A stretch of DNA of 32,626 nucleotides. Source: a virus. Taxonomy: Duplodnaviria > Heunggongvirae > Uroviricota > Caudoviricetes. The notes below the pieces were generated by a model. That model ran no database searches, was not told the DNA's origin, and saw only the letters and a program-made list of their open reading frames with translations. Positions within the stretch are counted from its first letter, which is position 1. Each line of letters starts with the position of its first letter. Location: IMG/VR virus record IMGVR_UViG_2778261384_000002. The stretch is one strand, 5' to 3'. The position numbers and the translations under genes were made by a program. This document shows positions 1-32,626 of the stretch, piece after piece.

Positions 1-237
1 ATGTACACCTATAAGATGATACAAGTACCGCCCAATATCTCAGTTAAAGCACGTGACAACAAAGCAGGAATAGCAGCAGCTTACCTTCAAGACGTGGTAA
101 ACGAACAAGCCGCCAACGGCTGGGAGTTTCAGCGGATAGACACTATTGGGATTGAAGAAAAGCCAGGGTGTTTCGGTGGCAGCAAGACAAACTTTACTCA
201 GTACTACGTTATCACTTTTAGAAAAGAAGTGGATTAA
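1..237 (+). CDS. Host small protein, DUF4177-like; may be 5'-truncated by the window edge
   Basis: 78-aa ORF starting at base 1; pattern GWEF..GCFGG..YVITFRKE resembles DUF4177-type small proteins; stop overlaps the start of the next gene (ATG at 237). Confidence 0.4.
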   Translation: MYTYKMIQVPPNISVKARDNKAGIAAAYLQDVVNEQAANGWEFQRIDTIGIEEKPGCFGGSKTNFTQYYVITFRKEVD

Positions 238-452
238 TGTTAAAAGTCTTGAGTATTCGCCTTGTGTTGTTCTACCGAGCACATGCGCCAATGTATATTC
301 GTAACAGATGTCGTCACACCCCATCTTGTTCAAAATACACACTGATTGCATTAAAGCGTTTTGGATTCGTAAAGGGGTGGAAACTAGGTTTAAAGCGGAT
401 TTATCGTTGCCGTCCACCGAATGGCGGTATTGACTACCCGCCACACAAGTAA
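237..452 (+). CDS. yidD: YidD-family membrane protein insertion efficiency factor (host)
   Basis: 71 aa; motif HTPSCSKYTLIALKRFGFVKGWKLGLKRIYRCRPPNGGIDYPP matches the conserved core of YidD (CRFTPTCSSYGIEAL...KRVLKCHP..GG.DP) as recalled. Confidence 0.65.
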   Translation: MLKVLSIRLVLFYRAHAPMYIRNRCRHTPSCSKYTLIALKRFGFVKGWKLGLKRIYRCRPPNGGIDYPPHK

Positions 453-918
453 TGCCTAAGGCCGCCATAGTCGACGGCCTTTCTCAAGACCAAAGCGTAA
501 ATTTCAGTTTTATAGTTAGCTAAATATATGTTTTTATTGTAATTTTTAAAATCTCTAAAGCATTCCCTCACCCTCAAGCCTTCACGTAAAATAATTTTTT
601 CTTTTATTTTCAATGCAATAAAAACAGGCCGATCACATTCGTGATCTTTCTGTTTTCAATTAACTGAAAAAGCACGTAATTTTTTCAGTTCCGCAGATCC
701 TTTTTAGATCCTTGCTGCGCGGGCTTTTGCGGCCCTTTATTGCAATATCCAGAACTGAAAAAAATTTCGCTACACACAAGCCGCGGGCGTGCGGGTGAGC
801 GCGGTTTTCGTCCCGCTGGCGTTCCGGTGTTCAGATTTTGACCGCGCGCCGTGTATCGAGCACCGTCAGACCTGCAGGACTGGCATAAATGACAGTGTTT
901 GCCGGAATGAGGACGTAA

Positions 919-940
919 AAAAGCCCGCCAGGCGGGCAAT
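919..940 (-). terminator. Rho-independent terminator closing the minus-strand tail operon
   Basis: On the minus strand: GCCCGC-CTG-GCGGGC hairpin followed by TTTTTT, immediately downstream of the last tail-operon ORF (ends 950). Coordinates approximate (+/-2). Confidence 0.55.
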
Positions 941-949
941 GAGAAGGGA

Positions 950-2596
950 TTAGCGTTCTATGATGGGGGATAGCTGCGCATGTAGCGTCGCAGCATTGAC
1001 AGATTCAGCCGTAAACAATGCGGCGGTTGTAGGTGGGCTACTGGGGCCGCACTGGCAGTTATGAATGTGCGCAGCGTCAGCCGCTGCCAGCCGTTGAACA
1101 ACCATCATCAGGTTATCCAACAGCACAAAAATATTTATTGCGTCCGTGCCGGTCCAACTCTTTCCGGCTTCAAAATGCTGCAATTCTTTAGCCACGCTAC
1201 GCCGCAGCTTGCCGACGACTTCAACCAACTGCCTGCCAACAGCGTGCCGGTGATCTCCTCCTGCTCCGGTGTCAATATCACCTGCGGTCATCTGCTCAAT
1301 AGCGCCCAGGGTATGCAGGATATGCGACCCGCCAACCTGTAACACATCATCACCCGTTACGCTGGCGCGACGCTCCACGACGTCCGTCTGTTCTTCATCC
1401 ACCGTCAACTTTCGCACCCGCGCAACTTCGGTCAGTGCCTGATCGGTTTCGCGGCTGACATCGCCGCGACTGTTTGTCTTATGCAGAACGCCCGCGCGTG
1501 ACTGCTGCACCTGCTCACCCGCAGCAACAGCAGGCAGCGTCAACCCCTGCGCCATTACCTGGCGGATGTGTGGGCGGTCCGGGCGTGCCTCACTGAATCC
1601 CAGTTCGACCAGTGTTCCCGGCGCGGGGTACTGCATCAGGCCGCTATCGCTTCCGCCAAACCCAACCGGCAACGGCACAGCCTGATAAACGGGGACCGTT
1701 TGATCGGGTTTCCCGTCTTCATCCAGTAACTGAACGTTGACGGCAAAGCGCGGACGGAATGGATCTGATATGTCGCTATGGCCGGTCGTGTCGCTGATAG
1801 CCTCAACGCGACCAATTTTCGGCAGGTGTAAACCTGCGGCCAGTTCCGGAAACTCCTTTTCAGCCTGGCGGCGGAATTGCGATTTTTGCGCCTCGCGGCC
1901 TTTGCTGTCTGTTACCGCCCATTTGACTGACATCTGGTCATCAGTCAGATCGATACGCTTAACCCGTTGGCCGTTAACGACAGCGCCAGGCCGCAGTGAC
2001 GGCACGCACACGATCCGCATAGTGTCGCCGCCAGTCTGCTGATCAGAAAATCCGGACGGTATATCAACGGGCAATGACGGCCATCGGGATTCCTGCCAAC
2101 TACCAACAAATACAACACCTTCGGGCAACTGCTGCCAGATATAATCCGGGATAGAAAAAGCGCGCCCCAGGTTGTTTAGCAACTGATAGCCGCTGCCTGA
2201 ATGGGTAAAGTTAGGGATCGGCGTATCGGTGTATGTCTGCCCGTCTGGCAGCGCAAACGCCAGCCCGCACTGTTCAGTAACCCAGTTACAGACATCCCGT
2301 AATGTTGGGTGCTGTATTGAACAGGGCATAGGGCGCGCCAGTATTCCCGTTAATTCACGCACCAGGATACGCTGCCAGCCCTTTTCCGCCTGCTGACTAC
2401 GCTCAACAATACCAGTGAACCAGCGCAGCATTTTTCCGGAATACCCCAGATCCAGCGCGACCATTTTTCCCTGCAAGTTTTCATCACCGGGGACCGTGAC
2501 AAAACCCAACCCAGCGCCGGACAACTCCAGCGCCAGATGTACATTAACCGGCGTTACCGTCTGCGAACCGATATAAAAACGGCTTGTTATCTTCAT
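950..2596 (-). CDS. Phage tail/baseplate protein, possibly gpD-like (late control D / hub family)
   Basis: 548 aa, last gene of the tail operon, start overlaps the upstream gene; N-terminal segment ALDLGYSGKMLRWFTGIVE resembles the P2 gpD N-terminal motif as recalled. Family assignment is tentative. Confidence 0.4.
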   Translation of the reverse strand: MKITSRFYIGSQTVTPVNVHLALELSGAGLGFVTVPGDENLQGKMVALDLGYSGKMLRWFTGIVERSQQAEKGWQRILVRELTGILARPMPCSIQHPTLRDVCNWVTEQCGLAFALPDGQTYTDTPIPNFTHSGSGYQLLNNLGRAFSIPDYIWQQLPEGVVFVGSWQESRWPSLPVDIPSGFSDQQTGGDTMRIVCVPSLRPGAVVNGQRVKRIDLTDDQMSVKWAVTDSKGREAQKSQFRRQAEKEFPELAAGLHLPKIGRVEAISDTTGHSDISDPFRPRFAVNVQLLDEDGKPDQTVPVYQAVPLPVGFGGSDSGLMQYPAPGTLVELGFSEARPDRPHIRQVMAQGLTLPAVAAGEQVQQSRAGVLHKTNSRGDVSRETDQALTEVARVRKLTVDEEQTDVVERRASVTGDDVLQVGGSHILHTLGAIEQMTAGDIDTGAGGDHRHAVGRQLVEVVGKLRRSVAKELQHFEAGKSWTGTDAINIFVLLDNLMMVVQRLAAADAAHIHNCQCGPSSPPTTAALFTAESVNAATLHAQLSPIIER

Positions 2597-3228
2597 TTGT
2601 CTTTGTCCGTTTTGACAGCTGATCCGGCTGTACCGGTTGACGTCGTATCCGCTTTTGATTCAGACGGCGACGGGGCCAGCCAGTCATCAATTTTTTTCCA
2701 GAATTTATCTGATGACGACATTTCAGTGTCTGGCGGTGTATTTTCCCCGGAAGATGCGCCCGGTGTCGTAATGCCTGGCGTCGTCTGCGAAACAACCCCG
2801 CCCAGTTTTGAAAATACATTGGCCTCTTTTTTCTCCGGTACACTGCTGTACTCCCGCAGAGTGAACGACACGTTCCACGCCCGCAGTGAATCCGATTCCG
2901 GCGCGCTCAGACGCCCGGTGAATGTCGCCTGGCGCATGTTGATCGCCGTGGCGGTGAGATTGGAAACTCGGTAAACCGTCTGCTTTCCGCCCTCGTCCAC
3001 CCCTTCCGCCAGTTCAAAAATACGCGTAAGGAATTCAACATTACGAAACGGGATCACGCCGCTGACATTTAATTCCTTTGCTTTTATCCCGCCCTCACTT
3101 TTCTGTGTTCCCGACGTCTGGCCAGACTGATCTTTGTCTTTGAACGGCAAAACAGCCTCCACTTTCAGATTCAGCATTTTTACCGTTTCGCCGTTCAGCG
3201 TTAAAATTACTGGGTGTCTCGTGCTCAT
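2593..3228 (-). CDS. Tail-operon protein of unknown function
   Basis: 211 aa; start and stop overlap the flanking ORFs (translational coupling); Ser/Thr/Pro-rich C-terminus; no motif recognised. Confidence 0.4.
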   Translation of the reverse strand: MSTRHPVILTLNGETVKMLNLKVEAVLPFKDKDQSGQTSGTQKSEGGIKAKELNVSGVIPFRNVEFLTRIFELAEGVDEGGKQTVYRVSNLTATAINMRQATFTGRLSAPESDSLRAWNVSFTLREYSSVPEKKEANVFSKLGGVVSQTTPGITTPGASSGENTPPDTEMSSSDKFWKKIDDWLAPSPSESKADTTSTGTAGSAVKTDKDK

Positions 3229-4094
3229 AGGCAGCCCTTCAAAAACGACAGATCCGCGCCAGTGAACAGCACGACAGCAGTAAAAATAAAAGAATGGCCG
3301 GGCGGGCTACTGGATTCCAACGCAGACGCCAGTGACGCACCGCCACCGCTTCCCTTCCAGGACCAGACCTGCACGGCGGTTTCGTTCAGCTTGTCAAAGT
3401 CACCAGCCAGATCAGAAACAGCCTTTTCACGCAGCTTTACCAGTTCCGCCAATGTATCGACCGGCGCGCGGGTTTTATATGCGGCCAGCATCGCCATTTC
3501 TGACAACAGCAGGCGGCGCGATTCACGGTGATTTTTTTCGATCAGGTCGCCAGACTCCGGCCACGCCGGATAGGTCAGCGCGCCGGGGCGTTGCATTTTC
3601 TGGGATTCCTTGCCAGCGTGAGCGCGGGCGGTGTTCAGTGCCTGCGTAAATCCGGGGGCGGGCAAGGTGTCACAGACTTTTGTCAGCTTGCTAATGAAGT
3701 CCCCAATCTGACCAGCGCAAACCAGTAAACAAACGGCGTCACCGCCTGCGCCCATTCTCAGATCTGCACCATCGCGCAATTTTTCGGCCAGCCTTTTGAC
3801 GGCGTTCGGCGGGCTAAGATAAGTGCCGCTTTCTTCCTCCTTACCCGCGCCAAACGTCCAGTTATGAACGGCGATTTGCTGCCCGTTCGTTGTCAGTTTA
3901 TCCAGTTCGACGCGCAGATCGGCTACCTGATCCGCCTGCCCCGCCAATTCTGGCTGCGGCCACTGCGCCCGCGATTCCAGCGCGCGCAATGCGTTAATGC
4001 CAGGGGATGACAGCGACGACAACGCACCGTTTAACGTGTCATGCGGCGTTTTCACTTCATCCGGCAGTTTTAACTGTCCATTACTCCACGCCAT
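3225..4094 (-). CDS. Tail-operon hypothetical protein (about 290 aa)
   Basis: Track ORF 3225..4187 begins with TTG; the internal ATG at 4094 has a GGAG Shine-Dalgarno about 13 nt upstream. Hydrophobic C-terminus. No family recognised. Confidence 0.35.
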   Translation of the reverse strand: MAWSNGQLKLPDEVKTPHDTLNGALSSLSSPGINALRALESRAQWPQPELAGQADQVADLRVELDKLTTNGQQIAVHNWTFGAGKEEESGTYLSPPNAVKRLAEKLRDGADLRMGAGGDAVCLLVCAGQIGDFISKLTKVCDTLPAPGFTQALNTARAHAGKESQKMQRPGALTYPAWPESGDLIEKNHRESRRLLLSEMAMLAAYKTRAPVDTLAELVKLREKAVSDLAGDFDKLNETAVQVWSWKGSGGGASLASALESSSPPGHSFIFTAVVLFTGADLSFLKGCL

Positions 4095-4567
4095 GAATAA
4101 CCCCGCTCCCATTCGCTGGAAACCAGCGCGTGTAACTGGCCGGGCGAATAACGCCAGGCATCCCGTAACTGCATAAATTCGGCACAAAACTCGCTACAAA
4201 ACCACTTTTCAGGATTCCCACGGCAAAACAGCAAAAAGCCGATAACCCCGGCGATGTCGTATTTTTTCCCCGCGTACAGGCGGTAAAAACTGGCGATTTC
4301 CTGCGGGCTGGCGCTGATTTCGATCAAGTCCCATTTGTCAGAGGGTAAAGGCATTGTTTTAGCCCTGACCCCGCCATCACGGAACGATGACGAATAGCAG
4401 GTAAAATCCGTGCCGACGTCGTAGCACTGCGGCCCCACGGCGATTTCACAATGTGAATACGGACTGCGGGTAACAAGGCGTGTCACCCAGTCCGCCAGGC
4501 GGGCCAACCCTTTGTGTTCGCTGCGCCCACGATAAAACGCAATAAAAACCGCGTTCATGGTTGCCAC
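4070..4567 (-). CDS. Hypothetical protein with permuted papain-like (peptidase C92 / YiiX-like) motifs
   Basis: 165 aa; His-containing motif SPYSHCEIAV followed later by WFCSEFCAEF resembles the His-then-Cys order of C92/YiiX-type permuted papain-fold proteins; overlaps the tail fibre assembly gene stop by 13 nt. Confidence 0.35.
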   Translation of the reverse strand: MATMNAVFIAFYRGRSEHKGLARLADWVTRLVTRSPYSHCEIAVGPQCYDVGTDFTCYSSSFRDGGVRAKTMPLPSDKWDLIEISASPQEIASFYRLYAGKKYDIAGVIGFLLFCRGNPEKWFCSEFCAEFMQLRDAWRYSPGQLHALVSSEWERGYSWRGVMDS

Positions 4568-5157
4568 CCCTGGGACCAGTCGTAAGCCTCAACGGCGGCA
4601 ATATCGTCCAGGGCATTCACTGCCGCAATATGCGCCTGCGCGACGGCAAATAACCGCATATCATGTTCAATGGTCACAACCTCAAACTGCGCGGCGATCG
4701 CGTTGGTCAGTTCAATCATGCCGTTATTTTTGGTCTGCCACATAAGGCCAGACGGAAGCGCGCCCGCCTGCCCCATTTTTGCCAGCGTCATTTGCTGAAT
4801 GCGGCTGTCTGCGTCGCTGTGAAAATGATGGCCGTTAATTTCAACGTAATCAGCCGTCAACGTGTCGCGGTGTTGTTTGATTGACTGATTAACCGTTATT
4901 TTTGCGTGTTCCAGCGCGGCGCTGAATGCATCGGTGTCGTAAACCCATTTATCACCATTCAGGCGATAAAACTCACCTGGGGGAGGCGTTGTTACCAGTT
5001 TCCCAACGGCTGGATTTACCCAACAATCGCGATCATGGTAGCGCCACTGCGTGTCAGTGACGGGCATAATTGTTTCGGGTAAAACAATATTGAATTGATC
5101 GGTATCCAGCCACTGTAGAACTTTTAAATCAATAGGATTGTAATAAGCGTATTTCAT
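4555..5157 (-). CDS. Tail fibre assembly chaperone
   Basis: Start taken at internal ATG (MKYAYYNPIDLKV...) 4 nt after the tail fibre stop, with GGTGG Shine-Dalgarno; N-terminal motif and position directly downstream of the tail fibre gene are typical of Tfa chaperones. Confidence 0.6.
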   Translation of the reverse strand: MKYAYYNPIDLKVLQWLDTDQFNIVLPETIMPVTDTQWRYHDRDCWVNPAVGKLVTTPPPGEFYRLNGDKWVYDTDAFSAALEHAKITVNQSIKQHRDTLTADYVEINGHHFHSDADSRIQQMTLAKMGQAGALPSGLMWQTKNNGMIELTNAIAAQFEVVTIEHDMRLFAVAQAHIAAVNALDDIAAVEAYDWSQGWQP

Positions 5158-5161
5158 TGAG

Positions 5162-7255
5162 TTACCACCAAATTCTGACAAAACCTGGCGAACCATTGCC
5201 GCCATTACTTTTATTCAGCCCACTACAACTACCGCCAGAACCGCCCGCGCCGTATCCTGTCCCGTTACTACAACCTGATGGAATTCCTTTCCCACCAAGC
5301 CCGAATGGGCTATTTTCGCCGTCGCCAGCGGTCCATATTGTTGATTTAAGGCCATTGAATTCAGCCGGATCCCAAACGCCACTGTTCAGTAATCCACTGC
5401 CGCCCGCGGCTGAAACACCTCCGAAACTAGAAGAACCGCCAGCACCACCAACAATCAGCGCCGTGCCTGATGCAGGGATCGCACCAGCACCGCCAGCACC
5501 TACAGCAACAGAAACAGCCGCCCCCGGCGAAACGGCGACTATTGCAATAGCAATTTGAGCGGCGCGCCCTCCTGGTGCTGGCTTGTAGTAATTGGTGGAC
5601 GATGGGGCCGCGCTGCCGCCAGCACCGCCCCCGATCATTTCCACGAAAACTTTCTTTACCCCGGCAGGGACAGTAAATGTCCCGTTTGCAGTAAACAGGG
5701 CAAAATTACCGAAATAGCGCAAATCGGCGTTTGCCGTCGTGATAAAGTCCGGCGCGCCGGTAATATCGGACCAGGAGTGTTTATGGTTGGCAGCGGCTGC
5801 GCTTACGTCGCTGTACGTCAGCGTAATATCCGCTGACAGTGCCTTATTGTTCACCTTGCGCGTTGTTGGCACGGCGTTTACGTCGCTGTACGTCAGCGCA
5901 ATGTCCGCTGACAGCGCCTTATTGTTCACCTTGCGCGTTGTCGGCACGGCGTTTACGTCGCTGTATGTCAGCGTAATATCCGCTGACAGCGCCTTATTGT
6001 TCACCTTGCGCGTTGTCGGCACAGCGTTTACGTCGCTGTACGTCAGCGTGATGTCCGCTGACAGCGCCTTATCGTTCACCTTGCGCGTTGTTGGCACGGC
6101 ATTTACGTCGCTGTACGTCAGCGCAATGTCCGCTGACAGCGCCTTATTGTTCACCTTGCGCGTTGTCGGCACGGCGTTTACGTCGCTGTATGTCAGCGTA
6201 ATATCCGCTGACAGCGCCTTATTATTCACCTTGCGCGTATCCTGCACCGCGTGAACAATGCGTGGATCATCTGCTGCGGCAACCTGCCCCGCCAATTGCC
6301 CTACGTTGCACACCGCTGCGCCACCCAGCCCCAGATTTACGCGCGACTTGCCTTTATCATCCAAATCAGCCAAGTTTTGCGCCCGGCGCAAGTAGCGCTT
6401 ATCCAGATCGTCACTGTTACGCACTGGACGTAAATCAGTGACTGCCCCATCTGCGGCAATTTCAGCAATTTTAAATACATAGTGGGTTTTCCCCGCAGCA
6501 TCCGAATATTCAGCCAGATCGCCCGACGTAATGACGCAGATATCAGTGACCGGCACGCAGGCAGTCATTACAGACCCCTGCCAGACGGTATCCAGCCAGA
6601 CGGCGGCGGGTTTAGTCCCGACCGCGACATCCTGCGCGGCTTCGTTCGCCAATCGCAAACCGGCCACATAACCCAACCCCGGCAGGCAGCTATATTTCAC
6701 CCCGCTACGTTGAACCAGCCACCCATCATCAAAAAACAGCGCACTGCCGTAATGATCGATATTCAGTAAACGCTGATAATCATCAATACCCGTCAGACGG
6801 GCGGTAAAATCGATCTGCCACGTTTCGGCAGGCGTATTAATCCCTGTCTTTTCTGCAGCACCGTTAAATTCAATCAAAAACGAGCGAGTAAACGCGTTTC
6901 CCTGTTCCGTCGCCGTCGTTTTCACCTTTTCCAGCGCCGGGACCGTTGTCACCATCGCTAAAAGGCCCGTTTTTTTGCAAATCAGGCCGATCCAGTTAAA
7001 CGAAAAATCGCCGACGTTTGTTCCCAGGGTAAACGAGTACGCTACCGTGTTTTTGTTAACCACGCCCGCAGCGTTGACGGGTTCGCGGTAAACAATTTGC
7101 GCAGCATCCGGCAGACCGGCGTCACGGTTTATCACCGCACCCGGATCAAGGCCGGGCACATTAGCCAAAACAAATTCATCCAGCGAAATGTCGCCCGGCG
7201 TCAGCAGATCAGCGGCCTGCCACTGCTCAAATGCCGTCGTGATAATTGTTGCCAT
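5162..7255 (-). CDS. Tail fibre protein with tandem fibre repeats and glycine-rich C-terminal domain
   Basis: 697 aa; six tandem 26-aa repeats (TRKVNNKALSADITLTYSDVNAVPT) typical of phage tail-fibre repeat units; Gly-rich C-terminus; follows the gpI-like gene as in P2 (H after I). Confidence 0.8.
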   Translation of the reverse strand: MATIITTAFEQWQAADLLTPGDISLDEFVLANVPGLDPGAVINRDAGLPDAAQIVYREPVNAAGVVNKNTVAYSFTLGTNVGDFSFNWIGLICKKTGLLAMVTTVPALEKVKTTATEQGNAFTRSFLIEFNGAAEKTGINTPAETWQIDFTARLTGIDDYQRLLNIDHYGSALFFDDGWLVQRSGVKYSCLPGLGYVAGLRLANEAAQDVAVGTKPAAVWLDTVWQGSVMTACVPVTDICVITSGDLAEYSDAAGKTHYVFKIAEIAADGAVTDLRPVRNSDDLDKRYLRRAQNLADLDDKGKSRVNLGLGGAAVCNVGQLAGQVAAADDPRIVHAVQDTRKVNNKALSADITLTYSDVNAVPTTRKVNNKALSADIALTYSDVNAVPTTRKVNDKALSADITLTYSDVNAVPTTRKVNNKALSADITLTYSDVNAVPTTRKVNNKALSADIALTYSDVNAVPTTRKVNNKALSADITLTYSDVSAAAANHKHSWSDITGAPDFITTANADLRYFGNFALFTANGTFTVPAGVKKVFVEMIGGGAGGSAAPSSTNYYKPAPGGRAAQIAIAIVAVSPGAAVSVAVGAGGAGAIPASGTALIVGGAGGSSSFGGVSAAGGSGLLNSGVWDPAEFNGLKSTIWTAGDGENSPFGLGGKGIPSGCSNGTGYGAGGSGGSCSGLNKSNGGNGSPGFVRIWW
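5795..6250. repeat. Tandem direct repeat, about 78 bp x 6, in-frame inside the tail fibre gene
   Basis: Unit cgtcgctgtacgtcagcgtaatatccgctgacag...ttgcgcgttgtcggcacggcgtttacgt recurs with 78-bp period and a few point differences. Coordinates approximate. Confidence 0.8.
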
Positions 7256-7261
7256 TGTTAT

Positions 7262-7795
7262 TTATTCCCTGATAAGTGACGCGGCGTGACACACATAGTC
7301 ATTGTGTACGCTGCCCGCCTGAATATTGATCGGCGTGGATGTTAACGACTGGAAGCGATAGCGGCGACAGGTGCGCCCGTACTGCCGGACGATTTCACGC
7401 AGCAGATCACCGTGTTCAGAGATCTGCCGGTCGGTCAAATCCAACAAAATGACGTCCCAGTCAATACCGTCTACACGCTCATTTATCCCGACAAAACCTA
7501 TTTCCAGCCGTTCAAATATCCGGGCAAAACCCGCCGTACTGCCTGCATCCTGCGCATTAATGAACGCGTAATTCACGCGGCGACGGAACAGATCCAGCGG
7601 CTCCGCGTTTAAGCGGGTGACGTCACGCTGCCAGGCCAGCAAAAAGAGGATCGTTTCGTTACAGGTCAGCGCATCAAACTGCTGCAACGGCCAGCGCAGC
7701 CACGCATCAAGCCAAAGCCAGAAACGTTTGCACGCTGCCGCCAGCTTTTGCGGTTCGCCTTTGTTCATCCAGCTGGGCAATTTAATGTTCATCAT
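7262..7795 (-). CDS. Baseplate/tail protein, P2 gpI-like
   Basis: Start taken at ATG overlapping the gpJ-like stop (ATGA), giving about 177 aa; motifs LAWQRDV...RRRVNYAFINAQDAGSTAGFARIFERLEIGF resemble P2 gpI as recalled. Confidence 0.55.
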   Translation of the reverse strand: MMNIKLPSWMNKGEPQKLAAACKRFWLWLDAWLRWPLQQFDALTCNETILFLLAWQRDVTRLNAEPLDLFRRRVNYAFINAQDAGSTAGFARIFERLEIGFVGINERVDGIDWDVILLDLTDRQISEHGDLLREIVRQYGRTCRRYRFQSLTSTPINIQAGSVHNDYVCHAASLIRE

Positions 7796-8976
7796 GCGCT
7801 GCCCCATTTCACGCTTAATGACCGCAGGCGCGGAATATTCAGTTCACTGACGATGTCATCAAGAGAAAATTCAACAGACGACAGGGCGGGAAACGCCTCG
7901 TGAATTTCTTCACCCAACTTAGAAAAGCCAAACCGCGACCAGGGCCACGTTTTGGTAACGTCATACGCTGAATTCTCACGAAACGCGCAGCGCACCATGT
8001 TTTCAACGACCCCCGGCAGATCAGCACGTTCAGCATCGGTAATCATCGCGTTATCCGGGATGTGAAGCGTCACTTCCAGTTCATGAAAGGTTTCCGGCAT
8101 AGGGAAACATTGCATATCGTCGCCGTGTCCGTGGTTTCCCTGCCCCATCACGTAATCATTTACGGCTGCAATAAACGGATCACTGATCACACCTGCATCC
8201 AGCAATAAATACGCGTTAGCTGTTCCCGGTCCGCGCGGGGCGTCATGTAAAAAGAAAATGCGAGCGGTGCTCAATCCGGCCACACTGGCGATCGCCGAGC
8301 GATACACGGCGTCAATGTGATAGTTACCCACGACGTTAAACTGGTTACGGATACGCGGGCGAAATTCGTCGTCAGACTCACGATCAGCGCCTGGCTTCGT
8401 CAGCCAGTCATCGCCGGTCGTCACTTCCGCAACTCCCGCCACCGCGACGGGTAAAACATGGTAATAACCGGGCGCAAGGTTCCAGGCACTGCCCGCAGTA
8501 TCAGCCGTACAGGCGATCGATAGCTGCGCAATACCTGCGGGGATCATCGTCGTCGCATCCACAATCAGGCGATAAACTTCACCGTTAACGCGTTCTGTCT
8601 GAATGACAGTACCTGCCGGAATTGTCACATTTTCATCAGCACTGGTTTTAATAAACGTCACTGCACCCTGGGCGCACGTCGCCGCCTTACGTTCCAGACG
8701 GACCGCCCACGCCAGCAGGTCAAGCCACGTCCCGATCGCCGTAGCAACAAAAAGGTTAGTCAGAACCACATCTGCCAGCACATCACGCAGCCACAGCACC
8801 GGTTTAGTGACAATGGCGGAAATCAGACGCCAGAACGGCGACATTAACGACGTGTTAGTGACCAGCCCTTCATCATCGGCGACAGTCTGGAACTTCGCCT
8901 GAATTTCCTTTTCCGTACCCGGCAGGCCCGCGTCATCCAACAGGGCGCGGTAATCGGGTTTAGGTGTATCACTCAT
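7792..8976 (-). CDS. Baseplate J-like protein
   Basis: About 394 aa from ATG at 8976 (MSDTPKPDY), overlapping the upstream ORF by 8 nt; size and position between W-like and I-like genes fit the baseplate J family. Confidence 0.6.
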   Translation of the reverse strand: MSDTPKPDYRALLDDAGLPGTEKEIQAKFQTVADDEGLVTNTSLMSPFWRLISAIVTKPVLWLRDVLADVVLTNLFVATAIGTWLDLLAWAVRLERKAATCAQGAVTFIKTSADENVTIPAGTVIQTERVNGEVYRLIVDATTMIPAGIAQLSIACTADTAGSAWNLAPGYYHVLPVAVAGVAEVTTGDDWLTKPGADRESDDEFRPRIRNQFNVVGNYHIDAVYRSAIASVAGLSTARIFFLHDAPRGPGTANAYLLLDAGVISDPFIAAVNDYVMGQGNHGHGDDMQCFPMPETFHELEVTLHIPDNAMITDAERADLPGVVENMVRCAFRENSAYDVTKTWPWSRFGFSKLGEEIHEAFPALSSVEFSLDDIVSELNIPRLRSLSVKWGSA

Positions 8977-9304
8977 AAACAACCTCAACTGGATCAATCA
9001 GTCCGAATTCATAGGTTTCTGCCGTCACAATGACGCGGCCTGCCGCTTCCTCATACACGCGCACCGTTCCGGGGATTAGGCGGTTATCCGTTTCCACCAT
9101 CAGAATAATTTGCAGATAAATATCATTGCGCATGACAGCGGAACGCTGGCCGATAAGGTGCGTTGCCAGATTGCTTTCAATGATGCCGTGTTTAATGTCC
9201 TGACCAATGCTGACACGGTTGTCACAAAGCGTTGGTTCACGTCCGGTATTTAAAAGAAAATCGCCGTTAACAATTTTCAGATCGATATACAGTTTTTCAG
9301 TCAT
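8969..9304 (-). CDS. Small baseplate protein, gpW/gp25-like (DUF2590-type)
   Basis: 111 aa directly downstream of the tape measure gene and upstream of gpJ-like; size and position fit a gpW/gp25-type wedge protein. Tentative. Confidence 0.45.
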   Translation of the reverse strand: MTEKLYIDLKIVNGDFLLNTGREPTLCDNRVSIGQDIKHGIIESNLATHLIGQRSAVMRNDIYLQIILMVETDNRLIPGTVRVYEEAAGRVIVTAETYEFGLIDPVEVVYE

Positions 9305-11715
9305 CCCGCCGACATCTCCGCCATTTCCGCTATTTGCTGGGCGTCCTGCGCCTGCTGCACATACACATTGACGTTACCCACGCTGCGGCTGTTGTTTATA
9401 TTGGTCGTGCTTTTTGTTGTTTTACTGCTGACGCTGGCTACACCCGGATCAAGGACACCACCACGTAATACACCTGGGCTAGCAGGAGGCGGCGGCGGTG
9501 CAGTAGGGGAAACAGACGCAGGAACAACACCCGGAACCATCACAGACGCAGGCAATACAGCACCAGGAACCGGCGCAACAGCAGCGGATGACGTCGCAAC
9601 ACCAGGCGGCAGCATTACGCCCGGCGCTGGGGATGGGGCGGGCAATATTGCCCCCGGAACTATCGCAGCAGATGCTACGGGCGCAGGTACTCCAGCCGGG
9701 ACGGCGTCGGCCCCTTTTAATTCAATATCGACACCAGGCAATTTATTTAGCTGTTCAACAATACCGTTATATACGCCGTAAAATTGCTGGGCGATCGAAT
9801 CCCACAAACCGGAAAACATCTGCCCGACCGATTCAACGCCCGATTTAAACGAATCAGCAAACGAGAATTCAGAAAATGCAGTACATACGCTGTTCCAGCC
9901 CGCAACAACAGCGGGCCACGCCTGGATCAGCCAGTTCACAGCACTAATTAACAGATTGATTGGCATCAGGATCACGTCAAATGCAGCAGCAACGACAGAA
10001 CCGGCTGTACTGCCAGCATCAGAAAAAGTCGCCAGTTCATTTTCGGTATACTGAATTGGCGTCAGCAAATCACTAAACCAGCCGCACAGGCTTTTAATGC
10101 CATTCCATAACCAACTAACCACAGAACAAACCGCAGAAAATACCGGCCCCAACGCCGCCAGAACGTTCTGCAAAACCTGCGACTTTTGCGCCGCCTGCGC
10201 GAATCCAGTAACAAAACCGCTGAAAAATGCTTTAATTGGATTCCAGAATTTCACGACGGCAACCACGACAGCGCCGATCGCTAAAGCGATTAACGCAACC
10301 ACCCCCCAGATCGGGGCGGAAATGGCCGCAAGACTCCCACCAAAAGACAGCAAAGACATGCGCGCAGCCACCAGAGCGGTACGAAACAGCCTTGTGACAC
10401 CCGTTAACCGCAGGATGGACGCTGCACCACTGCTTAACGCTTTGAACATCGGCGTAATACCGGTGAAGATCCCCGCCAATTTAACGCCGGAATATGCCAT
10501 TTTAAGGCCACCGATCATCACGGAAAATGCTGCACCCGCCGCCGTTGCGCCAATAATTGACGCGGTAACAATTCCGATCCAGCGCGTAATATTCGGGAAT
10601 TTATTCAGCCAGGCGACAGCCGACTGGGCGACCTTTGTCATTTTTATCAGTAGCGGTTCCAAAACCGGCAACAACGCAGACCCCACAGCAATTTTTACCG
10701 CCGTAATACCTGCGGCGGCGCGCTCCCACGGATCGGCAACCGTGGCGGCGGCGCGTTTTACGTCGTCCAGCCCGTCGATCGCGTCAATCTCGCTGATACT
10801 GCGTTTCAGCCCGTCCGTATCACTGATCAGCAACTTGATCAGGGAAACCGCTTCATCACTGCCAAACGCTTTTTTCAGCAGGTCAGAATCCGCTACTTTG
10901 CTGATGTTCCCGAACCGCTTATGCAGCATGTCGAGAATTGCAGGCATTGACTTCATTTGCCCGGTGGCATCGGTAAACGACATTTTCAGCGTTTTCTGGG
11001 CGTTCCCTACCCCCGCCAGAAACGCTTTATATTTTGTACCGGCTTCACTGCCTGACATTGTTGACTGCAACTGACCCAGGATCGCGAATTGTTCCGCACT
11101 GCTGCGGCCTGCTGTCTGCGCAGCGGCCCCAAGTGACGTAAACGCCTGCGACATTGATTCACCGTCAGATTTAAACAGGTTGGCCGCATAGGCGGTTTGC
11201 CCGCCGATTTTCTCAGCCCATTTGATTTTCCCCATGCCGTCAGCAGTCTGTTTAAAGATGCCGTACATGGTCCCCATGTAGTTTGTGATCGTCTGCGTAT
11301 CGGCCTTTGTCGCCTTTGCAACAACCGCTGACGTGGTTGTGAATCCGGTCAATTCATCAGCAGACAATCCAGAAATTGCGGACTGAATATCGTAAGACGC
11401 GCTGACGATCTCCGCCGCGCTGCCGCCGTACTGCATACTGAATTGAAGCGCCGCGTTTTTAAGCTGCTTTAATCCCGTTTCGGTTACGTCCAGCGCCTTT
11501 ACAGAGTCCAGCGCGCGGCGCATTTCGATCGCCGGTTCCAGCCCGCCTTTTAATGCCTGGCCTGCGGCCCACATTGCCGCCGTTCCCATTGCAACCTGCT
11601 GCGCGCCGCTTTTTGCCGTCTGGCCCAGTGCGCTGACCTGCTGACGAATACCGCGCAGTGGGGCGCTTGCGCGGTCAATCAGAGAAATAATATAAGTCAG
11701 CGATTCACTAGCCAT
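9301..11715 (-). CDS. Tail tape measure protein
   Basis: 804 aa; alpha-helical N-terminal two thirds, multiple hydrophobic segments in the middle, Pro/Ala/Val-rich C-terminus; preceded by a frameshift-type chaperone gene. Confidence 0.85.
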   Translation of the reverse strand: MASESLTYIISLIDRASAPLRGIRQQVSALGQTAKSGAQQVAMGTAAMWAAGQALKGGLEPAIEMRRALDSVKALDVTETGLKQLKNAALQFSMQYGGSAAEIVSASYDIQSAISGLSADELTGFTTTSAVVAKATKADTQTITNYMGTMYGIFKQTADGMGKIKWAEKIGGQTAYAANLFKSDGESMSQAFTSLGAAAQTAGRSSAEQFAILGQLQSTMSGSEAGTKYKAFLAGVGNAQKTLKMSFTDATGQMKSMPAILDMLHKRFGNISKVADSDLLKKAFGSDEAVSLIKLLISDTDGLKRSISEIDAIDGLDDVKRAAATVADPWERAAAGITAVKIAVGSALLPVLEPLLIKMTKVAQSAVAWLNKFPNITRWIGIVTASIIGATAAGAAFSVMIGGLKMAYSGVKLAGIFTGITPMFKALSSGAASILRLTGVTRLFRTALVAARMSLLSFGGSLAAISAPIWGVVALIALAIGAVVVAVVKFWNPIKAFFSGFVTGFAQAAQKSQVLQNVLAALGPVFSAVCSVVSWLWNGIKSLCGWFSDLLTPIQYTENELATFSDAGSTAGSVVAAAFDVILMPINLLISAVNWLIQAWPAVVAGWNSVCTAFSEFSFADSFKSGVESVGQMFSGLWDSIAQQFYGVYNGIVEQLNKLPGVDIELKGADAVPAGVPAPVASAAIVPGAILPAPSPAPGVMLPPGVATSSAAVAPVPGAVLPASVMVPGVVPASVSPTAPPPPPASPGVLRGGVLDPGVASVSSKTTKSTTNINNSRSVGNVNVYVQQAQDAQQIAEMAEMSAG

Positions 11716-11718
11716 AAT

Positions 11719-11910
11719 TTATCCAAATAATTTAGCGACGCCATTCGCAACGCCAATACTGAAATTTTCCCAGTAATGGTTATCAAGCCAGACAGCGCGG
11801 GCTAATGTCTGCTCTGAATCATCACCATCAGGCAGATAATAACGGCGCAGGGTTAGCATTTGTTCCAGCCCGTTATTTTCAATAGCCCGCACGCGGGCAG
11901 TTATTTTTTT
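11719..11910 (-). other. Putative programmed -1 ribosomal frameshift site and extension (gpE' analog)
   Basis: Minus-strand heptamer A AAA AAA (plus 11904-11910) sits just before the chaperone stop; the -1 frame is open for 61 codons and ends in TAA 3 nt before the tape measure ATG. Confidence 0.55.
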
Positions 11911-12161
11911 ACAACAATATCCAGTTCCGGCGCGTACTGTTTATTAACAGCCGCCGCGATCTGAATGGCTGCACCTGGCTTTTTCAGGATGCCGTTTAAT
12001 GCGTCCTTACTTTCGCGGGAAACAATGGCGCGCACATATTCAACTGATGGCGTAACTTTGTTATCCATTGCCATTTCATTGATAAAAGAGTTATAGGCGA
12101 CTTCGTTCGGTTCGAAAACAACATCCACACCGGAAATAGTCAGCGTAATAGATTCATCCAT
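11901..12161 (-). CDS. Tail assembly chaperone (P2 gpE-like), short form
   Basis: 86 aa immediately upstream of the tape measure gene; ends ...VVKK* with a slippery A7 run at its last codons. Confidence 0.6.
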   Translation of the reverse strand: MDESITLTISGVDVVFEPNEVAYNSFINEMAMDNKVTPSVEYVRAIVSRESKDALNGILKKPGAAIQIAAAVNKQYAPELDIVVKK

Positions 12162-12210
12162 TTTTATTTATCCAGAATAAAGAAGTTAATATTTTAAAGC
12201 GTTTAAATGG

Positions 12211-12549
12211 TTATTTAACGCCGTTGTGTTCCAGACTGAAATGATTTCCGTCTGGTTTACTGAAACGACCGCCCCACGTCCCGCCGAGCGATTCCCAATA
12301 CTCCCCAAGCAGCAAGTAATCACGACTGTCTGTCTTATATTCGCCTTTGATAAACAGATTAAAATCGACGGCCAGTCGCTGCGTATGCAAACTGTTTTTA
12401 ATGCCGCTGCCTTTTTTGGCATTCAGTGCCGCCTGTTCCGGCGTGCGGTACGCTTCACCAAATGTCAGCCAAAAGCCATTCGCGTTGGCGTACTGGATTA
12501 ATAAAGCGATCATTGATGTAAATCGCTGCTGCTTTTCACTCAGTGTCAT
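12211..12549 (-). CDS. Endolysin, peptidase M15-type (L-alanyl-D-glutamate / VanY-like)
   Basis: Start at internal ATG (MTLSEKQQRF...) with GGGAG Shine-Dalgarno; motifs FGEAYRTPEQ..., HTQRLAVDF and GGRFSKPDGNHF are typical of M15 zinc peptidase endolysins. Confidence 0.7.
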   Translation of the reverse strand: MTLSEKQQRFTSMIALLIQYANANGFWLTFGEAYRTPEQAALNAKKGSGIKNSLHTQRLAVDFNLFIKGEYKTDSRDYLLLGEYWESLGGTWGGRFSKPDGNHFSLEHNGVK

Positions 12550-12838
12550 TTGTCTTGCTCCCGTTCCTGGACTGCGCACGATTACGCAGCCATAGTTCAA
12601 CCGCCTGATAGCCCGCAATACCGAAAGCAGCCCCCAGACCGTTTATTGCAACGGGGTGTAAATCAGGGAACTGAATCAATGCAACACCGGCCACCATCGA
12701 CACCGCAGCGCCTAAAATTACGCGTCCAATAATTAAACGCAGTGTGATCGGTTCAGCGGTATTCAACACCTTACCCAATGCAATTAATGCGCCAATCCCC
12801 GCCAAAGTGAGAACGCTTTTTTCATGCGGTGTTAACAT
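12536..12838 (-). CDS. Putative holin (three predicted transmembrane segments)
   Basis: 100 aa; three hydrophobic stretches and a charged C-terminus (RNRAQSRNGSKTNDTE); 3' end overlaps the endolysin start. Confidence 0.5.
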   Translation of the reverse strand: MLTPHEKSVLTLAGIGALIALGKVLNTAEPITLRLIIGRVILGAAVSMVAGVALIQFPDLHPVAINGLGAAFGIAGYQAVELWLRNRAQSRNGSKTNDTE

Positions 12839-12842
12839 ATAA

Positions 12843-13310
12843 TTACCCGATTAAATCGCGGGTATCTTCATCTGACAGATAAGGAATACCATTAATTTTG
12901 ATAAATTCAGGCGCAGTCACTTTATATTTAATTTTATAAACTGATTTTTCGCCGCCTGCGGTGTCCACGTCCAGCAAACTGTCAATTGCCAGCTTACATC
13001 CAAAAGCCTCGACTTTAATTTTTTCGCTGCCCGCCTTTGCATAAAATAAAATGTCTTCCGGTTCAATTCCGCGATAACTGCCAGCCGATGCCGCCGCATC
13101 ATGGATACGTAAAAAGTTTTTGGTATCCAGTTCCATGTCACCTTCGGCGCTGACGTCGCCGTCAACATAACCATCAGGAATGCCGCGCGTTTTCGCTACG
13201 TCAGAGTTATCAGTAATAGTCAGTGTAATTTTATTTACATGAATCGTGGTATTGAATAACGTAATATCAAACGCCATTCCCGAAATGCGTTTAGAACCCG
13301 ACATAATCAA
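12843..13310 (-). CDS. Tail tube protein (FII-like)
   Basis: About 155 aa directly downstream of the sheath gene, with overlapping stop and start; track start is TTG, an ATG lies two codons in. Confidence 0.55.
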   Translation of the reverse strand: MIMSGSKRISGMAFDITLFNTTIHVNKITLTITDNSDVAKTRGIPDGYVDGDVSAEGDMELDTKNFLRIHDAAASAGSYRGIEPEDILFYAKAGSEKIKVEAFGCKLAIDSLLDVDTAGGEKSVYKIKYKVTAPEFIKINGIPYLSDEDTRDLIG

Positions 13311-14446
13311 GCCTCATTCTGTACAGACAGATCAACCATAATATTTACGCCAATAACCAGCGGGCATTCAGTCGGGCGCGCCTGTACGTAAATATTTACA
13401 TGCGTTGAATCAATCCATGTAATAACAATATCACCCTCTTTTGGTGAATAGACTTCACCGGGGAATGACACGCCGTTAATAGTGGTACTTTTCGCCATCG
13501 TGCGCAGCGGTTTAGCAAACTGCATTTGATGATATTCAACGCTGGACGGCGTGGAATTTAACGAGCGGTTACCAATATTGCGAATAGCCAGTAAACGCAC
13601 CTGGCGCGCCACTTTATCGACAATGCGCAAAATACGGATCGATTGATAGTCGCCTCCTTTTGTCGCCAATAACGGGCCATCATTCCAGTAAATACCCTCA
13701 AAATCCGCATACGTGACCGGAACAGAATAACGCGCAGCGTCCAGCGCCTGCACAATATCCGCTGTTACCGTCTCTCCGTTTTTGTCTTTAGTTGCGTTGC
13801 CAACAGACACGAGCGATCCAGTTAAAACGCGCGCGGGAGTATCTGCAATTGTCACCAGCCGATTACATAAACGTCCAGCAATTACACCTGGCAAATTCTC
13901 ATAAAGACGGGGAACCAGCATAACGCCATCAGCAACTAACCCCGTTTGCCATTGCGTTAAAGCGGCGGAATATTGTTGCCATGTCATGTCACCGCCAACA
14001 GGATTTTTAACGGGTAAAATAAACCATGTCCAACGACCGTATGTCGCGATTAATTCCTGGCGGAGAGCGGCAGCTTCTTTGGCGCTTTTAGTTAGAGAAA
14101 AACCGGACTCTTCTTCATTCCAGTCAGCAAAATCCTCTAACAATACAACGCCCTCAAAACTTCCGTATTTTTGGCATTTTTTAACAGCATCCTGCCACTT
14201 TTCGTCAGAATCCATAAAATAAACCGATGCCGACCAATTTTGCCCCGCATTCATCATGGCGGCGCGAATATCGTCACCCGCTGAACTTGTAATTTTGTCT
14301 AAATCAGTTTGAGTATTTAGCGTGTAAAAACCTGGGGTGTAATTTTCAAGCGGCGCATAGCTGACGAACAATAAATGCCGCTCTATTTCATTTACAGTGC
14401 CCTGCGCCAGATCAATCTGATTAACCTGCACTTGTGGGTAAGTCAT
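13307..14446 (-). CDS. Tail sheath protein (FI-like, DUF2586-type)
   Basis: 379 aa; position upstream of the tube gene and size fit a contractile-tail sheath; ATG overlaps the upstream gene stop. Confidence 0.55.
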   Translation of the reverse strand: MTYPQVQVNQIDLAQGTVNEIERHLLFVSYAPLENYTPGFYTLNTQTDLDKITSSAGDDIRAAMMNAGQNWSASVYFMDSDEKWQDAVKKCQKYGSFEGVVLLEDFADWNEEESGFSLTKSAKEAAALRQELIATYGRWTWFILPVKNPVGGDMTWQQYSAALTQWQTGLVADGVMLVPRLYENLPGVIAGRLCNRLVTIADTPARVLTGSLVSVGNATKDKNGETVTADIVQALDAARYSVPVTYADFEGIYWNDGPLLATKGGDYQSIRILRIVDKVARQVRLLAIRNIGNRSLNSTPSSVEYHQMQFAKPLRTMAKSTTINGVSFPGEVYSPKEGDIVITWIDSTHVNIYVQARPTECPLVIGVNIMVDLSVQNEA

Positions 14447-15075
14447 GGTTTTCTCACCTTTTTTAATTCCTGCGCTAATATCCGCGCGTTATGTTTTGAA
14501 CGGGTATCAAGCCAGGAGCGCGGCGGCGCGGGGATGTCCCATTCTTTTTTCGCGGCTTCTTCTTTCAGAATGCGAATAATCAGCCCCGCCTGCCCCTGCT
14601 TAATGTTCTGCGTAATCCATTTAATTGACGGCGTTTTCTTCTTTTTGCCTTGCTTAACCGTGTAACCCAGCTGCCGCAACTTGACCGCCTGCCCCCTCGT
14701 GACCGGCGCATCATATGCAGGCTGACCGCGCTGGCGCTTGAGCTGCGCAGCCGTCACATGTTCCGGCTTACCGTAGTGATGGCGCGCTGCCATATCGCTA
14801 TGAACGGGGTTTTTCCAGTGCAACTTCACATCATCAGAAGTCGGCGTAATGCTCATTAGCGCAGGAATGCGACGCATCATTTTTTTACTGCCGCGCTGGC
14901 GCTTTTCCCATCCGCGCCCGTCCGGTGTCCGCTGCGCCCTGGCGTTCTGCTGCGCTTCCCGCTTAATCCGCCTGGCGGCATTCTGCAAAACCTGCCGCCG
15001 CTTTGCCGGTGGCAGTTCCAGCGCCGAAAGCCTGATTAGCGCCTCACGCTGGCCGCGCAGGTCGGTTCTAATCAC
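14443..15075 (-). CDS. Tail completion / virion morphogenesis protein, P2 gpS-like
   Basis: Segment RRIKREAQQNARAQRTPDGRGWEKRQRG resembles the gpS-family N-terminal motif as recalled. Track ORF begins with GTG at 15186 inside the upstream gene; GTG at 15075 has a GGGGTGG Shine-Dalgarno and is used here. Confidence 0.5.
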   Translation of the reverse strand: MIRTDLRGQREALIRLSALELPPAKRRQVLQNAARRIKREAQQNARAQRTPDGRGWEKRQRGSKKMMRRIPALMSITPTSDDVKLHWKNPVHSDMAARHHYGKPEHVTAAQLKRQRGQPAYDAPVTRGQAVKLRQLGYTVKQGKKKKTPSIKWITQNIKQGQAGLIIRILKEEAAKKEWDIPAPPRSWLDTRSKHNARILAQELKKVRKP

Positions 15076-15547
15076 CGGCCACCCCAACAGACAGATCGTA
15101 ATGTTCTGCCGTCCAGATCTCCGGCTCAGACAATGACCAGCGCCTGCCGTCCCACTCAATAGCCCCCTGCGCGTCTTCGCGAACACACAGCGGGCAACTG
15201 AATTTAATCGTGATTTCCACGTCGGCGATTTCCTCCGCCGACTCAGCGATCACCAGTGACGGATCGGGCAACTCCAGCTCATCCCGTCGCGTGTCACAAT
15301 CTGCCAGCCAGCCAGTAATCAGGCAGAACAGCAGCGCAGGCGGATAAACACGAAACGGGTAATTTTCAAATGACAGCACCGCGTCAAACTGCAATTGCGC
15401 TATTTCGCTATACAGACCCATGTCGCGCGGGGCGTAAATTAGCGCGGCGTTTTCCATCCATGAATCAAGGCAGGCGGACACCTTCGGCGGCAACTTGCTG
15501 ATCAGATATTCAGTCAACGCATTAAGCTGCGTGCGTGTCGGCGTCAT
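15068..15547 (-). CDS. Tail completion protein, P2 gpR-like
   Basis: 159 aa; ATGA overlap with the gpL stop; hydrophobic/aromatic pattern loosely matches P2 gpR as recalled. Confidence 0.45.
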   Translation of the reverse strand: MTPTRTQLNALTEYLISKLPPKVSACLDSWMENAALIYAPRDMGLYSEIAQLQFDAVLSFENYPFRVYPPALLFCLITGWLADCDTRRDELELPDPSLVIAESAEEIADVEITIKFSCPLCVREDAQGAIEWDGRRWSLSEPEIWTAEHYDLSVGVAGD

Positions 15548-15996
15548 AACAACCTCACCGTGGCGCGGGCATAGCCCATAATCTGGCGGATAACCTGCGC
15601 AGCTTCACCGCGTAAGCCGTCCGCCGTTTCCTGCGATTCCGCGCCGGGGTGCGTTTCACGACGTCCCACGGTGGCAAATTCCGGCATTAAATCGGCTTTC
15701 GCCCTGGCAAAAACAGCCTTTTTGTAAGACTCAGTCAGCGCGTTAGCCCCTTCACACGACGGCCCCGGAACATCTGCCGCAGAGGAATACCCCTGGCCGT
15801 GTTGAATATCGGTCCAGGTATCCAGATCACGGTTTACGCTGTCAATTGCCGCAAGTAGCGCCGCGATAACCGTCGCATTGGCGATACTGGCGGGGATCTG
15901 GCGGCGTTCCTCAAATTCTCCGGCGTTAATATCCGGCCAGAACTCCACGTTTTTGATCACCCGGTCCTGGTAGTTCGCCGTTTTGCCGGAAAACAT
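15544..15996 (-). CDS. Head completion/stabilisation protein, P2 gpL-like
   Basis: 150 aa directly downstream of the gpM-like gene with overlapping stop and start; size and order fit P2 L. Confidence 0.7.
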   Translation of the reverse strand: MFSGKTANYQDRVIKNVEFWPDINAGEFEERRQIPASIANATVIAALLAAIDSVNRDLDTWTDIQHGQGYSSAADVPGPSCEGANALTESYKKAVFARAKADLMPEFATVGRRETHPGAESQETADGLRGEAAQVIRQIMGYARATVRLL

Positions 15997-16808
15997 TAAG
16001 CGCCCTCAGTTTCAGAAGTCGCGGGCTGACCGGCGTCCACGGCGTGATCGGCGTTTTCTTCGCCTACACCCTCAGCCGCGCCCGCGCCGCGTGGCGGAGT
16101 CGTTTCAAGTTTGCGCAGACGTGCCGCGATACGCCCACGCAGGGAAGTAACCCCCGCGTTTTTGTATAGCGTGCCTGCCGCTTCCAGATATAAATCGGCC
16201 TGGCGCAATGCTGCCGGATCATCAAGATTTGCGGGATTAATGCGCCCATCAGCACCGCGCAGGATCAGGAAACCGGCCAGTTTGTAATATTTCGCCGTTA
16301 GCTGTTCGTTGAGCTTCCAGCGCTCAGTCACATTCTTAAAGGTTTGAGAGAAAAACGGCTCAATACTGCGGCCCGCTTCAAACTCAATTTCTGACCAGTC
16401 CAGCACTTCATCAGCCACCGTTCCGGGCAGATTGTTACGGAAACCTTCCGGTGACTCCTGACCCTGCTCGATCGCAATATCAGCCCAGTTCAGCGCCTGT
16501 TCAAACTTTCTGATGTCCATCAGCCAGACAATGCACCAGACGAAAACCGGATTTTGATAGATGTCGCCCGCTTCCAGGTACTTTTCAGCCCACGGCAACC
16601 AGCGCGGCAGCATAACGTCACGCTTCATTTGAAAGCGTTCTGCGTTGCTATGCAGATCGCGCAGCGTCCCGACATCCTGCCGTAACTGCAAAAGCTGCAC
16701 ATACAAACTACTGTCATCCAGACCAACCGCGCGGGGTGCGGCTTCACCGGTCATAACCTGGCGCGCGCGAATGCTTTCGACGTGGCGCTGAAACGGTGTC
16801 AACGGCAT
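15996..16808 (-). CDS. Terminase endonuclease / small subunit, P2 gpM-like
   Basis: 270 aa between capsid gene N and L; conserved P2 head-operon order O-N-M-L. Confidence 0.75.
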   Translation of the reverse strand: MPLTPFQRHVESIRARQVMTGEAAPRAVGLDDSSLYVQLLQLRQDVGTLRDLHSNAERFQMKRDVMLPRWLPWAEKYLEAGDIYQNPVFVWCIVWLMDIRKFEQALNWADIAIEQGQESPEGFRNNLPGTVADEVLDWSEIEFEAGRSIEPFFSQTFKNVTERWKLNEQLTAKYYKLAGFLILRGADGRINPANLDDPAALRQADLYLEAAGTLYKNAGVTSLRGRIAARLRKLETTPPRGAGAAEGVGEENADHAVDAGQPATSETEGA

Positions 16809-16817
16809 AACAAACCC

Positions 16818-17810
16818 TTACTTGATAGTGACTGCGGCTTCATCGATCGCGGCGTACAGCGCGGGAATTTCCAGCGCATAGCCCTGCATACGCCACCAGG
16901 AGGATTCAAACGCCTTACGGTCCCCGACGTGCTTCGCTTCGCGGCGCTGCGTGCCGGTTTGCGTGTAGCAATGCAGGTTTTTAGGGATAGTCACTGCAAT
17001 ACGCTTACCAGGGAAGAAAGGCGGTGTAACGTGGCGACGACCGGCGATAGATTTCAGCATCGGCGTAAACGCGGCTTTTTCGGTCGGCTTATCGGTCTGG
17101 TTTGCCATGCGCTGCTGTTCAGCGGCAATCAGATCAGAACCGGCCAGCACCGTTAATTGTGGATGTTCGCGGAATTGCGCGGGCAGCATCGCGATCACAT
17201 CCAGCGCCGCAGCGTCCAGGGTTAAATAATCCCCGCCAGCGCCGATCGACACGGCTGCGGTGAGAACATGAGAACCGTTGTCGTATTCCTTAGAAATCTG
17301 ATGCCAGCCCTTGTTAACATCTTCGCCGTTCGGGTTCGCCACCGGATCGGTATTTTCGGCAAAACTTTTACCATTAAAGCCGATGCGCAGGATGTCCAGC
17401 GCGAAGGATTCGTTTGCAAACTCAGTGACGAGTTTAAAGAACTCACCAGGCGTCCCGGAATTCGCCCAGACAGCCAAAAGCGCCCACTTCAGGCGCGCGC
17501 AGGAATCCGTTTCGCGCAATTCGTATTCGTTGCCATCAACGCCCAGATCGACACCGAAGCGCCCATCTTTTTTACGTCCAGTTAAAAGTTTAGAAACGCC
17601 AGCTTCAACAACCGCGCCTTTAATCTGGTTAACCGACAGCATAGAAATTTCTTTCAGAAATGCCGTTGAATCCAGCAGTGCTTTACGCAGTTTAATTTCC
17701 TGCGGCTGACTGATAGTGAACATATGCTTTGTGGTGGCGACGCTATACGCTTTCGCAAGCGTCACCGCATATTGGTTAATAAGTTTTTCCGCTTCCGGAG
17801 TAAGAATCAT
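16818..17810 (-). CDS. Major capsid protein, P2 gpN-like
   Basis: 330 aa following the scaffold gene; size and position fit P2 N. Confidence 0.8.
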   Translation of the reverse strand: MILTPEAEKLINQYAVTLAKAYSVATTKHMFTISQPQEIKLRKALLDSTAFLKEISMLSVNQIKGAVVEAGVSKLLTGRKKDGRFGVDLGVDGNEYELRETDSCARLKWALLAVWANSGTPGEFFKLVTEFANESFALDILRIGFNGKSFAENTDPVANPNGEDVNKGWHQISKEYDNGSHVLTAAVSIGAGGDYLTLDAAALDVIAMLPAQFREHPQLTVLAGSDLIAAEQQRMANQTDKPTEKAAFTPMLKSIAGRRHVTPPFFPGKRIAVTIPKNLHCYTQTGTQRREAKHVGDRKAFESSWWRMQGYALEIPALYAAIDEAAVTIK

Positions 17811-17847
17811 TTATTTATTCCTGATGAATAGTAATTATTACCCGGCT

Positions 17848-18693
17848 TTACACCAGATAATCCGGCACGGTCTGCGCGGGTTCGCCGTTCGGCTGTTCCG
17901 TCGTTTCACCAGACAGCGCGGTAAACTTTTGCAGCAACTGATCGACCTTGCCATTAAGTGTGGTGAATTGCTCCACGGTCACGACTTGCGACTGATCACT
18001 TTCCAGACTGTTTTGATTATTTTCAATAACAGTCGTGTTTTGTTTTGCGCTGAATGATTTAATTTCATCTACGGCGGTCCCCATTTTTTCTACAGCGGTA
18101 TTAAACACGCCCATTAATTGCGTGAATTGCTGTTCGTTCATAACGTCTTCTTCCTGATTAATGTCCGGATCGCGCGCGCCCTTTTCAGGTGACTGCGGCG
18201 GACGTGAAAAAATACGGCTGAAAAAAGAATCTTTTTCGGCAACTTCGGTCATCGGTTCACCGCTGCAAAAGCTGATAACATTCGGCGCGCCGGAAAATTC
18301 AAGACGATCGGTCCCCGTACTGGCGGGCAAATCGGTAACAGCAATCCCCGCAAGGTAATGCTTTCCGGTACTGGCGAAATTTTCCAGAATTTCTACGGAT
18401 GGGAATAGCTTTTGCTGATCATCGCGGTTTAACGACATCATCCATTTATTAGGCAGGAAACGCGCGTACAGCTTGATTTTGCCGTTAACCGTTTCACACT
18501 TAACGCTATGAACCGTGCCGAGGTTGTACCATTTTTGATGGCGGTCAACACTTGACGGCCAAATCATAGCGGTATATTCCGCCGCGTTATAAGTTTCCGC
18601 AGCTTCTGTCAGCCATTGTTCTTTTATTTCCCGCCCGTCTACAGTCGGGCCAGCAGTGGCAACGCAAAACCACGCGGTGGGTGTTTGTTTCAT
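17848..18693 (-). CDS. Capsid scaffolding protein, P2 gpO-like
   Basis: 281 aa (P2 gpO about 284 aa); first gene of the minus-strand head operon, divergent from terminase P; acidic coiled-coil C-terminal half. Confidence 0.8.
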   Translation of the reverse strand: MKQTPTAWFCVATAGPTVDGREIKEQWLTEAAETYNAAEYTAMIWPSSVDRHQKWYNLGTVHSVKCETVNGKIKLYARFLPNKWMMSLNRDDQQKLFPSVEILENFASTGKHYLAGIAVTDLPASTGTDRLEFSGAPNVISFCSGEPMTEVAEKDSFFSRIFSRPPQSPEKGARDPDINQEEDVMNEQQFTQLMGVFNTAVEKMGTAVDEIKSFSAKQNTTVIENNQNSLESDQSQVVTVEQFTTLNGKVDQLLQKFTALSGETTEQPNGEPAQTVPDYLV

Positions 18694-18845
18694 AAGTTAC
18701 CCTCATTTCGATAAAGTAAAGTAAAACACCCAGCCGTTTTATTTTCATGCCGTTAATTTCTGACTATTTCGGATATAAACCGTTATCAGAATTAAAGCGA
18801 ATATAGACCGGATACCCAACGTTTTTTAAATGCAAAAATCCCCTT
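18694..18845. promoter_or_regulatory. Divergent late-promoter region between O and P operons
   Basis: 152-bp AT-rich gap between divergently transcribed head operons, equivalent to the P2 P_O/P_P late promoter region. No Ogr-box (TGT-N12-ACA) could be located by eye. Confidence 0.4.
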
Positions 18846-20618
18846 ATGAAATATTCAGACGAATTAAGGGGAATGGCGAAAGCCCTTTATTTAAAGGGAC
18901 TCACCCCGAAAGAAATCGCCGCCCAGTTAAATCTGCCATCTGCGCGGATTATTTATCACTGGGCTGACGTGGGCGAATGGCGCGACCAGATGAAGGTCGT
19001 AAACATTGAAGACGCGATCGCGCGCCGCATTGCCCTGCTGACTGACCGGGAAAAGAAAACACCCGGCGAACTGGACGAACTGGACCGCCTGATCGGCCAT
19101 CACGTCAAACTGCTGACATCCAGAAATAAGCACGCTGAAAGAATGGCGGAAATAGACGCACGCGGACCCAGTGAAACATCGCGCGCAGCAGCCCCGGACG
19201 ACAGCGACGGCAAATCACGCCAGAAGAAAAGGCGCGCGAATGACGTCAGCCACCTGACAGAAGCTGATTTTGAGCGCTTCCTTTCGACACTGTTCGGCTA
19301 TCAGAAACGGCTGCATGAGAATTTAAGCCAGAAGATCCGCAACATACTGAAAAGCCGTCAGATCGGCGCGACATACTATTTTGCGTTTGAAGCGTTCGAA
19401 AACGCGACGCTGACCGGCGACCCGCAAATATTTCTTTCTGCCAGTAAGCGACAATCAGAAGTTTTCCGGTCATACATTGTCAATATCGCGTTGCAGGAAT
19501 TCGGCGTTACGCTGAAAGGCAACCCGATCAAACTGAACACCGCGCACGGCATCGCCGAACTGCATTTTCTGGCGACCAACAGCAACACCGCGCAGTCGAA
19601 TTCCGGTCACGTTTATATTGATGAATATTTCTGGATACCGAAATTTAATCGCCTTAATGACGTTGCGTCAGCGATGGCGACCCATGACAGATGGCGTTTA
19701 ACGTACTTTTCCACGCCGTCCGCTAAAACGCATGAGGCTTACCCGTTCTGGACCGGTGAAACATGGAAAGGCGGCAATAAAAAGCGGCGGGCGGCAGTCT
19801 TCCCGACGTTTGACGAAATGCGCGACGGCGGGCGACTTTGCCCGGATAAACAATGGCGGTACGTCATCACCCTGGAAGATGCGATCGCGGGCGGCTTCAA
19901 TCTGGCCAACATTGACGACTTGCGCGATCGCTACAGTGAAACCGCTTTTGCCATGCTGTTTATGTGCCAGTTTGTGGACGACAAAAACAGCGTGTTCAGG
20001 TTTTCCGACGTGGTGCGCTGCGGTGTGGAAACCAGCAAATGGAAGGATTACCAGCCCGGCAACGCGCACCCATATAACGGGGAGGTGTGGGGCGGGTTCG
20101 ACCCCGCGCGAACCGGCGACAACGCGACATTTGTCATTGTTGCCATTCCATCCACCCTGGCCGAAATGTTCCGCGTTCTGGAAAAGTATCACTGGCGCGG
20201 TTTGTCGTTTCAGTACATGGCGGATCAGATAGAAAAACTATTCCGGCTGTTCAATATGACGTTTATCGGCGTTGACGTGACCGGCATCGGCTACGGCGTG
20301 TTTGAACTGATCCAGAACTTCGCCCGCCGCCAGGCAGTGGCAATCCGCTACAACGTCGAAACGAAAACCCAGCTTGTACTGAAAATGATAGACGTCATCG
20401 AAAACCAGCGGATCGAATGGGACGCCCAGGAAAAGGACATTGCAGCGTCATTTATGAGCGTCAAAAAGGCGACCACGCAGAGCGGCGACAACCTGACGTT
20501 CATTGCAGACCGCAGCGCAGAGCACGGTCACGCCGATGTTTTCTTTGCAATCGCTCACGCGCTCTTTAATGAGCCGTTGAACTGGAAAAATAAACGTAAA
20601 TCAACATGGGCCGTATAA
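18846..20618 (+). CDS. Terminase large (ATPase) subunit, P2 gpP-like
   Basis: 590 aa (P2 gpP is 590 aa); divergent from the O-N-M-L operon and followed by the portal gene with TAAATG overlap. Confidence 0.9.
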   Translation: MKYSDELRGMAKALYLKGLTPKEIAAQLNLPSARIIYHWADVGEWRDQMKVVNIEDAIARRIALLTDREKKTPGELDELDRLIGHHVKLLTSRNKHAERMAEIDARGPSETSRAAAPDDSDGKSRQKKRRANDVSHLTEADFERFLSTLFGYQKRLHENLSQKIRNILKSRQIGATYYFAFEAFENATLTGDPQIFLSASKRQSEVFRSYIVNIALQEFGVTLKGNPIKLNTAHGIAELHFLATNSNTAQSNSGHVYIDEYFWIPKFNRLNDVASAMATHDRWRLTYFSTPSAKTHEAYPFWTGETWKGGNKKRRAAVFPTFDEMRDGGRLCPDKQWRYVITLEDAIAGGFNLANIDDLRDRYSETAFAMLFMCQFVDDKNSVFRFSDVVRCGVETSKWKDYQPGNAHPYNGEVWGGFDPARTGDNATFVIVAIPSTLAEMFRVLEKYHWRGLSFQYMADQIEKLFRLFNMTFIGVDVTGIGYGVFELIQNFARRQAVAIRYNVETKTQLVLKMIDVIENQRIEWDAQEKDIAASFMSVKKATTQSGDNLTFIADRSAEHGHADVFFAIAHALFNEPLNWKNKRKSTWAV

Positions 20619-21647
20619 ATGGCAAAACGTAAAAAGCAACAACCAGCCCCCGCGCCAGCTATTCAAAAACAGATGTCTTTTAGCGTGGAATTCGGCGACG
20701 CCGAGCGCGTGCCGTGCCTGGGTTCATATGATGGCGTAACGGATGAAGGGGACGGCTACTGGACGCCGCCCATTGACCGGGAATCGCTGGCAAAATTGCC
20801 CGACATCGCAACGTACCACGGCGCATGTCTGGGGGCGCGCGCAAAAATGGTCGCTGCGGGTTTTCTGCGCGGCGGCGGTCTGACGCCTGAAACCGCGCTG
20901 GCACTGGCCGTTAATTTCGTGACATTCGGTGATGTCGCGTTGCTGAAAATCCGTAACGGTTTCGGGCAGGTTGTACGCCTTTACCCGCTGCCGTCTGTTT
21001 ATGTGCGGCGTTCCACAGATGGCAAAACAAAATTATTGTTACGCGACGGTGAATATAAAGAGTATGCCGCAAAAGATATTATCTTTATTCGTCAGTATGA
21101 TACGTTGCAGCAGATTTACGGAAAACCGGATTATTTAGGCGGAATCCAGTCGGCGATGTTAAACAGTGACGCGACCATGTTTCGCCGTAAATATTACCGC
21201 AACGGAGCGCACTTAGGTTATATCCTGTACGCGACCGATCCGGACTTATCGCCGGAAATGGAAAAAGAAATTTCAGAAAAGATAGAACAATCAAAAGGTG
21301 CAGGTAATTTCCGCAGTATGTTTATTAACATCCCCAACGGTAAACCGGACGGCGTTAAAATTATCCCAGTGGGTGATGTCGCAACAAAAGACGAATATGT
21401 GAATATTAAGCGCATATCCGCACAGGACCAGTTAACCGCCCATCGTTTCCCGCCCGGCCTTGCGGGCATCATTCCGGATAACGTGGGCGGGCTGGGCGAT
21501 CCGTTAAAAGTCCGAGCCGTATATCAATTAGATGAAGTCTGGCCCATGCAGGCGCTAATTGAGAATGCAATCAATAGTGATTCCGAAATTACCCGCGCAA
21601 TGCAGGTGTTATTCAAAAAACCGAAAGCGATAGAGGATGAAAAATAA
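20619..21647 (+). CDS. Portal protein, P2 gpQ-like
   Basis: 342 aa directly after terminase P; size and order match the P2 P-Q operon. Confidence 0.9.
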   Translation: MAKRKKQQPAPAPAIQKQMSFSVEFGDAERVPCLGSYDGVTDEGDGYWTPPIDRESLAKLPDIATYHGACLGARAKMVAAGFLRGGGLTPETALALAVNFVTFGDVALLKIRNGFGQVVRLYPLPSVYVRRSTDGKTKLLLRDGEYKEYAAKDIIFIRQYDTLQQIYGKPDYLGGIQSAMLNSDATMFRRKYYRNGAHLGYILYATDPDLSPEMEKEISEKIEQSKGAGNFRSMFINIPNGKPDGVKIIPVGDVATKDEYVNIKRISAQDQLTAHRFPPGLAGIIPDNVGGLGDPLKVRAVYQLDEVWPMQALIENAINSDSEITRAMQVLFKKPKAIEDEK

Positions 21648-21964
21648 TGGCTAAACGGTTAAAATATACCCCGTTCAAAAATAGATTAAGGGGAATCAAA
21701 TTGCGCAGCCCGAAAATTATCTGTCCGGAATGCAACGGCAATTCAACGATCAAAAAGACCGTGCGGAAACATCCCCATCTATCAGATGTTTATTGCGCCT
21801 GTAATAACGTTGAGTGCGGTCATACTTTCGTTGTAAATATGACATTTTCCCACACCCTAAGCCCCAGCGCGCTTTCATCAGACCGCGCTATCAAAACGCT
21901 TATCGATATGATGTCACCCGGCCAGCGTCAAATCGCTTTAAACCTTTTACAGCCCAACATGTAA
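21647..21964 (+). CDS. Ogr/Delta-family zinc-finger late transcription activator
   Basis: 105 aa with CPEC...(22 aa)...CACNNVECGHTF, matching the Ogr CxxC-N22-CxxxxC zinc-finger arrangement; start overlaps the portal stop. Confidence 0.7.
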   Translation: MAKRLKYTPFKNRLRGIKLRSPKIICPECNGNSTIKKTVRKHPHLSDVYCACNNVECGHTFVVNMTFSHTLSPSALSSDRAIKTLIDMMSPGQRQIALNLLQPNM

Positions 21965-21993
21965 AAAAACCGCCGTATTGGCGGTTTTTTATA
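21965..21993. terminator. Bidirectional rho-independent terminator
   Basis: AAAAAAA-CCGCCG-tatt-GGCGGT-TTTTTT hairpin with A-run and T-run, between the convergent ogr-like gene (+) and HEPN-motif gene (-). Coordinates approximate. Confidence 0.6.
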
Positions 21994-22006
21994 TCTATAA
22001 ATTTTG

Positions 22007-22786
22007 TTATTCAGTTTCTTGTAAAAGATGCTCTTGTAAATTGCTTTCGGCAGCATCAATCCAAACAGACATACTCTCAACAAAATTAGAAATATCTTCC
22101 AACGCTTTGATTAAAATATCTTTACTGAGCGTGATTTTAGTACCTTCTTTATCAAAACCATTTCTATGTACTATGTCATGTCGTATCTTTGCAATTTTAC
22201 AAACCTCTGGTATTTCTTTCTTAACATTATCTGGAACTTTCTCTCCAAGCACAGCGCCGTAAACTTGGACAGTTTTTTCAATGTTATGGTACAAGTAGTC
22301 AGAAAACTTTCGAATAGCCACGGTTTTAACTATATCTGGATTTAAGTATACGTCTTTTAATGATAATTTTTCTTTTTTTAACTCTTCAACATCATCTATT
22401 GCATTTTCAAAAAAATGATTATTCCTAAGAATTAGACTTTTTATCATGTCACCTAGACATGTTTCCATCAGAGTTATTGAATAAGAGTACATCATTTTCA
22501 ATGCTGACTCGGAAGGCTTGGAAGTAATATCGTCTTTCAATTCTTCCATTTGTTCGCTGAATTGCCTGTACGCATAATTTTCTGACCCAAGCCGGAAAAC
22601 TTCATCCTGTAAAAATTCATCTTCCCAATAATCATCATCTGTAAATTGCCCAGATAGATATTGCGCCTTTAAGTCTTCCCACTCCTCATCACCCGGCTCG
22701 ACCCCCAGATCCGCATGTTCCCTTATCCACTCAATCATAGCTTCTTCAGCTTCACAAGCCTCAATGTATCGTTTTACTGAACCCAT
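22007..22786 (-). CDS. Accessory protein with HEPN-like R-x4-H motif (candidate abortive-infection RNase)
   Basis: 259 aa in a distinctly AT-rich segment; AGGGGA Shine-Dalgarno 6 nt upstream of ATG; acidic N-terminus; C-terminal KIRHDIVHRNG contains an R-x4-H motif of the kind found in HEPN nucleases. Confidence 0.45.
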   Translation of the reverse strand: MGSVKRYIEACEAEEAMIEWIREHADLGVEPGDEEWEDLKAQYLSGQFTDDDYWEDEFLQDEVFRLGSENYAYRQFSEQMEELKDDITSKPSESALKMMYSYSITLMETCLGDMIKSLILRNNHFFENAIDDVEELKKEKLSLKDVYLNPDIVKTVAIRKFSDYLYHNIEKTVQVYGAVLGEKVPDNVKKEIPEVCKIAKIRHDIVHRNGFDKEGTKITLSKDILIKALEDISNFVESMSVWIDAAESNLQEHLLQETE

Positions 22787-23010
22787 TTTTTCCCCTATAG
22801 ATTTTTTGCAAGTAGATGTGTCTGAAATGTTAACAGCATAAGGAACATCTTATCAATACTCCCCATCACAGTTATGAAGGATTAACTTAGAAAGCATCAC
22901 ATCACGCTTTCCCCTATTCAGGTCTACCCAGCAAATTATATTCATGCTATCTAATGTTCACGGTCACAATTTAAGTATTTACCGTTTAAATACATGGGGG
23001 TTGATTTAAT

Positions 23011-23292
23011 ATGAATAATGATTTATTAGACTGGCACAAAGCCGACATAATAGCCGCAGTCCACAAAAAAGGGACATCTTTAGCCGCACTTTCTCGCGGG
23101 GTAGGTTTAGGCAGTTCAACGCTTGCAAACGCTCTCACACGTTCTTGGCCGAAAGGTGAAAAGATTATTTCCACTGCGATCGGTGTCGAACCGTGGATCA
23201 TCTGGCCGTCACGCTACCACGACCCAATCACACATGAATTTATTGATCGTGGGCGAATGATGAAAGCACCGAAAAAACAAAACAGCCTTTAG
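23011..23292 (+). CDS. Ner/Nlp-family HTH DNA-binding regulator
   Basis: 93 aa; LDWHKADIIAAVHKKGTSLAALSR...STLANALTRSWPKGE...WIIWPSRYHDPITHEFIDR closely matches E. coli Nlp / phage Mu Ner as recalled. Confidence 0.65.
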   Translation: MNNDLLDWHKADIIAAVHKKGTSLAALSRGVGLGSSTLANALTRSWPKGEKIISTAIGVEPWIIWPSRYHDPITHEFIDRGRMMKAPKKQNSL

Positions 23293-23441
23293 ATTAGAAA
23301 TAGCATTCGCGCCGCAGCCATCGCCACTTCTCCAGCTGGCATTGTCAGATGTGAAACTTTCTATTCGGCTTTATTTTGTGCTTACCCTCCCTGAATGCCC
23401 GCCCACTCGGCGGGCCCTACAGGCAAATACTGTCATTTCCG

Positions 23442-26006
23442 TCAGTGCGGTACCGCAGCACGCCAGCGCGCCATCAGTTCCGCCGTTTTATTTTTCGCCA
23501 TCGCACGCCGCCAGTGCTGGAAGGTGTCAATCAGCACTAATTCGCCGGTGTTCAGGTTTGCCCGGTAAACGTTATCGATCACCGTCGCCTGCCCGCCCTG
23601 CGCCAGTGCCAGCGATTGCGCGCGCCCCAGCGGTATTTTGCGCAATTTCGCCCACGCCATGATGCGCGCGGCCAGTTCTGCCGCCGCAGCAGTGATCGGT
23701 TTTTCAGTCTCGCGAATGACCGCCGCCGCACGTAAATAATTTTCTGCGCGCAACTGGTCCGCGTCCGAACAGTCAGCCGTCGCTATTTGATACGCCATCG
23801 CCTCGAATTCGTCAGCAGCAGACTGTTTACGCTGTTTTTTGTGCGTCAGGCACTCAGCGCGCAGGCGTTTGCGCTGTTCCCGTGTCAATTTGCCGATCAG
23901 AACCTGTTCGGGATCTCCCGGTGGCGACGAGCCGCTGTTTTTCTCTCCCAAAAAGTCTGTTTTGCTGTTTATATTTTGCTCATCTTTTGCTGTTTTTTCA
24001 GGCTCCGTACAGTTATTGACACGAGTCCTAGCGGGCGCAGACGCGCCCTTAAGGTCAAAAGATGAACAGCCATCACCGGGGCGCTCCGCGCTCTCCGGCG
24101 ATTTTTTAACAATGCGAAAATCCCGCAACCTGGTTATTACCGGCGGGATATTAATCAGCGGCATAAATACACCGCGGATAACCGTCAGATATTCGCCCCA
24201 GCTGTTAGGCTCCGGTTTATCCTGATAAAACGTGCGTAACGGTAAATCCGCGCGTTTTGCCAGCGGTCCGCCCATGAGATTAACAAAACCGCCCCAGTCG
24301 CCCGCATCCGCTGCGGCGTGGATCTCGGCAAACAGCGGATTAACCTGATCAGCGGCCTGTTGATTCCCCAGCCTCCGCAGTTCGCGGTACACCGATACCG
24401 GTACACCGCCCAAAAACTGGAACTGTCTGATCCCCCACGTAGACGCCCACGCAGTGGCGTGATGCGCCGTGTCTTTCAGTGGGCGTCCGCTTTCGTCGTC
24501 GCGCTCATTATCCAGCGCGTAACCGTCGATATTTTTTGAGACGTATTTGACGATATAGCCCGTAGCGGTCCCCCGCTCAGGATCAATCGGTTTGAAATCG
24601 AAACGCGGCTGTATACCGTGTTTCGTCGTTAATTCGTCGGCGTCCTCAGCCGTTGCGTAACGCTGCATGACGTCGCGTAGCGCCTCCTGATGCTCCGGCA
24701 GAGTGAATAACAGGCCGTGCCAGTGCGGCGTCGCGTCGTGATGCGCCTCGGCTACACGTAAGCCAAAAGCGCCGATTTCCTGGCGCGCCAGCTCGGCGCG
24801 GATACGCTGCCAGATAGTATTCAGGTATTTTTGAGACTCACGCGGGCTAACGCCCTGCCATTTGGGATTACGATGACCAAACGCGGTAAACGCGTGATAT
24901 TTTGACGGCGCGGTAATAGTAAAAAAGCTGCCGACAAATCCCTGCTCGTTTGCTACCCGCTCAAAACCGCCAATTCGCGTCATAAGCTCAGTGCGGCGGA
25001 TCGCGGGATTGGACGCGCTTTTTTCTATCTGGTCCAGCAGTGAAAAATGCTCGCCTGTTTCCACGTCTTCTATTTCTAAACGCGCCATAATGTCGCGATT
25101 ACGCTCGCGGCGCTCCCGCCAGGCGCTCACGCGTTCTTTACTACAATAGGTAGATACGCTGCGGCGCACATCGCCCAGGGCGATCCGCAAATGTTCCCGC
25201 CAGCGCACGGCGTAACGCAGTAAATTGCGGTTCCAGTAGCGCGCGTCGATCATTTTGCTGATCGCTGCCGCCAGTTCGTCGGGCAACAGACGCGTTTTGT
25301 TTGCCCCTGTCGCTGTGACGTGAAAAACGTTAGCCAGCGTTTTCAATTCAGCATAAAACCGCCGACCGGTTTCGATTTCGTCCAGGTGTCCACAATCTGC
25401 GGCAATTTCTGCCAGCGTGGCGTTTGCGTAAATTGCGACATCCTGCGCCAGCAATTCAACATCCTCCGGCGAATAATCAGGCAGTGTGTCGAAACGACGG
25501 ATCAGATCGGTGAGTTGTTCAAAATTGTGATAGAGCGGCTCAAGGCCAACAAACGGCGTTTCATAAACCCGCCCAGCATTGCGGGGCGGGTTTATGGAAT
25601 ACCGATTCATAACGGCGGAAATGTGGATTAATTCGCGGCTGGCGATATCTCGCAGCGCCAGCGCCGCGACGTGTCGCCCCTGCTTTTCGTGAGAACGTTC
25701 AACGCGCGCAATCATGCGGCGGCGGACGAATAGCGGGTACGGCTGAAAAGTGGATTTTACACGCTGCCAAAATTCGTATTCGGCGGCGAACTCCTGCGGA
25801 TCGTGTTTCGGAGTCCGATCAACGCTAATTGCTGCGCGCGGGGCGTTCCACGCGTAGGGATACGGTGTATTGTCTGCGCCGCTCCCCAGGAACGGGGGCG
25901 GCGGTGTTGGGGCGTAGCGTCCGCGCGTCAATTGATAGACGCCTTCCACTGCGCAGCTAATGGATCGATTTCGTTGTAATAGGCGGTCATAAATCCGCCT
26001 CTTCAA
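23442..26006 (-). CDS. Replication initiation endonuclease, P2 gpA-like (rolling-circle)
   Basis: 854 aa; motifs YAWNAPR, ITAPSKYH, HHDATPHWHGLLF and YIVKYVSKNIDGYALD match the gpA family; track start is TTG, true start uncertain. Confidence 0.85.
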   Translation of the reverse strand: MKRRIYDRLLQRNRSISCAVEGVYQLTRGRYAPTPPPPFLGSGADNTPYPYAWNAPRAAISVDRTPKHDPQEFAAEYEFWQRVKSTFQPYPLFVRRRMIARVERSHEKQGRHVAALALRDIASRELIHISAVMNRYSINPPRNAGRVYETPFVGLEPLYHNFEQLTDLIRRFDTLPDYSPEDVELLAQDVAIYANATLAEIAADCGHLDEIETGRRFYAELKTLANVFHVTATGANKTRLLPDELAAAISKMIDARYWNRNLLRYAVRWREHLRIALGDVRRSVSTYCSKERVSAWRERRERNRDIMARLEIEDVETGEHFSLLDQIEKSASNPAIRRTELMTRIGGFERVANEQGFVGSFFTITAPSKYHAFTAFGHRNPKWQGVSPRESQKYLNTIWQRIRAELARQEIGAFGLRVAEAHHDATPHWHGLLFTLPEHQEALRDVMQRYATAEDADELTTKHGIQPRFDFKPIDPERGTATGYIVKYVSKNIDGYALDNERDDESGRPLKDTAHHATAWASTWGIRQFQFLGGVPVSVYRELRRLGNQQAADQVNPLFAEIHAAADAGDWGGFVNLMGGPLAKRADLPLRTFYQDKPEPNSWGEYLTVIRGVFMPLINIPPVITRLRDFRIVKKSPESAERPGDGCSSFDLKGASAPARTRVNNCTEPEKTAKDEQNINSKTDFLGEKNSGSSPPGDPEQVLIGKLTREQRKRLRAECLTHKKQRKQSAADEFEAMAYQIATADCSDADQLRAENYLRAAAVIRETEKPITAAAAELAARIMAWAKLRKIPLGRAQSLALAQGGQATVIDNVYRANLNTGELVLIDTFQHWRRAMAKNKTAELMARWRAAVPH

Positions 26007-26391
26007 TCATGCGGTAAGCGATCGCGTAAAATACGGGCGAATGAGGGTGCGCGGTAAAAAGCTCTTCAAGAAAGTCAGGGTAAATACTCAGTTTAAGCAG
26101 ATCACCTCTTGTCAGACCCCAATTAATAAGCACATAGCTATACACAAATAACAGATCAAAACTCAGCAAAACATCGCCAGTCCCCGTCTTATAAACATCA
26201 GTAATCACCCCGGCGACACAAGCCCCTGTCGCCGTTGGCGGATTCTTTCCTGTATCGTCAAAAATAAACTCACGGATAAATAAAAAATCTTCTTTTATAT
26301 AATCCCCCTCATTTAACAGCACCGCGCGTCTTTCGCGTTTTAACACTGGCTGAAAATAATCCGGCTGAATCGCTACTATGTGAATTGTCAT
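25987..26391 (-). CDS. Hypothetical protein with DUF3850/ASCH-like N-terminal motif
   Basis: 134 aa; N-terminus HIVAIQPDYFQPVLKRERRAVLLNEGDYIKEDFLFIREF resembles the DUF3850/ASCH pattern; overlaps flanking genes. Confidence 0.35.
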   Translation of the reverse strand: MTIHIVAIQPDYFQPVLKRERRAVLLNEGDYIKEDFLFIREFIFDDTGKNPPTATGACVAGVITDVYKTGTGDVLLSFDLLFVYSYVLINWGLTRGDLLKLSIYPDFLEELFTAHPHSPVFYAIAYRMIEEADL

Positions 26392-26585
26392 TCCGCGCCC
26401 CTCAAATCAATATTGTCACCGGGTAAAACTCTAATTGCCTGATATCGCGTGGAACGCGTGATCTGTTCATTGCGGTAAAACCCGTCAATAAACACTTCGG
26501 CATCAATTAAATACTGCTCATTCTTTTTTATTTCCCATATGTCAAATACACGGGTAATGACGGCGGGTGCACTAGTCCTCGTCAT
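26388..26585 (-). CDS. Small hypothetical protein (about 65 aa)
   Basis: Internal ATG with GGGGAG Shine-Dalgarno; overlaps the Dam gene stop by 14 nt; no motif recognised. Confidence 0.3.
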   Translation of the reverse strand: MTRTSAPAVITRVFDIWEIKKNEQYLIDAEVFIDGFYRNEQITRSTRYQAIRVLPGDNIDLRGAE

Positions 26586-27588
26586 AGAATTCACTCCCCG
26601 CGCTCGCACAAAAATCGACACTGTCACAAGCTCCACAGCCGCCATCCGGGCAACCCCAAACCGCGCGGCGCTGGGTGTCACAACTACACGGACGGCCCGT
26701 AATCAGGCGACCCCCGCAATATTCACAATGTGGGATATATCCGATCACTTCTTTTGCAGGCTCGCGTTTGCTGGTATTGGCACTGACTGACCGCTGAACA
26801 TTAATTTCCTGAAATGTGAACGGTGCGTAGATTTCTCGCGTGGCGGGCGTGTCGCTGTTGGAAATAACAACCTTTGCAGCACCTCGCGCGCTTATTTCTA
26901 ATAATCTCTGAACTAAGCGGCGGTGGTTGTCCTGGCTGAAGGTCTGCCCATAATATGTGGTAAAGTCTGCTGTTTCGCTGGCGGGTAAATATGGCGGATC
27001 GCAGTAAATAACGAGATTAGGCCCGAAGGGCAGCATTGATAATGTGTCATCAAAATTCATATTGATAAACACCGCATTTGTATCATTCGCCTTTTCTGCA
27101 AACTGCCGGATCTCCTGTTCGGGAAAATACGGCGCTGTCTTATGTCGACCAAACGGAACATTGTATTCCAGTTTATTGTTATAGCGACAAACGCCGTTAT
27201 AACCGTGCCGATTCAAATAGAGAAACCGCGCCGACTGCATTAACGACAATCGCTGCGATGGATATCGGCACCAATCTTTGCGGCAACTTGAATTTAATTC
27301 ATTAAATTCTTTGCGAATCTTTAAATAATATTCTTTTGAATTACCTTCTTTGAATAATTCCCGCGCAACGCAAATAAACAGATTAGTACTATGTTTCACA
27401 TGTTCATACGTGTTTATCAGATCTGAATTAATGTCAGCTAAAACATACTTATCATAACTTGTGTTTAAAAATACCGAACCGCCGCCAACAAACGGTTCCA
27501 TCAGACAATAACCCTTCGGCAAGTGCGGCAGCAGCTCAGGCAAAGCGCGAGTTTTTCCACCTGCCCACTTCAAAAACGGTCTGATCAT
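26572..27588 (-). CDS. Dam-family N6-adenine DNA methyltransferase with Cys-rich C-terminal extension
   Basis: 338 aa; motif I EPFVGGGSVFLN and motif IV DPPY; C-terminal about 60 aa carries 10 cysteines (CEYCGG...PCSCD...GCPDGGCGACDSVDFC). Confidence 0.8.
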   Translation of the reverse strand: MIRPFLKWAGGKTRALPELLPHLPKGYCLMEPFVGGGSVFLNTSYDKYVLADINSDLINTYEHVKHSTNLFICVARELFKEGNSKEYYLKIRKEFNELNSSCRKDWCRYPSQRLSLMQSARFLYLNRHGYNGVCRYNNKLEYNVPFGRHKTAPYFPEQEIRQFAEKANDTNAVFINMNFDDTLSMLPFGPNLVIYCDPPYLPASETADFTTYYGQTFSQDNHRRLVQRLLEISARGAAKVVISNSDTPATREIYAPFTFQEINVQRSVSANTSKREPAKEVIGYIPHCEYCGGRLITGRPCSCDTQRRAVWGCPDGGCGACDSVDFCASAGSEFYDED

Positions 27589-27806
27589 TTTTTATATTCC
27601 TTGTTATATCGTTCGTGAGTTAATAAAGTCCATTGCTGGCCGTCGTTTTTACTCAGTAACCGCCAACATCTGCCGATTGCAATTGACAGATAACCAGTCG
27701 CCAGCCGCCGCACTTTATCGCGGCGACCCTGTCGGAATTCACTAATTAAATTGTGTGCCTGATCAACAACGTAGGCGGGGCAATTATCATTTTTCCGGCG
27801 AATCAT
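27585..27806 (-). CDS. Small hypothetical early protein
   Basis: 73 aa, basic; overlaps both neighbours in the early operon; no motif recognised. Confidence 0.3.
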   Translation of the reverse strand: MIRRKNDNCPAYVVDQAHNLISEFRQGRRDKVRRLATGYLSIAIGRCWRLLSKNDGQQWTLLTHERYNKEYKK

Positions 27807-28374
27807 GATTCACCTTCTCCGCGCGAACGGCAGAAATATTTTTGATATCGTCGCTTAATCTGGCAATCTGGTTAATAACGTCATTCATTGCGTGATGCGG
27901 ATGTTCCAGAACCGCGCGCATTGATGAGTGACCGCATATTGTCAGCGCGATTTCTGCAACCGTTCTAACGTCGCGAGCATTCCAGAAATTCCAGGCCGGA
28001 CGAATCCCTGTCAGGCGCATCGAGTGATAAATAACTGGTAAATCAAAATCAGTGCCGCGCGCCCATATTTTTAAATCTTCTGAATCATCACAAAAACAAC
28101 AAAAATCGTTCAACTTATAGAGCGACTCTGATAAAGGCAAACCAGCATCGGATACAAGCTCATCTCTTGCGCATAAATTTTGCTTCATCCACCATTTAAC
28201 AGTATCCGCACCAATTGTCGCCCCTTTGTATTGAGCATCAGCAACATTAACGGGAATATAAATAGACATTCCAATCTCGCCAGTTCGGGGATCGAAAAAT
28301 GCGGCAGCAATAGAAACAATTGAGGCAGTTGGTTTATTATCCAATGTTTCAATGTCAATCATTATATTATTCAT
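27787..28374 (-). CDS. 3'-5' exonuclease, DEDD (DnaQ-like) superfamily
   Basis: 195 aa; N-terminal IDIETLD (Exo I D-x-E) with later FDLPVIYH and HHAMNDV motifs consistent with DEDDh exonucleases. Confidence 0.6.
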   Translation of the reverse strand: MNNIMIDIETLDNKPTASIVSIAAAFFDPRTGEIGMSIYIPVNVADAQYKGATIGADTVKWWMKQNLCARDELVSDAGLPLSESLYKLNDFCCFCDDSEDLKIWARGTDFDLPVIYHSMRLTGIRPAWNFWNARDVRTVAEIALTICGHSSMRAVLEHPHHAMNDVINQIARLSDDIKNISAVRAEKVNHDSPEK

Positions 28375-28376
28375 GA

Positions 28377-28592
28377 TTAGATTCCGTATGGTGAAGGGGG
28401 AAGAGATGGGCGGCTCAGCGCATTAGTAAGACGACGGCGCATGGATTGTATAAATGCAACAACATCAGGATCTGTTGATGCCAGTGTTAATTCGCCTGCG
28501 TTACGCGTTTTTATAGTCATTCCGCGCTCTTCAAGCTCCGGTAAAAATGAATGCAATACAAAACTGTATTCATCCCGTTTAGTCATAGACAT
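28377..28592 (-). CDS. Small hypothetical early protein
   Basis: 71-aa ORF in the early operon, 3 nt upstream of the exonuclease gene; no motif recognised. Confidence 0.3.
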   Translation of the reverse strand: MSMTKRDEYSFVLHSFLPELEERGMTIKTRNAGELTLASTDPDVVAFIQSMRRRLTNALSRPSLPPSPYGI

Positions 28593-28669
28593 ATAATTAC
28601 CCGTTTTTAGGTTGTAAGAATCCGCACCACTTTTTAAAGTGGTGTGCGATATTTAATAAATTCAGTTAA

Positions 28670-28903
28670 TTAAAAATAGCGTTTAATTAATTTAATCAGT
28701 GCGGCTATTACGCCCCTGTTTATTTTTTGCGTGTACACAAAAGGCTTGTTTCTGCCCTTAATAAACTGAACTCTTGACGGCTCCGGCTTAAAATAACGCC
28801 CGTCCGGTGTTTCAATCCAGCCGCGCGTCGATTTACAATGCGTGACCTGGCAACCGTTGCGTAATAGACTGGCGAATGAAGGAAATTGTTGTTCACTCAT
28901 AAC
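28670..28903 (-). CDS. Small hypothetical early protein
   Basis: Internal start MSEQQF... about 77 aa, overlapping the upstream small membrane ORF by 7 nt; basic C-terminus. Confidence 0.3.
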   Translation of the reverse strand, partial: VMSEQQFPSFASLLRNGCQVTHCKSTRGWIETPDGRYFKPEPSRVQFIKGRNKPFVYTQKINRGVIAALIKLIKRYF

Positions 28904-29118
28904 AGACACTCTAAAAGGGAGGCGACGCCAAATATTAGCAGCCAGCCACAAAATACATCTAAAAATAATGGTGCCGCCGCTTCAATATCCCTGTGTAATG
29001 CGTCAATAAAACGGATTCTGTTGCTACTGTTTTTTAATCTTCCGTAGGACCAAACAACAACGGCCCCCAAAATAAAAACCGCAACATTAAATATCCCCGA
29101 AAAAAAATATTGGCTCAT
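28897..29118 (-). CDS. Small membrane protein (two predicted TM helices)
   Basis: 73 aa with two hydrophobic segments (NVAVFILGAVVVW and FCGWLLIFGVASLL). Confidence 0.35.
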   Translation of the reverse strand: MSQYFFSGIFNVAVFILGAVVVWSYGRLKNSSNRIRFIDALHRDIEAAAPLFLDVFCGWLLIFGVASLLECLL

Positions 29119-29129
29119 TGCGCACCCGT

Positions 29130-29378
29130 TTATCTGCCAGTAATGGCAAGCTTTAGATCAGCGATCAGGCGGTCCAGTTGGTGGCGTCCGTCATCGTTCA
29201 GTGCGTCAATGCCGTAATCAAACGCAGCCAGAATTGCCATTTCCATTTCGCGGGATTCGATCGCGATGGGCAGTCGCTTACCCGGTTGCACATATACCGG
29301 CACGTCGTACCCTTCATAAAACGGATCGACTTCCCGCGCCTTTTCTGTGTTAAGTGGATTAAACATTTTTCCTCTCAA
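29130..29378 (-). CDS. Small hypothetical early protein
   Basis: 82-aa ORF; stop and start overlap the Cox-like gene (coupling); no motif recognised. Confidence 0.3.
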   Translation of the reverse strand: MRGKMFNPLNTEKAREVDPFYEGYDVPVYVQPGKRLPIAIESREMEMAILAAFDYGIDALNDDGRHQLDRLIADLKLAITGR

Positions 29379-29794
29379 TTAAACGCTGTCGTTTTTGTCA
29401 GGCTGGCTTCGGCGGTCATAAAAGCTCTGGCATACCATGCAACCATATTGATTTGTCTTAGTTCTCGACGATTCGGATCGACACGCGGAACTAATGGCAG
29501 ATAGCCGCGCTCCGCATCGCTTTGAACCTTACGCAAAGACTGTCCGAAGAATTCGGAAAATTCCTGCACTGTTAAAACCGGTTTAATGCCACTACTAAGG
29601 ATATGTTTCAGTGCGCGGTCAATTGCCATTAGTTCACGTTCAGAACGACTATCAGGGGCTCGCCAAGCGCGGCGCTGATGATTGCTTTGAGTCTGTTCGG
29701 GTAAAAACGCGCCTTGTGCCAGTTCAACAACCGGGTAGTAACCAGGATCAGTCTCCTGATGTGCGGGTAAAGCTCTGTTTTGCTCTGGTGTCAT
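29375..29794 (-). CDS. Cox/Apl-like HTH excisionase-regulator, first gene of early operon
   Basis: 139 aa; AGGA Shine-Dalgarno before ATG; segment LTVQEFSEFFGQSLRKVQSDAERGYLPLV parallels the P2 Cox HTH as recalled; divergent from the C repressor gene. Confidence 0.45.
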   Translation of the reverse strand: MTPEQNRALPAHQETDPGYYPVVELAQGAFLPEQTQSNHQRRAWRAPDSRSERELMAIDRALKHILSSGIKPVLTVQEFSEFFGQSLRKVQSDAERGYLPLVPRVDPNRRELRQINMVAWYARAFMTAEASLTKTTAFN

Positions 29795-29886
29795 TTGATA
29801 TCCTGTCGGTTTAGATTGGTTTCGTTTGTGCTCAACGGGGTACGTATTTGTACCCTTGGCGTAATATTAAGGGGCAAATTTGTACC
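29795..29886. promoter_or_regulatory. C/cox-type switch region with candidate operator repeats
   Basis: 92-bp gap between divergent Cox-like and C genes; direct repeat ATTTGTACC x2 about 32 bp apart, the second abutting the C start codon; overlapping GGGTAC/GTACCC inverted repeat. Confidence 0.45.
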
Positions 29887-30156
29887 ATGTCAACATTACT
29901 GGGCGAAAAAATTCGACTTATACGGGAAGCGGAAGGCCTCACCCGAGAGGATTTCGAAGCAATGACCGGCATACCTGCCGGAAATACAAAACGTTATGAA
30001 ACTGGTAGAACAAAAAGTATCGGTAGTGACTTTTTAACCAAAATTACTAATCACCCCAGATTCCAGCGGTATACGCTATGGCTGATGTCTGACATCACCG
30101 CACCAGAAGCAGGTCAGATAGCACCAGTTACCAAAGAAGAGAAAAAGACCGGTTAA
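29887..30156 (+). CDS. Immunity repressor, P2 C-type
   Basis: Track ORF begins with TTG at 29848; ATG at 29887 (AAGGGG Shine-Dalgarno) gives 89 aa; motif RFQRYTLWLMSDITAPEAGQIAP matches P2 C as recalled. Confidence 0.7.
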   Translation: MSTLLGEKIRLIREAEGLTREDFEAMTGIPAGNTKRYETGRTKSIGSDFLTKITNHPRFQRYTLWLMSDITAPEAGQIAPVTKEEKKTG

Positions 30157-30198
30157 TCACCGCCCGCACTGCGGGCGAATAATACATAAGGAAAATGT

Positions 30199-30648
30199 AT
30201 GTCAAAAGATAATGATACATTTATACCCCCAATACGCCCACCTCGTAATTCCCGCTATGGAGAACCATCACCAGAACTTATGAAAAGGCTACAACAAGTT
30301 ACCCCTGAATTATTCGCTGAATTTTTGATGTCAAAAAACGCCGCTCAGTTCTGCATATCATGTGGATTCACTAAATTAACAATGTCCGAAAATGGAGTTT
30401 ATAGTGGCGCGAAGATTCCCGAGAACTATGATTCTTTATCGCAAATCGATCAGGAAAAATTCGTAGGTGATAATACTCTCTGGTATGTAACGCCCGTGTT
30501 TGTGAATACTCATACAAAAATAAGATTAGCCGATGTCGAATATAAAATTAATTGCCCAAACTGCGGGCATATCAGCATTTATCGCGCCCGCCCGGTCGTC
30601 GCATGGATAGAAGAGAATCGCAAGGAATGCAAAAATGAGTCAGACTAA
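30199..30648 (+). CDS. Hypothetical zinc-ribbon protein (accessory cassette gene 1)
   Basis: 149 aa; AGGA Shine-Dalgarno; two CxxC pairs (CISCG and CPNCG) about 68 residues apart; AT-rich codon usage unlike the phage core. Confidence 0.5.
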   Translation: MSKDNDTFIPPIRPPRNSRYGEPSPELMKRLQQVTPELFAEFLMSKNAAQFCISCGFTKLTMSENGVYSGAKIPENYDSLSQIDQEKFVGDNTLWYVTPVFVNTHTKIRLADVEYKINCPNCGHISIYRARPVVAWIEENRKECKNESD

Positions 30649-31069
30649 GGATAATGTTCATCATATAAGAGAACGTCAGGTACCCATAAATAATGAGTCC
30701 ACAAACAGTAGTGACGACGGAGGCAACGGCATGAACAGCCTAATAAAACGCGTTGAAAAACTTGAAGACAATACCGGTGTAATTGTTAAAGAACTTACCC
30801 ATCTCAATGCGCGCGCTGATGACTTCGCCTCAAAGGGAGATCTGCGTGAACTCAAGGCGCAGATAACTGGGGATATGAAAGAACTCCGTGCGCAGATGAC
30901 CGGAGATATGCGCGAGCTTAAGGCACAGATTAGCGGCGAACTCAAAGAGTCCAGGTCAGCAGCCAGGGAAGATCTTGCAAAGGGATTACATAAGCAAATG
31001 ATATGGCTATGCTCTGCCCTTTTCGCTACAGCAGGAGTCATAATCGCTTTGGCAAAAGGTCTGCTCTAA
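30635..31069 (+). CDS. Coiled-coil protein with C-terminal transmembrane anchor (accessory cassette gene 2)
   Basis: 144 aa; start overlaps gene 1 by 14 nt with AAGGAA Shine-Dalgarno; three and a half 11-residue repeats (GDLRELKAQIT / GDMKELRAQMT / GDMRELKAQIS); hydrophobic C-terminus MIWLCSALFATAGVIIALA. Confidence 0.5.
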   Translation: MSQTKDNVHHIRERQVPINNESTNSSDDGGNGMNSLIKRVEKLEDNTGVIVKELTHLNARADDFASKGDLRELKAQITGDMKELRAQMTGDMRELKAQISGELKESRSAAREDLAKGLHKQMIWLCSALFATAGVIIALAKGLL

Positions 31070-31250
31070 TTGTGCGATATATTACTTTTTAATAAATTAT
31101 ACAAAAAATATACAACATATATTTTATATTGATTGATAATTACCATTTATTACATACATGAATTACTGATAAGCAGTTTTGGTTAAAATCTGTTCGTGTG
31201 CGAACAATACATTTGCGCCCTGAATGCCAATAATAGCAATCGAGGTGTAT

Positions 31251-31529
31251 ATGTCCTTGCGTAACCGCTTATTCTTGATAATTAATGCTGAAAATCTCAC
31301 TATCTGCAAATTCGCGATGTTTTGTGATATTTCGAAGAAGACACTGTATCAATTCAGGCAGCAAATAATAATGACGCTGCCTGATATTGATTTATTAAAG
31401 ATAGCCCGAAACCCCAGATTCAATAAATACACGTTATGGATGATGACAAATAAGACCGCAGCATCATCCGGGCAAATCGACCCGGCGCTTTTCCCTCTTC
31501 GCTCGCCAAAACAATCTATTAACCAATAA
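31251..31529 (+). CDS. Second P2 C-type repressor paralog
   Basis: About 92 aa from ATG at 31251 (GAGGT Shine-Dalgarno); motif RFNKYTLWMMTNKTAASSGQIDPALFP matches the C-repressor signature; lies immediately upstream of int. Confidence 0.6.
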   Translation: MSLRNRLFLIINAENLTICKFAMFCDISKKTLYQFRQQIIMTLPDIDLLKIARNPRFNKYTLWMMTNKTAASSGQIDPALFPLRSPKQSINQ

Positions 31530-31633
31530 CCCGAACTGGCAACAAATTGAACAGTTATATATTGCTGCGCGTGTTACCCAGTTCAGTTCGTCAGCAAATG
31601 ACGACCAGCATTCACAGCCGGAGAAAATGACAA

Positions 31634-32626
31634 ATGACCATTACTAAAAAGGACAACGGAAAATACATGGTTGATGTTCGGCCTGCGGGGCGTTCCGGGA
31701 AGCGCGTCAGGCGTTCATTCTCCACTAAATCAGAGGCTGTCACCTTTGAACGCTGGATAATAGCCAGTGCTAATAATAAAGAATGGCTGGAAAAACCAGC
31801 TGATCGGCGTCGGTTATCTGAACTGATCGAATTGTGGTGGAAGAACCACGGGCAAACGCTCACCGACTGCAAAAACCGGTTATGGATTTTGAATGCGTCA
31901 TGCGCGCGCTTAAATAATCCACGTATAACCCAACTCACCGCCCAGCTTTTTGCAGAGTACCGAACAAAACGGCGGGCAGAAGGGATCGCGCCAAAAACGT
32001 TAAATAATGAACAACGTTACCTGAAGTCAGTGTTCAGTAAATTGAAAGAACTGGATCTCTTCTGGGATAACAACCCAATGACTGGACTCGCAGAACTGAA
32101 ACTGGCCGAATCAGAACAGGGATATTTTACTGACGAACAGATTAGAACGGTTCTGACAGAGTTAACAGGCGACAACAAGCTGATAGCCAAACTTTGTCTG
32201 TCCACCGGTGCACGATGGAGTGAAGGTGCAAAATTAACCAGGCAGAGACTGGTTAACGGCATGGTGACATTTACAAAAACTAAAAATGGCAAATCACGTT
32301 CAGTTCCTATCGGTAAGGAACTGGAAATGGAGTTAATGCAGAGGATTGAAGCACACGATAAACAACTGATTTTCCCGGATGCGAGCTATCAGACTGCACG
32401 AAAAGTTATTAAAGGCGCTGTTCCTGATCTACCTGACGGACAGGCAACCCACGCTTTCAGGCACACTTTCGCCTCTCATTTCATGGCAAACGGAGGAAAC
32501 ATATTGGTACTTCAACGAGTCCTGGGCCATCACAAAATCCAACAAACGATGACTTATGCTCACTTTGCCCCTGATCATTTGTTTGATGCGGTGACATTAA
32601 ACCCATTAGCTACGATGAAAATATAA
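31634..32626 (+). CDS. int: Tyrosine integrase, P2 Int family
   Basis: 330 aa; N-terminus ...DVRPAGRSGKRVRRSF.TKSEA..FE and C-terminal GQATHAFRHTFASHFMANGGNILVLQRVLGHHKIQQTMTYAHFAP (R...HxxR...Y catalytic motifs) match P2 Int as recalled; stop codon is the last base of the window. Confidence 0.9.
   Translation: MTITKKDNGKYMVDVRPAGRSGKRVRRSFSTKSEAVTFERWIIASANNKEWLEKPADRRRLSELIELWWKNHGQTLTDCKNRLWILNASCARLNNPRITQLTAQLFAEYRTKRRAEGIAPKTLNNEQRYLKSVFSKLKELDLFWDNNPMTGLAELKLAESEQGYFTDEQIRTVLTELTGDNKLIAKLCLSTGARWSEGAKLTRQRLVNGMVTFTKTKNGKSRSVPIGKELEMELMQRIEAHDKQLIFPDASYQTARKVIKGAVPDLPDGQATHAFRHTFASHFMANGGNILVLQRVLGHHKIQQTMTYAHFAPDHLFDAVTLNPLATMKI

Follow-up and report, generated by a model that had tools for sequence, protein, structure and literature searches.

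The window analysed here, a stretch of 32,626 nucleotides, comes from an E. coli P2-like prophage and carries two small overlapping genes that share a strand with its genes for repressor and integrase. The first of them, ORF149 (30199-30648, + strand, 149 aa), encodes a predicted zinc-ribbon protein, and the second, ORF144 (30635-31069, + strand, 144 aa), encodes its coiled-coil partner, with a start that overlaps the end of ORF149 by 14 nt. The pair is flanked by two P2 C-type repressor genes, C1 (29887-30156, + strand) and C2 (31251-31529, + strand), with the tyrosine integrase gene int (31634-32626, + strand; Int_N and Phage_integrase domains) lying downstream. A cox-like gene (29375-29794, - strand) diverges from C1. 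ORF144 and C2 are separated by a spacer of 181 bp (31070-31250) with a GC content of 27%, which is among the lowest few 181-bp GC windows of the stretch (50% GC overall). ORF149 and ORF144 are themselves only mildly AT-rich, their GC contents being 0.40 and 0.46 as compared with 0.42-0.49 for the adjacent early genes and 0.50 for the window. The initial annotation had described two genes of 149 and 144 codons on the lysogenic (C to int) strand between C-type repressors, sharing 14 nt and followed by a very AT-rich spacer of about 180 bp, and all of this was confirmed. Its wider term, an AT-rich cassette, is apt for the spacer and only mildly so for the genes.

No promoter or terminator signal in the window rose above shuffle expectation. 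A 7-bp GC hairpin lacking a U-tract is located between C1 and ORF149 (30161-30177, + strand), with a fold energy of -16.4 kcal/mol (z -2.8) and 100% conservation in the relative L020. It was not called by the terminator scan, which found no intrinsic terminator between C1 and ORF149. The pair, lying on the repressor-to-int strand as had been pointed out, therefore appears to be placed for transcription from the C1 (lysogenic) promoter along with C2 and int. In the spacer, a terminator, an Rfam match, an att-type motif and a cox remnant were all looked for and none was found. An origin as an old att site was rejected because the motif TGATCCACAAAxTGACCACA, which comes after the pair in other P2-like loci and after int in the window's prophage, is absent from the spacer. 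The att-side motif TGATCCACAAAATGACCACA is seen after int in locus L001, and in the window's own sequence it falls beyond the window end. A cox remnant or a non-coding RNA was likewise rejected (no cox-like ORF, no Rfam match and no fold signal, z 0.08). Short repeats, GCGAATAATACAT / GCGAACAATACAT, occur at 30175 and 31200, and are too short to be told from chance as insertion scars.

Both flanking genes pass as P2 C-type repressors on the basis of full-length similarity to P2 C/phrog_147 plus an HTH. C1, the immunity repressor, matches phrog_147 at E 3e-27 together with HTH_31, and C2, a second intact paralogue that is absent from the RefSeq annotation, matches phrog_147 at E 8.5e-16. C2 shares 37.5% identity with P2 C, and C1 and C2 share 34%. 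When the window is compared with L020, the sole stretch at 46-65% identity is 29795-30093, whereas the remainder is 95-100% identical. This putative immunity-specificity segment consists of the cox/C intergenic region, with the presumed Pe/Pc operators, and most of C1. In the heteroimmune relative C1 is only 62% identical, and C2 is 97-98% conserved in L020 and L021, with 3 non-synonymous and 4 synonymous changes. On these alignments the pair, the spacer, C2 and int form one conserved block, only the operators and C1 having been swapped in the heteroimmune relative. The immunity repressor that is swapped is C1, and C2 travels with the pair and int. The comparison narrows the immunity determinant of this phage down to about 300 bp, and a second C-type repressor conserved beside int is a concrete point whatever the function of the pair. 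Immunity against a resident heteroimmune phage was considered as a role for C2 and rejected, as the searches turned up no phage or prophage whose C is near-identical. Near relatives of C1, C2 and int were searched for in other E. coli genomes and none was found, hence there is no clean empty-site comparator; the window's Int also has no relative among the GTDB representative genomes.

The product of ORF149 is predicted to be a cytosolic zinc-ribbon protein with four cysteines and an otherwise unmatched fold. Its two CxxC knuckles, C52/C55 (30352-30363, + strand) and C119/C122 (30553-30564, + strand), retain all four cysteines in each of 74 homologous sequences. The protein matches phrog_4293 at E 7.8e-20, residues 27-144 aligning with positions 7-120 of the 124-position profile. 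A word-indexed protein search with ORF149 alone returned only its own cluster, and the relatives were recovered with alignment queries and an exhaustive phmmer search of 1.84 billion representatives, which gave a family of 51 clusters. The AlphaFold2 model has a pLDDT of 88 and no match in PDB or BFVD. Additionally, ORF149 shows no match to a curated zinc-ribbon family above cut-off and no fold similarity to a solved zinc ribbon. The family is acidic (median pI 5.4), so protein binding would fit better than nucleic-acid binding, and the latter role is disfavoured.

ORF144 is probably a tail-anchored coiled-coil membrane protein of DUF1640/XhlA-like type. It begins with an N-terminal extension (residues 1-32; 30635-30730, + strand) that ends in a Gly/Asp-rich hinge, and the frame of this extension is open in every locus. 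An internal GGAGG (30719-30723) precedes an in-frame ATG at Met33 (30731-30733; the element as a whole spans 30719-30733, + strand), a candidate second start that would give a 112-aa isoform. Of 23 diverse partner genes, all 23 have an ATG after a Shine-Dalgarno-like run of Gly codons, and such a Met33-type start is a frequent choice of gene callers. The invariance of this internal Shine-Dalgarno and ATG suggests that the membrane protein may be made as two isoforms. Residues 64-69, F-A-S-K-G-D (30824-30841, + strand), correspond to the beta-layer motif of DUF1640-type trimeric alpha/beta coiled coils, for which the published form, located where the stalk begins, is [aliphatic]-A-T-K-[polar]-[DE] (PMC4786415); ORF144 has F for the aliphatic residue and S for T, and relatives have FATKSD or LSTKAD. 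In the single-chain AlphaFold2 model the helix breaks at residues 68-69. The stalk comprises four 11-residue (hendecad) repeats, KGDLRELKAQI, TGDMKELRAQM, TGDMRELKAQI and SGELKESRSAA (30833-30964, + strand), for which Tandem Repeats Finder gives 1.9 copies of a 33-nt period. Repeat number varies among relatives, as in L010 (134 aa) and L011 (145 aa). A single C-terminal transmembrane helix is predicted from hydropathy at residues 121-141 (30995-31057, + strand), Kyte-Doolittle values reaching 2.24 over residues 122-140, and Trp124 is invariant (alignment A5). No export signal was detected and a cytosolic topology is predicted.

The relationship of ORF144 to named families is visible mostly through its relatives. 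Against DUF1640 (PF07798) it scores 16.7 bits, below the 33.5-bit gathering cut-off; the best relative reaches E 6.8e-6, one listed relative scores 21.2 bits, also below cut-off, and one E. coli relative is named 'DUF1640 domain-containing protein' by RefSeq. Against XhlA (PF10779; cut-off 34.7 bits) ORF144 has no match with an E value of up to 0.1. Partners from SPN3UB and ST101 align with positions 3-61 of the 67-position XhlA profile, and their scores of 26.4 and 29.6 bits are again below cut-off. Profile matches of ORF144 to trimeric coiled coils in PDB are weak and not significant. DUF1640/CCDC90-like proteins (MCUR1, CCDC90B and prokaryotic relatives) share with ORF144 a membrane-anchored coiled-coil stalk bearing the beta-layer motif (PMC4786415). 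Apart from its score, ORF144 differs from them in lacking a globular head domain and in having an internal start at its Gly/Asp hinge and a zinc ribbon as obligate neighbour. The initial reading of a double-CxxC protein followed by a coiled coil with 11-residue repeats and a C-terminal membrane anchor is thus borne out. Its view that neither protein belongs to a nameable family gives way to phrog_4293 and DUF1640/XhlA-like assignments and survives in one respect, phrog_4293 being annotated as of unknown function. The remote-homology and structure searches it proposed yielded for ORF149 this family and a confident model that stands alone.

Homologous pairs were found in more than 70 loci. In all 60 of the IMG/VR loci the start of the partner ORF lies 37 to 0 nt ahead of the zinc-ribbon stop codon, and 59 of the 60 partners carry a C-terminal transmembrane helix; a zinc-ribbon gene followed by a coupled partner is also found in loci L002-L018. 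ORF144 is therefore presumably coupled translationally to ORF149. Compared with a 95%-identical relative, ORF149 has 8 synonymous and 4 non-synonymous changes and ORF144 has 4 of each, where non-synonymous sites outnumber synonymous ones about 3.7 to 1. These substitution counts indicate purifying selection on both genes, and both are real genes rather than chance ORFs. Identity of the zinc-ribbon protein tracks that of the partner's N-terminal extension (Spearman 0.52), and no co-variation was found with the coil and membrane part, which seems to be exchanged independently of a unit formed by the zinc ribbon and the N-terminal tail. All named members of the family are from Enterobacterales. 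The family is all but confined to phages, one plasmid match being the exception. The pair can be regarded, as far as the alignments allow, as a conserved and mobile two-gene module of temperate Enterobacterales phages.

The genomic positions of the pair support an accessory rather than a core status. Of about 104 P2-like phage records in INPHARED, only 1 has a homologue. The window's own version occurs in 7 of 5426 complete E. coli genomes, and the location changes from phage to phage, the pair being found after int, before int, beside ogr or after arc/ant. Most P2-like relatives have the order C-int-pair-att, and elsewhere the order is repressor-...-pair-int. In P2-like relatives the pair starts 2-3 nt past the int stop or overlaps int; in one Providencia P2-like element it adjoins ogr. 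SPN3UB-type siphoviruses carry it far from int and downstream of the arc/ant region, whose expression in lysogens is not obvious. In SPN3UB a hairpin resembling a terminator precedes the pair, which possibly has a promoter of its own, so that expression in the lysogen would not be a general property. These patterns agree with the moron-like, accessory reading of the initial annotation. However, they do not agree with a simple insertion of 1.1 kb between C and int, as most relatives have the pair after int and as pair, spacer, C2 and int form one block in the heteroimmune relative. The comparison of int-C junctions that had been suggested shows the pair to be accessory in P2-like phages, but its usual place is after int and only sometimes before it.

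The positions that the pair occupies also find a counterpart in published work. The int-att and int-primase intervals, where the pair is found, have been listed among the defence hotspots of P2-like prophages, as minor ones (PMC13586616). The principal hotspots are gpA-gpQ and the tail region rather than the repressor-int operon. In L015 the pair is followed directly by a Septu system (PtuA E 3e-83, PtuB E 1e-28), and in L022 an AbiJ-like gene lies close downstream with one ORF between; defence genes were seen beside the pair in these two loci only. In Mannheimia lambda-like phages, an XhlA-domain protein with one transmembrane helix is encoded beside cI (PMC4553209). PADLOC 2.0 gave no match for ORF149 and only a coiled-coil-level match of ORF144 to PbeC (16 bits). 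The old, tin and Z/fun genes of P2 are, like the pair, patchy accessory genes of P2-like prophages, and they are expressed in the lysogen. Their proteins are unrelated to the pair, for which no exclusion phenotype is known.

Confidence is high that the pair, with the architecture described above, belongs to the lysogeny operon as a genuine accessory module. On sequence grounds it is a good candidate for a new phage-exclusion module, and a role in phage exclusion or abortive infection by way of a membrane lesion is a serious possibility to which slightly less than even weight is given. In the mechanism envisaged, the zinc-ribbon protein would bind the long isoform of the membrane protein at its N-terminal tail, and the shorter isoform would begin at the conserved internal Shine-Dalgarno and ATG. 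In the lysogen, the complex would stay idle at the inner membrane. A cue from a superinfecting phage might then release or re-arrange the stalk, upon which the transmembrane helices would damage or depolarise the membrane and the infection would be aborted. A classical block of DNA injection is unlikely because the partner has almost no periplasmic part. The same logic of repressor, soluble partner and membrane partner, built from unrelated proteins, would be that of lambda cI-rexA-rexB, in which an immunity repressor, a soluble protein and an inner-membrane protein share a lysogenic transcript, the accessory module being dispensable for phage growth. RexB is polytopic, and the exclusion function of Rex has been demonstrated. 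The two modules are alike in the order repressor-soluble-membrane on the lysogenic strand, where the pair's transcript is predicted, and in being accessory. They differ in that no sequence or fold relationship exists between them, in that ORF144 is a predicted single-pass tail-anchored protein, and in that the function of the pair is a candidate one.

More tentatively, and with some doubt, the pair may represent a new modular class of abortive infection. In such a class a co-evolving sensor, made of the orphan-fold zinc ribbon and the partner's tail, would be joined at the Gly-rich hinge and internal ribosome-binding site to an exchangeable trimeric tail-anchored effector with two isoforms, expressed with repressor or integrase and widespread in temperate Enterobacterales phages. 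If the pair excludes phages, it would be a defence system from two uncharacterised families, of which one lacks a known fold. It would further place defence in the P2-like repressor-integrase operon, a region that has been little mined. Moreover, it would offer a simple model for a cytosolic sensor controlling a single-pass membrane effector, with natural domain swaps defining the parts.

Among the other explanations, an addiction or toxin-antitoxin system is unlikely but fares best. Here the membrane stalk would be the toxin and the upstream zinc-ribbon protein the antitoxin, stabilising the prophage or its int-att end, and such a system could also act as abortive infection. Two small coupled genes, soluble first and membrane second, would suit it, as would the part taken by XhlA-type proteins in PBSX membrane lesions and the modular recombination of the sensor-tail and coil-membrane parts. 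Against this, no similarity to known families was found in Pfam, NCBIfam or PADLOC, the zinc-ribbon protein is acidic and lacks a DNA-binding domain through which it could autoregulate, and P2-like relatives couple the pair to int rather than giving it an autoregulated operon of its own.

A lysis accessory, in which an XhlA-like holin partner tunes lysis timing with isoforms resembling holin and antiholin, is improbable. XhlA of the Bacillus prophage PBSX is likewise small, combines a coiled coil at the N-terminus with one transmembrane helix at the C-terminus, and works with the holin XhlB; the sub-threshold XhlA matches of the SPN3UB/ST101-type partners run almost end to end at 26-30 bits, and the internal start is conserved. 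However, all partner scores stay below 34.7 bits and the window's ORF144 has no match. XhlA sits in a lysis cassette by holin and endolysin genes and has no known zinc-ribbon partner, N-terminal tail or hendecad repeats. The pair, by contrast, lies between repressor and integrase genes here and neither in nor near a lysis cassette; P2-like phages carry it on the lysogenic strand by int, opposite the late operons, and most of them lyse without it. Just as improbable is a lysogeny regulator, a membrane-tethered complex that would tune Int, Cox, C or induction, for instance by keeping a factor at the membrane. The tight linkage to int, at 2-3 nt or overlapping, and the inheritance of pair, C2 and int as one block with C1 swapped speak for it. 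Yet siphoviruses and the Providencia element carry the pair elsewhere, most P2-like phages lack it, and variable defence cargo beside it is as expected of hotspot cargo.

Tail-anchored coiled-coil stress proteins of the host, such as ElaB and YqjD, offer a precedent for the least probable explanation, a lysogenic-conversion factor acting on host physiology (envelope stress, membrane organisation, virulence) and not on phages. A virulence role was indeed proposed for phage XhlA-domain genes by the authors of the Mannheimia study (PMC4553209), but this proposal derives from a misleading Pfam name, 'haemolysin XhlA', and the cytosolic topology of ORF144, without an export signal, and the restriction of the family to phages both argue against it.

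The window represents an E. coli P2-like prophage with tail, capsid, portal, gpA, Dam, Fil and cox-like genes. Of 5426 complete E. coli genomes, 7 carry its 2-kb stretch at 29700-31700 as a 99-100% identical copy adjoining mipA/yeaG. The cox-like gene (29794-29375, minus strand) is divergent from the repressor gene C1 (29887-30156). Downstream of C1 follow a GC hairpin of 7 bp without a U-tract (30161-30177), ORF149 for a zinc-ribbon protein (30199-30648), ORF144 for its membrane coiled-coil partner (30635-31069, overlapping ORF149 by 14 nt), a spacer of 181 bp (31070-31250), a second repressor gene, C2 (31251-31529), and directly after it the tyrosine integrase gene int (31634-32626). RefSeq annotates C1, ORF149, ORF144 and int, with C2 missing. 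Both repressors are P2 C-type proteins (phrog_147), and these matches together with the coordinates confirm the two-gene layout between two C-type repressors upstream of int reported in the initial annotation. The description of the cassette as AT-rich applies to the spacer, whose 27% GC is truly extreme for the window, but the AT bias of the two genes is only mild (GC 0.40 and 0.46, against 0.42-0.49 in neighbouring early genes and 0.50 in the window).

The coupling of the two genes is firmly established. Every ORF149 homologue inspected has such a partner 3' on the same strand, in Klebsiella, Salmonella and Serratia phages, in P2-like prophages of Klebsiella, Serratia, E. coli, Yersinia and Providencia, and in 60 IMG/VR loci. 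In all 60 IMG/VR loci the start of the partner ORF lies 37 to 0 nt ahead of the zinc-ribbon stop codon, and in 59 the partner ends in a hydrophobic helix, the one exception differing at its C-terminus. Moreover, both genes carry synonymous changes in excess when compared with a 95%-identical relative.

Neither protein had been assigned to a nameable family. This stands insofar as no Pfam, NCBIfam or PADLOC model reaches its threshold with ORF149, but the protein does fall into phrog_4293, a family of unknown function (E 8e-20). The family is small and restricted to phages. An exhaustive phmmer search of 1.84 billion representatives returned only 51 clusters, and alignment-driven searches yielded about 85 clusters at 90% identity, none with a Pfam domain; plasmid homologues come from only one plasmid. 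All named clusters belong to Enterobacterales, namely Escherichia, Salmonella, Klebsiella, Serratia, Yersinia, Providencia, Pectobacterium, Citrobacter, Cronobacter, Pantoea/Mixta, Buttiauxella and Raoultella. In a 74-sequence alignment, C52, C55, C119, C122 and W136 are invariant. The AlphaFold2 model built from this alignment is confident overall (pLDDT 88, pTM 0.75), and predicts a low-confidence N-terminus of 24 residues without secondary structure, two helices, an alpha/beta core with two knuckles, and a long C-terminal helix. The family is acidic (median pI 5.4), which points to protein binding more than nucleic-acid binding. The zinc-ribbon gene of one E. coli prophage (L080, 2015-2428) is absent from the RefSeq annotation despite an intact, family-typical ORF, so annotation-based counts of the family are too low.

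The architecture of the partner is equally clear. ORF144 begins with a 32-residue tail ending in a Gly/Asp run, followed by a helix, the sequence F-A-S-K-G-D (residues 64-69), a second helix with four 11-residue repeats, an invariant Trp, and a single C-terminal transmembrane helix with only three residues left after it. The F-A-S-K-G-D sequence fits the beta-layer signature [aliphatic]-A-T-K-[polar]-[DE], which has been reported for trimeric alpha/beta coiled coils and, in particular, for membrane proteins of the DUF1640 family (PMC4786415). Pfam matches of ORF144 and its relatives all lie below threshold: CCDC90-like/DUF1640 is matched in this way by 3 of 10 relatives, and XhlA is hit at 26-30 bits, across almost its full profile, by the short partners of SPN3UB and ST101-type phages. 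An E. coli O157 relative bears the RefSeq name 'DUF1640 domain-containing protein'. Because the evidence consists of sub-threshold matches and this name, ORF144 is described as having a DUF1640/XhlA-like architecture, with membership of either family unproven; the earlier statement thus holds for formal assignment and gives way on architecture. Stalk length varies among relatives by whole 11-residue repeats. For instance, in two otherwise near-identical E. coli prophages the partners (L010 5602-6006; L011 5602-6039) differ by exactly one repeat (134 vs 145 aa), hence stalk length is polymorphic.

The partner is also modular. Across 21 distinct loci, zinc-ribbon identity correlates with identity of the partner's N-terminal tail (Spearman 0.52) and does not track that of the coil and membrane part (0.05). 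Loci L050 and L053 share 92% identity in the zinc ribbon and 14% in coil plus membrane, and L080 and L010 share 30% and 99%, respectively. This pattern defines two natural units, zinc ribbon with tail and stalk with anchor, joined at a hinge, and suggests that the zinc-ribbon protein binds its partner through the tail. Additionally, the Gly/Asp run ends in an in-frame ATG in 23/23 diverse partner genes, and the Gly codons just 5' of it (GGAGG, GGAGGTG or GGGGG) form a Shine-Dalgarno site; in the window, GGAGG occupies 30719-30723 and the ATG 30731-30733. This internal ATG is a frequent choice of gene callers. The frame upstream is always open and always coupled to the zinc-ribbon gene, and encodes a conserved aromatic-Pro motif (e.g. 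DFPK, DYPR, VPLxFP). On the simplest reading, the partner gene would give rise to two isoforms.

The two repressors share 34% identity, and C2 is 37.5% identical to P2 C. Two IMG/VR contigs (L020 and L021) carry the same prophage in heteroimmune form, being 95-100% identical over the 7.4 kb compared. The sole exception is 29795-30093, which covers the cox/C intergenic region and most of C1 at 46-65% identity. As the drop is confined to this segment, C1 is the exchangeable immunity determinant, and the C1 end, hairpin, pair, spacer, C2 and int are passed on together as a single block. Both versions have an intact C2, differing by three non-synonymous and four synonymous changes, and C2 may, on weak evidence, be functional. 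No phage with a near-identical C repressible by C2 was found, the spacer contains no att or cox remnant, and E. coli and GTDB representative genomes yielded no close relative lacking the pair at the C1-C2 site. Within C1, 29935-29968 matches a CRISPR array of E. coli strain J6 exactly (34/34; NZ_CP195973.1, 2923796-2923829), so a spacer has been acquired from the immunity gene of this phage type.

The proposal of a moron on the lysogenic strand is upheld in outline, but its relation to C and int is not, as most P2-like prophages with the pair have cox divergent from C, followed by int, the pair and att. The zinc-ribbon gene there starts 2-3 nt after the int stop codon or overlaps int, and immediately 3' of the pair comes a conserved motif, TGATCCACAAAxTGACCACA (L009, L010, L013, L006 and L017). 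The same motif adjoins the att-side end of diverse P2-like prophages (L001 8975-8995), and probably serves attP as a binding element for Int or IHF. Among E. coli genomes, the window type occurs in 7/5426 and the int-downstream type in 39/5426; in INPHARED, a homologue occurs in just 1 of about 104 records of P2-like phages. Four further loci (L026, L031, L037, L049) place the pair between repressor and int, and a Providencia element has it beside ogr. SPN3UB/ST101-type siphoviruses carry the pair after the arc/ant region and before the tape-measure gene, with a terminator-like hairpin upstream of it.

In P2-like prophages, the pair occupies the lysogeny operon and hotspot regions: according to a 2026 survey covering thousands of such prophages, the int-att (3% of systems) and int-primase (8%) intervals are minor defence hotspots (PMC13586616). 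Between pair and prophage end, Yersinia locus L015 carries Septu immediately downstream (6305-8409; PtuA E 3e-83, PtuB E 1e-28), and P2-like relative L022 an AbiJ-like gene (7280-8182) separated from the pair by one unassigned ORF.

Transcription of the pair would start at the C1 promoter, since the terminator scan made no call and the hairpin has no U-tract. The zinc-ribbon protein would cap the tail of the long partner isoform on the inner side of the membrane. On a cue from a phage, the stalk would come free, and the transmembrane helices would then compromise the membrane. Such a Rex-like or abortive-infection logic is tentatively put forward as the leading reading, at somewhat less than even odds. 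The pair resembles Rex in its repressor-linked organisation, but the proteins are unrelated; in Mannheimia lambda-like phages, an XhlA-domain single-transmembrane gene lies directly beside cI (PMC4553209). Against a defence role, a PADLOC search matched neither protein and the siphovirus context is not clearly lysogenic. A toxin-antitoxin or addiction pair is an unlikely alternative; slightly less likely, and on a par with each other, are an accessory of the phage's own lysis and a regulator of its lysogeny or integration. A host-directed conversion factor is the most doubtful. The defence candidate is an uncharacterised, well-delimited module, not yet evidence of a new mechanism.

Elsewhere in the prophage, the classical gpA-gpQ hotspot contains an AT-rich 259-aa ORF (22007-22786, minus strand) with a RiboL-PSP HEPN domain (29.2 bits vs a 28.4-bit cut-off) and without a PADLOC match, which may be a defence RNase. 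Beside it lies an HTH_35 winged-helix gene (23011-23292, plus strand), and an Ogr/Delta zinc-finger gene (21647-21964, plus strand) directly follows the portal gene in the same region. The early operon carries, on the minus strand, a RefSeq-annotated 'ParE family toxin-like protein' (about 27585-27806) and a 186 Fil-type cell-division inhibitor (28670-28951; Pfam E 2e-18).
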